From the NCBI GenBank assembly GCA_014905635.1, contig JABVCE010000005.1, positions 310,001-374,000 of the forward strand: a DNA stretch of 64,000 nucleotides, given 5' to 3'. Made by a program: the position numbers and the translations under genes. The DNA is from Scenedesmus sp. PABB004 (taxonomy: Eukaryota). Under the pieces are notes generated by a model. It had not been told where the DNA came from and did no database searches. It worked only from the letters and a program-made list of their open reading frames with translations. This document shows positions 1 to 64,000 of this stretch, piece after piece. The stretch's first letter is position 1. The number at the start of each line of letters is the position of its first letter.

Positions 1-1051
1 GCCCGCGCCTTGTCCAGCGCGTGCTGCAGCTCCTGCTGCCGCGCTCGCAACTGCGGGCGCGGGCGTGGGCGCGGCACGGGGGCGCGCGTGCGTGCGCGGG
101 GCGGGGCGCGCCGCGGCCGGCCGCGCGCACGCGCGCTCGCGGCGCCCCGCGTCGCGCGCACCTTGCTGCCGCCGTCGGGCAGGCGCGGCCCGAGCTGGTC
201 GAGGTCTGTCGACACGCGCAGCAGCTGCGCCTCGCACAGCTTGACGCGGCTCACGAGCTGCTCCACCTGCGCCGCCTGCTGCTGCTGCTGCGCCTGCGCC
301 TGCTGCTGCTCCGCCGCGCCGCCGCGCACGGTGATGTTGAGCGACGACAGCAGGCTGCTGAGCGCGCCCGCCGAGGGTGGCGGCGGCGCCGCGGCGCCGG
401 CGGCGACGGGCACCGAGCCGCGCGCGCGCGCGCCGCCGCCGCGGGCGCCCGGCGGCGGCGCCGCGCCGGGCGGCGGCGCGCGCGGCACGCGCGTGAGGTC
501 GAGCTCGGCTGCCTCGGGGTCGCCGTGGCTGAACAGCAGCCCGTGCTCGCTCGTGCCGGCGCAGAGCGGCAGGCCCTCCAGCCACGCGACGTGCGCGACG
601 AGGTCGGGGTCGGGCGGCGCCCGCCGGCGCGGCGCGCGGGCGCGCCGTGCGTCTGGCGCAGCAGCTGCTGCGTCTCGCTCGCCGCCAGCGCGGCGGGGTC
701 CCACTTGAAGAGCTCGTGCAGCTCCTGGTGCGTGAAGTACCTGCGCGGCAGCCGTGGGGTCATCGCGTGCGGCGCGGGCGGGGTCGCGTGCGGCGCGGGC
801 GGGGGCGCGCGCGCGCGCGTGCAGCCGCCGCGCGCGCGCCCCGCCGCCGCCGCCGCGGTCCCCGGGCGCCGTGGGGACCCGCCACCCGCCGCCGCACCGC
901 AGCTGCACGCCCTCCTCGGTGCCCGCGCGCGAGAGGCCGGCCTTGAAGACCTGCTTGCGGTAGATCTTCTCCTCCACCGTGCCGCACGTGACGAGGCGGT
1001 ACACCACAACGTCGCGCGCCTGTACCGCCGCACCACCGGGTGTGAGTGAGT

Positions 1052-1082
<31 letters not shown>

Positions 1083-2247
1083 CGGCAGCGGGCGGGGGCA
1101 GGCAGCGGGCGGGGCGGAGGCGGGATGAGCCGCGTCGGGGAGGGGCGCGGGGTGCAGGGCGCGGGGCGCAGCGCAGCGCCCTGGCGGCGGGCGCGGGACC
1201 CGCGGCGGCGGCGGCGCCGCGCCTGTCCGATGCGGTACGCGCGGTCGACGCTCTGGTTGTCGCTCGCGGGGTTCCAGCTCGGGTCCACGATCACCACACG
1301 GTCGGCCGCAGTCAGCGTCAGGCCCAGGCCCCCACCTGCGCGCGCGAGCGTCGGGGCCGGGGTGGCGGCGCGCGCCTGGTGCGCCTGGTGCGCCTGGCCG
1401 CCGCCCACAGCACCAGCAGCCCCAGCAGCCCCCCCAGGGCCGCGCCTGCGTGGTGAGCAGGAAGACGGGCAGCTCCCGCCCCGCCGCCTGGAAGCGCGCG
1501 ACCTCGGCCTGCCGCGCCTCGGCCGACGCGAGCCCGCCGTCGATGCGGCAGAAGGCCCACCCAGCGGACGCCACGATCGACTGCGGCGGGCGCGCGCCGG
1601 TCAGCCAGCAGGGAGACGGCAAGCGCCAGCGGGCGAAGGCGCGTCACTCGTGCCGAGCGCGGTGCCTCCTGCCTCCTGCCTGCTGCCTCCTGCCTCCTCC
1701 CTCCCGCCTCCCGCCTCGCTTCCCGCCGCCCGCCTCCCGCACTCCCGCCGCTGCGGGCGCCGCCACACCACCGCCGCCGCACCTGCAGAATGTCCAGCAT
1801 GACGCGGCTCTGGCTGAACACGAGCGTGCGGTGCCCGCCCGCCACGAGCACCTCCAGCAGCTGCCCCACAAACAGCGCCTTGCACGACGCGGCGCCGCCG
1901 CGCGCGCCCTGCAGCAGGCGCGACTCGAGGCCCTCCGCCGCCGCCCAGGACACAAACTCGTCGCTGAAGCCGCCCGCGTCGAGCTCCTCCGCGAGCGTCG
2001 CGCGCACCGCCGCGGCGCGCGCGCGCGCGCGGCCGCGCCGGGGCTGGGCTCGGCGTCGCCCTCGGCGTCGGCGTCGGCCGGGTCGAAGTCGCTGCCGCCG
2101 TCCTCGCTCGCGCCGCCGCTCCGCCGCGCGGCCTCCTCGGCCCCCTCCGCCTCCTCCGACCCGCCGCTGCCCGAGGCGCCGTCGCCGTCGCTGTCATCAT
2201 CATCAACGATGAAGTCGTCCAGGCTGCTGCGCCGCTGCCGGCCGCCC

Positions 2248-2291
<44 letters not shown>

Positions 2292-4752
2292 CCGCTTGCC
2301 CTGCTTGCCCTGCTTGCTCGCGGCTGCACGCCGCGAGCGCGGCGGCAGGCGGGCGGGCGGCGGCGTGGGCGCGCGCGCGCGGAGAGCGCCGGCGCGCCGG
2401 CTGCACCGCCGCCGCCCGCCCGCCCGCCCGCCCACCTGAGAGCACGAGGCTCGTCGCGCGCTCGCTGAGCAGCGCGGGGTGGTCGCAGACCTTTTTGAGC
2501 ACCGTGAGCGCCGCGAGCGGCGAGCGGCTGCTGTTGAGCGCCGCCTTGACCGCGTCGCTGTGCAGGAAGGCCTCGTACACGTGGCGCTGCAGCGGCTGCA
2601 GGCGCAGCCACACCACCAGGTCGGTCTTGCGCCCCATCGGCGCGGGCGCCGCCGCGCCGCGCCGCCGCCGCCGGCCGCGCCGCCGCCGTCGGCGCTCGCC
2701 GCGGCGGCGACCGCCCCGCCGCCGGCGCCGCTCGCGCTGCCGCTCCCGCTCCCGCTGCCGCTCGCGCCGCCGCCGCCGCCGGCGCCGCCGGCGCCGCCGC
2801 CGAGCACGTCGCGCTTCTCGCGGCGCAGCATGAACGGCGCCACGAGGCGGCGCAGCTCCGCGCCGCGCGCCGCGCCGAGCTTGCGCACGCGCAGCGCCGC
2901 GTCGCGGTCCTGCCCCGCCGCGATGGGCTTTTCGTAGCCCAGCTTGAACTCGCGCGGCCCGCCGAGCAGGCCGGGGCAGGCAAAGTCGAGCAGCGCGTGC
3001 AGCTCGCCGAGGTTGTTCTGCACGGGCGTGCCGCTGATGATCACGCGCACGCGCGCGCGCAGCTCGCGCAGGCGCGCCGCCAGCTGCGTGCGCGCGTTCT
3101 TGACCTTGTGGCCCTGCGGTGCGGCGGCACGACACGCGCGGCGGACCGCGGGCCGCGGCGGGCCACGGCGGGTCACGACGGGCACGCGGCGGCGTCGAGG
3201 CCCCCCTCTTTGCCAGCGCACGGCGCTGCTGCTGCTGCTGCGCCCCGCGCCGCCGCGCTGCCGCGGTGCCCGCGCCCCCGCGCGTGCCCCGGCTTGCCTC
3301 GTCGAGGATGACGTAATCCCACAGCAGCCGCCGCCCCGGCGGCAGGTGGGCGTTGTCAAACGGGTCGTCCTCGTCCTCCGCCTCGTCCGCGTCTGCGGCG
3401 CGCGGCGGCGCGGCGGCGCGCTGGGCCGCCCGCCGCGCGACGCCGCGCCGCGGTGGGCGGACGGCGCAGGCAGGACACCCCCCGCCAGCGCAGCCCGCGC
3501 CGCCCGTGACGGCACACCGCGCGCCGTCGCGCCGAGGCCGGCGCGCAGCTGGCTGGCGTTGTGCAGCACCATGCCGTACGTCGTCAGCAGCACGCCGCCG
3601 CGGCCCGTGACCGCGCGCAGCGCCGCCGCGCGCTCGCCCTCGCTCGACCCGAAGAAGCAGTGGCTCCGCGCCCGCAGCCCGCACACGGCCAGCTCCTTCT
3701 CCCAGTGCGCGAGCAGCGTCTTGGGCGCCACGACCAGCGCCCGACCGCCGCCGCCGCCGGCGCCGCCGCCCGCGGCGCGCAGCGCGCCGGCGAGGAACGC
3801 GGCGCACTGCATCGTTTTGCCCAGGCCCATGTCGTCCGCCAGGATGCCGCCCCGCCCCATCCTGCGCGGGCGCGCGGGCGTCGGCGCGCGGGCGTCGGCG
3901 CACTGCGGACCGGGGGCGCCGCGAGCCGGTCCGCAGTGCGCCGCGAGCCGGCGCGCCGCGCGCACCTGTGCAGCGACCAGAGCCAGCGCACGCCCGCGAG
4001 CTGGTGGGGGTAGAGCTTGGCCGCCACGCGCGGCTCGAGCCGGAAGCCGCCCTCCAGCACCAGCGCGCCGGCGCCGGCGCCGCCGGTGTCGCTCGCGCTG
4101 GTGCCGCTGGCGCCGCTGGCGCGGTCGCTGCCGCTGCCGCTGTCGCTGCTCGTGCGGCTCGTGATGGCGAGGCCGTGCGACGGCACCGGGCGCTGCTGCG
4201 TCTGCGAGCTCGACGCGCCGCCGCCGCTGCACAGCTCAACGCCGCTGCTGCTGCTCTCGCCGCCGCCGTCGCTGCTGCTGCCACTCTCGCCGTCGTCACC
4301 GCTGTCGCTGCCGCCGCGGCGCCCGTCGGAGCTGGGGACGAGGAGAGCGTGAGGTCGACCACAGCCCGGCTGTCGCGCGCAATGCCGCCGCCGGCAGCAG
4401 CGCCGCTGCTTCTGCTGCCGCTCGCGGCGCTGGCGGCGAGGCCCATGCCGCGCATCGCGTCCGCCAGCGCGTCCGCGCCCTGCTCCGCCGGCGGCGGCGC
4501 ACGCCGGAAGGCGAAGCCGGGGCTCGCCTCGCTGCCGCTGGCATCGCCGTCATCGCCGTTGTCGTCCGGCAGCGCCACCGCGCTGGCCTCCGCCACCGCC
4601 GCCGCGCCCGGCGACGAGCGCTGCTGCCCGCCCGCCGACGCCGCCGCCGCGGCCGCCGCGGCGAGCCGCGCCTCGCGCCGCGCCGCCAGCTCCCGGATGG
4701 CGGCGCTGGCGGCGGAGTCGCCGGCCGGCTGGCGCCGGGCGCGCTGCTCCAT
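1..4752 (-). CDS. SNF2-family helicase, ERCC6L/PICH (CHR24)-like; multi-exon, runs off the left edge
   Basis: Exons give [26 protein letters not shown] (motif I), YVILDE|GHKVKN (II), [14 protein letters not shown] (III), [50 protein letters not shown] (V/VI), then [15 protein letters not shown] at 4752. Subfamily is inferred. Confidence 0.9.
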
Positions 4753-5092
4753 TTGATGTGGTTGGCGGGCGGCAGCAGGGGCAGCAGCGGCGCCGGCAGT
4801 TGGCCGCCCTGCAACCCGGCCTTGGTGCTCCTGCGAGCGTGCCGCGATCGGGGCGTTGTGAACCACGGTCGCGCGGCCCCGGAGGTGCATTCTGCGCAGA
4901 AGCGAAAACTTGAAGCGTCGCGACGCTCGTCACGCTCGCTCGCCCTTCCACACGCTGCACTGCCCCCGCCCGCGCCAATTGCGCGCCCCCGCGGTGATCG
5001 TCGTGCTGTTCGCCACCGCCCCCGGGCGCCCAGCCGCGCCAGGCCGGCGTCGCTGCCACACAGCGCAACCACAGACGCCGCCGCCGCCAGCC

Positions 5093-5593
5093 ATGCGCGG
5101 CCTGGGACGGGCGCCCCGGGGTGGCGGCCTCGCCCCGCAGCCGCTCAGGACCGCGGCGCCGGCCGCGCGCGTGCGGGCGGCGGCGGCGGGGCAGCGGCCG
5201 CAGCAGCGGCAGGCCGCGCCGCTCGCGCCGCCGGCGCCGGCGGCGCCGACGGCGGAGGGGCAGCGGCCGCAGCACCGGCAGACGCCGCCGGCGCAGGTCG
5301 GCAGCAACAGCAACACCTGGCGCGCCGCGCCGCGCGCCCTCGTCCGGCGCGCGCTGCCGCTGCTGCGCGGCGTGCGCGGCGCCGAGGCGCGGCTGGAGGC
5401 GGACGTCCGCAGCGTGGCCGCGGCGGTGGCGCTGATGACGGCGCTCATCGCGTACGACCGCGGCGTCAACGGCGTGCTGGACGCCATCGACGACAGCGTC
5501 GACGCCGGCGTCGCGAGCGTGCTCGTCGGCCTCGGCCTGGTGTTTGGCGTGCGCCTCGCGGGCGGGCGGCCGCAGGACCTGTGGCGCAGCTGA
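5093..5593 (+). CDS. Small protein with two hydrophobic segments, possible plastid transit peptide
   Basis: Intronless ORF with Arg/Ala-rich N-terminus, then VAAAVALMTALIAY and VASVLVGLGLVFGV; head-to-head with the SNF2 gene. Confidence 0.6.
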   Translation: MRGLGRAPRGGGLAPQPLRTAAPAARVRAAAAGQRPQQRQAAPLAPPAPAAPTAEGQRPQHRQTPPAQVGSNSNTWRAAPRALVRRALPLLRGVRGAEARLEADVRSVAAAVALMTALIAYDRGVNGVLDAIDDSVDAGVASVLVGLGLVFGVRLAGGRPQDLWRS

Positions 5594-5760
5594 GCCGGCG
5601 CGCGAGGCGGTGCGGGCGCCGCCGCGCGCGCGCGCTGCTCGTGCCGCCGCCGCCGCTGCGCGTCGCCGGCCGATGCGTTGTTTTGCACACCTCGGCCCTG
5701 CCTGACAACGCCTCGGCCAGTGGCGCGCAGCGGCACGCGCGCAGCACTGCGGTGGCAGAC

Positions 5761-8700
5761 ATGGAAGCAGGCGCGTGTGCAAGCCCCCCGCCCACGCAGC
5801 GCCCGGCGGCCGGCGCAGGCACGGCGTGCGCGCGAGCGGCGCGTCGCTCGGACGCGCGGCCGTGGCCGCCGCGGGCCCCGACGACGACGGCGACACGCTG
5901 CTCACCGAGGAAGGCCTGGACTGCGGCAGCAGCGACGACGGGGACGGCGGCAGCCTGGGCGCTGCGGCGTCGAGCTTTGGCGCGCTGACCGACGACGACG
6001 GCGGCCAGCCCGGCGGCGCCGGCGCGCGCGGCCCCGACAGCCCACTGGAGGCCGAGCCCAGCGCGGAGTCAGAGGAGGAGGCGCCCCTGCCGCCGCCGCC
6101 GCAGCACCCGCCGCAGCACGCGCCGGCGCCGCAGGAGCCCTCGCCGCGGGCCGCCGCCGCACCCCCTGGCGCCGCCGGCCGGCCCGCGCCCGCGGCGCAC
6201 CTGGTCGCGCAGCGAGGAGGGGCAGCAGGCGCCGGCGGCGGCGGCGGCGGCAGTGCCGCCGACGGACGCCGCCGCGCGGCCGGCGTCAGCGCAGCCGCCG
6301 CAGGCGCAGCTGCAGCGCGCGCCGAGCGCCGACGCCGCGGGCACGGCGCACCAGCGCAGCCCGTCGCCGCGCGCTGCTGCTGCGCCGGCCGGCCGCCGCG
6401 TGCGCGTGACCGCCGACGCCGCGCTGGAGGCCGGGGCGGCGCCGGAGGCCGGGGCGACGCTCTCCGCAGGCGGCGACGGCGCCCTGCCGCGCGGCAGCAG
6501 CAGCGAGAGCCCGCGCCCCGGGCGGCTCGGCCCAGGCCCAGGCGCAGCAGGGCTGGCGGGGCGGACGGCGGAGGGAGGGGGCGCGCCGGCCCCGCCGGAG
6601 CGGCCGAGCAGCCGCGGCGCCGCGGGCCGGCGCGGCGGCCCAGCGCGGACGCCCAGCGCGGGCGCCCGGCCCGAGCCGCAGCGCCGGGCGAGCGGGCGCG
6701 AGCAGCCCGAGGCGGCGGCGGTGCGGCGGCACCGCGCGGCCGCCTGCCAGACCAGGTGTGGGCGCGCGCGCGCCTGCCGCCTACAGGGCCGAGTGCGCGC
6801 GCGCGCGCATGCGCGCCACCCGCTCGCCGCCGTCCGGCCCGCCACCACCCGCCGCCTGCCCGCGGCGCCCGCGCAGGCCCGAGCCGGCGGCGGCGGCCGA
6901 GCGGTTTGGCGGCGACCTGAGCGAGTGGGGCCGCACCGCGCTGGAGGGCTTTTACGACGACGACGGCGCCGGCAGCGAGGCGAGCAGCGCCCCCACCATG
7001 AGCAGCGGGCTCAGCCCGCGCGGCGCGCGCCCGGACGCAGCACGGCCGTTCAGCCTGGACGCGGCGCGCGAGGCGCGTGCGCACGCGCGCGCGTGGATGC
7101 GCCGCACCAGGGGCCGGCCCGGGGCCCGGCCCGCAGCCGCCGCGCGCGAGGGGGGCTGGCGCCGCGTCGGCGGCCGCCCTCACACCCCCACGCCGCCGCC
7201 GCCGCCGTCCTTGCCGCCGGCAGGCGCTGGCGTACAGCGCGGGCGTCTACGGCCGCGGCGCGGCGCTGCGCCGCGGCGGCGCCGCGCCCGCGGCGGGCCA
7301 CGCGGACGACCTGCCCACGCGCATCGCGTACCAGCAGCTCAGCGCCCTGGCGGGCATGGCCGGCAAGGTGTGTGTGCGCGGCGGGGCAGGCGTGGCGGGG
7401 CAGCGGCGCTCCCGGGCGCGGCGCGTGAGCCACGTGCGCCGGCCCGCGCGCCCGACACACCCGCCGCCGCCGCCGCCGCCGCCGGCGGCGCCCGCCCGCC
7501 CGCCTGCCCGCAGGTGCAGGAGGCCATCCTGCACAACAAGCGCATCTTTGAGCAACGCATGCTCCAGCACGATGCCGCGCTGCTGCGCCAGGCGCTGGGC
7601 GGCTGGTGCGCGCTGCGCAGCGCGCGGCACGCCAAGCGCGCGCGGCTGCGGCGCGCGGCGGCGCGCATCCGGCGCGGCGCGCTGTCGCGGGCCTTCTTCG
7701 CGTGGCGCGACGAGCTGCACCTGATGGACCGCACCCTGGCGATGCGGCGCAAGGTCCGCGCGCCGGGGCGGCGGGGTGGTGGTCGCGGGCGGCGCGCCCC
7801 GACCCTCGGCGCCGCGCCGGGCTCGCAGCCGCCGGCGCCCCCCGCCGCTGCCGCTCACAGGCGACCGCCCCACGCCGCGCGTGCCGGCGCGGCCGCAGGT
7901 GGCGGCCACGGTCGCGGCGGGCTGCACGCGACGCTGCTTTGCGGCGTGGCGGCGCCTCGCGCAGGAGCGCTTGTACAAGGCGCAACTGGGCGCGCGCGAG
8001 CGCGAGGTCGCCGCGCTGGAGGGCAAGCTGCGGGGCTATGAGAAGCGCCCGATCCAGGTGGGGCGACGACGCGCCCCGGGCCGGCGGCTGGAGCCGCACA
8101 CGCCGACCGGGGTCGGGGCCGCGAGCGCCCGCACCACCGTCGCCGCCGCCGGCGGTGACCGCCCGCCGCCCGCCGGCCCCACCGCCGCCGCCCGCCGGGG
8201 GGCAGGTGCTGCACAAGCGGCGCGTGGGCGCGATGCTGGGCGTGTGGCGCGCCGCCGCGTGCGCCGCGCGGCGCAAGCGCGCGGCGGCGGCGCGCGCGGG
8301 GCGGTTCTGCGCCAGGCGCCAGCAGGCCAGGGTGTGGCGAGCATGGTGGGTGGCGGCGCTGGCTGGGGAAGGCCCCGGCCAGCAGCCGCAGCAGGGCTGG
8401 GCGGCGGCCGCTGAGGTCGGGCGTTCGACGACGGCGCCGCGCCCGCCGCGCACGCCGCGCGCAGGGTGGAGCACGTCGAGGCCGCCGCGCGGCGGCGCGT
8501 GCTGAGCGCCAAGCTGGCCGCCCGCTGCGCGCGCCTCGAGCTCGCCGCGGCGTGGTCCGCCTGGCTGCAGGCCCTGGGTGCGTGCCGCAGCTGTGTGCCT
8601 GCGGCGCGCCGCTGTCCGCGCTGCGGCGCGCCACAGGGGCGGCCCGGGGACGGCGCCCGGCGGCGCCGCCGCTCTCCCACCAGTTTTCCTCGTGGTCCCA

Positions 8701-10343
8701 AGCGTTTGCACCGCCGCGCCCGCCGCAGACGCACGGCGCGAGCGCAGCAGCGACCTCGCGCGCGCAGTGCAGCACCGGCGGCGCGCGCTGGCGGCTCGCG
8801 CGTGGCGCTCCTGGGCCGCCGGCGCGGCGCGCCGGAGCACGCGCCGCGCGCTCGCGGCGCGCTGGCAGCGGCCGGCGACGGCGAGCGTGCTGGCGGGCTG
8901 GCTGGCCCAGGTCGCGCGGCGCAAGCGCGACCGCCTCGTGGTCGGCCGCGCGCGCGCGCGCGCGGCTGCAGCGCGCCGCGATGGCGACCGCGTTTGCCGG
9001 CTGGGCGGACTGGGTGCAGCAGGGCCGCCTGGGCGCCAAGCTGGCCGCCAAGGAGGGCCTGGAGGTGCGGCGGGCGCGCGCGTGCAGGCGGCCCGGGCGC
9101 TGGCGGCGGCCGGCGCTGCACGGCTGCGGCGCTCGCTTGACCGCCGCCGGCCGTGACGCGCCGCGGTGTCTGCTGCCGTCGCCGCAGGAGGGCCTGGCCA
9201 AGCTGCAGGCCGAGAACGAGCGGCTGCGGCGCGACAACGAGCGCTTTGTGCGGCTCATCGACAGCGGCGAGTGGGGCCGCGGCCGCGTGGCGGAGCTGGC
9301 GTCGGCCGGGGAGGTGCGACGCGCTGGGGCGCAGCGGCGGGCGGGGCCGTCTGCCCGGCAGTGCGAGCGGCTGCAGCTCACAGGCTCGCCCGCCACCGCC
9401 GCTGCACGCTGCGGCCAGGTCATGCGCACGGAGCGCGACGCGCTGCTGGCGCTGATCGGCAGCCTGCGGCGCGAGTACGAGGCGGTGCAGGCGGCCAAGG
9501 GCGCGCAGGAGGACGAGCTGCGCGCGCTCAAGGAGCGCATGGCGCTCGGGGTGAGCGTGCGCCGCGCCGGCGCCGGGGCGGGCGGCGCGCGCGCTGCGTG
9601 CTGCTGAGAGGGGCGGGCCCGCCGCGCGCGCAGGGCTCCGCGCGCAACCGGCTGCTGGTCAAGGGCGGCAGCAGCTTCAACGCGCTCGTGCGCGCCATGA
9701 AGCAGGACCTGCTGGACAGCGGCGCGGCGGCCAGGGACCCCGCGCTGGCGTACGAGGTCGACAAGGTGCGCCGGGTGGCGTCTGCAGACAGCTGTCGCGC
9801 GCAGCACGTGCAGCGCGCGGCGCGCACCTCCAGTAGGGGGCCTGGGAGTCGAGTGTGCGCCGCTCCCGCGCGCCCCGCAGCTTTCCATGGACCACGTGCA
9901 GGTCTTTCACGACGGCGAGCTCGCCGTGCAGGCGGCAGCGTCTGTCGGCGCGCGCTCGGCGCCACCGCTCCCTGGTGAGCTGTGCGCGGAAGGTGGCGGC
10001 CCCTTGGGGCAGCTTGGGCGTGCGGCGGCTCAGCGCTGCGCCGTGTGGCACGCCCGCAGGCCGCGCCGGCGGCAGCTTGCAGACCACGGCCCCCGCCGCA
10101 GCGCCCGCGGTGGCCGTGGCCCGCGGCAGCACGTCGCCCATTGCGCCGGTGCGGGCGGGAGGTGCAGCACGGCGCGCTGGCGGCGGCTCCCTGCACACCA
10201 CGCTGAGCGTGGCGGCGGGGGGTGGGCCAGGCAGCCAGCGGGGCCGGGTGTCGGGCACGCTGGCGGCGCTGTCGGGCCTCAGCGCGGCGCAGGTGGACGC
10301 GCTGGAGGCGGCGGCCGTGCGCGCCGTGCCGGGCGGCAAGTGA
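5761..10343 (+). CDS. SFI1-like (centrin-binding repeat) coiled-coil protein, copy A; two frameshifts as assembled
   Basis: Recurring F/A-x-x-W repeats (AFFAWRDEL, CFAAWRR, LGVWR, AWRSWAA, AFAGWADWV) and coiled coil LQAENERLRRDNERFVRLIDSGEW. Versus copy B: -2 nt near 6147 and +4 nt in the CG run at ~8947-8964. Confidence 0.6.
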
Positions 10344-10499
10344 CCGGCCGCTGGAGCGACGGCAGACTGCGCATGAGCGCTGTTGCGCGGGCAATCCAGC
10401 TCTGCGCCCCAGTCGCCTGTCGCTCGTCTCTCTCTCTACCTGCCGTCACTTGCGCCTCACCGCCGCCCTGGCACGAGGCCCCCTGCTGCTCTGCCAGCG

Positions 10500-11165
10500 C
10501 TACGCGCCGCCGTCCTCGTCGTCGTCGCGACTCCAGCTGCTCTCCAGGCCCTCACGCGCCCGCACCACCTCGCTGCGGCGCGCCAGCTCGCGCCGCTCCT
10601 TCCAGTCCCTGCGGCCCGCCGCGCGAGTCAGCCCAGCGCCAGCCCTGGCGCCCTCGGGCCGCTCTCGGCTGGCAGGCACCTGCTGCGCCAGGCCCTGGCC
10701 CCTGCGCATCAGCGCCACTCACGCAAGCGCCTGGTTGATGAGGCGGTCCAGCCCAAGGATGCGCTGGAAGGTCAGCGCCAGCAGCACCACCAGCAGCAGC
10801 GCGGAGCTCCCGATCGAGGCGCCGTCCATGTACAAGCCGCGCTCGGCAAAGCTGACTCGGGCGCAGCGCGCGCGCGCGTCGTCAGCGGCCGATGATGCGC
10901 GCGCCCAGCCGCTGGCGCCCCGCCGCCGCCTGCCGCACCTGGCCGGCGACACGCGCTGCATGCCGTACGCGTCGGGCGGGGTCGCGTCCTGCTCAATCAC
11001 GCTTCTCAGCACGCCCAGGTTGTCGGGAGCGCCGCCACTGCCGCCGCCGGGGGCCTGCGCGCGCGCCGGCGCGGGCCGGCGCCGCCTGGCGTGTGCCGCT
11101 GCTGCCGCTCCGGCAGGGCTGCCTCCGCAGTGCCATGCCTGCTTGGCGCCCATGCACTGGAGCAT
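10500..11165 (-). CDS. Small single-TM protein, copy A
   Basis: Exons FAERGLYMDGASIGSSALLLVVLLALTFQRILGLDRLINQAL and DWKERRELARRSEVVRAREGLESSW; start codon uncertain. Confidence 0.55.
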
Positions 11166-11582
11166 CGCGCCGTCTGGAGAGCCCGCCGCTGCGTGCTCGA
11201 GCTGCCGGCCGCGCCGCCGCTGCTGGTGCAGCGCACGGGCAGGCCGCGCCGGTGTGAGGGGCTGCGCTGCGCCCCTAGGTTGGCTGCCGTCCCTGGGTGC
11301 ACGCCCGGACCGCGACCTGGCGCAGCGCGTTGGCCTGGGCGCGGCGGCACTGGGCAGCCTGCAGCGTTGCAGCTGCGGGCGAGGCCTGGTGGCTGGCCAG
11401 CAGCGTGGTCGGCCGCGGTGGCGCTCGCCAAGCGAGGGGCGTGAGCGGCGATGTGCGCGGCTGATCGGCGGCGATCGTGCTTTGGCGCCTTCAACCGCGC
11501 GGGCACGCCGCTGCCGCCGCACGCGCGCGCGCCCGCCGCGCCGCCGCCCGCTCCCCCGCTTTGTGGGTTGGTTTGAGCATAT

Positions 11583-11743
11583 AGGCCGAGTGCGACATAG
11601 TCGCCTCTCAGCAAATCAAAAACTAAGCCGCGGTGCCCACCGTGGTGAACACCCGCACGTGCCGCAGGCTAGGTGCAATGCGAGCAGTCACGCACGCGCA
11701 GGGAGCCTACGTGAGCGCCCCCATGCGTCGGCCAGGTAAGTAT
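11583..11743 (-). ncRNA. U1: U1 spliceosomal snRNA, copy A
   Basis: Reverse complement begins ATACTTACCTGG; same sequence as 17202-17362. Confidence 0.92.
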
Positions 11744-11974
11744 GAAGAGGCGGCACGGACCGGTCGGGTTGAACACTCCAGCGGGCGCGGCCGGTCGGCG
11801 GCGGTGCAAGCGCAGGGCCCACCAAACCATCACTTGAGCGTGCCGGCCGCCAGTGCCCTGCCTGTCCACGGCCCTGACATCGCCGGCGCGACCAGGCGTC
11901 GACCCGCGTGCGCGCCGGCGCAGCAGCGGCGACCAGCGGCGCCCGCTGCCACCCGCAGCCCACCAGGGGCCCGC

Positions 11975-12388
11975 ATGCCGCCTGCGGCTGCTCACGATCA
12001 CGTGTTCGACGCGAGCAGCGACCTGGAGGCGCCCCTTTTGCAGGCGTCGCAGCTCGCGCCGCGCGCCAACCGCCGCCTCGAGAGATTGCGGCGCTGCTGG
12101 GCGGAGACGTGGTGATACACGCAGTGAGTGGGCGCCACGCGCGACACGGGGGATGCACCGCCCCGTGGGGCCGCGTGTGGGGCGTGCGGGCCGTCGGTGG
12201 CCGCCGCGGGCCGTCGGTGGCCGCCGCGGCAGCGGGCGGCAGCGGCGCCGCGGCGCCGCCGCCCGCCGCCGCCCGCTGGGGGCCTGACGCGCGCTCGCGT
12301 GCCGTGCAGGTACGTGGCGCCCGTCCTGCTCGTGAACGGCGCGCTGCTGGTGGCCCTGCTGCTCTTCCTGCGCGCGCGCGGCGCGTGA
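11975..12388 (+). CDS. Small two-exon protein with C-terminal TM segment
   Basis: MPPAAAHDHVFDASSDLEAPLL...WAETW, GT-AG intron, then YVAPVLLVNGALLVALLLFLRARGA*. Confidence 0.5.
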
Positions 12389-12502
12389 GAAGGCGCGGCG
12401 GCGAGACCCGTCCCTGCTCCTGACGCTGGGCACCCCACCCGCAGCCGCCCGCGCTGCGGCGGTGACCAGCCGACCCCCAGGGAGGGCCTCGCGCCGCGGG
12501 CG

Positions 12503-13657
12503 ATGGCCGCGGCAACGGCCGCGCGGCAGCGGCAGGCGGGCAAGGCGCAGCAGCACGGCGCCGGCGGCGGCGGCGGCGGCATGGCCGCGCTCGAGGTGGA
12601 GCAGGCCTCGCTGCTGCGGGGCGGCGCCCGCGGCGGCGCGGAGGGCGCGCTGGCGGCGCTGAGCGGCCCGCTCGTGCTGGAGAGCGGGCCCGCGTTCCGC
12701 GCGCTCCTGATCGCGCCGCTCGTGGTGTGGTGGCTGGCGATCTTTGCTGGCATGTGGTGGTTCGAGGGCCTGCCGCACGGCACGCGCGTGCACCACGCGC
12801 TGCTCTGGTTTGACCGCGGCGTGCTGCGCCCGGCGGGGCCGCTCGTGCCGTTCGCGGTGCTCGCCGCGCGCGCCGCGGTGCACTGGGGCGAGGCCGCGCT
12901 CGCGGCGGCGCGCGGCGGCGCGCCGGCGCCGCGCCGCCACGCGCGCGGCGGCGGGCTGGGCAGCCTTCTGCTGAGCTGCGCCGCAGCCTACGCGGCCATC
13001 GCCGCCGCGCGGCTCGGAATCTACCTCTCCCACGTCATGCTGCTGCGCAGCCGGTGCGCCCGCGGCCGCCTGCCGCCCCGCCGCCTGCCCGCGCCGCGCT
13101 CACCCGGCCGCGCCGCGCCCTGCCGCGCCCGCCCCGCCCCGCCGCGCGCGCGTGCCGGCAGGGCGCTGGAGTATCACCTCGTGTCGGACCACATCTTCCT
13201 GGCCGCCACGATGCTCATCTGCCTGCACGCCGAGGTGATCTGCCTGCTCTCAGACCTCGCCGCCGCCGCGCGGCGCCGCGCCGCCGCGCCCGGCGCGGGC
13301 GGGCGCGGGCTGCACGAGGCGGCCCTGGTGGCCCTGCTGCTCGCGTCGCTCTTCCTCTACCTCTTCACCGCCGCGGACATGTACTTCACGGCAAAGTACT
13401 TCCACTTCCCGCTGGTGCGCGCCGCCCCGCCGCGCGTGCGGGCGCGGCGCGGCCGGCCCGTGCAGCCCACGACAGCCCCCGGCAGCCCCCGGCAGCCCCT
13501 GGCGGCGGGCGCGCGCGCAGCGTGTGCGCACTCACGCCACGCCGCGCGCGCGCTGCTGCCGCAGGAGAGCTTCTCCACGGCGGTCATCGTGTTCGTGCTC
13601 TTCCAGCTGCCGATGCTCACCTGGATCACCTGGCAGCGCCGCGCCGCCGCGGCGTGA
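12503..13657 (+). CDS. Polytopic membrane protein, FIT/Scs3-like (PAP2-type His motifs)
   Basis: Several TM helices; VSDHIFL and FTAKYFHFPL|ES resemble the FIT SGH and YFH motifs; introns at ~13054-13161 and ~13415-13564. Confidence 0.6.
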   Translation: MAAATAARQRQAGKAQQHGAGGGGGGMAALEVEQASLLRGGARGGAEGALAALSGPLVLESGPAFRALLIAPLVVWWLAIFAGMWWFEGLPHGTRVHHALLWFDRGVLRPAGPLVPFAVLAARAAVHWGEAALAAARGGAPAPRRHARGGGLGSLLLSCAAAYAAIAAARLGIYLSHVMLLRSRCARGRLPPRRLPAPRSPGRAAPCRARPAPPRARAGRALEYHLVSDHIFLAATMLICLHAEVICLLSDLAAAARRRAAAPGAGGRGLHEAALVALLLASLFLYLFTAADMYFTAKYFHFPLVRAAPPRVRARRGRPVQPTTAPGSPRQPLAAGARAACAHSRHAARALLPQESFSTAVIVFVLFQLPMLTWITWQRRAAAA

Positions 13658-13759
13658 GGCGCCGAGCGGGCGGGCGTGGTGGTGTCAGCGGCGCGGCGGC
13701 GGCGCGGCTGCGGCGCGGCTGACGCTGGTCGGCGCGGCTGCAGCTGCGCGCCAGCGCGG

Positions 13760-14855
13760 TGTGACGTACGCGGTCGCTCTTTGCCAGCGCCACGCCGACC
13801 GCAGCGCGTCCCTGGCCCGCGTGCTGGCGCCGCAGCTGCGCGGCCGGGCGCCGCCGCCGGCGGTGCCCGTGCGTCGTCGCGGCACCGCGTGCCGCGCGGG
13901 CTCGCGCCAGCGCGCCCCAGCCGTCGTCTGGGGCCCGGAGGCCGCGGAGGCGACGCTGGAGCGGCTTCGGCGGGACGCGGAGGTCGAGCCGGCGAACGCG
14001 GCGGGCCTGCTGCCAGACGGACGCGTGTCGTCCATCGCCTGGCCGGGCGCGGGGACGCTGCTGTTCTGGCAGCTGGGTGCGTGGGAGGGCCTGCGCGACG
14101 CGCTCGGCGCGAGCGCGCTCGCGCAGCGACGGCTGATTGGCGCCAGCAGCGGCGCCGTGCTGTGCGTGCTGGCGGCGTGCGACGTCCCGCCGGGCGAGGC
14201 CATCCGCGCGGCGGCCGCGCTCGCGGCGCGCGCCTCCCCGCGCCGCCGCCTCGGGCTCGCGGGCGCGTGGGGCGGCCTGCTGCGCGCGCTGCTGCGCGAG
14301 CTGCTGCCGCCCGACGCCGCGGCGCGGTGCATCGGCCGCGTGACGCTGCTGTCGACCGGGTTCCCCTGGCTGGTGCAGCACGCGACCGACAGCTTTGGCT
14401 CCGCCGACGACGTCGTCGCCGCCGTGCTCGCCTCGTGCCACATCCCGCTCCTGCTTGACGGGCGATGGTCGGCGCCCGCGGGGCCGCGCGCCGCGCGCGC
14501 CGGCCCCGGCGGCTCCGGCCTCGCGGCGCGGCTCGCGGCCGCGCTGCCGGCGCCGCGGCGGTGCATCGACGGCAACTTCTGGCTCGCGGCCAAGCGCTGC
14601 CGCCGCGGCTTTGCGCCGCCCGACGGCAGCGCCGCGCTGCTACTGGAGCCGCAACAGGACGCGGCGCTCGAGCGCGAGCTCGCGCCGCTCGCGGGCGCGC
14701 TGCGCGGCGCGCCGGGCGGCCTGCACGCGGTGAGCGAGGCCGATGCGTGGCGGCTGTTCGGCGCGGGCCGCGCGTTTGCCGAGCGTGCGGCCGCCGGGCG
14801 TGTCGCGCTGCTGGTGCACCTCCGCCGCCGCGCGCCGCCGGCGCGCGAGGGCTGA
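13760..14855 (+). CDS. Patatin-like phospholipase, intronless; start unresolved
   Basis: Gly-rich loop PGAGTLLFWQLG, nucleophile GASSG, ASCHIP and catalytic IDG. No ATG seen upstream of the domain. Confidence 0.8.
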
Positions 14856-14913
14856 GCGGCGCGGCGCGTCGCGGCGCGCGCCGCAGCGGCAACCGTTGCG
14901 CCGCGCGCCGCGC

Positions 14914-16736
14914 TCACGCCAGCCCCAGCTCCGCCGCCGTGAGCAGCAGCCCGCGCGCCACGAGGGCCCGCGCCTGCAGGTCGTCTCTGGCGCCCGCGCC
15001 GCCGCAGGGCACGCCCACGAGCAGGTCGTTCTTGGCCATTGCCTCGGCGCCGATCACCTTGAACAGCCCCACCGCAAACCCCGCCTCCGCCGCGGCGGCG
15101 CAGCGGTCCAGCTCCACAAACCTGGGCGCGGGCGGGCGCGCGGGCGGGCGGGGCGGGGCGGGGCGCGTGTGGGGGGGGGGGGGGGCACGGCAACGCGCGC
15201 GCGGCGGAGGCCAGCCCGCCGCGCCGCGCGCACCGCTTGCAGCTGTCCGCCACCGCCGCGCGCGCCGCGAGCGCCGCGCCGAGCGCGGCCTGGTCGGCGG
15301 GCGCGTGCGCGATGTCGGCGACGCGGGCCATCGTGCGGAAGTGGGCCTCCGGGTCGGGCAGCTCCCGGCGCAGCCAGCACGAGCGCGGGTGCTGCAGCCG
15401 CGCCGCCACGTCCGCGCCGACGCCCGCTGCTGGCCCTGCGGGCTCTCCCGGCTCTGCCGCGCCCGCCTGCGCCGCTGGCCGCGCCGCGCTGCTGCCGCCG
15501 TCGGCGGCGCCGCCGCCGCGCCGCACGGGCGCGTCGCCCGGCTGCGACGGCGTCCACGCGACCGGCCGGCTGTGGAAGGAGCTGCCGCCGGTCATCGAAA
15601 ACTTGAGCTTGCCTGCCGCCCGGGGAGCCCCCCGCGGGGGCGGCGGGTCAGCGTGCAGGCCGTGCGGGTTGACTGCCGCGGGCGGGAGCCCCCGCGCGCC
15701 GTCGCGGGCGGGAGCCCGCGCGCGCGCGCGCGCGCGCGCGCCGGCCGGCGCGCTCTGCGCGCACCGACGCAGCAGGGGCTGACCACGAACGCGGCGCGCC
15801 GCTCGGCCGCGAGCGCGAGCACGTGGTCGGTCGCGTTGCCGCACGCGTGCAGCGCGAGCGCGACGTCAAACGGCGCGTCGAACCGCTCGATCATGCCCTC
15901 CCACGCCGACACGTTGCGCAGGCCCGCCGCCGCGGCGCGCTCCCGCAGCAGCGCGAGCGCGGCGGGCTTCATGTCGACGCCTGCGCGGCGCGGCGGGGCG
16001 CGCGGCGGGTCGCAGCGGGTCACGGCGGTGCGGCGGCGCCGGCACCCGCGCGCCTCGCCAGCTTTCCCGCCCCGCCCGCCGGCCGCGGCGCGCGCGCACC
16101 GGTGAAGGCGCAGCCCGGGAAGAGCGCGGCGAGGGGCAGCAGCAGGTTGCCGGTGCCGCACCCAAAGTCGACGACGCGCGGCGGCGGCCGCCCCGGCGCG
16201 CCCGCCGCCGTGTCCTCGAGCAGCGGGCGCAGGACCGCAAGGAAGCTCTCCACCTGCCAGCGCTTGCGCGCCACGCGCGCGGCCACCTTGCCCTCGTCGC
16301 GCGCCGCGGCCGCCTTGGCGCGCTTCTTCGCGCTCAGCCGCGTGCTCAGGCCCATGCCCAGGCTGCCAGCGTCCACGGCCGGCGGCAGGCCCGCCCAGAG
16401 CGCGGCGCTGCCGGCGCTGGCGCCGCTGCTGGCGCCGGCGCTGGCGCCGCCGGAGCTGGCGCTGGGACTGTCGCCGCCGCCGTCGCCGCTGCCGGCGCCG
16501 GCGCTGGCGCCATCGCCAGCTCCGCCGCCGCCCAACGCGCCCAGCCACGCCCGCACGCACGGCGCGGGGCGCTGCATGTTGGGGTGCAGCCGCGCCGCCA
16601 GGGCCGCGAGCACGGCCTCGATCTCGTCCACGAGCGACGGCAGCGGCTTGCCCGCGCCGCCGCCGCCGCCGCCGCCGCCACCGCTGCTCGGGCCGCCGCC
16701 GCCGCCCTCCAGGGCTCCGCTTCCCACGCGGGGCAT
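14914..16736 (-). CDS. SAM-dependent methyltransferase (Methyltransf_32/GSTCD-like)
   Basis: RKRWQVESF, VVDFGCGTGNL, GVDMK, ALHACGNATD, VSPCCVG|KL, AKNDLLVG across exons. Confidence 0.85.
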
Positions 16737-17201
16737 GGCTCAGGCGGATGCTGAGCACGACGACGGCAGGTCGAGCAGGGCGCGATGGGGCGCCGCCGGC
16801 GCCGCGCCGCCGCCGCGCGGCAGCGCGCCGCTGCTGTCGCCGCCGCCGGGCTGCTGGGCCGCTGAGCGGGCAGCGGGGCCCAGAAATCACTTCTTTAACG
16901 CTTCGAGAATGCCAAAATCGCAATCCTGCAAGAGTTCGAGCGCTCCAGGCGGCGCTGAGGCCGGCTGATCCAGTGAATCGCACCAAAATCGCTGCCCTTG
17001 GCGCGTACAGGCCGCTGCGAATCAAGCGCGTTCTTCAGATCGATGGTTAAACGCTCCAGAAGTGCTATGTGCGGTGCAGAAGACCGTAAACACCGCCCAG
17101 CGCGCGCAACGTGGCCCGCGTGTTACGCCAACCCAGCCAGCGCCCGCCCTTTCCCGGCCGCTCCCGGAGTGTTCAACCCGACCGGTCCGCGCCGCCTCTT
17201 C

Positions 17202-17362
17202 ATACTTACCTGGCCGACGCATGGGGGCGCTCACGTAGGCTCCCTGCGCGTGCGTGACTGCTCGCATTGCACCTAGCCTGCGGCACGTGCGGGTGTTCAC
17301 CACGGTGGGCACCGCGGCTTAGTTTTTGATTTGCTGAGAGGCGACTATGTCGCACTCGGCCT
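17202..17362 (+). ncRNA. U1: U1 spliceosomal snRNA, copy B
   Basis: ATACTTACCTGG 5' end; stem I with loop GCTCACGTAG; stem II with ATTGCAC; stem III GGTGTTCACC/GGTGGGCACC; closing helix GGCCG/CGGCT; Sm-like AGTTTTTGA; 3' hairpin; ~161 nt. Confidence 0.93.
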
Positions 17363-17787
17363 ATATGCTCAAACCAACCCACAAAGCGGGGGAGCGGGCG
17401 GCGGCGCGGCGGGCGCGCGCGCGTGCGGCGGCAGCGGCGTGCCCGCGCGGTTGAAGGCGCCAAAGCACGATCGCCGCCGATCAGCCGCGCACATCGCCGC
17501 TCACGCCCCTCGCTTGGCGAGCGCCACCGCGGCCGACCACGCTGCCGGCCAGCCCAGCCAGCACCAGGCCTCGCCCGCAGCTGCAACGCTGCAGGCTGCC
17601 CAGTGCCGCCGCGCCCAGGCCAACGCGCTGCGCCAGGTCGCGGTCCGGGCGTGCACCCAGGGACGGCAGCCAACCTAGGGGCGCAGCGCAGCCCCTCACA
17701 CCGGCGCGGCCTGCCCGTGCGCTGCGCCAGCAGCGGCGGCGCGGCCGGCAGCTCGAGCACGCAGCGGCGGGCTCTCCAGACGGCGCG

Positions 17788-18453
17788 ATGCTCCAGTGCA
17801 TGGGCGCCAAGCAGGCATGGCACTGCGGAGGCAGCCCTGCCGGAGCGGCAGCAGCGGCACACGCCAGGCGGCGCCGGCCCGCGCCGGCGCGCGCGCAGGC
17901 CCCCGGCGGCGGCAGTGGCGGCGCTCCCGACAACCTGGGCGTGCTGAGAAGCGTGATTGAGCAGGACGCGACCCCGCCCGACGCGTACGGCATGCAGCGC
18001 GTGTCGCCGGCCAGGTGCGGCAGGCGGCGGCGGGGCGCCAGCGGCTGGGCGCGCGCATCATCGGCCGCTGACGACGCGCGCGCGCGCTGCGCCCGAGTCA
18101 GCTTTGCCGAGCGCGGCTTGTACATGGACGGCGCCTCGATCGGGAGCTCCGCGCTGCTGCTGGTGGTGCTGCTGGCGCTGACCTTCCAGCGCATCCTTGG
18201 GCTGGACCGCCTCATCAACCAGGCGCTTGCGTGAGTGGCGCTGATGCGCAGGGGCCAGGGCCTGGCGCAGCAGGTGCCTGCCAGCCGAGAGCGGCCCGAG
18301 GGCGCCAGGGCTGGCGCTGGGCTGACTCGCGCGGCGGGCCGCAGGGACTGGAAGGAGCGGCGCGAGCTGGCGCGCCGCAGCGAGGTGGTGCGGGCGCGTG
18401 AGGGCCTGGAGAGCAGCTGGAGTCGCGACGACGACGAGGACGGCGGCGCGTAG
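17788..18453 (+). CDS. Small single-TM protein, copy B
   Basis: Inverted copy of 10500-11165 with matching translations. Confidence 0.55.
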
Positions 18454-18609
18454 CGCTGGCAGAGCAGCAGGGGGCCTCGTGCCAGGGCGGCGGTGAGGCG
18501 CAAGTGACGGCAGGTAGAGAGAGAGACGAGCGACAGGCGACTGGGGCGCAGAGCTGGATTGCCCGCGCAACAGCGCTCATGCGCAGTCTGCCGTCGCTCC
18601 AGCGGCCGG

Positions 18610-21451
18610 TCACTTGCCGCCCGGCACGGCGCGCACGGCCGCCGCCTCCAGCGCGTCCACCTGCGCCGCGCTGAGGCCCGACAGCGCCGCCAGCGTGCCC
18701 GACACCCGGCCCCGCTGGCTGCCTGGCCCACCCCCCGCCGCCACGCTCAGCGTGGTGTGCAGGGAGCCGCCGCCAGCGCGCCGCGCTGCACCTCCCGCCC
18801 GCACCGGCGCAATGGGCGACGTGCTGCCGCGGGCCACGGCCACCGCGGGCGCTGCGGCGGGGGCCCTGGTCTGCGAGCTGCCGCCGGCGCGGCCTGCGGG
18901 CGTGCCACACGGCGCAGCGCTGAGCCGCCGCACGCCCAAGCTGCCCCAAGGGGCCGCCACCTTCCGCGCGCAGCTCACCAGGGAGCGGTGGCGCCGAGCG
19001 CGCGCCGACAGACGCTGCCGCCTGCACGGCGAGCTCACCGTCGGGAAAGACCTGCACGTGGTCCATGGAGAGCTGCGGGGCGCGCGGGAGCGGCGCACAC
19101 TCGACTCCCAGGCCCCCTACTGGAGGTGCGCGCCGCGCACTGCACGTGCTGCGCGCGACAGCTGTCTGCAGACGCCACCCGGCGCACCTTGTCGACCTCG
19201 TACGCCAGCGCGGGGTCCCTGGCCGCCGCGCCGCTGTCCAGCAGGTCCTGCTTCATGGCGCGCACGAGCGCGTTGAAGCTGCTGCCGCCCTTGACCAGCA
19301 GCCGGTTGCGCGCGGAGCCCTGCGCGCGCGGCGGGCCCGCCCCTCTCAGCAGCACGCAGCGCGCGCGCCGCCCGCCCCGGCGCCGGCGCGGCGCACGCTC
19401 ACCCCGAGCGCCATGCGCTCCTTGAGCGCGCGCAGCTCGTCCTCCTGCGCGCCCTTGGCCGCCTGCACCGCCTCGTACTCGCGCCGCAGGCTGCCGATCA
19501 GCGCCAGCAGCGCGTCGCGCTCCGTGCGCATGACCTGGCCGCAGCGTGCAGCGGCGGTGGCGGGCGAGCCTGTGAGCTGCGCAGCTTATGCAGCCGCTCG
19601 CACTGCCGGGCAGACGGCCCCGCCCGCCGCTGCGCCCCAGCGCGTCGCACCTCCCCGGCCGACGCCAGCTCCGCCACGCGGCCGCGGCCCCACTCGCCGC
19701 TGTCGATGAGCCGCACAAAGCGCTCGTTGTCGCGCCGCAGCCGCTCGTTCTCGGCCTGCAGCTTGGCCAGGCCCTCCTGCGGCGACGGCAGCAGACACCG
19801 CGGCGCGTCACGGCCGGCGGCGGTCAAGCGAGCGCCGCAGCCGTGCAGCGCCGGCCGCCGCCAGCGCCCGGGCCGCCCGCACGCGCGCCCGACGCACCTC
19901 CAGGCCCTCCTTGGCGGCCAGCTTGGCACCCAGGCGGCCCTGCTGCACCCAGTCCGCCCAGCCGGCAAACGCGGTCGCGATCGCCGCGCGCTGCAGCCGC
20001 GCGCGCGCGCGGCCGACCACGAGGCGGTCGCGCTTGCGCCGCGCGACCTGGGCCAGCCAGCCCGCCAGCACGCTCGCCGTCGCCGGCCGCTGCCAGCGCG
20101 CCGCGAGCGCGCGGCGCGTGCTCCGGCGCGCCGCGCCGGCGGTCCAGGAGCGCCACGCGCGAGCCGCCAGCGCGCGCCGCCGGTGCTGCACTGCGCGCGC
20201 GAGGTCGCTGCTGCGCTCGCGGCGCGCGTCTGCGGCGGGCGCGGCGGTGAACACGCTTGGGACCACAAGGAAGGCTGGTGCGGGAGCGGCGGCGCCGGCG
20301 GCGCCGTCCCCGGGCCGCCCCTGTGGCGCCGCAGCGCGGGCAGCGGCGCGCCGCAGGCGCACACACAGCTGCAGCACGCACCCAGCGCCTGCAGCCAGGC
20401 GGACCACGCCGCGGCGAGCTCGAGGCGCGCGCAGCGGGCGGCCAGCTTGGCGCCCAGCACGCGCCGCCGCGCGGCGGCCTCGACGTGCTCCACCCTGCGC
20501 GCGCGCACGGCGTCGTCGACGCCCGACCTCAGCGCCCGCCGCCCAGCCGCTGCGGCTGCTGGCCGGCGCCTTCCCCAGCCAGCGCCGCCACCCACCATGC
20601 TCGCCACGCCCTGGCCTGCTGGCGCATGGCGCAGAACCGCCCCGCGCGCGCCCCCGCCGCGCGCTTGCGCCGCGCGGCGCACGCGGCGGCGCGCCACGCG
20701 CCCAGCATCGCGCCCAAACGCCGCTTGTGCAGCACCTGCCCCACGGCGGTCGGCGGCGGCGGCGGTGGGGCCGGCGGGCGGCGGGCGGTCACCGCCGGCG
20801 GCGGCGACGGTGGTGCGGGCGCTCGCGGCCCCGAACCGGGCGTGCGCGGCTCCAGCCGCCTGCCCGGGGCGCGTCGTCGCCCCACCTGGATCGGGCGCTT
20901 CTCATAGCCCCGCAGCTTGCCCTCCAGCGCGGCGACCTCGCGCTCGCGCGCGCCCAGCTGCGCCTTGTACCAGCGCTCCTGCGCGAGGCGCCGCCACGCC
21001 GCAAAGCAGCGCCGCGTGCAGCCCGCCGCGACCGTGGCCGCCACCTGCGGCCGCGCCGGCACGCGCGGCGTGGGGCGGTCGCCTGTGAGCGGCAGCGGCG
21101 GGGGGCGCCGGCGGCCGCGAGCCCGGCGCGGCGCCGAGGGTCGGGGCGCGCCGCCCGCGACCACCACCCCGCCGCCCCGGCGCGCGGACCTTGCGCCGCA
21201 TCGCCAGGGTGCGGTCCACCAGGTGCAGCTCGTCGCGCCACGCGAAGAAGGCCCGCGACAGCGCGCCGCGCCGGATGCGCGCCGCCGCGCGCCGCAGCCG
21301 CGCGCGCTTGGCGTGCCGCGCGCTGCGCAGCGCGCACCAGCCGCCCAGCGCCTGGCGCAGCAGCGCGGCGTCGTGCTGGAGCATGCGCTGCTCAAAGATG
21401 CGCTTGTTGTGCAGGATGGCCTCCTGCACCTGAGTGGAGGCGGGCGGGCGG

Positions 21452-21499
<48 letters not shown>

Positions 21500-23238
21500 G
21501 TCTGCCGGGCGCGCGGGCCGGCGCACGTGGCTCACGCGCCGCTGCCCCGCCACGCCTGCCCCGCCACGCCTGCCCCGCCGCGCGCACACCTTGCCGGCCA
21601 TGCCCGCCAGGGCGCTGAGCTGCTGGTACGCGATGCGCGTGGGCAGGTCGTCCGCGTGGCCCGCCGCGGGCGCGGCGCCGCCGCGGCGCAGCGCCGAGCC
21701 GCGGCCGTAGACGCCCGCGCTGTACGCCAGCGCCTGCCGGCGGCAAGGACGGCGGCGGCGGCGGCACGGGCGTGGGGCGTGGGGGTGTGAGGGCGGCGGC
21801 CGACGCGGCGCCAGCCCCCTCGCGCGCGGCGGCTGCGGCCCGGGCCTGCGCCGGCCCCCCCGGTGCGGCGCATCCGCGCGGGTGCGCGCGCGCGCGCACG
21901 CGCCTCGCGCGCCGCGTCCAGGCTGAACGGCCGTGCTGCGTCCGGGCGCGCGCCGCGCGGGCTGAGCCCGCTGCTCATGGTGGGGGCGCTGCTCGCCTCG
22001 CTGCCGGCGCCGTCGTCGTCGTAAAAGCCCTCCAGCGCGGTGCGGCCCCACTCGCTCAGGTCGCCGCCAAAACCCTCGGCCGCCGCCGCCGGCTCGGGCC
22101 TGCGCGGGCGCCGCGGGCGCGGGCGGTGGTGGGTCGGCGACGGCGGCGGGCGCACGCGCGCGCACTCGGCCCTGTAGGCGGCAGGCGCGCGCGCGCCCAC
22201 ACCTGGTCTGGCAGGCGGCCGCGCGGTGCCGCCGCCGCGCCGCCGCCTCGGGCTGCTCGCGCCCGCTCGCCCGGCGCTGCGGCTCGGGCCGGGCGCCTGC
22301 GCTGGGCGTCCGCGCTGGGCCGCCGCGCCCAGCCGCGCCGCGGCTGCTCGGCCGCTCCGGCGGGGCCGGCGCGCCCCCTCCCTCCGCCGCCCGCCCCGCC
22401 CGCCCTGCCGCGCCTGGGCCGAGCCGCCCGGGGCGCGGGCTCTCGCTGCTGCTGCGGCGCGGCAGGGCGCCGTCGCCGCCTGCGGAGAGCGTCGCCCCGG
22501 CCTCCGGCGCCGCCCCGGCCTCCAGCGCGGCGTCGGCGGTCACGCGCGCGCGGCGGCCGGCCGGCGCAGCAGCAGCGCGCGGCGACGGGCTGCTCTGGTG
22601 TGCCGTGCTCGTGGCGTCGGCGCTCGGCGCGCGCTGCAGCCGAGCCTGCGGCGGCTGCGCTGACGCCGGCCGCGCGGCGGCGTCCGTCGGCGCCACTGCC
22701 GCTATCGCCGCCGCCGGCGCCTGCTGCCCCTCCTCGCTGCGCGACCAGGTGCGCCGCGGGCGCGGGCCGGCCGGCGGCGCCAGGGGGTGCGGCGGCGGCC
22801 CGCGCGGCGAGGGCGCCTGCGGCGCCGGCGGGTGCTGCGGCGGATGCTGCGGCGGCGGCGGCAGGGGCGCCTCCTCCTCTGACTCCGCGCTGGGCTCGGC
22901 CTCCAGCGGGCTGTCGGGGCCGCGCGCGCCGGCGCCGCCGGGTCGCTGGTCGCCGTCGTCGTCGGTCAGCGCGCCAAAGCTCGACGCCGCAGCGCCCAGG
23001 CTGCCGCCGTCCCCGTCGTCGCTGCTGCCGCAGTCCAGGCCGTCCTCGGTGAGCAGCTCGTCGCCGTCGTCGTCGGGCCCCGCGGCGCCCACGGGCGCGC
23101 GTCCGAGCGACGCGCCGCTCGCGCGCACGCCGTGCCTGCGCCGGCCGCCGGGCGCCGCGTGGGCTGGGGGGCTTTGCGCAGGGGGACGCCACCGCTGCCC
23201 GTCTCACGGCCCCGGCCCGCCGCGCACCCGCTCTCCAT
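18610..23238 (-). CDS. SFI1-like coiled-coil protein, copy B (probably intact and ancestral)
   Basis: ATG at 23238 (MESG|HGVRAS); open frame where copy A is shifted; same W-repeats and coiled coil. Confidence 0.65.
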
Positions 23239-23764
23239 CGGCCCGGGAGGGCCGCAGCGCGCGCGCCCGCTGCTGCGCGCGCCGCGACCGACGGCGGCGC
23301 TGACCGGCGACGGCGGGCGGCAGCGGCGGTGGTCGCGTTGGTTGGTCGAGTGGGCGAGCGCTGGCCGCGCGGCGCGATGGGAGAGGGGGAGGCAGCCGTG
23401 CGGGCGCCCGCGACGACTGCCAAACTCGCGCTCCTTGGTCGCGGCAGCCGCCCCGCCCCGCCCAAGCTGCGCACGCCACGCGAGAGGAGCGACGCCGACA
23501 CCCGCTCCTCACAGAACGCCGCGTCGGCTGGCCAAAGGTGATCCCTCCCCGCATGCCCATTTTTCAGCGCCCCCGGGCGCTCGTGGGCCCCGGCCGGGCG
23601 CCGAGCGCGTTCTGCACCGCTCCCAGACTGCTGGCAGCGCGCCGGCGCCGCGACACAGCGCCCCGACCCTTGCTGCTGCTCCCGCGCGCGCCGTCGCTCG
23701 ACCCGACCCCCACAGCGTGTCTCGAGCAGGTCCCTAGCAGGAGCAGGCTCACGCGGCGGGCGGC

Positions 23765-25892
23765 ATGGCGGCGGAGCAGGACGCGGAGCAGATGGACGAG
23801 GCGCGGCGCAGGCGCCGCCGCTGCTGCGCCGCTGCTGCGCCCGCCCGCGCCGCCGCAGCGCCCCGCTGCTGCCGGCTGACGAGGGCCGCCCCCCAACGAC
23901 GACGCAGGCGCTGGACTTTGGCGAGCCGGCGGCCGAGCACGGCGACGCAGCGGACGCGGACGCGGGCGGCAGCGAGCCGGACGACGGCGGCGAGCTGGCT
24001 GCCGGCGAGGCAGCGGGCGACGGCGCAGCGGGCGGCGGCGCAGCGGGCGACGGCGCAGCGGAGAACGGCGCGCCTGCAGCAGCAGCAGCAGCAGCCGGCG
24101 ACCAGGGCGGCGGCGACGCGGACACAAAGGCGCGCCGCCAGCAGCCAGCGCCGGGGCGGCGCGCCGCGCGGGGCGGCGGGCTCGCGCGGCCCCACGCCCA
24201 CGCCCGGCCCCGCGCACCGCACGCTCGCAGGGGGGCGAGCCCGCGGGCCGCAGCAGCGACCCGCTCAGCCAGCCGCCGCACGGCACCGAGGTGCGCGGCC
24301 CCGGCGGGCAGCGGCGCGGCGCGGCCGCCGCTGCCACGCCCACGGCCCCTGCTCGCCGCGCCGACGCCCTGCTGCGCCCGACGCGTGCGCGCCGCGCGCG
24401 CGCCGCCGCCGCCAGATCTACATAGCAAACCTGGCCATGGACGCCACGGACGCCCAGGTCCGGGCCTTCTGCGCCGCCATGGGCGAGGTGAGCCCCACCG
24501 CTCGCGAGGCGACGGCGCGGTGGGCCCGCGCCGCAGCTGCGGCGGCGAAGCCACGGCCGCGCCGCCGCCGCGCCGCGCGCGCGCCACAGATCTACCAGGT
24601 GCGCCTGCCCAAGAACCCGGACGGCCGCAGCCGCGGGTGAGCGCCGGCCCGCAGCGCGCCGCCGCGCCTGCGCGCGCCCGCCGCCGCCGCGCGCGCGCGG
24701 GGGGCGGCGTCGCGGCGCCGACGGCGCGCCGCCCGCGCGCCGCAGCTTTGGCTTTGTGGTCTTCACCAGCCGCGAGGCGGCGGAGAGCGCGGTGCAGCAC
24801 CTCAACGCGACGGAGCTGCCGGACCACCCGGGGCGCAAGGTGCGCGCGTGCGCACCACGCCCGCGCCTGAGCTTCGCAGCGCCATGCCACGCCTCGCCCG
24901 ACGCGCCCACGCCGCCGCCGCCGCGCCGCTGTGGCCGCTGCCTCGGCCGCCAGGTGCGCGTGAGCGCGAGCGCCGTGCGCAACCGGCTCTACTTTGGCAA
25001 CCTGCCCCGCGGCATGACGACGGCGCAGCTGGAGGAGGAGCTCGGCCGCGAGGTCCAGGGTGCGCCCGCGGCGACAGCAACGGCAGCGGCAGCCCGCGCC
25101 CCACGCCGCTCGCCGCCCCTGCGCCGCCGCGCCTGCCCGCGACCGCCCTGCCCGCCGGCGCCGTGCCCCGCCGCCGCCTGCCCCGCTGTGCTGCGCGCAG
25201 GCCTGGAGGGCGTGGAGCTGCTCGCCGACAAGGAGCGGCCGGAGCTGAACCGCGGCTTCGGGTTTGCGACCTTCTACAACTTTGCCTGCGCCGAGGCGGC
25301 GCGGCGGAAGTACGCCGACGGCGAGCGCACGTGAGCGCGCGGCGGCCGGCGCGCGGGCGGCCGGCGGCGGCGCGCCGAGCGCCGCGCCGAGCGCCGCGCC
25401 GAGCGCCGCGCCGAGCGCCGGCCCGCACCGCGCCGCAGCGTCGGCGGGCGGCCCGTGACGGTCACGTGGGCTGAGCCGCGCAAGGCGGACGCGGTGGACA
25501 CGAGCGCGGTCCGCTCCGTCTACGTCGGCGGCCTGCCGGGCAGCGTGACGGAGGAGAAGCTCACAGAGCTGTTCAAGGGCTACGGCGAGGTGACGAGCCC
25601 CGTGCCCCGCCCGCCCCGCGCGCCGCCGCCGCGCGCCCGCCGACGCCCTCCTCCTTCCCTCGCCCCGCCTCCTCCTCCCGCCCCCTGCCCCATCGCTCTT
25701 CCCTCCTCTCCCCCGCCGCAGATTGAGAAGGTGATGCTGCCGTACAGCAAGGACGACCCCAGCAAATACCGGGAGTATGGATTCGTCCACTTCAAGTGCG
25801 GGGCACGGGGCGCAGGGGCAGCGGGCGGATGGAAAGGGAGCGCGGCGGACGGCCCGGCGGCGGCCCCGCGCACGCCCGCGCGCGCACCCACT

Positions 25893-25957
<65 letters not shown>

Positions 25958-26593
25958 GGCAGGGAGCGCGCGGGCGCGCTGCAGGCGGTCGCGCGTGCGG
26001 AGGAGGACAAGCCGAGCCTGGACGGCAAGGAGCTGTCGGTGCGCCCCCGGCGGCCCCGCGCCCTGCGAGCCCTCTGCGCCAGCCGCCCTGCGCCGCGCCC
26101 ACACCGCGCCGCCCGCGCCGCGCCGCGCCCACACCGCGCCGCCCGCGCCGCGCCGCGCCAGGTCGCGCTGGCCAAGCCGCAGCCGCCGGAGCGCGAGCCC
26201 GGCGCGCGCGGCCCGCCGCGCGGCTACGGCGCCGAGCCGGGCGGGCCGCGCCGCGGCTACGGCCCGCCGCCGCCGCCGCCGCCGCGCGGGCCGCCGCCGC
26301 GCGGGGGGTACGGCCCGCCGCGCGGCCGCGGCTACGAGGACGAGTGGTACGGCGAGGAGGAGGACTGGTACGACGGCGGCGGCGGCGGCTACGGCGGCGG
26401 CGGCTACGGCGGCGGCTACGCGGCCGCGATGGGCGCCGGCGCGGTGATGATGCCGGTGCAGCTGCCCAACGGCCAGGTCGGCTACATGGTCATGCCCACC
26501 GGCGGCGGCGGCGGCGGCCCGCTGCGCCGCGGCGGCGGCTACGGCTACGGCGCCCCGCGCGGCGGCGGGGGCTACCGGTCAGCGCCATACTGA
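23765..26593 (+). CDS. Multi-RRM RNA-binding protein (hnRNP Q/R-like) with RGG/Tyr-rich tail
   Basis: IYIANL...RG|FGFVVF, RLYFGNLP...NRGFGFATF, VTWAEP, SVYVGGLP...EYGFVHF, VALAKP; ends GGGYRSAPY*. Confidence 0.9.
25893..25957. repeat. (GCC)n microsatellite in an intron
   Basis: Uninterrupted GCC run of about 20 units. Confidence 0.9.
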
Positions 26594-26759
26594 GGGAGCC
26601 GTGCGGCGCTGCGCCGCTGCTGTTGTCAACTCCCCCGTTGCCGCGCCCTGGACCGACCCGACCCCGGCCGCGCCGCGCCAGCCCGCGCGCGCACGCCTGC
26701 CGCCGCCGCCGGCAACAGCGCAGCCCCGCCGCCGTGCCGTGGTCAGCGCCGCGCCCGCA

Positions 26760-28727
26760 CTAGTGCCGCGCGAGCGCGGCGTCGAGGGCCGCCATGCCCG
26801 CGACGAGGCGGTTCCACTGCTCCGGCGCCATCGACAGCCCCTTTGACCCGGGCGCGAGCTGCCCGGCCTTGTCATAGAACTCCCGCACGCCGACGTACCA
26901 CACGCCCTTGAAGTTGGACAGCGACACCTGGCGCCTGGGCGGCGCGCGGCGGCGGCGGCGGCGGCGTGGCGGCGGCGACGCCGCGACGTCGGCCGGGGCA
27001 GGGAGGGGGGATCCCTGCGCGAGCCGCGCGCCGCGCGGCGCCCGCCGCGCGCCGCGCAGCCGCGGCGCGCACATGCTACCGAGGTCGAGCTTGAAGCCGG
27101 TGTCGCGCGCGGCGAGCGCGGCGCTGATGGCGGGCGCCGCGTCGACGACCTTGCGCCACTGGTCGGGCTTGAGCATGATGCCCTTCTTGCCAGGCAGACG
27201 CACGCCGTCCTTCTGCGCGCGCAGCCGCGAGTGGCGGCGGCGGGAACGGCGGCACGCGCGGCGGCGGCGGTGGAGCTCAGTGTCGGCGGCGGCGGCGCGG
27301 CGCGCGGGTGAGCCGCAGGGGGCGCGCCTCGCCTCGTATGTCTCCCGCAGGTCCACGCAGGCCGTGCCGGTGAAGGTGCTGATCGCGGCGCGCTTGCGGC
27401 CGCCCAGGTCGACCTCGGCGGCGTCCGCGCCGCCCGCCGCGGCGCCCGCGCCGCCGGCCGCGCCGGCCGCGGCACCGGCACCCGCCGCGCCCGCCGCGCC
27501 CGCCGCGCGCGCCGGCGCCGCGGCCTTGGGCGGCGCCGCGCCGGCGCCCGGCGGGCCCGGCGGCGCCGCGCCGGCGAGCTCCGCACCCAGCTGCGGCGCG
27601 GCAGCGGCGAGCGCGGCAAACTGCTCCGGCGAGAGCGTGACGCCGCGCTTGCCCGGCTTGAGCTCGCCGCCGCCGGCGTCGTAGCGCTCCCGGATGTCGA
27701 CCTGCGGCCGGCCCCTGCGGCGGCGGCGCGGGTGGGCACGCGGCGGCGCCCGGCGCGCGGCGCGGCACGGCCGCCCGCGCGCGGCGCGGGGCTGCCGCGC
27801 TCACTGGAAGGAGCGCGCCACGGCGTGCACGCTGCCCGGCAGCTCCACGCTGACCTCCTCGCTGCACCCCGCCGCGGCGGCGGCGGAGAGCCGCGGCAGC
27901 GCCGCCACGAGCGCGGCCCACTGCGCCGCGTCCAGGCCGATGCCCTTTTGCGTGGGGGCGGGCGCGCCGCCCTCCTTGGGCTGCGGGCCGCGGCGGCGGC
28001 GGCGGCGGCGCGCGCGGTGAGGGCGGGCCGCGGCCGATGGGCCCGGCTGCGACGCCAGCGCGCCGCCGCCGCGCCGGGGCCGCCGCAGCGCGCGCCGCAC
28101 CCGATAGAAGCTGCGGAGGTCGACCCGGGTGACGCCCTTGTACGTCACCACGCGCGCGGCCTTGAGCCCCGCGTCGTCCAGCTGCACCGCGCCCGGCAGC
28201 TCCGGGTGCGCTCCGCCGGGCGCGCCGCCGCCGCCCTGGGCCGCGGCGCCGGCGCGGCTCTTGGCGGGCCGCTGCGGCGCGGCGCCGCCGCCGGCGTCGC
28301 CGGCCGCGCGCCGCTTCTTCGCGCCCGGCGCGGCGACAAAGTCGTCGTCGCCGCCGCTCGCGGCCGCCGGGGCGGCGCCGCCCGCTGTCGCCTCGTCCGC
28401 GCGCACGCTGTCGGTGAGGTAAGTGTCAATCTCTGCCTGCGGCGGCGGCGGCGGCGCGGCGGCGGCGGTCGTGTTGGTGTGGTGTCAGGGAGGACGCCGC
28501 CGGCGACGGGCGCGGCGGCGCCGCGCGTTTGAAGGGCGGGCCCTCACCCTGATCAGCTTCTTGTGGGCCTCGACGGGGCCGAGCGACGCCGCCAGCTGCT
28601 CCCGGATCTGGCGCTCGGTGGTGGTGTCGATGTCGAGCGTCGGCAGCAGCGCGCGCAGCGCCGCCTGCACCTGCTGGGCCGTGGCCGCGACGCCGCCGCC
28701 GCGCGCGCCGCCGCCCGCCGCCGCCAT
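26760..28727 (-). CDS. KELP/PC4-like ssDNA-binding coactivator: DEK-C plus four PC4 domains
   Basis: LDIDTTTERQIREQL...HKKLIR (DEK-C); VDLRSFY..KGIGL..QW, VDIRERY..PGKRGVTL..QF, VDLRETY..PGKKGIML..QW, VGVREFY..PGSKGLSM..QW. Confidence 0.85.
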
Positions 28728-29319
28728 GGTGCGGCGCTGTGTGTTGTGGTGCAGCCCCGGCGGCCGCTGCTGAGGGGACGGCCCGGCGGGAAGCGCCGCG
28801 CGGCGCGGCGCGGCGCGGGCGAGGGCTGCTGCGCTGCTGCGCCCGAGCACTCGCCAGACGGCGGCGCGGATGCTCATGCGCCGCGCTGTGACATCGCGGG
28901 GTGGCGCATCAGCAAAGTAGCGGCCGCCGCGGCGATCGGGAGCCTCAAGAGCGCGCTGCCGCGCGCCGAGCAGCGGCGGCCGTCACGTCAAGCCCTCGAC
29001 CGCGTTGGCCTGGTGCCCCCTCGCTGCCCCGCCGCCGCACACCGGGCACGGTGGCGCACGGCGCGCGGCAGCGCCCGTTCCCTCCCTTTGCGCGCCCTCC
29101 GCCCGCAGCGGCCGCCGCACCGCAATCAGCGCGCGGCGCTGCCGCCGGCCGGGCCCGTTGCCGACGCCCGGGCGCGAACGCCAGAGCAGACGGCGCGCGG
29201 CGCGCTGACAGGCGGCGCGGGCGGTTTTGGCATCAGCAGCAGCGGCAGCAGCAGCAGCAGCAGCAGTCGCAGCAGCAGCAGCAGCAGCGGCGGCAGCGTC
29301 GGCGGCGGCACGCCCGGCC

Positions 29320-32300
29320 ATGGCGCCGCCGGCGGCGGCCTTCCGCGCGGGCGACCTGGTGTGGGTGCACATCGGCGGCCAGTACGGCTGGTGGCCGTGC
29401 CAGGTCATGGAGCCGCGCCACGTCGCGGAGGGCGCGCGGCGCGAGGCCGTGCTGCGCCTGCAGCGCCCCGGCGCGGTGCTCGTGCACTGCCACGGCGACG
29501 CGTCGTTCAACTGGTACGCGCCGCGCGACGTGCAGCCGCTGGACCACGACTACGACGCGCGCGCGGCGGCCAAGCACCGCGCGCCGGGCGTCAAGGTGCG
29601 GCAGCGGCGGCGCGGCGGCGGCGCGTCGCCTGCGTCGCCCGCCGCGCGCACCGCGCCGCGCCACGCGCCCCGAGCCGTCCCCGCGCCCCTCCCCGCCGCG
29701 CCCCTCCCCGCTGCCGCAGCGCTCCTTCAAGCTCGCGCTGGAAGAGTGGGCGGAGCTGCGCGCCGCGCGCGCGGGCGAGCCGCCCGTCACGCAGCACGGG
29801 CCCGTGGACTTCACGCGCCCTGAGACCTACCAGCACCTGCTGTCCGGCGGCGGTGGCGAGGAGGAGGAGGAGGAGGAGGACGACCCGGACGACGCCATGG
29901 CCCACCCGGCCGCGCCCGCGCCGGGCGACGCGGCGCCCGGCGCCTGCGCCGCGCTGCTGCCGTGGCTGCGCGGCGCGGCGGAGGCGCCCGAGGTCGTGTG
30001 CGAGGTGCGCGCGGCGCGGGGGCGGTGGGCGACGGGCGGGCGACGGGCGGGCCGCAGCCCGACACGCACGCGCCGACGCGTGCGTGCGCGCGCGGCACGC
30101 TCCGCCGCCGCTGCCCGCCGACGCAGGTGCTGGCCTGCAAAGGCACGCCCGCCGACGTGGCCGCGGCGATGCGGGTGCTGTGGTCTTGCGTCCACAACCG
30201 CGCGGTGCAGGAGCACGGCGCTGGTGCGCTCAGGTCCTGCAAGGCGGCCGGCAGGCGCGGCGGCAAGGGGCGGCGGCGGCAGCAGCAGCAGCCGCAGTCG
30301 CAGCAGCAGCAGCAGCAGGCGGCGGCGGCGGACGAGAGCGCGGCCAGCAGCGACGCCGGCCTCGACAGCGACGCGGAGCAGCCGGCCGCCAAGGCCAAGG
30401 CCAAGCCCAGGGCCAAGCCGGGAGCGGGCAGCGCCAAGGGCAGGGGCGGCGCCGGCGGCGCGGCGCCGGCGGCCAAGCGCCCCCGCGCCGCCAGCGCGGC
30501 GGACGCCGTCGACGGCGACGGCGACGCGGCAGGCCCGCCCAGCGGCAAGAAGGCGCCGCGCAAGCGCGTCAAGGCCGAGCCAGCGAACGGCGAGGCGCAG
30601 GGCGCCGCCGCTGCTGCGGCGAACAGCGACGCATGGCGCGCGGTCGCGGCCGACCCGGCCGAGGCGGAGCACGTCGCGCGCTACGGCGGTCCCATTCCCG
30701 GCGTCACGCTGAAGCAGGCCCTGGCGCTGGTCGCGCTGGCGGCGGTGGCGCCCGAGGCCGTAGTGGCTCGCTACAGCGCGGTGACCGCGCGCAGCGTCGC
30801 GGCGCTGCTGCGGTGGCGCGAGGCGGCCATGGAGCGCAGCGGTGCGCACATGGAGGGCGAGGTCGGGCACATCTGCTACGGCGCGCTGGAGCGCGCGGGC
30901 GCGGCACCGCCACGGCCGCCGCTCTCGTCGGCGGACGAGAGCGAGGCCATCATCAGCGATGCCGCGTTTGACAGCGACGACGAGCAGCCGCCCGCCAAGG
31001 TCAAGGCCAAGGCCAAGCCCAGGGCCAAGCCCGGAGCGGGCAGCGCCAAGCGCAGGGGCGGCGCCGGCAGCACGGCCGAGGCGGAGCGCGCGGGCGCGAC
31101 GCGCCCACCGCCGCCGCCGCAGCGGCCGCCGCCGCAGCAGGCGCCCGTGGTGCACGAGGTGACACTGCGGCACTACCGCGACCGCGTGGGCGGCGTGCCG
31201 CAGCTCATGGCCGCGCTGGAGCGCTGGTGCGACGGGCAGGGCAAGGAGCTGGTGATGCCGCAGGTGCGGCGCCGGGCGCCGCGCCCTCCCTCCCTCTCGC
31301 CCTTTCTCTCTCTCTCTCTCCACCTCCCCCCAGCGCGCTCGCCCACCACCCACGCGGCGTCGCCGCCACCGCGCTCCCCCCGCACGCAGCTGGACGGGCG
31401 CGCAGTGACGCCCGCGGAGCTGCACGCGCTGTTCGTCGCGGTCGCTGACAGGGGCGGCGCGGCCGCGGTCGCGGACCGCCGCGCCTGGCCGGCCGTGGCG
31501 CGCGGCTGGGCGCCCGCGGTCTTTGCGGCGCGCGGCAGCAAGGAGGCGTGCGACCTCGTGAAAAACCTCTACGCCAAAACCCTGGCGGGCCTCGAGGACC
31601 GGCTCAGCGCGGGCTGCCTCACGGAGCGGCGCAGGTTCAACATGCCGCCGCCCGCCGCCCCGGCGCGCGGCGCCGGCGCCCCGGGCGCGCGGCGCGCGCC
31701 GCGCGCGCGGAGCGATTCGAGTGGCGGTGCCGGCGGCGACAGCAGCGGCAGCGACGACGGCGACGCGCCCGCCGCGCGCCCGACCGCGGCGCGGAGGCAG
31801 CCGTCGCCGCCGGCGCGCAGGGCGGGCGCGGGCGCGGGCGCCGCGCCCGGCGGCGGTGGCGCGCGTGCGGCGCCCGGCGCGGCGCGGCCTGGCGCGGCGC
31901 GGCCGGGCCCGCTCGACCCCAACCGCCGCAAGCTGCTCATCGCGTTCCGGGACGGCGCCAAGCCGCCGCCGCCGCTGTGCGTGCTCAACGTCGCGCGGCG
32001 CTGGGAGGACAAGCTGTCCGCGAGCAGCCTGGCCCAGGCCCCCGGCGCGCCAGGGCGCTTCTACGTGCTGTTCAGCTCCGCCGCGCTCGCGGCGGCCGCG
32101 GCGGAGGGCCTCGCGTCGCCCGGGCGCGGCGTGCGCGCAGCGCTGCGCCTGCCCGACGGCGGCGGGCCGCTGCCGTACACGGTGGAGGTGCTCGAGGCAA
32201 CGCGGGTGCTGCGCCCGCCGGAGGCCAAGTGCGAACCGACGGCGGGGCAGCGGCAGGAGGGCTGCGCAGGGGGGCGGCGGGACGCAGCCGCCTGCCGCCG

Positions 32301-33338
32301 GCGCCGCTGAGCCGCCGCCGCTGCCGCCGCTGCCGCGGCCCGCAGGCCGCGCCCGGCCGCCGTCAAGGCCGAGCCCGGCGCCGCCGACCGCGCACTCGGC
32401 ATGCTGCCGCGGCCGCCGGGCGCCGGCCACGAGCAGCAGGCCGGCCTGGGCTTCGACCCCCACCGCGCCGCACCCGGCCCCCCGCCGCCGCCGCCGCCGC
32501 AGCAGCAGCACCAGCAGATGCTGCCGTCGCTGCACCAGCACCAGCAGCAACAGCACCAGCAGCACCAGCAGCCTCAGCAGCACCAGCAGCTCGGCGCGCC
32601 GCCGGCCGCGTACGCGGCGCCGCCGTGGCACGCCGGCCCCGGCGCCGGCGCGGGGCCGCGGCCCATGGTGTCGGCAGCGGCCGCGGCCGGCGGCTATGTC
32701 GGCATGATGGCGCCGGGGGTATCGTGCTTGCCCCGGCGCTGCCTGGCCTGGCGCCCGCGCCGGTGCTGCCGGGGCTCGCGCCCGCGCCGCCGATGCGCGC
32801 GCCCGTTGACCCGCGGCGGCGGCAGGCGCAGGCGGCGCCCGCGGCGGCCGTGCCGGCGGCCGTGCCCGCGCACGCGCCGCCGCCGGCGGAGGCGCAGCAG
32901 GCGCAGCAGGTGCCGCGGGCGCCGCAGCAGGTGCCGCAGCAGGCGCAGCAGCTGTCGCCAGGCGGTGGCGCTCAGCCGGGTGAGGCCGGCGCGCGAGCCG
33001 GGTCTGGCGGGGGCCCTGCGCGCTCGGCAGGCGGGGGGCCTGGCCGGGGGCCGCCCGCGCACGGGCGCGGGCCCCGGCCGCGCAGCTCACGTCCGCTGCC
33101 CCCACGCGCCCGCAGGCCCCGCGGCGGCGCTGCCGGCGATCAACTTTTCGATGCTCAGCCAGGTGTTCAGCACGCTCCAGCAGCAGCAGGCGCCGCCGCC
33201 GGCACAGCAGGCGCTGCCGGCGGTGGCGCAGCAGCCGGCGCCGGCGGCGCCCGTGCAGCCGGGCGCCGCCGCCGCCGCGGAGCTGGGCGCCGCGCTGGGG
33301 GACCTGCTCTCGTCGCTGCGCTCGGCGGGGGCGCGTGA
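29320..33338 (+). CDS. PWWP- and ARID-domain chromatin protein
   Basis: FRAGDLVWVHIGGQYGWWPCQV (PWWP); PQ|LDGRAVTPAELHALFVAVADRGG..V..RRAWPAVA..KNLYAKTLAGLE (ARID); Gln/Pro-rich tail. 3' end approximate. Confidence 0.8.
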
Positions 33339-33768
33339 CACTCGGCGCAGCGCATCTCCGGGGGCTGGCCCCTCCCGGTCTACGGCCAGCGGCGGGGAGA
33401 GCCAGCGGCGGCGGCGGCAGCGCACGACGGCGACGGCACGGCGCAGCGCGCCGCCGCCGCGGAGCGGCCGACTCGAGCGGCGCCGCGCGCGGCGCGGGCC
33501 GGCCCCCGGCCTGCTGTCCGTGCTGCGCGGCGCGCTGGCCGAGGGCGGGGCGTGGCGGGGCGGCTGGCTGCGCGCTGCGCGGCGGCGGCACGGGGCTGCT
33601 GTGCGTGTGCTGCGCGCGCCCCGCGGCCGCGCAGGCAGGTGCGCGCCGGTTGGTTCAAGTGTGTCACGGGGCACCCGCTCGCGGCATAATGCTGCGAGAT
33701 GCCCCGCGCCCCGCACCCGCCGAGCGAGCAACACCCCGCACGGCCCACCGTCAACCGGGCCCAGCGCC
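32873..33768 (+). repeat. Segment A of second duplication (3' end of PWWP-ARID gene and flank)
   Basis: Reverse complement recurs at ~35993-36894. Confidence 0.9.
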
Positions 33769-34107
33769 GGAACGCGGGAGCGCGCGCAGCCGAGCTCCCG
33801 CGCGCCCGCACTGCCTCCAGCTCGCCCGCCAGCTGCGAGCGCCGGCGCTCTCAGAGCACACGCCGGCTCAGCTCATTCACGCGACGGGCCGTTGCGCGGG
33901 CCCGCAGCAGGCGCACGGCAGCCAGGGGCAGGCAGTCGCCAATCAACACTGGCGCCCAGCACGCCACGTGCCTGGTGTCCCGGCACGGCACGCGCCTGAA
34001 GCCACGGGCAGCGCGCGGGGTCCAGCGCCAGCAAGGACCGGCCAAGCGGCGGCGGCGCGGCGGCGGGGCGGCGGCGACAGCGCGCACCCGCTGCCGCACC
34101 ACCAACG

Positions 34108-35740
34108 ATGAAGTTCGGGTGCGCCCGAGCGCGCCTGCGCGGCGCCGTGCAAGCGCTAGCGGCTGCAGCGCACGGGCCCCGCGCGCCGCGCGGCCGCGGG
34201 GGCGCGCCGCTGACGCCGGCCCGCCCCGCGGCGGCGCGCGCGCCGTCACCGCAGCAAGATGCTGCAGCGCGTGACCGAGGGCATGGGCCCGGAGCTGGAA
34301 GACCTCTTTGTGCGCTACAAGGAGCTAAAGAAGTACCTGAAGACCATGAAGAAGCAGCCAAGTGAGCGCGGCGGCGGCGCTCCCGGCGTGCGTCTGCCGG
34401 CGGGGGGACTCTGCCCGGCCGCCGGGGCGTCGGCGCTGACACTACGCGCCGCGCGCGCGCACACTCGCAGACGCGGGCGGCGGCGAGCAGCAGGCCGGCG
34501 CGCCCGAGCAGCAGCAGCAGGAGCAGCAGCAGCAGCAGGAGCAGCACCAGCCGGAGCAGCCGCCGCCGGAGCAGCAGCAGCCGCCGGAGCAGCACCAGCG
34601 GGAGCGGCCGCCGCCGGAGCAGCCGCTGGAGCACGAGGACAACAACCAGTGCGCCCCCGACGGCGCGCTGTCGGCGGAGGAGACTGCGTTCGTGCACACG
34701 CTCAACGAGGTGCGCACCGCCGGGCGCCGCCGCCGGCCGCCGCGGCCGCGCGCGCGCGCCGCCCCCGCCGCGGCCCGCTCACTTCACGCCGACCGCCGGC
34801 GCCCCGCGCCCCCGCCGCCTGTGTTACTGACAGGATCTGCTGCGCTTCAACCGCTTCTTCATTGACAAGGAGGAGGACAGCGTCATGACGCTGCAGGCGC
34901 TCAGCGACCGCATCGTCGCGGCGGCCAGCGCGGCCGAGCTGACCGCGCTCAAAGCGGAGCTCGTCGACTTCCACGGCCAGATGGTGCTGTTACTCCACTG
35001 GTCGCTTCTGAATTACGCCGCTGTGGTCAAGATCCTCAAGAAGCACGGTGCGCCGCGGCGGCGCCGCCCGCGCCGCCAGCCCGCGCCGCGCCGCGCCGCC
35101 CGCCCGCCCGCCGACGCGCCGCGCCCGCCCGTCCGGCAACGCAGACAAGCGCTCGGGCCTGCTCCTCCGCGCGCCGTACCTGGCCAACGTGCTGCAGCAG
35201 CCCTTCCATTCCACGGGCGTGCTCAGCCGGCTGGTCAAGACGGCTGAGGGGCACATCAACGACCTGCTGGCAAAGCAGCAGCGAGCCCAGGGTGGCGAGG
35301 CCGCGGAGAGCGCGCCGCCGCCGGCGGCGGCGGGCGCAGCGGGCGCGGCGCCGCCGGCCGCGGCCGAGCAGCGCGCGCCCGACGCGGCCGCCGCGGCGGC
35401 CGCGGCGGCGGCCGAGGGTGAGGCCAGCAGCGACGAGGAGTCGGCCGACGACGGCACGCTGCCGGTGGACACCGCCGTGTTTGCGCGGACGCGCATGGCG
35501 CTGGAGACGTGGGCGTCCCTCAGCAGCAACGCCTCGACGCCCAGCACCGTGCTGCCGCCGAGCAGCGGCGAGCTCATGCGCCAGCTGCGCGTGCGGCAGC
35601 GCTGGGCGCGGCTCGTGGGCGTGCCGCCCGGCGGCACGCGGCCGGCGGAGGAGGGCGCCGTGGCGGGCGAGGCGGCGCCGCCGCAGCACGAGGCGCCGCA
35701 GCTGGACGAGCAGGGCGCCGCAAAGAAGCCGCGCTGCTAA
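34108..35740 (+). CDS. SPX-domain-only phosphate-signalling protein
   Basis: MKFG|K, YKELKK, LNE|DLLRFNRFFIDKEED, VDFHGQMVLLLHWSLLNYAAVVKILKKH|DKRSG, VLQQPF. Confidence 0.92.
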
Positions 35741-35992
35741 GCTGCGCCTGCACCTGCGCTTTTGGCTGGCGTCTGTCCGTCACTGCACACTAGAACCTCG
35801 GGCGCGCGCGGATTGGCGGCGCCCGGGGCGCCGGCGCTGATTTGCGCCCGGGCAGCTTGCTCTTGGTTTGGGCTCTGTCACCATCGAGCGGAGGGCGCCT
35901 GCGCCGCCATGCGCCGCCGGCCGCGAGAGCAAGGGTGTGCGTTGCCCTTGCGCGCGCGCGTGTGAGTGTGTGCGCGTGTGTGCGTGTGTGCG

Positions 35993-36894
35993 CTGGCGCG
36001 GGGCCTGGTTGACGGTGGGGTCGTGCGCGCCGTGCGGGGTGTTGCTCGCTTGGCGGGTGCGCGGCGCGGGGCATCTCGCAGCATTATGCCGCGAGCGGGT
36101 GCCCCGTGACAAAACTTGAACCAACCGGCGCGCACCTGCCTGCGCGGCCGCGGGGCGCGCGCAGCACACGCACAGCAGCCCCGTGCCGCCGCCGCGCAGC
36201 GCGCAGCCAGCCGCCCCGCCACGCCCCGCCCTCGGCCGGCGCGCCGCGCAGCGCGGACAGCAGGCCGGGGGCCGGCCCGCGCCGCGCGCGGCGCCGCTCG
36301 AGTCGGCCGCTCCGCGGCGGCGGCGCGCTGCGCCGTGCCGTCGCCGTCGTGCGCTGCCGCCGCCGCCGCTGGCTCTCCCCGCCGCTGGCCGTAGACCGGG
36401 AGGGGCCAGCCCCCGGAGATGCGCTGCGCCGAGTGTCACGCGCCCCCCGCCGAGCGCAGCGACGAGAGCAGGTCCCCCAGCGCGGCGCCCAGCTCCGCGG
36501 CGGCGGCGGCGCCCGGCTGCACGGGCGCCGCCGGCGCCGGCTGCTGCGCCACCGCCGGCAGCGCCTGCTGTGCCGGCGGCGGCGCCTGCTGCTGCTGGAG
36601 CGTGCTGAACACCTGGCTGAGCATCGAAAAGTTGATCGCCGGCAGCGCCGCCGCGGGGCCTGCGGGCGCGTGGGGGCAGCGGACGTGAGCTGCGCGGCCG
36701 GGGCCCGCGCCCGTGCGCGGGCGGCCCCCAGCCAGGCCCCCCGCCTGCCGAGCGCGCAGGGCCCCCCGCCAGACCCGGCTCGCGCGCCGGCCTCACCCGG
36801 CTGAGCGCCGCCGCCTGGCGACAGCTGCTGCGCCTGCTGCGGCACCTGCTGCGGCACCCGCGGCACCTGCTGCGCCTCCGCCGGCGGCGGCGCG
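35993..36894 (-). repeat. Inverted copy A' of 32873-33768
   Basis: Carries the exon encoding INFSMLSQVFSTLQQQQ on the minus strand. Confidence 0.9.
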
Positions 36895-36906
36895 GCCGCT
36901 CGCCCG

Positions 36907-37488
36907 CAACCAGTGCGCCCCTGAAGGCGCGCTGTCGGCGGAGGAGACTGCGTTCGTGCACACGCTCAACGAGGTGCGCACCGCCGGGCGCCGCCGCCGG
37001 CCGCCGCGGCCGCGCGCGCGCCCCGCCTCCGCCGCGGCCCGCTCACTTCACGCCGACCGCCGGCGCCCCGCGCCCCCGCCGCCTGTGTTACTGACAGGAC
37101 CTGCTGCGCTTCAACCGCTTCTTCATTGACAAGGAGGAGGACAGCGTCATAACGCTGCAGGCGCTCAGCGACTGCATCGCCGCGGCGGCCAGCGCGGCCG
37201 AGCTGACCGCGCTCAAAGCGGAGCTCGTCGACTTCCACGGCCAGATGGTGCTGTTACTCCACTGGTCGCTTCTGAATTACGCCGCTGTGGTCAAGATCCT
37301 CAGAAGCACGGTGCGCCGCGGCGGCGCCGCCCGCGCCGCCAGCCCGCGCCGCGCCGCGCCGCCCGCCCGCCGACGCGCCGCGCCCGCCCGTCCGGCAACG
37401 CAGACAAGCGCTCGGGCCTGCTCCTCCGCGCGCCGTACACTGGCCAACGTGCTGCAGCAGCCCTTCCATTCCACGGGCGTGCTCAGCC
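36907..37488 (+). pseudogene. Internal SPX fragment, direct copy of 34643-35228 including introns
   Basis: No start and no 3' end; ATG>ATA at ~37149; 1-nt indels at CTCAGAAG and GTACACTGG. Confidence 0.85.
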
Positions 37489-37707
37489 TGCGCGGCCGCG
37501 GGGCGCGCGCAGCACACGCACAGCAGCCCCGTGCCGCCGCCGCGCAGCGCGCAGCCAGCCGCCCCGCCACGCCCCGCCCTCGGCCGGCGCGCCGCGCAGC
37601 GCAGACAGCAGGCCGGGGGCCGGCCCACGCCGCGCGCGGCGCCGCTCGAGTCGGCCGCTCCGCGGCGGCGGCGCGCTGCGCCCTGCCGTCGTGCGCCGCC
37701 GCCGCTG
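37486..37707 (-). repeat. Third partial copy of segment A (direct repeat of ~36138-36371)
   Basis: GCCTGCGCGGCCGCGGGGCGCGCGCAGCACACGCACAGCAGCCCC recurs here. Confidence 0.85.
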
Positions 37708-38018
37708 CGTTCAGGGCTGGCCGCTCGACCCGCTGCTCCACTCCCCTCCACTCCCCGCCCGCGGCCGATGAGCGAGAGCGGCAGCAAGTGCAGATGAAAT
37801 GAACTGAGCCGGGTGCTGGGCGGTGCTGGCACGATGGAGGGCATAGGTGGGCCGGGAGGCTTCCGGGGCGTCTCAACGGCTGCGGGACATGCAGCCCGCG
37901 CCCGCAGCCCGGCCGGCGAGCGCCCCGGGCGCGCCAGGGCGTGATGGCCCGTTGTGGGGCGCCTGCTCGCGCATGCGGGGGCCGTCAGCCGCCAGCCGCC
38001 CCACCAGAGACGGCCATC

Positions 38019-40787
38019 ATGGCCGGCACCTCGGCACCCCGGCCGCAGCGGCAGGCGGGGCGCAGCGGCGGCGCACGGCGCCGCTGCGCGTCGCCGCTGC
38101 TGCTGCCGGCGCGGGCGCACGCCGCAGCCGCAGCCGCCGCGCCAGCCCGCCCGCCCTCACGCCCCGGCGCCCGCGGCGCTCGCCCAGGCGTGGACGGCAT
38201 CCACTGCGTGTCGGGCACGTGCGACCTCTGTGGCGACACGTGCGACGCCAACGCGCAGGAGCTCAACGTGCTGACCTGCACGTTCAAGAACTGCGCGGAC
38301 CTGCCCTACCACCAGGACTGCCTGGAAAAGGTGCGCGCGGCGCGGCCGGGGCCCGCGGCGGCGTGGCAGCGGTGCGGGGCGGCGCGCGCAGCGCGGCGCC
38401 CGCTCTCGGCGCTCGCTCGAGCGTTCCCCGCCGCCGCTGCTGGCGCCGCCTCTGCCGCTGGCGCTGCCGCAGTACCTCAAGAGCATCCGGCTGGAGCGCA
38501 ACCGCAAGACGGGCTTCAAGTGCCCGCGCGGCTGTGGCAAGGGCACGGCGCACCGCGAGCCCTGCCCCGGCAAGGTCGACAAGAGCCACCCCATCCACCC
38601 GCGGAACGAGGAGACCAAGAAAAAGAAAAAGGCGCGCCTGGGCGCCGGGGGGGGGGGGGGGGGGGCAGCAGCAGCAGCAGCGGCGGCGGCAGCGGCAGCA
38701 GGTGTCCGCACGCGGCGGCGGCAGGGCGCGCGGCGCGTGCGAGGCCGTGCGCCGCCCGCCCGCGCGCGCAGGCGGCGCTGCCGGTCGTCGCGGCGCTGCC
38801 GGCGGCGCGGCCCAAGTCGCGTGAGGAGAAGAAGGCGGAGAAGGCGGCAGCAGCGGCTGCGGCCAAGGCCGCCGCAGGCGCGGACAAGGGCAAGGCGGCG
38901 GCCAAGAGCGGGTGCGCGGCGCGCTGCGGCAGCGCTGCCGCTCCCCTCTCAGCAGGCGGCGCAGGCAGCGCAGGCGGCGCGCGCGTCCACACGCCCCCGC
39001 CCGCCATGCCGTCCCGCAGGGCCAAGGCCGGCGGCAGCGGCGCGGCAGCCAACGGCGTCAAGGCGCGGCCGCCGCCGCCGCCGCCGCCAGACCCCAAGGC
39101 GCGCCTCGCCGAGGCGGTCGCGGCGGCGCGGCGAGAGCTCGCGGGCAGCGGCAGCCGCGGCGGCAGCCGCGACGCCACGCCCACGCCGGCCGAGCGCCGG
39201 CCAGGGGCGCCCGAGTACAAAACGCTCGACGCCTTCTATGCCGCGGGCGGCGGCAGCAGCAGCAGCAGCCTCGGCGGCGCCGCGCCGGCGGCGCCCGCGG
39301 TCAACGCCTGGGCGGCCAAGCCGCCGGTGCAGGCGCAGCCGGGCGCGCGCGGCGGCGGCGGCGCGCCGCAGCCGAGCCGGCTCGGCGCGGGCAGCAGCGC
39401 CGCGGCGGGCAGCGGCTGGCCCGCGGTCGCCCCGCTGCACCCCGGCGACGGCCACGGCGCGCTGGCGAGCGCGGGCAGCGTCGGCAGCACCGCATCGGGC
39501 GGGCCGCTGCCGGTGGGCGCCGACAACGGGGGCGAGGATGAGCCGGTGCTCACCAAGGCGCAGCGCAAAAACCTGAAGCGCGCGGAGCGCAAGAAGAAAG
39601 GCGACGCTGGCGGCGGCGAGCCCGCCGCCGCGCCGCCCGGCGGTGCGGGCGGCGGCGACGCCGGCGCCGGCTGGGCGGGCGCGCCCAAGCCGGGCAGCCG
39701 CGGCGGCACGGCCGGCAGCAGCGGCGGCGGCGCGTCGTCGGGCGGCGGCGACGGCGACGCCGAGGGTGCGGCGCTGATGCACGAGCTCGCGGTGCAGGCG
39801 CTGCTGGCGCGCCGGACGCTGCAGCTGGTCGCGAGCCTGCAGCGCCTCGGCTTTGCCGACTGGCAGGCCGCCGCGGCGGTGCAGCGCCACGGCAGCGACC
39901 TGGAGGAGGGCGTCGCGTGGCTGCTGGAGGGCGGCGCGCCGAGCCCCGCGGCCGCCGCGGGCGCGGGGTCGGGGTGCGTCGCCGAGGTGAGCATCGCCGA
40001 CGACCTCGCGACGCTCGAGGCGCTCGGCGCGGCGCTGCCCCAGGTCCCCCGCGCCCAGCTCTACCAGACCGTGGCCGACACCGGCGGCGACCTCGACGCG
40101 ACCGCGGCGGTCTGCCTGCAGTGCAGCGGGCTCGCGGACGAGCCGGGCGGCCCCGGCGACGGCGGCGGCGGCAGCGGCGGCGGTGACGGCGCGGACGGCG
40201 GCGCCGCCGCCGCGCTGCGGGCGCAGCAGGCGGCGGCGGCCGCCGCGGCCGCCGCCGCAGTGGCGCAGCAGCACCACGAGCAGCAGCAGCAGCAGCAGGC
40301 GCGGGCGCAGCAGCTAGCGGCGCAGCAGGCGGAGCAGCAGCAGCAGCAGCAGCATCAGCAGCAGCACAACCACCTAGCGGGCGCGCACAGCAGCTACGGG
40401 AGCTGGCTGCAGGGCGGCGGCGCGGCGGCGCAGGTGGCCGGCAGCAGCGGCACCAGCGCGCTCTGGGGCGGCGCCGGCGACGCGGCCGCCGCGCCGCCGA
40501 GCTGGGCACCGCAGGGCAGCGGCAGCCTGTTTGGCGCCGCCGCGGCGAGCCTGGCCGGCGGGGCGCTGCTGGGCGGCGGACAGCAGAGCCTGTCGGCGGC
40601 GGACCCCGTGCTCGAGGCGTTTGGCAGCGGGAGCGGCGCGCTGCAGCAGCAGGGGTCGCTCTTTGGCTGGCGCGGGCAGCCGCTCTTTGGCGACCAGCAG
40701 GCCGCCGCCGCCGGCGCCCCCGCCGGCGCGGGCGGCGACGACGAGGGCGAGCTGGAGAGCTTGATGACGCTGATGATGGCCCACTGA
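38019..40787 (+). CDS. Protein with N-terminal PHD/RING-like Cys/His finger and UBA-like domain
   Basis: CDLC..C....C....YHQDC...CPRGC; LQRLGFADWQAAAAVQRHGSDLEEGVAWLL; TGTAA at ~40883. Confidence 0.7.
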   Translation: MAGTSAPRPQRQAGRSGGARRRCASPLLLPARAHAAAAAAAPARPPSRPGARGARPGVDGIHCVSGTCDLCGDTCDANAQELNVLTCTFKNCADLPYHQDCLEKVRAARPGPAAAWQRCGAARAARRPLSALARAFPAAAAGAASAAGAAAVPQEHPAGAQPQDGLQVPARLWQGHGAPRALPRQGRQEPPHPPAERGDQEKEKGAPGRRGGGGGGSSSSSGGGSGSRCPHAAAAGRAARARPCAARPRAQAALPVVAALPAARPKSREEKKAEKAAAAAAAKAAAGADKGKAAAKSGCAARCGSAAAPLSAGGAGSAGGARVHTPPPAMPSRRAKAGGSGAAANGVKARPPPPPPPDPKARLAEAVAAARRELAGSGSRGGSRDATPTPAERRPGAPEYKTLDAFYAAGGGSSSSSLGGAAPAAPAVNAWAAKPPVQAQPGARGGGGAPQPSRLGAGSSAAAGSGWPAVAPLHPGDGHGALASAGSVGSTASGGPLPVGADNGGEDEPVLTKAQRKNLKRAERKKKGDAGGGEPAAAPPGGAGGGDAGAGWAGAPKPGSRGGTAGSSGGGASSGGGDGDAEGAALMHELAVQALLARRTLQLVASLQRLGFADWQAAAAVQRHGSDLEEGVAWLLEGGAPSPAAAAGAGSGCVAEVSIADDLATLEALGAALPQVPRAQLYQTVADTGGDLDATAAVCLQCSGLADEPGGPGDGGGGSGGGDGADGGAAAALRAQQAAAAAAAAAAVAQQHHEQQQQQQARAQQLAAQQAEQQQQQQHQQQHNHLAGAHSSYGSWLQGGGAAAQVAGSSGTSALWGGAGDAAAAPPSWAPQGSGSLFGAAAASLAGGALLGGGQQSLSAADPVLEAFGSGSGALQQQGSLFGWRGQPLFGDQQAAAAGAPAGAGGDDEGELESLMTLMMAH

Positions 40788-41100
40788 CGCCGGCGGTGGC
40801 GGCCGCTGCGTGCTCAGGTTCCCCCGCGCGCACGAGCAGCGAGCGCTCAGCCGTCGTTGCGCGGGCGCACCGCCGCCGTCGTTGTAAAACCGCGGCGCTC
40901 CCACGGGCGAGAGCCGTGAGCGCGCCCGGGGCGTGGGGCGAGGACCAGCACGATCTGATGCGGCCGCGCGCGCGGGCACCACACGACCGCCGGGCAGCAC
41001 CGAGCGCCCGTGGCCACGCACGCGCCGCACCTCCCCGGTGCACGAGCGCACGGCGCACGAGCGCACGAGCGCAGGCTCCGGCGTGGGCGCTCGCGGCCAA

Positions 41101-43570
41101 ATGCGGTCCCTGCAGCGCACGCCCGCGGCGCAGCAGCAGCGGCAGCAGCGCGCACCCCCGGCGCAGCGGCTCCCGCGCGCCTTCAGCGCCGCCGCCCCGT
41201 GGCGCTCAGCAGCAGGCGCATCTCGCTCGGGACCGCGGGACAGCACCGCCCGGACCGCGGTCGGCATGGGCCGCAGCGTCGCCGGCAGCGCCGCGCCGGG
41301 CGGGAGCAGCACGCGGGCGCTGCTGCCCGCCGCCCGGAGCGCCGCGCCGGGCGCGGCGGCGGCGCTGGCGGAGCCGGCGCGCGTGGACGCGCTCATCGTC
41401 GGCGGCGGGCCGGCGGGCCTCGCGGCGGCGGTCATGCTCGCGGGGCGCGGCTGGACGGTCGCAGTCGCGGAGCGCAACAGCGTGCTGAGCTACTCGGACC
41501 CGGACCGCTCGTACGTGTACGCCATCGACGGCCGCGGCCGGGCCTGGACGGACCGCTTCGGCGTCACGCAGCGCCTCGCCGAGGCGGCGGTCGACACCAA
41601 GGCCGTCGAGGTGGCGCGAGTCTTCCCGGACGGCGCGACGCGGCGCAGCCGGCAGCTCATCAAGGACGAGGCCCGCGCGGTGCACTGGCTGCCGCGCAGC
41701 GCCTTCCTGCGCCTGCTCGAGGCCCGGGCGCGCGAGGACGCGTCGTTCGTGCAGCTGCTGACCAACACCGAGGCGGTCGGCGTCTCACGCGGCCCGGCGC
41801 TGCGCGTCACGCTGCGCAACACGGTGACCGGCAACGACGCGGTGTTTGAGCCCCGCCTGCTCATCGGCTGCGACGGCATCGCCTCGCTCGTGCGCGGCTC
41901 GCTGCAGGGCTGGGCGGCCGCCGATGGCGCGCCGGCCGGGCGGTTTGCGATGTCGCAGCTCCCCTCGCTCAGCACGGGGCTGCGGTTCAAGGTGCTGCAG
42001 CTGCCGCCAAACCCCGCGATGCGCGACGGCGCGGCACTGGCAAACCCCAGCTTCTGCCTCCTCGCCGGCAAGTCGGCGCCCGCCATCGGCGGCCCGCCGC
42101 TGCGGTGAGCCCGCCCGCAGCGCCGGCCGAGTGCTGATCAGGCAGCGAGCGCCGGCGACGCACGCGCACGCGCGCGCACCGCGCCGCCGCCCACGCTGTC
42201 ACCCGCCGCCGCCGCCGCGCGGCGCAGGCTGGGCCTGCTGCCCATCAAGGACGTGACCGCGGGCCGCACCGCCAACCTCATCACCCTCCCGGACCACCCG
42301 GTGTGGTCGGTGCAGGACGCGGAGACGATGTACACCGGTGTGTGGGTGGGTGTGTGGGTGTGTGGGTGTGTGTGGGGGGGGGGGGGGGCGCACCCGCGCC
42401 GCGCAGCACGCCCGTCACTCGCGCCCGCACGCCGCCCACGCCTCCGCGCGCCGCCTGACGTGCCGCACGCCGGCGCCCGTCTCTGCGCGCGCGCGCGCGG
42501 TCGCAGTGTTTGAGCAGGCGTTCCCCCAGGCTGACTGGCGCGCGCTCGTGCCCGAGACGGTGATGGCCAAGGCACGTGGGGCAGGGGGGTGTTGGCACTG
42601 GCTGGCTGATAGCCAGCCGGCGCCCGAGGCCGAGGGGCCGGGCGCGACGCGCCCCGCCGCCCGCCGCCCCGCCGCGCCCCGCCGCGCCGCGCGCAGTTTG
42701 CCGCCTCGCGCGGCGGCGCCTTCCCGGCGCCCCAGTTCAGCCAGGGCCTCGCGACGGTCGTGGACGCCGCGGCGCCGCCGCACGCGCGGCTGGGCGGCGC
42801 GGCGGTCAAGGGTATCGGCGTGGTGCTCCTGGGCGACGCGGCGCATGCATTCCCGCCCGACCTCGGTGCGCGGCGCTGCGGCGGCGCGGTGGGGTGGGGC
42901 TGAGCGCCCTCCTGACCGCCGTCGGCGCGGCGCTGACGCTGCACGGCTTCGGCTGTGTGCTTCGCCAGCGAGGCGCTGCTGCGCCTGCCCCGATGAGCCC
43001 TGCCGCGCCAATCCAATCCATCCGCCCCGCCGCAGGGCAAGGCGTGAACAGCGCGCTTGAGGACGTGCTGGTCCTGGAGCGCCAGCTGGAGGCGACGGGC
43101 GACGATCTCGGCGCGGCGCTGCCCGCGTTTGAGGTGGCGCGCCTGCCGGACTCGGCCGCGCTCGCCAAGCTCGTGCAGGCGCGCGCCGCCGCCGCCGCCG
43201 CCGCCGTCGCCGCCGCCCCCCGGTTCCCCCCCCCTCACACCCCGCCCCGCCACGCCGCGCCCGCACACCACCGCAGGTGGGCTTCCCGCTGCAATACAAC
43301 CAATTTCCCGTGCGCCGGGTGCTGTGGAACCTCGGTTTCCTTGCCCAGGTGGTGCTGCACAAGGTGCTGCCCTTCCTGGTCAGCCCGCCGCTGTTCATCA
43401 TGGTCCAAGACCCCGCCCGAAGCTACAGCAGCGTCCTCGCCGCGACGCAGCGCAGCCGCGCGGCCGCTGCGGCGCTCGGCGCCGCCGCGCTCGCGGCGCT
43501 CGCCGCGCTCGCCGCGCGCGTGCTGCCGCGCCTGGCGGCCGGGCTTGCGAGCGGCGGCGCGGCGGCGTGA
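41101..43570 (+). CDS. FAD-dependent monooxygenase (kynurenine 3-monooxygenase-like)
   Basis: IVGGGPAGLAAA, LIGCDGIASLVR, LLGDAAHAFPPDL|GQGVNSALED. Confidence 0.9.
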
Positions 43571-43781
43571 GAGGGGCGCAGGCTGCGCTGCGGTGTGGCG
43601 CGCGCACTGGGGAGCTGTGCGGGGCGGCACTGGCGGCCGCGGCTGCGGCAAGTGCATGGGGGTCGTGGCCTCGACCCCTCATGGTTAAGGCTTGAGCGCC
43701 TGTGAGCAAGGTCACGCGCGGGAGGCATTGGGTTCAGCCGGCAATGCGCAGTGCCGCGCCGCTCAAGCGCCCACACCCGCA

Positions 43782-43858
43782 GCTCAGCGCGCGGCTCAGC
43801 GCGCGGCTCAGCGCGCGGCTCAGCGCGCGGCTCAGCGCGCGGCTCAGCGCGCGGCTCA
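43782..43858. repeat. 12-bp tandem repeat (GCTCAGCGCGCG) x ~6
   Basis: Read directly; abuts the stop codon of the minus-strand LRR gene. Confidence 0.9.
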
Positions 43859-46800
43859 TCGGCCGCCGCCGCCGCCCTGCGCCGGGCAGGGCCGCTCGCT
43901 GCCGCCGAGCGCCACCACGCCGCCCGGCCCCGCAGCAAAGACGCTCGCGTTCACTGCCGCAGCATTCATCATGCAGGGATTGTCACGAAGGTCAATGCCG
44001 CCGACCGGGCAGCCGCGCAGCGCCGCCCACTCGAGCGGCACGGTGCCGGTCAGGGCATTGGACGCAAGCCCGAGGCGCTGCAGCGCGGTCAGGCGGCCAA
44101 ACGTCGGCACGAGTGGCCCTGTGAGGGCGTTGTCAGAGATGTTGAGCGACCGGAGGCGCTCCAGCACCGACCAGGCGAGGGGCAGGGGGCCCGTGAGGTT
44201 GCAGGATGCCAGTTTGAGCTCCTGCGTGGTATGGCGGCAGCAGCGCAGCCGGTCAGCTGGCGCGGCCGCAGCGATCGCTGCCGGGCAGCCGTCCCCCACG
44301 GCTTGCTCGCAGAGCAGCGCGCGCACCTTGAGTGCGCCCAGGTGGCCCCACGACGCTGGCAGGCTGCCGCCCAGGTTGCGGTTGCGAGAGAGGTCGATCG
44401 TGGTGAGCGCGCTGAGCGCGCTGAGCTCCGGCGCCAGGCCGCCGGTGAGGGCGTTGTCCGCGAGGCGCAGGACGCGCAGCCCCGCCATCAGCGGGCCGTC
44501 GGCCGCGGCTGCCCAGCCCGCTGGCAGCTGTCCGGTGAGGCCGCAGTCCGTCGCATCCAGCTCCTCCAGCGTCTGCAGGACGGTCCACACGGGCGGCAGG
44601 GAGCCACCAATGCCCTGGTTGCCGGCGAGCCGCAGCGTGCTCAGGCGCGTGAGCATCGCAAAAGCAGTTGGCAGCGGGCCGACGAGGCTCGGGTTGTTGC
44701 GCAGGTCGAGCGTGCGCAGCTCGGCCAGCGCGACGATGTCCGCGGCCGCCGCGTCCAGGCTGCCCTGCAGCCCCAGGCCTGCGAGCACGAGCGTCTGCAG
44801 CGCCGACAGCTTGGACACGTGCGCAGTGAGCTGCTGCAGCGTCATCGGCGCGAGGCGCAGGCCCAGGCCGGCCAGCTCCAGGGCGACGACGCGGTGGTGC
44901 GCGTCGCACGTCACGCCCGCCCAGCCGACGCAGTAAATGAAGGACTGCCCTGTGAGCAGCGACGCAGCGCGGGCGGGGTCAGGTTCTGGCCCAGCTGCAG
45001 CAGGGCGGTCAGCGGCAGTCAGGCGCACAGGCGGTGGGGCCGCGCGCGGGCGCGGCGCGCCTCACCTGCAGGGTCCCCAGACCACGACGCGAGCGCCGCC
45101 GCGTTTGCGGCGCCCTGCTCTAGGCTTGCATTGGTCAGCAGCGCCCGTAGCGCCGCGACGGCACCTCGGTCGGACGCGGAGCACGGCGGGAGCCTAGACT
45201 GGTCCACATCCACACGAAGCATGCTGGGCGCGCACCCGGTGATCCCCGTGCCCCACGCAGAGACGCGCAAGCCAGAAAACTGTCCGCTGAAGCGCGCCCA
45301 AGACGCGGGCACCGAGCCGGTGAGGTGCGCGTTGCCCCAGACTTGGAGGTTATACAGCGGGATGACCCCGCCTGCGCCCCACGCCGCCGGCAGCTCACCC
45401 TCGAGCTGGTTGTCGGACACGTCGAGTTGGTGCAAGCCTGCCATATCCTTCCATGCAGCTGGCAGGCCGCCCGTCAGTGAGTTGTTGCCGAGAAAGATGC
45501 CCTGCGCCGCGGGCCAGTCGCTGCCCCACTGCGGCGGCAGCGGCCCGTGCAGTCCGGCGCCCCGCAGGTCCAGCCATTCCAGCTCTCGCGCGTGCCGAGT
45601 CAAGTCTGGCGGCACCAGTAGGTCGCGCGGCCCATGGCCGGGCGTGCCGGGCTTGTTGGCAGCACACTCGCAGTTGAATTGCTGCAGGTGCGGCAGCTGT
45701 GCTGCCAGCAAGGGCAGGTGTGTGAGGTTCAAGCCCCAGTCGCGCAAAGCATAGATCGACACGACACTTGCCACACCTCCAACCGCACGCAGACCAACAC
45801 CCAGGGTTGCATTGACAGCGCGGACATACGTGTCATTTGCCTGCAGCGCCCGGCCCAGCGGGTTCAGCGCGGCCAGCAATGCGTCAAATGCAGCTGCCGC
45901 CCCCGCATCAGAGCCGGGCAGCAGCAGCGCGCGCAGGGTGGTGTTGAGCGCCTGCCACTGCCCCGCCTCGCTTGGGTCTGCGCCGCACGCGCCGGTGATG
46001 TGCGTGCCGGTGAAGGAGATCCGCCAAGGGTCTGCGACCACCTCTGCGCTGAACGGCAGGCAGCCGCGCAGGTTGGGGTTGTCTTCAAGTTTGAGCCAGA
46101 TCAAGCGCGGGCTCAGCGTCACCCACGATGCGGGGACGGTGCCGCGCAGTTGGTTGCCCGACACGCCGATGTATTGCAGATCGGCAAGCTTGGCCCACTC
46201 AGGGCTGAGCGTGCCATTAAGTATATTGTCTCCCAGGCCCAGAGTGGACAGGCGCGTGAATGCAGTGAGCGGGTAGGCGTGGAGGGCGCCCGACAGCCTC
46301 TGGTTGGTGATTTTCAGCGATGTCAGCGCCTTGCCCTGCCGGAACCACGCGCGTGGGATGGTGCCGGTGACGCCGCAGCTCTTATCCGGGTAATAGGCAT
46401 CAAATGAGATCTCACTGATGTTTTTCCAGCCCAGCAGCCAGTTAGAAGGCAGGCCGCCAGCCAGGCACGAGTGGTAAACGGTGAACGCCTGCAGCTGGCG
46501 CAGCGCACCGAGTTGTATGGGCAGCTCGACGCCCGGCGGGCGGGCAAATTGGTCTTGCACGTCCAAGACTACGAGGCTCTGCCGAAGGCTGAGCAGGTGC
46601 GCGAGCAGGGCGGGCGTGAACACGGTGCGCCCGCCGGGGTCGTCACCAAAGTTTGCGTAAAGTGAGAGCTCTGCGGTCACGTTGGGTGGGGGGTCCGCCG
46701 GCAAGGCCGGCGGCGTGGGGCCAACGGTGGCGTTGCCAAGCGGAGGGGGAGGGGGTGGCAGCGCGTAGCCGGGGCAGTAGGGATCTGGGCCGTGGCCGTT

Positions 46801-49282
46801 CCTGCCCTGGCGCGACGCGTGCAGTGTCACGTAGCCGCCCCCGGGTTGCCCTAGTCGATAATAGAACGGGTCGTCTTCGCCATAGCGCGGGCGGCAGAGC
46901 CACGTGTTGAGCGAAGACGCGCTGGCCGGCGGCTCGTAGTCTGGCTCGTAGTCTGGCGCCAGTGCCTTGAATGCCCAGCAGCGCGCGGACCTGGGCCACC
47001 TCGGGGTCGCTGAACGCGGCGACGTGGTAAAACCCGACTGGGTCGTCCAGCTGGCGGAGACCGCACACCCTGACGGCCCTGCCCACGGGCAAGCGTGACG
47101 TGACGCTGGCGTCCGTGTACTGCAGCTTGCAGTCGACCGTGCCCTTGCCCAAGCGCGTGCAGGGCGCAGGGCCGGTCGCGTTGTCGCAGGTCAGCTCCGT
47201 CGCGGCGCCCAGGGCGTCGTAGTGCGTGCAGCGCACGCGCGGGGGCGGCTCGCCGGGCCGCGCGAGCACGGCCGCGGACGCGTTGAGCACCGCGGCCAGC
47301 GTGTCGTTCTGCAGCGCGACGGCCGACGACAGCGCGTACGTCACGTTGACCGGCGCGCCCCAGAGCCCCGCGGCGTCGTTATCGGCGACAAACGCCCGCA
47401 TGTCCAGTTCAAACGCGTCGGCAATCGACGCGACCGTGTCGCCGGCCGCGGCGCGGTAGTGGACGCACGGGGCGCTGAGGTCGAGCACCTGGCCCGCGTC
47501 GATCAGCTCGACGCGCCGCGGGCGCCGCCAGGGCTGGACGTGGTGCGGGTCGTGCGCTGAGCCTGGCGGCGGCGCGCACTCCACGCCAAACGTCTGGTCT
47601 GGCGTGCCCACGCCTGGAGCCGGGCGGGCGGGCGGGGCGGGCGGCGGCGCAGTCAGGCGCGGGCCCGGCCGCCGCAGTGGGCTGCTGCACTGGGCCGGCG
47701 GCACGCGGCGCGCAGGGCAGCAGCGCCCGGTGCTGGCCGCCGTCGCCCTCGCCGCCGCCGCGCACCTGCGAGGCCCATCTTGACTCGCACGAGGCCGTCG
47801 AGCGTCACGCCGCGCGTGCGCGTCTGCCCCGGCGTGCGGCCGCCGCCCCAGCTGTTCAGGATCAGCCTGCGGCCGCGGCGGCGGCGGGGAACGGTGTGAG
47901 CGCGGCCTGGCCCGGCCTGAGAGCAGCTCAGCCGCGCCGCACCGCACCATGTGTAGTCGGTGTTTGAATAGCCCACGATCACCACGGCATGTCCAAAGGC
48001 CGGCTTGGCGCTCGCGTTGAAGCGGTACGGCGGCCACGCCTCGCCGGCCACGTCGCGCGCGGTCGCGTTGAACTGCACTTCCCAGTCGTCGTAGATGGTG
48101 ATGCGGCTGATGACGGCGCCGTGGTTGCGGATGTGCTGCTGGATCTGCGGGCGCACGCAGTCACACGCGGTCACGCGGCGGGCGTCCGACTGGCTGTGCA
48201 CCCCGCGCGCGCCGGGCGCCCGCAGCAGGGCCGGCGCCTGCCGCCACCACCCACCTGCCAGAACGTGCTCAGGGCAGTGTAGTTACAGTTGAGGTAGGGC
48301 CTGTCGGCACTGATGGCGCTGCACGCCGCTGCCGCGGCGTCGCAGGCCGCCCCCCAGCTGGTGCGTTCCGACTGCGCGTTGTCGTCGTTCAGCGGGCTGC
48401 CAGTGCCGAGGCAGCTGTCCGGGCGGATGAGCTCCCGCGCCTCATCAATCTGCGGCGGCGGCGCGGGCACGCTCGGCGCCCTGGCGCGACCCGGGCAAGG
48501 CGCGGGGCCCGCCTGCCCACGGCTTGCGCGCGCGCGCGCACCGCGAGGTGAAGCTGCTCCTGGATGCCAAACCCTGCCGGGCGAGCGCGCGCGCGGTCGG
48601 GCGCGTCGGCGGCGGGGTGGCGCAGCGCGCACAGCGCGCACAGCACGCGCCGCCGAGCCGCCGCCGCCGCTGCTGCCGCGCGCGCGCACCGGTCTTGCAC
48701 GACCGGCCGCCCGTGGTGCAGAAAAACAAGGACGGCGCGCTGACAGCCCAGGCCCGGGGGTCGACCTGCTGCGTCGCCGCCGCCGACATGCTGATCGCCG
48801 TCGCGGCCGCGTGCGCGACGCAGGTCGAGCACTCGCGCTGGTCGCGCGGCGGCGGCACAAACGCGTTGCAGTCGCTCCGGCGCCACACGCGGCCGCTCGG
48901 CGCCCCGGACCGCACGGCCAGCGAATCGCACGTCCCAAAGTCCTTCGCCGCGCCCGCCAGAAAGTAGACGCCGCGCTGCAGCGCCTTGAGACGATCGATG
49001 TCGGTGAATGTGGTGCTCCCCGTGCGCGTGCCGCCGCGGCCGCCGTTGCCGCGGCCGCCGGTCGAGTCGGCGGCCAGGGCGAGCGCCTCCTCGAACGCGT
49101 CGAACTCGCTCGCGGTCGCCGCCTCCCCAGCGCCCAGTTGCTCGCTGCTCGCGTCGAGGCCCTGGCCCGCCGTGTCGTGGGCGGGCGAGCAGCAGCAGCG
49201 TCACCGCGCACAGGGCCGCACGGCGGCGCGGCGTCACTGCAGGCCGCTGCTTCGCCGCCGCCGCTGCCGGCCCTGCTGCCAT
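43856..49282 (-). CDS. Secreted papain-family (C1A) protease + LysM + multiple LRR blocks; two +1 frameshifts as assembled
   Basis: Signal-like ALCAVTLLLLA; PPRDQRECSTCVAHA, FGHAVVIVGY, LILNSWG; HYRAAAGDTVASIADAFELDMRAFVADN; many LxxLxLxxNxLxGxLPxxW repeats; no TM seen. Confidence 0.8.
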
Positions 49283-49742
49283 CGTGGCCACGCCCGTCAG
49301 CTGGCGCGAATTCCGTGGCGCGCGCGTGGCGCGGCGGCGGCGGTGGTTGATTGGCCTACGAGCCCTGGCGGGCGGGGCGACGTGCGCGTCCGCTCCCGGT
49401 CTCCGCGCCGGCTGTGGCTTCCGTGCTGGCCAGGCGCCGCTCCTGGAGGTCTGTCGGCAGTTCTTGGTGCGGTGGCGGTGCTGCGCTGGCTCGTCGGGTG
49501 GTCGGGCGCGCCGGGCGAGCTTTATATCGGCCGTGCCTGGTTTCGAGAGCGAGAGCTCGGTGGTGCGGGTGCGTGCGCGTGTCGGCGCCGCGTCTTTGTC
49601 TCTGCTTGGCCTGCTTGCGTGCTCCCAGGGCACGCGCGGCGGCTGCGGCGCGTCGGGGCAACCGCGTCAGAAGCGCGCGTGCCGCTGCACCGCTCGCACC
49701 ACCATCTCCCTGGACCGGCCCCCGTACACCTGGCGCTGCAGC

Positions 49743-52611
49743 TCAGTTGGGCGCCTTCATCAGCGTGCCGCCCCGCCCGAGCGCCGCGGCCGCCACCCCG
49801 TCGCCGCAGCCGCTGGCCAGCCAGGGCGCCGCCGCGGCCTGGCCGACCGCGCGCAGCACCACGGCGAGCAGCGCCTGGTTGGCCCGGCCGAGCACGCCCG
49901 CTGCTTGGCGGCCAGTCCCGGCCGCCGCGAGCTGTGCGGCCACCTCTGGAACCGAGAGCAGGTGCTCGACCTCCACGCAGAACGCGGCGTGGACCTCCGC
50001 CGCAGCGCCCGCGACGCGCGCCAGCAGCTCGGCGAGCACGCAGCCGTGGCGGTGCGCGAGCACCGCCGCCGCGCCGCCGCCGCCGTCGCGCGCGCGCGCG
50101 GCGTCCTGCAGGGCGCACAGGAAGCGCAGGAAGGAGCCGCGCAGCAGCGCCGCGAGGTGGGCACGCGGCGCGCGCTGCACCGCCGCCAGGACCAGCCGGC
50201 CCGCGGCGCCGGGGTCGGGGCCGGCCGCCGCGGCCTCGTGCTCCGCGAGGCTCATGATCTCGTGGAGGCAGCCAGTCAGCGCGTCAAGCTGCCGCGACGT
50301 GGCCGTCGAGCCCCCGCGCGCCCACCACAGCACGTCGGCCGCTGCCCCGGCGGCGCCGCTCGGCGGCGCCAGCGAGCCGCGCAGCTCCGGCGGGGCGTCA
50401 GGCAGGTGAAGCGTCAGCAGCGTCGCCAGCAGCTGCTGCGTGGCGGCGCGGAAGGTCCAGGGGCTGCCGGCGCTGGCGGGCTGTGCGGCTCCCGGCGCCA
50501 GCGCCTGGCGGCGGGCGGGCCAGCCGAGGCGGGTGCGTGAGTGGCCACGACTGCCCAAACGCGCCGCGCGCTGTCGTTGGCACACCTTGTCCGACAGCCA
50601 GTTCGCGCGGCCGCTGCAGCCCTCCGAAAAGCCCAGCTGCAGGTGGAGCCACTCCAGGACCAGCGCCACCTTTCGCCCCGCCAGCCGCGCCGCGAGGCGG
50701 CCCGCGAGCCGCTCCCAGCGCAGCACCACGGTGGCCTCGGCCAGCGTGCCGCCGCCGTCCGCGTCGCCGTCGCTGTCGCTGCTGCATCGGTCAGCGCCGG
50801 CGTCGGCGAGCAGGCCGGGCGCGGACTGCGGCGGCGGCCACGAGCGGCCTTGGCGCGCCAGCCATGTCTCAGCAGCTGAGCGCGCGCGGCGCAGCGGCGG
50901 CCCCGCCCGCGGCCGCGCTCGCTGGCCCACCTTGCTGGCGCGGCCGCCACTGCCCACAAACGCGTAGCTCGTGGCCGCGAGGGGCGACAGGCTCAGCGGG
51001 TCTGCGTGGTAAGTGGCCCCGCGCTCCAGCGGCTGCCGCAGGCCCGCGGCTGCGCTGGCCGACCGCCGCGCCGCGTGCGCGGCGGCGGCGGCGTGCGAGC
51101 GCGCGATGCGCAGCGCGGCGTCCAGCGCCGACCTGCGCCGGCGGCGGGGCGCGTGTCACCCGCGGCGCTCGCTCGCACAGCCCAGGGCGGCTCAGCCGTG
51201 CGGCTCGCCTGAAGCACACGCGCGAGCCGGCGGTCAGCTGGAGGCGCCGCAGCAACCGCCGCGGCCGCCCCGGATAGGCCAGCGCCGGCGCCCACAGCAC
51301 GGGGCGCCCCCGCCAGGCCTCCAGGCGCCCGGGCTGCGCGGGGTTTTGGATCGGCGGCAGCCCATCAGGAAACATGTTGACCAGCGCGCCCCACGAGGTC
51401 AGCCGCGCCAGCAGGAAGGCCAGCACGTCTGAGTTGGCGAAAAACTCGGCCTGCAGCGCGGCGACCTGGTCTGGCTTGCTGGCGCTCGCCAGCTCCAGCG
51501 CCAGCTGCCGCACGCACGCGGCGTCGCCGTCGTCGTACAGGCTGCACGGCCGCAGGAGGCCGCCTGCCAGCCCCCAGAACAGGCCGCGCGCGGCGGCGGC
51601 TGAGTGCTGCGCGTAAGGCGACCCGCCGCGCGCCCGCTGCACGGGCGCCTGCTGCGTCTGGGGCGCCTGGCAGCGCGCCGCCGGCGGCGGCAGCCACGCG
51701 GGCAGCAGGTCGTCGCCCCGCGCGCCGCCCGGCGCCGCTGCGTCGGCGCTGAGCGCCGCCCGGACGTGCGCTCCGAGCCACGCGCGGCGCAGGTGGAACC
51801 ACAGGCAGCTCGCCCGCTCGACGGTGAGCAGCTGCAGAACGTAGCTGCTGTCTTCCTCTCGCTGCTGGTGCTGCTGCTGGTGCTGCTGGTGCAGCTGGTG
51901 CGGCTGCGGCTGAAGCGACTGCTGCTGCTGGTGGTGCTGGAGCTGCTGCGGCGGCAGCTGCTGCTGCTGCAGGGCAGTGAGCTCGGCACGGCCAGCTTGG
52001 CTGATGGCCTCCGCCGTCAGCCGCTCTTTGCAGCGAGCGCCGGCAGCTGACCAGGGCGCAGCGGCGGCCGGCATGGCGCTGCCGACGCCAGCGGCTGCTC
52101 CCTCTGCTGCCGCGAGCGGTCGGCTGCACAGCCGTCGACTCTGGCCGCCGCCGTCGCCGCGGCCGCCGCCGCCGCCGCGGCCGCCGCCGCCGCCGCCGCC
52201 GCCGCCGCAGGCTGGCGGCTCCTGCGCCGGCCAGACGCTGATGCGCGCGGCGCGGGCCGGCCGGTGCTCGGCGGCGCGCGCGTCGCTGGCCAGGTCGGCC
52301 ACGTCCAGCTCGTCGCGCTCCAGGTCGGCGATCGACAGGAGGGGCACCTCTAGCAACACGCTGCTGCCCTCGCGGCTCGGCGCGCCCACCGCCAGCAGGA
52401 ACAGGCTCCAGTCGGTGACCGCCGCATACAGGAAGCGGCGGCCGAGCGCCGCGCGCGGCGGCCCGAGCGGCGGCCGCGGCGCGAAAGGCGCCAGCAGGCC
52501 CGCGAGCTCCACGTGCCGCACCCGCCCCCGCACCGCCGCCGGCAGGCCCGCCAGCAGCTTGGCGGCCTGCGCGCCGCGCACAAAGTCGCCGGGCGCGGCC
52601 GCGCCGTCCAT
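49743..52611 (-). CDS. Uncharacterised protein, DUF4551/C12orf56-like
   Basis: ORFs 50869..52611 and 49743..50957; blocks LYAAVTDWSLFL, LQLLTVERASCLWFHLRRAW and FFANSDVLAFLLARL resemble the family from memory only. Confidence 0.5.
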
Positions 52612-53102
52612 GCCGCGCGCTCGTCGAGCCGAGCGCGCGGCCGGTCAACGCCGCAGCCGCCGCACGACGGCTGCTGCGCCGGCTTGCGCGGGCGGGCGGG
52701 GGCGCGTTGCACACGCGATGGAGGCGCCAGGCGGGCGCTGCGCGGCACGCCCGCCGCCGAGCGCGCGCTGCCGGCGGCGACGCGGACGCGCGGTGGCGGC
52801 GGCGCCGCGGTCGCGCGGCCGCTGCGTCGCCGTGGTCGCCGGAGAGCGCTTGGACATGGGCCGTGGACGAGCAGCGCCGCGCGGGCGCCAGGCGCAGCGC
52901 GAGGGCTCGCCGAAGCCCGGGGGGCGCGGCCCCGGCGCTGCCCCGCCCCCGTCCGCTCGCGCCCCGGCGCTCCCCACACTCTCCCCCAACGCCGCGAAGC
53001 CGCGGCCGGCGTCGTGCGCCCTCGCCACGATGACAGCGCCGGCGAGCTCTCCTCGCCGGGGCCCCCAGGCCGCGCGTGGGCTGGGCGGGCGGTGGATCTG
53101 AG

Positions 53103-54901
53103 ATGCGCGCGCTTGCCATGCGCCATGCGCGCCGCCGCGCCGGCGGCGGCAGCGGCGGCACCGGCGCGCCGGCGGCCGCGCCGCTGCTGCCGCTGCTCCT
53201 GGCGGTGCTGCTCCTGCTGGCGCCCGCGCGTGGCGGGGCGGCCGCCCCGGCCGCAGCGCCGCCAGCAGCGCGGCCAGCGGCGGCAGCGGCGCCAGCGGCG
53301 GCGGCGGCGGCACCGGCGGCGCCGACCACGTGCCCCGGGCTGGACGGCGGCGTCTGCGGCGCGGCGTGCCAGCGGGTGACGTGCGAGGCGCTGGCCGGGT
53401 TCTACAAGGCCACGTTCAACGCGAGCAAGCCGCTCGACACGCCGAGCTGGGCGAACAGCGACGTGCGGCGGCTGCCGCGGCGGCGCGGCGCTGCCCGCCC
53501 CGCGCGGGTGCAGCCGGCGCAGCCGGCGCAGCCGGCCGCCGCCGACCCCGCCGCCGCCGCCGCTGCGCCGCGCAGGGCTGGGCGCTGACGAAGCGGCAGT
53601 CGTGCGCGCAGCTGCTGGCGCGGCGGGGCGCGGCGCCGAGCTACTGCGGCTGGTACGGCGTGGACTGCTGCACGCCCGACGAGCTCGCGGCGCGCGCGTG
53701 CGCGGGCGTGAACGGCGTGGCGGGGCTGCGCGTGCCCGTGAACGGCCTCAACGCCAGCGTCGGCAGCCCCGGCATGGTCGACAACCTGCTGCAGCTGCAC
53801 GCGTGCGGGCTCACGGCCCTACGCCTGCAGGGCAACGGTGTGCGCGCGCGCGGGTGGCTGCGCGCGCACGCACACGGCACGCGCGCGCTGGGGCGGGTGG
53901 ATGCGGGCGCGCGGCGATGGGGCGGCAGCAGCGGCGGGCGACGTGCCCGCGGCGGCGGCGGCGGCTGGCCGACGCGGGCGCGGCCCGACCGCGCCGCCGC
54001 CGCCGCCTCTGCCGCCGCCCAGATCTGAGCGGCGAAATGACTGACGACTGGGGCAGGCTCACCAACCTCACGCACCTGGACCTCTGTGAGCGGCGGCGGC
54101 TGGGGGCGCGGCGGGCGCGCGCGCGGCGTACGGCCCGCGCGGCGCGCCGGGGCGGCCGCGCGCCGCCGCACCGCCAGGCCCGCCGCCCACCGCCGCCCGC
54201 CGCGCCGCCGCCGGCCGCCGCGCCGCCGCCCGCGCCCCGCGTCATCAGCCAACAACTGGCTCAACGGCACCATCCCCTCGGCGCTGCTCTCGCTGAGCCG
54301 GCTGGAGCTCCTCGCGCTGGGGAATAACTTCTTCCAGGGCCCGCTGCCGCCGTGGCTGGGCAAGCTGTCGGCGCTGCGCACGCTCGCGCTGGGGGCCAAC
54401 GTGGGCCTCAACCCCGACGGCCGCCAGGGCCTGACGGGCACCATCCCCGAGGCGCTCGCGGAGCTGCCCGCGCTGAGCGTGCTGGACCTCGGCACCAACG
54501 CGCTCTCGGGCGCCCTCCCGGGCGGGCTGTGCGGCGTGCACCGCACGCTCACGGTCGTGAAGCTGCGCGCCAACGCGCTCACCGGCCGCGCGACGCAGCT
54601 GGCAAACTGCAGCGCGCTCACGCAGCTCGACATCAGCGGCAACCGCTTCTCCGGCCTCGTCCCCGCGTCGCAGTCGCTGACCTCGCTCGCCGTGCTCGAC
54701 GCGTCGGGCAACGAGTTTGAGGGCGCCATCCCCGCCGCCATCTACGGCCTGCCCGTCCTCGCGTTCCTCAACCTCGGACGAAACAAGTGGGCGGCCCGCG
54801 CGCGCGCCGCGCGCGCGCGGCGGAGGCGGCGGAGGCGGGCAAGGCGGGGGCGAGCGCGCCCGCGCGCGCGCGCGCGACGACCTCGGGCGCTGCCGGGCTG
54901 A

Positions 54902-54955
<54 letters not shown>

Positions 54956-57900
54956 GCGTCAGGCTGACGGGGCACATCGAGCGCGGCATCACGCTCAACC
55001 AGTTCCTCACTGAGCTCATACTCGCGCACAACCAGGCACGCACGGCGCCAGCCGCGCCGCGGCGCGGCGCGGCGGCGCTCGGCGCGGCGGCCCGCAGCGC
55101 CTTTGGGCGGCGCGGCTGCGCGCCCGGACCACCCCGCGGCCGCCGCGTCACGCGACCCACCGCCGCCGCCGCCGCCGCCGCGCCGCCGCCGCGCCCGCCG
55201 CCGTGCAGCTGACGGGCCCAATCGACGAGAACCTGTGGTTCCTGCCGCAGCTGCGCCTGCTCGACATCAGCCACAACAGCCTCACCGGCACGCTCAGCGT
55301 GGCGATCGGGTGCGCGCCGCGCCGCCGCGCCGCGCCCAGCGCCCAGCGCACTCGCCGCCCACCGCTCACCGCGCGCTGCCCGCCCACCCGCCGCAACGTC
55401 CGCGCGCGGCGCGCCCGCAGGCTGTCGTTCAACCTGGTTGAGGTCGGCCTGGACACCAACCGCCAGCTCAGCGGCGCGCTGCCGCCCGAGATGGGCATCC
55501 TGGCCGGCCTGCGCATCGTGGACGTGCGCAACTCGAGCATGTCGTGCCTCGGCGCAGGCGCCGACGCCGCGCCCGGCGCGCCCGGCGGCGCGGCCGCGCG
55601 GCGCTGCGGCGCCGACGAGCTGCTGCCCTGCTTCCTCACATTCAGCAAGCTCACGCTGCCGCGGACGGACCAGAGCAACATGGCCTGCCCCGTCATCCTG
55701 CGCCGCCCCGCGGCCGAGGCGGTCGCCGCGTGCGAGGGCGGCGGGCCGATGCAGCTCGCGGAGCAGGCGGTCAACCTGGCAGTGGTGACCGAGGAGCAGC
55801 AGTGGCTGCTCGACCCTGACTACTATCAGTATCGGGGCTGCCGCTGCCTCGAGGTGCGGCCGCGGCGCTAGCGGCCGCGCGGCGCCGGCGGCCGCGCGGC
55901 GCCGGCGGCGCACAGGCCGCCCGCGCGCGCGCCTGCCGACCTCTGCCGACCGCCGCCGCAGGGGTACCGTGAGGTGTGGGAGAGCGGCGAGACGGCGCTG
56001 CACTGCGAGCCCGAGGTCCACAAGCTGCCGGCCTGGGTGGTCCCGACCGCGGCGGTCGCCGCCGTCTGCGCCGCGATGCTGCTTGCCGCGGTCGCGCTGC
56101 TCGTGTGGCTGCGCATGGCGGTGCAGCTGCGCCCGCGCTGGCAGCGCGAGAAGGAGCTCGCCGCCAACCGGCGCAAGGGCGTGCCGCGCGGCGCGGCGGC
56201 CCTGGTGGTCACCGACATCGAGAAATTCTCAGGTGCGCCCCGCGCGGGCTGGCGTGGCGCCGCGCGCCGCGCGGGCTGGCGTCGGCGCCGCGCCGCGCGC
56301 CGCGCTGGCGGCAGCGCGGCGTGCGGCCGCTGAGCCGCCCCGCCCCGCCCCGCCCCGCCCCGTGCGCCGCGCGCCGGTCCGGCCCGGTCCACGCCGCAGA
56401 GCTGATGACCATCAACGCCCCGCTCACCACCAAGGCGCTGGGCATGCACAACGGCATCCTGCGCCGCACCGCCGCGGCGCACGCGGGGCACGTGGTGGAG
56501 CAGGAGGGCGACAGCTGGAGCATCGCCTTCCACACGCCCATGGACGCGCTCGCGTTCTGCCTCCAGGCGCAGCAGGCGCTCGAAAAGACAAACTGGCAGC
56601 TCGACCTCGACACGGGGCGCATGCACCGCGGCTCCAGCGCCGGCACCGGCGGCACCGGCGGGTCGACGCCGGACCTCGGCAACCGCAGCATCATCGACCG
56701 GCAGCAGCACTACTCGCAGCCGCTCACGCTCAACACCTGGGGCGGCTCCGACCGCCCCGCGGCGACGCCGTCGGCGCCCGCGCTGGGCACGGGCTGGACG
56801 GCGCGGCGCAGGGCCGCCTGCGTGAGTCCAAGAGCACCGGCGGCGGCATGGCCGGCCTGGACGAGGAGGCTGTGGTAGTGGAGGCCCCGGACGCCCCGCC
56901 GCTGCGCTCGGCGAGCGGCGCCAGCGCCGGCGCGCTGCTGGCGCCGGCCGACGCTCGGCGCAGCGGCAGCTGGACCGAGCAGGCGACCGGCGCCGCGCGG
57001 CGCGGCGGCGGCGCCGGGGCGCTGTCGTCCAGCGGCGCGCGGCTGCAGCAGCTGCTGGCGGGGCGCGAAACCTCGAGCAGCAGCCTGGCCGGCAGCAGCA
57101 GCGAGCCCCTGGGCGTGCCCAACGGCGCGCTCGGCGGCGCGCCGAGGGCGGCGTCAGCCACGGGCGGCATGGGCGGCCTGCTGCACGGCCTGCGCGTGCG
57201 CCTGCGCTCGGCCAGCAGCACCGGCAGCGGCAGCGTGGGCGACGGCCCGCCCCCGAGTGGCCTGAGCGCCGGCAGCTTCGGCGGCCGGGCAAGCAGCATG
57301 GATACCAGCGGCCGCGGCGGCACCGCCGCGCTGGCCCGGGGCCGGCCGAGCGCCGGCAGCACCGTCGCGTTTTCCACGCTGCCGCCCGGTGCGATCGCCG
57401 GCGGCGCGGGAGCCGCCGGCGCGGCCGCCGGCGGCGCGGGCGCCGGCAGCGCCACCAACCAGGCGGGGTCTGGCAGCGCGGGCCGCTTCTGGTCGCGCCT
57501 CGGGCTGGGCACCGGCAGCCGCGGCGCGCTCGGCGTGCAGGGCCTGCGCGTGCGCATGGGCGTCGCCAGCGGCGTCGTGCCCCTCAACACCAACATCTGC
57601 CGCTCGGCGCTCTACACGCTGGCCAAGGGTGCGCGCCCGCCCCGGGCCGCCGCGCCGCGCGCTCGCGCGCGCCGCCGTCCCCGCCGCCTGCGGGACTGCC
57701 CGCGTGCCTGCCCCCCGCCCACTCCCAACATCCCGCGCCGCCGCCCGGCGCGCAGCCGTGTGCGACATGGCGCAGGGCGGGCAGGTGCTGCTGGAGGCGC
57801 GCTGCTTCGCCGAGGTGCGTGACCGCCTGCCGGAGCTGGGCACGATCGACCACCGGGGCTACAACGACAAGCTCCTCGCCAGCACCACGAAGACGCTCAT

Positions 57901-60900
57901 GCGCCAGCAGACCAGCTCCTGCCTCTGCCTCGGGTGCGCGCGCGCGGCGCGAGCCGGCGCGGCCTCCGACGCGCGCGCCTCGCCGCCGGCTGGGCCGCCG
58001 ACGCGCGCGCGCGCGCGCCGCGCCGCGCCGCGCCGCGCCGCGCCGCAGGCACGTGCGCCGCTGGCTCGGCGGCGCCGACGCGGCCCTTGCGTCGGCGGAC
58101 GCGCTGGTGCTGGACACGGGCACCTACTACCTGCCGAGCCTGGCGCAGGTCATCCCCGCGGCCGCGGGCGAGCCGGGCCGCCGCCCGGCGCGCCCGAGCT
58201 CGCGACGCCGCGGGCGGTCGCCGGCACCGACGACGCCGCGGTCGCGGCCGCGGCCGCCGCGGTCGCGCGGCTCGGCGGCACGAGCGGCGGGCTCGCGGGG
58301 CTGCACCTCTTCACAGTGCTGCCGCGGGCGCTGCAGTCGCGCGCCAGGGCCTGGATGGGGCGGCTCAACTTCTACGAGCCCGCGCAGCAGCTGAGCCGCA
58401 GCTACTTCGACGCCCCGGGTGCGCCGAAGCCCGCCGCCCCAGCCGCCGCTGCTGTCGCCGCCGCCGCCGGCGCCGCCGCCGCCGCCGTGCTGCCCGCGCA
58501 CGGCGTCACCGCCACCCCCTGCCGCGCCCGCCGCCGCCGCCGCGCAGGCGCGGGCGTGGCGGAGTTTGCGTTGGGGCCGTGGCAGGCTCTCGCCCGGGCG
58601 AGCGCGCGCCGCTGCCGCCGGTGACCATGGTCTTTGCCGTCGTCGAGGGCGGCCGCACGCTCGTGCGCAAGCGCCCCGAGATGGGCCGCCTGCTGCACAC
58701 GAGCATCGTGCAGCTCATGCAGGCGCGGCGCGCCGCTTGGCGCGCGCAGCACGCGCACCGGACCCCGGCCGGCGGGCAGCGCGCCCGGCGCGGGGCGCCG
58801 CCGGCACCCGGCGCCGCCGGCGCCGCCGCACGGCCTCACCGCCCGCCGCGCGCCGCCGCCGCCGCCAGGTGCTGCTGCTCGCGCTGCCGGAGCACGACGG
58901 CCGGCGCGACGGCATCCTGTGCCGCGTGCAGGAGGGGGAGCTGAAGTTTATGCTTGCCTTCAGGGACCCCGCGCGCGCGGCAGAGTGGGCCCTGCTGCTC
59001 ATGGTGCGGCCTGCACCGCGCGCCGGCGCGCGCTGCCGCGGCGGCCGCGCCTGCGCGTGTGGCGCCGCGCGTCGCCCGCCTCCCGGCGCCGCGCTCACCG
59101 CGCGCGCTCCGCAGGAGACGCTGCGCTCGGTGCCGTGGCCGGTGGACGTGGCGGACGAGTTTGATCCGCTCGGCCCAGTCGCCGCGCTGGACGGCGGCGC
59201 CGGCGCGGGCGGGCCGCGGCCGGGGCCCACAATCAAGATGGGCATGGCTGAGGGCGTGCCGCACGCGGTGTACCCGGACCACCTGGTGCGCTGGGCCGCC
59301 GCGCCCGCGCGAGCCGCCGCTCTCGCTGGCGCGCGCGCGCACGCGCGCCGCGCGCTCACGCGCCCACGCCGCCGCCGCGCCGCCGCCGCAGGGCCGCGCC
59401 GACTACTCCGGGCCGAGCGTCAACCTCGCGGCGCGCCTGATGGACGCCGCGGCGGGGGGCGGCCTGTTCGTCACGACCGCGGAGCTGGCGGACCGCATCT
59501 TCTGGTGCGGACGCCGCCCTCCTGCCCTGCTGGGGCTCACCCGTGCGCGCCGCTGCACGCGCCGCCGGCCGCGGGGCCGCCGCGGCTGAACGTTGCCGCG
59601 CCCGCCCGCCCGCCCGCCCGCCGCCGCGCGCGCGCCGCGCAGCACGTGGCGCTTCGAGGCGGAGCTCGGCCTGGACGTGCCGGAGCCCGCCACGTCGCCG
59701 CGCGCGCGCCAGGACGCCGTGGCGGCCAGCTTCTCGCAGCCGCTCGCAAGCCTCGACCACGCCGCCGTGGCGCTGCCGCAGCAGTCGAGCAGCGCCGACA
59801 CGCTGCGCCTGCTGCCGGCGGGCGCGGCGTTCGACCCGCACAGCCCGCCGTCCAACTTTGCGCTGCCGCGCATCCCCAGCACGACCGAGGGAGGCTCGCA
59901 GGCCGAGACGCCGCGCGTGATGCTGCGCGGCGCGAGCGGCGGCCTCGCGAGCGCGGTCAGCAGCGGCAGCGAGCCGCAGGCGGGCGACCAGGGCGCCGGC
60001 AGCGGCAGCACCGGCACGCGGCGCCCGGCGCCGCGGCCGTCGCGGTCGCGCCAGGAGCTGCTGCGGCAGCTCATGCAGAAGAGTGAGCGGCGCGCGCGCG
60101 CGTATCGCGCCCGCGCGGCGCCGCGCGGCGCGCGCGCGGGCGGCCGCCCGCCGGCGGGCTCGCCGGCCGCGCCCGCCCGACCGCGCCGCCCCGCCCGCCC
60201 GCGGCGCGCCGCCGCCGCCACCACCGCTCGCCGGCAGGCTCGCTGCTGGCGGAGGGCGCTGACTACCCGTCGCGGCTGGTCCACGTCACCGCGCACGCGC
60301 GCGGCACGTGGGCGTTCAAGGGCTGCGGCGCCGCCGACGTGGTGTCGCTGACGACCGAGGCGCTCGCGGCCGGCGCGGCCGGCGGCAGCGTCGGCGCCGC
60401 CCGGCCCACGGCGGCCAAGGGCGCGCTGCTGGCGGTGAGCAGCGGTCCGGTGATGGGGCTGACGGACTGCCCCATGCTCCTGCCCGACGTGCTGCCCACG
60501 CTGCAGCGCGCGTGGGCGGCGGCGCGCAGCGCCGCGGCCGCCACCGAGCACGCGGCGGCGGCGGCGCGGCAGGCGACGACGGCGAGCTTTGCCGTCTTCA
60601 CCGAGCCGCCCGACACGCAGCGCGGCGAGCGCGGCAACGCGCTGCTGCGCGGCACGGCGCTGCTCGGCAGCAGCGTGCGGCGCATGTCGATGGCCGCCAC
60701 CGGCGGCCGCGACCAGGCGGGCGAGCTGGAGGCCGCCGGGCGCAGCTCGAGCTTCAGGCACGACACAGGCGGGCCGCCCAAGGCGGGCGCGGCCGCGCTG
60801 CGCGGCCCGCCAGCAGCGGCGGCAGCTTCACACGCTTCGCTGGCAGCTTCCACCGCCGCAGCCTGGACGCGCGCCAGCAGGGCGCGCGGGCGGGCGCCGG

Positions 60901-61090
60901 CGAGAGCGCGGCGCCGCCCGATCAGCAGGGCGGCGGTGGCGGCGGCGGCGGCGGCGGCGGCAGCGGCAGCGACGGCGGCCGGGCGCGCGCGCCCGCGCCG
61001 GCGGGGCAGCAGCCCCCGGCGCGCCAGGAGGCGGCCGAGGGCGGCGGCGCAGGCAGTGACGCGGGTGCCGCCGCCGACCTGCCCCGGTGA
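53103..61090 (+). CDS. Receptor nucleotidyl cyclase: signal peptide, LRR ectodomain, one TM, two class III cyclase domains
   Basis: LLPLLLAVLLLLA; YCGWYGVDC cap; plant-type LRRs; TM ~56034-56115; LVVTDIEKFS, EQEGDSW, LRVRMGV, AQGGQVLL; then IKMGM, GRADYSGPSVNLAARL, GTWAFKG. 3' end approximate. Confidence 0.85.
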
Positions 61091-61825
61091 GGGGCGAGCG
61101 GGCAAACAAACAAAACAACGGGCTCGTGTTGCGGGGGCGGACGCCGAGGGTTGGGCGGGGCTGAGGCGCAGGGCGCGGCGCACTCCCCACGGCAGCGGCG
61201 CGCGGCACGCGCCGGCAAACGCATTGCATGTGCAGCTAACGGCTGCCCGGGCGCAGGCGGGGCTTGGAGCCAAAGGCTGTGCGCGCGAATGGCGGGGGTT
61301 CTCACATCACACACAACGCTGCGACGCCTGCTCCAGTGCCTGCACTGGCGTGCAGGCCGGTGGAGGGCTCTCTACATCCCTGCCATTGCTAAGACCTCTG
61401 CACTGACCTGTTCGTGATCGCGTGCGCGACAACGTGAAGCGCGGCGGCACCACATCCGTTGCTGCTGCGCGGCGGCGCGGCGCCATGCGCGCGCCGCGCG
61501 CAGGGCTGTAGGGCGCAGCGAGGGTTGAACGGCCGCCCAGGCCCTGCGGCCGGCGGCGCGCGGCCTGGCGGCGCCGCCCCCGCGCGGCGCGCACGTGTTC
61601 TGTACTGTAATTCTGAGCCACACCCCCTGTGCCGGCTGCCCCTGTTTGCCCCCGTGCGCGCGCCGCCACTGCTGCTGCCGTCGCGCCGCCGCCCCATCTC
61701 TGCTGCTGCTGCTGCTCGGGGAGAGTCACGCACGCACGGCCGCACGCACGGCCGGCGACTCGCCCGAGCGATCCAGGCGGCGGCGGCGTCGGGGGCCGCG
61801 CGGGACGGCAGCAGCAGCACAGCAG

Positions 61826-64000
61826 ATGGGGCTGGCGCGCCGGAAGGCGCCGCCGCCCAGCAGCGGGGGCGGATATGACACAGACGGCCAGGTGCGGGGG
61901 CCGTGGACGTCGTCGCGGGCAGAGCGGGCGTCGCAGCACCGAGGGGCGCCCGCGAACGCCTCGCAGGACGGCACCGACGTCGAGGGCACCGACAAGGAGG
62001 ACGGCCCCACCCCCCAGGAGGCCGCGGTGAGCGCACCGCGCGGGCGCGGCCGTGGGGCGCGCCGCGGAGGCCCGCGCGCGCCGCGGCGGCGCGCAACCGC
62101 CGCGCCCGCCGCCCGCGCAGCACAAGCGCGTCGCGTCGCTGCGCACGCGCACGGTGAGCACGGTGGCCATGATCGGCGGCTTCCTGGTCATGATCTACGC
62201 CGGACACGTGCCGCTCGTGTTCCTCGTGCTGTCGCTGCAGGCGCGGCCGCCGCGCGGCCGCCGTTCCCGCCCCGCCGCCGCCGCCGCGCCGCCGCGCGCT
62301 TCAACCCGCCAACGCCCCGGCGCGCGCCGTTTGTTTGACTGCGCGCCGCTTGGTGCGCGCCCGCGCAGTTCCTGATGGTCAAGGAGCTCTTCATGCTCGC
62401 GCGCGTGGCGCAGAAGGACATGCGCCTCCCCGGCTTCCGCGCGCAGCAGTGGTACTTTTTCTTCGTCGCCACCTTCTACCTCTACCTCAGGCGCGCGCGC
62501 TGTGTGGGAGGGGCGGGGGGGGGGGGGCTGCGTGGCGAGGGAGCAGGCAGCGCGCACGGACGGCGGCGGACGGGCGCGCGCGCCGCCGCCCCGCTCCCGG
62601 CGCACACCCCCGGCGGCCCCGCGCACCCTCCCCCCCCAACACACACAGGTTCATCAAGAACAACCTGCTCGTCGAGCTCACCAGCAGCCGCTACAGCAGC
62701 GCGCTCGCGTGGCTGCTGCGCCGCCACACGCTCGCGGCGTACTCGCTCTACATGGCCGGTGCGCGCTGCACAGCGCAGCGCGCCGCGCTGAACGCGCCGC
62801 GGCGGCGCGCCCCACGCGGCGGCGGGCGCCCTGCGGCGAGCGCGCCCCACGGCGGCAGCCGCGCGGCAGCCCGGCAGCGGCAGCCCGGCAGCGGCAGCGC
62901 GGCAGCGGCAGCGCGGCAGCGGCCGTGCAGGTGGCGGCGGCGGCCGGCGCGCCGCGCGGGCGCCGACTCGCCCCGCCCCCTCTCCCCTGCTCGCCCCCCT
63001 CACCTCATCCCTCTCCTCACCCCTCACCCCACCCCTCCCCAGGCTTTGTCATGTTTGTGCTGAGCCTGCAGCGCGGGAGCTACCTCTACCAGTTTGGGCA
63101 GTACGCGTGGACGCACATGATCCTGCTGACCGTGTTTGTGCCGAGCAGCTTCTTCGTGAGCAACATCTTCGAGGGCCTCATCTGGTTCCTCCTCCCCTCC
63201 GCGCTCATCATCACCAACGACATCATGGCCTACCTCGCAGGTGGTGGCCCGCGGCGCGGGGCGGGGCAGGGCGGCGGCGCGGGGCGGCGTGCGTGCGTGT
63301 GGGCGTGGGTGTGGGTGTGTGTGTGTGGGGGGGGGGGGGGGGGGCGTGTGGCGCAGGGCTGCGCGCGGCGGCGGCGGGCAGCCGCCGAGTGCGCCCGCCG
63401 CGCTGCCGCCACGCCACCGCCACCCACCGCGCGCCGCCGTCGCCGCAGGCTTTTTCTTCGGGCGCACGCCGCTGATCAAGCTGTCGCCCAAGAAGACCTG
63501 GGAGGGCTTCATCGGCGGCTGCGTGGGCACCATGGTCTGCGCCGCGGTGCTCGCAGACGCGCTGAGCCGCTTCGCCTGGATGACCTGCCCCCGCCAGGTG
63601 GGCGTGGCCGCGGCGCCCCGCGGGCGCCGCGCGGCCGCGGCGCCGCAGACCGCCCCGCGGCGGCGACGCGAGGCGAGGCGTGGCGGCCGCTGCGGCGCCG
63701 CTGACCGCGGCGGCGGGCCCCGCGCGGCGTGGCGCGGCGCGCGTGCAGGACCTGTCGCTGGGCCCGCTGTCCTGCACGCCCGACCCCATCTACTCACTTC
63801 ACACCTACACCCTCGCCGACGTGGCGGGCCACCTGCCGCCGGGCGCGGTCGAGGCCGCGCGCGCCGCCGCGGCGCAGCTGCCGGCGGGGCTGCCGGGCCG
63901 GCTCGGCGGGCTGACGCTGCGCTTCCGGCCGATCGCGCTGCACGCGATGGTCCTCGCCGTCTTCGCCTCCTTTGTCGCGCCGTTTGGTGCGCGCCGCGCG
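61826..64000 (+). CDS. CDS1: Phosphatidate cytidylyltransferase (CDP-DAG synthase), 3'-partial
   Basis: [53 protein letters not shown]. Confidence 0.95.

Follow-up and report, generated by a model that had tools for sequence, protein, structure and literature searches.

Does a single gene at positions 49282..43856 (-) of the window, the stretch of 64,000 nucleotides of Scenedesmus sp. PABB004 DNA analysed here, join a papain-family (C1) protease to a LysM-like module and to LRR blocks, and what might such a protein do? A sequence-only reading had proposed this combination as a secreted single-chain recognition and effector molecule, and all the elements that it listed were located on this strand between these limits. 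We consider it likely that a scenedesmacean alga of very high G+C content carries here a nuclear gene for a predicted secreted, heavily N-glycosylated papain-LysM-like-LRR protein without a membrane anchor.

Gene structure and predicted product

The locus is a green-algal gene of nine exons, running on the minus strand from an ATG at 49282-49280 to a TGA stop at 43858-43856, with the following features:

49184..49282 (-), start codon and signal peptide (sequence and translation)
49170..49183 (-), frame break 1, signal-peptide and protease frames off by one base
48850..49169 (-), N-terminal region of ~105 residues between signal peptide and C1 domain, including a Gly/Arg-rich stretch
47575..48849 (-), C1 catalytic domain in six exons (..48690, 48573-48542, 48449-48255, 48144-47948, 47866-47766, 47613..)
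48689-48574, 48541-48450, 48254-48145, 47947-47867, 47765-47614, 45065-44995, 44326-44222 (-), seven introns, positions set by paralogue alignments
46971..47613 (-), Cys-rich middle module, 214 residues long; all four sequences compared share 7 of its Cys
47467-47378 (-), strand-helix-helix, LysM-like, part of a predicted split fold
47377-47078 (-), predicted inserted alpha/beta subdomain of ~95 residues, interrupting the LysM-like fold
~47077-47063 (-), predicted closing strand of the LysM-like fold
46970..46971 (-), frame break 2, window two bases short of near-identical metagenome contigs
46675..46773 (-), Pro-rich spacer with Pro runs and an N-glycosylation sequon (sequence)
45973..46626 (-), LRR block 1, plant-specific repeats with a Cys-containing cap at the end (Pfam LRR and motif scan)
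45169..45960 (-), LRR block 2, helical N-cap-like lead-in, repeats and Cys-containing cap
43859..45168 (-), LRR block 3, about ten repeats and a C-terminal Cys cap

The seven GT..AG introns are 71-152 nt long, have a G+C content of 76-87% and all take the form GTG..CAG, and the exon borders agree with four paralogues (tblastn) and with canonical splice sites. The chosen frames hold ~1530 codons without a stop. At a G+C content of ~80%, chance alone produces long open frames in every one of the six reading frames, so that the absence of stop codons from the gene is only weakly informative.

The gene model predicts a product of ~1565 residues with 35 Cys and 20 N-x-S/T sequons, ordered as signal peptide, ~105-residue region, C1 domain, Cys-rich and presumably disulfide-rich module, Pro-rich spacer and three LRR blocks. 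As the sequence-only reading had stated, no TM segment is found in the ~1565-residue model (highest 19-residue Kyte-Doolittle mean, 1.58), and a Pfam scan of the window protein detected no kinase or other signalling part.

The signal peptide had also been recognized correctly, with a basic n-region followed by a Leu-rich hydrophobic core, though its frame differs from that of the remainder of exon 1. Signal-peptide-like N-termini are likewise present in relatives P0002, P0003, P0083 and P0100, and in the paralogues and P0083 a Met and a hydrophobic stretch directly precede a shared mature start (GQGL..S..QLGAGEA). The ~105-residue region that follows shares 71-77% identity with paralogues P0001 and P0002 and may constitute a pro-region; Pfam returned no match to I29 or any other prodomain at E<=10 in the window protein.

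A divergent papain-family domain

The C1 assignment was borne out by Pfam, in which the exon carrying Gln and Cys exceeds the Peptidase_C1 (PF00112) cut-off of 20.7 bits with scores of 24.2 and 23.5 bits. The catalytic residues lie where they had been placed, on the minus strand: Gln (48840-48838), Cys (48822-48820), His (47991-47989) and Asn (47856-47854), with Ser-Trp-Gly following the Asn. The domain also contains a 32-nt micro-exon (48573-48542), visible through paralogue alignments, which the earlier reading had overlooked together with both frame breaks.

PF00112 passes its cut-off in all four PABB004 paralogues (E 3e-7 to 8e-9, profile positions 7-193 of 220), as it does in six of nine other relatives. 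Both the window and the relatives with complete models keep the Gln/Cys, His and Asn-Ser-Trp-Gly motifs. A search of the ESM-Atlas with P0083 placed it, at a weak score (0.83), near PF00112 clusters, which make up all neighbours among the matches listed, and comparison of a single relative with PDB sequences gave a best papain-family match at E 0.16, with antibody chains as 3 of the 8 matches. Judged by its sequence, the C1 domain is divergent but catalytically complete, and is a predicted protease.

The Cys-rich middle module and its relation to LysM

The LysM-like motif proposed earlier is present at 47467-47378 and finds support at the level of the fold, but falls short of the Pfam cut-off (14.5 versus 20.9 bits, E 0.036, profile positions 2-27 of 43). 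LysM gave no Pfam match at E<=0.1 on the raw window ORF, and was absent at E<=0.01 from all four PABB004 paralogues. LysM thus does not score in the window itself, yet family and fold evidence still points to it.

Using the window module as a phmmer query, we retrieved 52 relatives at E<=1e-3, one of which is a genuine 8xLysM-M23 protein that aligns with query residues 38-87. The Pfam LysM cut-off was reached by 2 of 50 relatives scanned, with two more just under it. When the family profile was compared with all PDB sequences, four matched at E<=10, with Ecp6 (E 0.0034) and MltD (E 0.022), both LysM proteins, at the top, and hhalign against an 8xLysM protein gave a probability of 64.8% over 32 columns.

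A structural model of the module built from 35 sequences (pLDDT 85.5, pTM 0.71) places the strand-helix-helix at residues 49-77. Foldseek against the PDB yielded nothing at E<=0.001. In a structure search of 48,161 chains, LysM appears in the title of 5 of the 50 matches listed, and some eight further proteins among these presumably contain LysM as well. The matches titled as LysM include that of the Volvox chitinase, aligned over 49/49 residues at Z 4.5 and rmsd 2.0, and one from T. thermophilus with the same Z and an rmsd of 1.8. LysM domains in this search score Z 3.6-4.9 and span model residues ~48-186 with only ~48 aligned, in a range (Z 3.6-5.1) that the tool calls common and in which the best-ranked match is not a LysM protein.

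These weak but convergent lines of family-level and fold evidence point to a predicted LysM fold split by an insert of ~95 residues, which in the model sits in the loop preceding the last LysM strand. This loop contributes to glycan binding in LysM domains. Glycan binding by the module may therefore be lost or altered, and the binding of GlcNAc polymers cannot simply be transferred to a LysM fold split in this manner.

Pro-rich spacer and LRR blocks

Chlorophycean algal walls contain hydroxyproline-rich proteins, and on this basis the Pro-rich spacer that follows the module is probably an extended, glycosylated linker. Beyond it, the expectation of about three capped LRR blocks was confirmed at 46626-45973, 45960-45169 and 45168-43859, the 3' exons overall matching LRR families at E 1e-8 to 3e-21 (Pfam). 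The first block shares 38-50% identity with the paralogues. Exon residues 461-529 in the second match LRR_8 (E 3.2e-11) and LRR_1 (E 4e-9). The third presents a classical plant N-cap (Cys-x-Trp-x-Gly-Val-x-Cys), its lead-in separated by intron 45065-44995, and an in-frame intron (44326-44222); it matches LRR_1 (E 1.5e-13 and 2e-8), LRR_4 and LRR_8, and the paralogues have their C-terminus at the same point. The LRRs of P0002 match solved plant LRR ectodomains (GSO1, E 4e-64; PGIP, E 1e-15).

Protease and LRRs in one chain

The central element of the proposal, a single chain, rests on exon 47613..45066, which encodes without interruption the last C1 strand, the LysM-like module, the Pro-rich spacer and LRR blocks 1 and 2, so that protease and LRRs are not separate genes. 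The same order is seen in all four PABB004 paralogues and in Tetradesmus obliquus WIA41421.1 (P0049), which carries the C1 domain (below threshold, 16.7 bits), the module and LRRs. Metagenome ORFs P0046, P0059 and P0053 show the module followed by LRRs.

We accordingly judge it very improbable that two adjoining genes or transcripts, one for the protease and one for the LRRs, only look fused here. Model fusion does occur in such genomes, since public paralogue models are over-merged at their 5' ends, with PIG-U, PD40 or Clp_N upstream of an internal Met and signal peptide, and the C1 domain is found without LRR families detectable at E<=0.05 in all nine mid-length relatives. Against separate genes stand the uninterrupted exon, the lack of any signal peptide or Met-led start ahead of the LRR part, and the recurrence of the same order in independent metagenome ORFs and T. 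obliquus. The single-chain protein is thus the reading that we retain. The nine mid-length relatives nevertheless indicate that the LRR tail is not universal, and some relatives may lack LRRs.

A scenedesmacean family of hypothetical proteins

A C1 domain followed by LRRs is common to four PABB004 proteins, and Tetradesmus and Scenedesmus sp. NREL 46B-D3 have further relatives, which are either unnamed or annotated as "hypothetical". By sequence comparison, they make up a paralogous family whose named sources all belong to the Scenedesmaceae. One member (P0100), a complete ORF in transcriptome sequence of Tetradesmus deserticola, is hence transcribed. The P0004 model opens with the end of another copy lying before it, a hint of tandem arrays. 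The claim that this architecture had not been characterized holds insofar as our literature searches found no paper describing a papain-LysM-LRR protein, but the architecture is that of a family already in public databases as hypothetical proteins, and not a one-off.

Two frame breaks in the window copy

Read literally, the window copy gives no such full-length protein, because it contains two frame breaks. No usable GT..AG intron explains the first, across which the sequence is unbroken in the paralogues. At the second, one contig in each of two metagenome runs (depth 3.7 and 3.5) has AC inserted behind 46970. With AC restored, the frame continues into the LRR part as in the paralogues, and the alignment with P0002 shows the protein unbroken across this point. 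Absence from near-identical contigs applies to frame break 2 only, at this low depth of 3.5-3.7.

Either the assembly of the window copy is thus wrong at two spots, or the copy is an allele in decay within a family that is functional otherwise. That it is a pseudogene, a decaying paralogue yielding no full-length protein, is a serious possibility that stops somewhat short of probable. Both breaks are departures from all paralogues, and the second truly sets the window copy apart from near-identical contigs in which the frame is kept; relative to the metagenome strain, moreover, SNPs are evenly divided between synonymous (6) and non-synonymous (6), in a sample too small to show constraint. However, all seven splice-site pairs are intact, the catalytic residues and all seven conserved module Cys are retained, and the other two indels relative to that strain (+3 and -12) are multiples of three and preserve the frame. 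Small indels are also a frequent assembly error at 80% G+C.

Possible roles

In the mechanism that we propose, binding to a ligand or to the matrix would fall to the LysM-like module and the three LRR blocks, which would hold the protease on a particular target outside the cell. That target would be either a microbial surface or a glycoprotein or glycan in the wall of the alga itself, and the C1 domain would then cleave proteins there. A role other than wall/matrix or defence seems doubtful to us.

Tentatively, the family may comprise housekeeping proteases of the autolysin or processing type, acting on the alga's own glycoprotein wall as daughter cells leave the mother wall, as coenobia form or as the wall matures, with the LRR and LysM-like parts docking on wall glycoproteins. 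Such a role is consistent with a protein that is predicted to be secreted, is Cys-rich and heavily glycosylatable, and bears a Pro-rich spacer of a kind typical of wall proteins in chlorophycean algae, as well as with the several paralogues per genome and the tandem arrays suggested by P0004. Volvocine extracellular-matrix gene families are likewise organized as multi-paralogue tandem arrays. The matches of the paralogue LRRs also include LRX and PGIP, secreted LRR wall proteins of plants without TM segments. On the other hand, no family member appears among the maternal-wall proteins in the accessible part of a paper on the wall proteome of Scenedesmus obliquus (PMC11839794).

A secreted "recognize-and-cleave" immune molecule, whose LysM-like module and LRRs would bind microbial patterns (chitin of chytrid or aphelid parasites, peptidoglycan or microbial proteins) while the protease attacks the invader or frees signals, appears rather unlikely. 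The LysM-like fold indicated by family profile, model, structure search and hhalign would suit this function, as would LRRs of the type found in plant pattern receptors and PGIP. Among the paralogues, the LRR parts (38-52% identity) diverge faster than the protease and module (56-77%), a difference that fits recognition surfaces and weaker constraint alike. Against defence, the ~95-residue insert in the LysM loop makes glycan binding uncertain, and the protein has neither a TM segment nor a kinase or any other part for signalling.

Volvox offers a precedent for a defensive role. It reportedly possesses a LysM-chitinase induced on wounding, and a Volvox chitinase LysM is among our structural matches. 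A Volvox cysteine protease with chitin-binding repeats is also said to be induced by wounding and pheromone, and provides a partial precedent for the papain-LysM-like-LRR protein described here.

A gene of a scenedesmacean family, modeled from homology and splice sites

The window has a G+C content of ~80% overall (0.70-0.84 per 2 kb), and each of its six reading frames is open over runs of 150-700 codons in which Ala, Arg, Gly and Pro are abundant. Because this composition opens every frame, open stretches are not evidence of genes here, and the gene model was therefore built on homology and splice sites, combining a reading of the minus strand with tblastn alignments on the window of four paralogous Scenedesmus sp. 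PABB004 proteins (P0001-P0004). The gene body has a G+C content of 0.705-0.713, slightly below that of its flanks, and the low-complexity parts of the paralogue models match dozens of places in the window by tblastn. A G+C content of 78.5%, like that of the window, is given for the Scenedesmus sp. PABB004 genome in PMC12571836. The tblastn alignments of the four paralogues cover every exon of the window gene in order, and the C-termini coincide. The resulting model is as follows.

Start codon, exons and stop codon of the window gene, with the basis of each assignment
49282-49280, minus strand: start codon (sequence reading)
49282 to 48690, minus strand: exon 1 (paralogue tblastn and splice sites)
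48573-48542, minus strand: micro-exon of 32 nt (paralogue alignment)
48449-48255, minus strand: exon (paralogue tblastn and splice sites)
48144-47948, minus strand: exon (paralogue tblastn and splice sites)
47866-47766, minus strand: exon (paralogue tblastn and splice sites)
47613-45066, minus strand: large exon (paralogue tblastn and splice sites)
44994-44327, minus strand: exon (paralogue tblastn and splice sites)
44221-43856, minus strand: last exon (paralogue tblastn and splice sites)
43858-43856, minus strand: stop codon TGA (sequence reading)

All seven introns are of the spliceosomal type, which marks the source as eukaryotic, with GTG at the 5' end and CAG at the 3' end, and measure 71-152 nt at 76-87% G+C. 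The micro-exon, overlooked in an earlier sequence-only reading of this DNA, encodes residues that run on without a gap in the paralogues, and in their alignment it accounts for the junction at which a GC donor (48687) had been considered and was dropped. The conceptual product, ~1565 residues long, contains 35 Cys and 20 N-x-S/T sequons. No transmembrane (TM) segment is apparent over its whole length, the maximum 19-residue Kyte-Doolittle mean being 1.58, and the stop codon coincides with the paralogue C-termini, indicating that no downstream TM exon has been missed; both observations agree with the TM-free protein first proposed. Directly 3' of the TGA, in the presumed 3' UTR, the 13-nt unit GCCGCGCGCTGAG (minus strand) is repeated ~6 times head to tail (43780-43855). 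Just downstream of the gene, the translation of a plus-strand open frame (42564-43688) includes residues similar to the FAD-binding fingerprint of aromatic-ring/kynurenine monooxygenases (...GQGVNSALEDV...).

The best matches of the large exon were the four PABB004 paralogues (E 4e-152 to 4e-102, 40-51% identity), none of which is identical to the window gene. All four carry both the Peptidase_C1 family (PF00112) and LRR families; the other 38 matches all carry LRR families, and PF00112 is present in none of them. Paralogue identity amounts to 56-77% in the protease and module exons and 38-52% in the LRR exons, and the module, a 214-residue Cys-rich middle part (47613..46971), shows 58-72% identity in alignment A1 of family sequences. 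The order seen in the window gene (N-terminal region, C1 domain, Cys-rich LysM-like module, LRR blocks) recurs in P0001-P0004 and in WIA41421.1 of Tetradesmus obliquus (P0049), which is shorter than the window gene (954 residues). The LRR blocks are present in the long family members. The named relatives of the protease and module part all come from T. obliquus, T. deserticola or Scenedesmus sp. NREL 46B-D3, and are labelled by their sources as 'hypothetical protein' or 'Peptidase C1A papain C-terminal domain-containing protein'. By sequence, then, the window gene belongs to a scenedesmacean C1/LysM-like/LRR family, every named source being Scenedesmus or Tetradesmus.

The four paralogues are automated predictions, labelled 'hypothetical protein' or 'MSL1' by their source. 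Their models contain unrelated upstream domains (PIG-U in P0001, a Clp_N-like domain in P0002 and PD40 repeats in P0003 and P0004), and in each of them the conserved mature N-terminus is immediately preceded by an internal Met and a hydrophobic stretch. As judged from these features, the public models fuse each paralogue to unrelated upstream sequence at its 5' end. Furthermore, the LRR cap that closes a preceding copy at its C-terminus stands at the start of the P0004 model, a hint that paralogues lie head to tail in tandem on one contig.

Protease and LRR parts on a single chain

The exon at 47613-45066 encodes, in this order, the final conserved C1 strand, the module, the spacer and LRR blocks 1 and 2. 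Since this one exon spans both parts, the link between the C1 domain and the LRRs is independent of splice prediction. The same order is found in independent open reading frames (ORFs) on metagenome contigs, three of which (P0046, P0059 and P0053) contain the module followed by LRRs, while others contain the end of the C1 domain followed by the module. The single chain first proposed is supported by the large exon and by these ORFs. In the T. obliquus protein, a C1 match of 16.7 bits (below threshold) is accompanied by the module and the LRRs. No LRR was detected at E<=0.05 in any of nine mid-length relatives, including a 'complete' 711-residue ORF of T. deserticola. This last ORF comes from a transcriptome, which shows that some member of the family is expressed.

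State of the window copy

The reading frame of the window copy is broken at two places. The signal peptide (49282-49184) lies in a different frame from the rest of exon 1, which places the first break within 49183-49170, where the paralogues are continuous; the second is a shift at 46971/46970, where P0002 is continuous. A 43-nt GT..AG intron (49204-49162) that would join the ATG and protease frames was rejected because it would take out the signal peptide's hydrophobic core and is far below the other introns in length (71-152 nt). A 103-nt intron (47068-46966) bridging the second break was likewise rejected, given that the paralogues are homologous throughout and that two additional nt in metagenome contigs bring the frame back.

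These contigs derive from the two runs listed by a search of sequencing data, both of them DNA-type freshwater metagenomes of one study and neither of them RNA, and many of the pieces are short and run into unlike sequence. Over the parts covered they are near-identical to the window, with 14 base differences and three indels. The two extra bases that restore the frame at 46971/46970 are present in a single contig from each run (depths of 3.7 and 3.5), and the other two indels (+3 and -12 nt) are both in frame. The 12 coding differences among the 14 comprise six synonymous and six non-synonymous changes, three of the latter near a contig end, a sample too small to speak to constraint. A joint of 48566 to 48773, skipping 206, was seen in one contig and was disregarded. 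Just after the second break, a 12-nt tandem duplication encoding Asp-Tyr-Glu-Pro (46920-46965, minus strand) has one copy fewer in the metagenome strain (12 nt out at 46931), an in-frame length polymorphism.

Two explanations of the frame breaks, mis-assembly of the window copy at two spots and decay of the allele, appear to us to be about equally probable, and the family is real whichever of them holds. For annotation, the public paralogue models should be read as over-merged at the 5' side and the window copy as doubtful at two spots.

A divergent C1 domain predicted to be catalytically complete

In the window, the exon bearing the Gln and Cys matched PF00112 above threshold (24.2 and 23.5 bits against a cut-off of 20.7), and no PF00112 match was obtained on the His and Asn exons scanned singly. 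The same family scored above cut-off in all four PABB004 paralogues (29-36 bits, E 3e-7 to 8e-9, profile positions 7-193 of 220) and in six of nine further relatives. The catalytic Gln (48840-48838) is followed six residues on by the Cys (48822-48820), the His (47991-47989) lies within a Gly-His-Ala motif (47994-47986), and the Asn (47856-47854) opens an Asn-Ser-Trp-Gly motif. These motifs recur across the family in the order typical of C1 proteases. The Gln named by the sequence-only reading is present, the Cys, His and Asn lie where that reading had placed them, and PF00112 passes its cut-off; taken at the level of sequence, the motifs show a C1 domain that is catalytically complete and divergent.

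This divergence is apparent in searches with the relative P0083. Compared alone with all PDB sequences, its best match was ginger protease II (1cqd; E 0.16), with which the Cys region and the His/Asn-Ser-Trp-Gly region align correctly, and antibody chains made up three of the eight matches. In the ESM Atlas, the neighbors of P0083 were all PF00112 clusters among the matches listed, with a weak score of 0.83. The region between the signal peptide and the C1 domain contains ~105 conserved residues, and Pfam searches of the N-terminal exon yielded no match at E<=10 to I29 or another prodomain family.

A likely LysM core with an inserted subdomain

The motif reported earlier as LysM-like (47467-47378) matched the Pfam LysM family (PF01476) with 14.5 bits (E 0.036), below the cut-off of 20.9 and over profile positions 2-27 of 43 only; none of the four PABB004 paralogues gave a Pfam LysM match at E<=0.01. 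The score thus speaks against the claim of a LysM domain in the window, which was to be abandoned if LysM did not score, but profile and model results favor a LysM core. Searched by word index against longer proteins, the module retrieved P0002 only, whereas an exhaustive phmmer search of a representative library with the 214-residue module recovered 52 proteins at E<=1e-3, 25 of them at E<=1e-10. One match was a bona fide 8xLysM-M23 peptidase, aligned to query residues 38-87. The LysM cut-off was reached by two of the 50 relatives scanned (22.4 and 20.9 bits), with two more below it (18.9 and 16.1 bits). A profile of 35 family sequences (A2) gave four matches at E<=10 among all PDB sequences, the best being the LysM proteins Ecp6 (E 0.0034) and MltD (E 0.022) and the remaining two FabG (E 0.6-0.8). 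Aligned with the 8xLysM protein by hhalign, A2 yielded a probability of 64.8% over 32 columns.

An AlphaFold model of the module computed with A2 (pLDDT 85.5, pTM 0.71) replaced an earlier four-sequence model, which was set aside at pLDDT 53.8. The predicted fold consists of a strand (residues 49-53), two helices (60-66 and 71-77), an alpha/beta subdomain (~88-167) and a further strand (179-183). Foldseek found no match to the whole module model in the PDB at E<=0.001. A separate structure search of 48,161 chains listed 50 matches with Z 3.6-5.1, which is the tool's 'common' range. The top match is not a LysM protein, and LysM is named in the titles of five of the 50 (Volvox chitinase, T. thermophilus, AtlA, intimin and MltD); we take about eight more to contain LysM as well (SleL, two CEBiP entries, LYK3, a Bacillus L,D-transpeptidase, Kbp, P2 gpX and an NlpC/P60 enzyme). 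The Volvox chitinase LysM superposes with Z 4.5 and an rmsd of 2.0 over 49 of its 49 residues (22% identity), and that of T. thermophilus with Z 4.5 and an rmsd of 1.8.

The LysM structures (Z 3.6-4.9, rmsd 1.8-2.3) span model residues ~48-186 with only ~48 residues aligned, which would place the closing strand on the far side of an insert. The module is therefore modeled as a LysM core in which ~95 inserted residues part the closing strand from the second helix, a fold that is likely and not proven, because the Z values lie in the 'common' range and the top match is not a LysM protein. Such an insert, preceding the closing strand, would explain why the Pfam match is limited to the first 27 profile positions. 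Its position presumably corresponds to a loop that forms part of the LysM glycan-binding groove. A split LysM would be a small structural curiosity, and it cautions against inferring 'binds chitin' from a motif match.

Three capped LRR blocks

The three 3' exons matched the Pfam families LRR_1 (E 1.5e-13 to 4e-9), LRR_8 (E 3e-11 to 1e-8) and LRR_4, and a motif scan resolved the following parts.

Spacer and LRR blocks of the window gene
46773-46675, minus strand: Pro-rich spacer preceding LRR block 1
46626-45973, minus strand: LRR block 1 (motif scan)
45960-45169, minus strand: LRR block 2 (motif scan)
45168-43859, minus strand: LRR block 3 (motif scan)

Each block is closed by a Cys-containing cap, which, together with the Pfam matches, upholds the approximately three capped LRR blocks initially described. 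Block 3 opens with the classical plant cap Cys-x-Trp-x-Gly-Val-x-Cys, parted from its helical lead-in by the intron at 45065-44995, and this split accounts for the lack of a Pfam LRRNT_2 match. No kinase family matched any exon in Pfam. With neither a TM segment nor a kinase, the predicted product falls outside the LRR receptor-like kinases and receptor-like proteins. Among solved LRR structures, P0002 matched GSO1 (E 4e-64), FLS2, PGIP (1e-15) and LRX (3e-11).

Elsewhere in the window, a plus-strand stretch at 54200-55150 encodes LRRs that resemble those of P0001-P0004 (29-35% identity, E 1e-9 to 1e-13), with no accompanying protease or module match. It is probably a separate gene for a secreted LRR protein.

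Proposed mode of action and role

The window gene combines a secretory-type N-terminus, a C1 domain and three LRR solenoids, with a LysM-like, disulfide-rich module and a Pro-rich linker lying between protease and LRRs, and it has no anchor; from these features we infer a secreted and glycosylated protein. Binding of a protein or glycan ligand by the LRRs and the module would concentrate the protease on its target.

Two roles fit such an activity. The protein may process the alga's own glycoprotein wall during daughter-cell release or coenobium formation, a role consistent with the wall-protein-like linker and with a multi-copy, possibly tandem family; against it, the terms leucine, papain, cysteine prote-, peptidase and MSL1 are all absent from the main text of a proteome paper on the maternal wall of Scenedesmus obliquus (PMC11839794). 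The protein may instead serve in defense against chitin- or peptidoglycan-bearing parasites, a role favored by the probable LysM ancestry, the PRR-type LRRs and the faster divergence of the LRR parts (38-52% vs 56-77% identity). A precedent from Volvox also favors defense: Amon, Haas and Sumper reportedly described in 1998 a wound- and pheromone-induced secreted cysteine protease of Volvox carteri with LysM-type chitin-binding repeats and proposed that it acts in defense. Volvox is absent among the named matches of the large exon, of the module and of the protease-plus-module relatives.

A more far-reaching proposal, which we regard as improbable, sees the family as an extracellular 'sensor-protease' on one chain, equivalent in soluble algal form to the apoplastic protease/LRR receptor pairing of plants, where the papain-like protease Rcr3 of tomato is paired with the LRR receptor Cf-2. 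A ligand of microbial or wall-damage origin, held by the LRR blocks or the modified LysM module, would position or unmask the protease, coupling recognition and proteolytic response in one secreted molecule, and the paralogues would diversify their LRR surfaces against different targets. Were this true, green algae would possess an innate-immunity logic without a membrane receptor.

If the family is active, it would be a compact model in which to study how an enzyme is aimed by an LRR array, and would provide a first handle on extracellular proteolysis in the Scenedesmaceae, be it in wall turnover or in defense against chytrids, aphelids and bacteria. Scenedesmaceae are grown at scale, and such parasites cause pond crashes. 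The family, whose copy in the window is imperfect, is a useful lead for specialists in algal walls and immunity rather than a surprise.

Comparison with known systems

Searches of a full-text literature in which most subscription-journal papers are not represented yielded no account of a papain-LysM-LRR chain or of the family, in line with the earlier view that the architecture is uncharacterized. Taken singly, the domains are all of known types, while their combination and the putative split LysM represent variants.

With papain-like C1A proteases (ginger protease II 1cqd, ficin, cathepsin L-like enzymes) the family shares the order of Gln, Cys, His and Asn-Ser-Trp-Gly. It differs from them in its very divergent PF00112 match (23-46 bits), in having Val rather than Trp after the catalytic Cys, in a long insert between the two lobes, in that no I29 prodomain was detected, and in the fusion of the C1 domain to ~1150 further residues. 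In plants, papain-like cysteine proteases, such as the apoplastic Rcr3 and Pip1 of tomato, act together with LRR receptors, each being a protein of its own.

The first ~30 residues of the module fit the consensus Tyr-x-x-x-x-Gly-Asp-Thr-x-x-x-Ile-Ala...Asn of LysM domains (Volvox carteri chitinase 5k2l, E. coli MltD 1e0g, Cladosporium Ecp6 4b8v, rice CEBiP 5jce), and its predicted core superposes on whole LysM domains with an rmsd of 1.8-2.3 Å at 20-25% identity. In contrast to these domains, the module has an inserted subdomain of ~95 residues and a match below the Pfam cut-off in the window, and unlike tandem LysM repeats it occurs as a single copy. The secreted cysteine protease reported from Volvox resembles this family by description, as a chlorophycean secreted cysteine protease joined to a LysM-type part; that protease is said to lack an LRR part and to carry its binding repeats N-terminally and in tandem.

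Finally, plant-specific 24-residue LRRs and Cys-flanked caps are common to the family and to PGIP (1ogq), the LRR-extensins (6qwn), GSO1 (6s6q) and FLS2 (4mn8), among which PGIP and LRX, like this family, have neither TM segment nor kinase. What sets the family apart from these plant LRR proteins is the presence of three separate capped LRR modules in tandem, joined to an enzyme.
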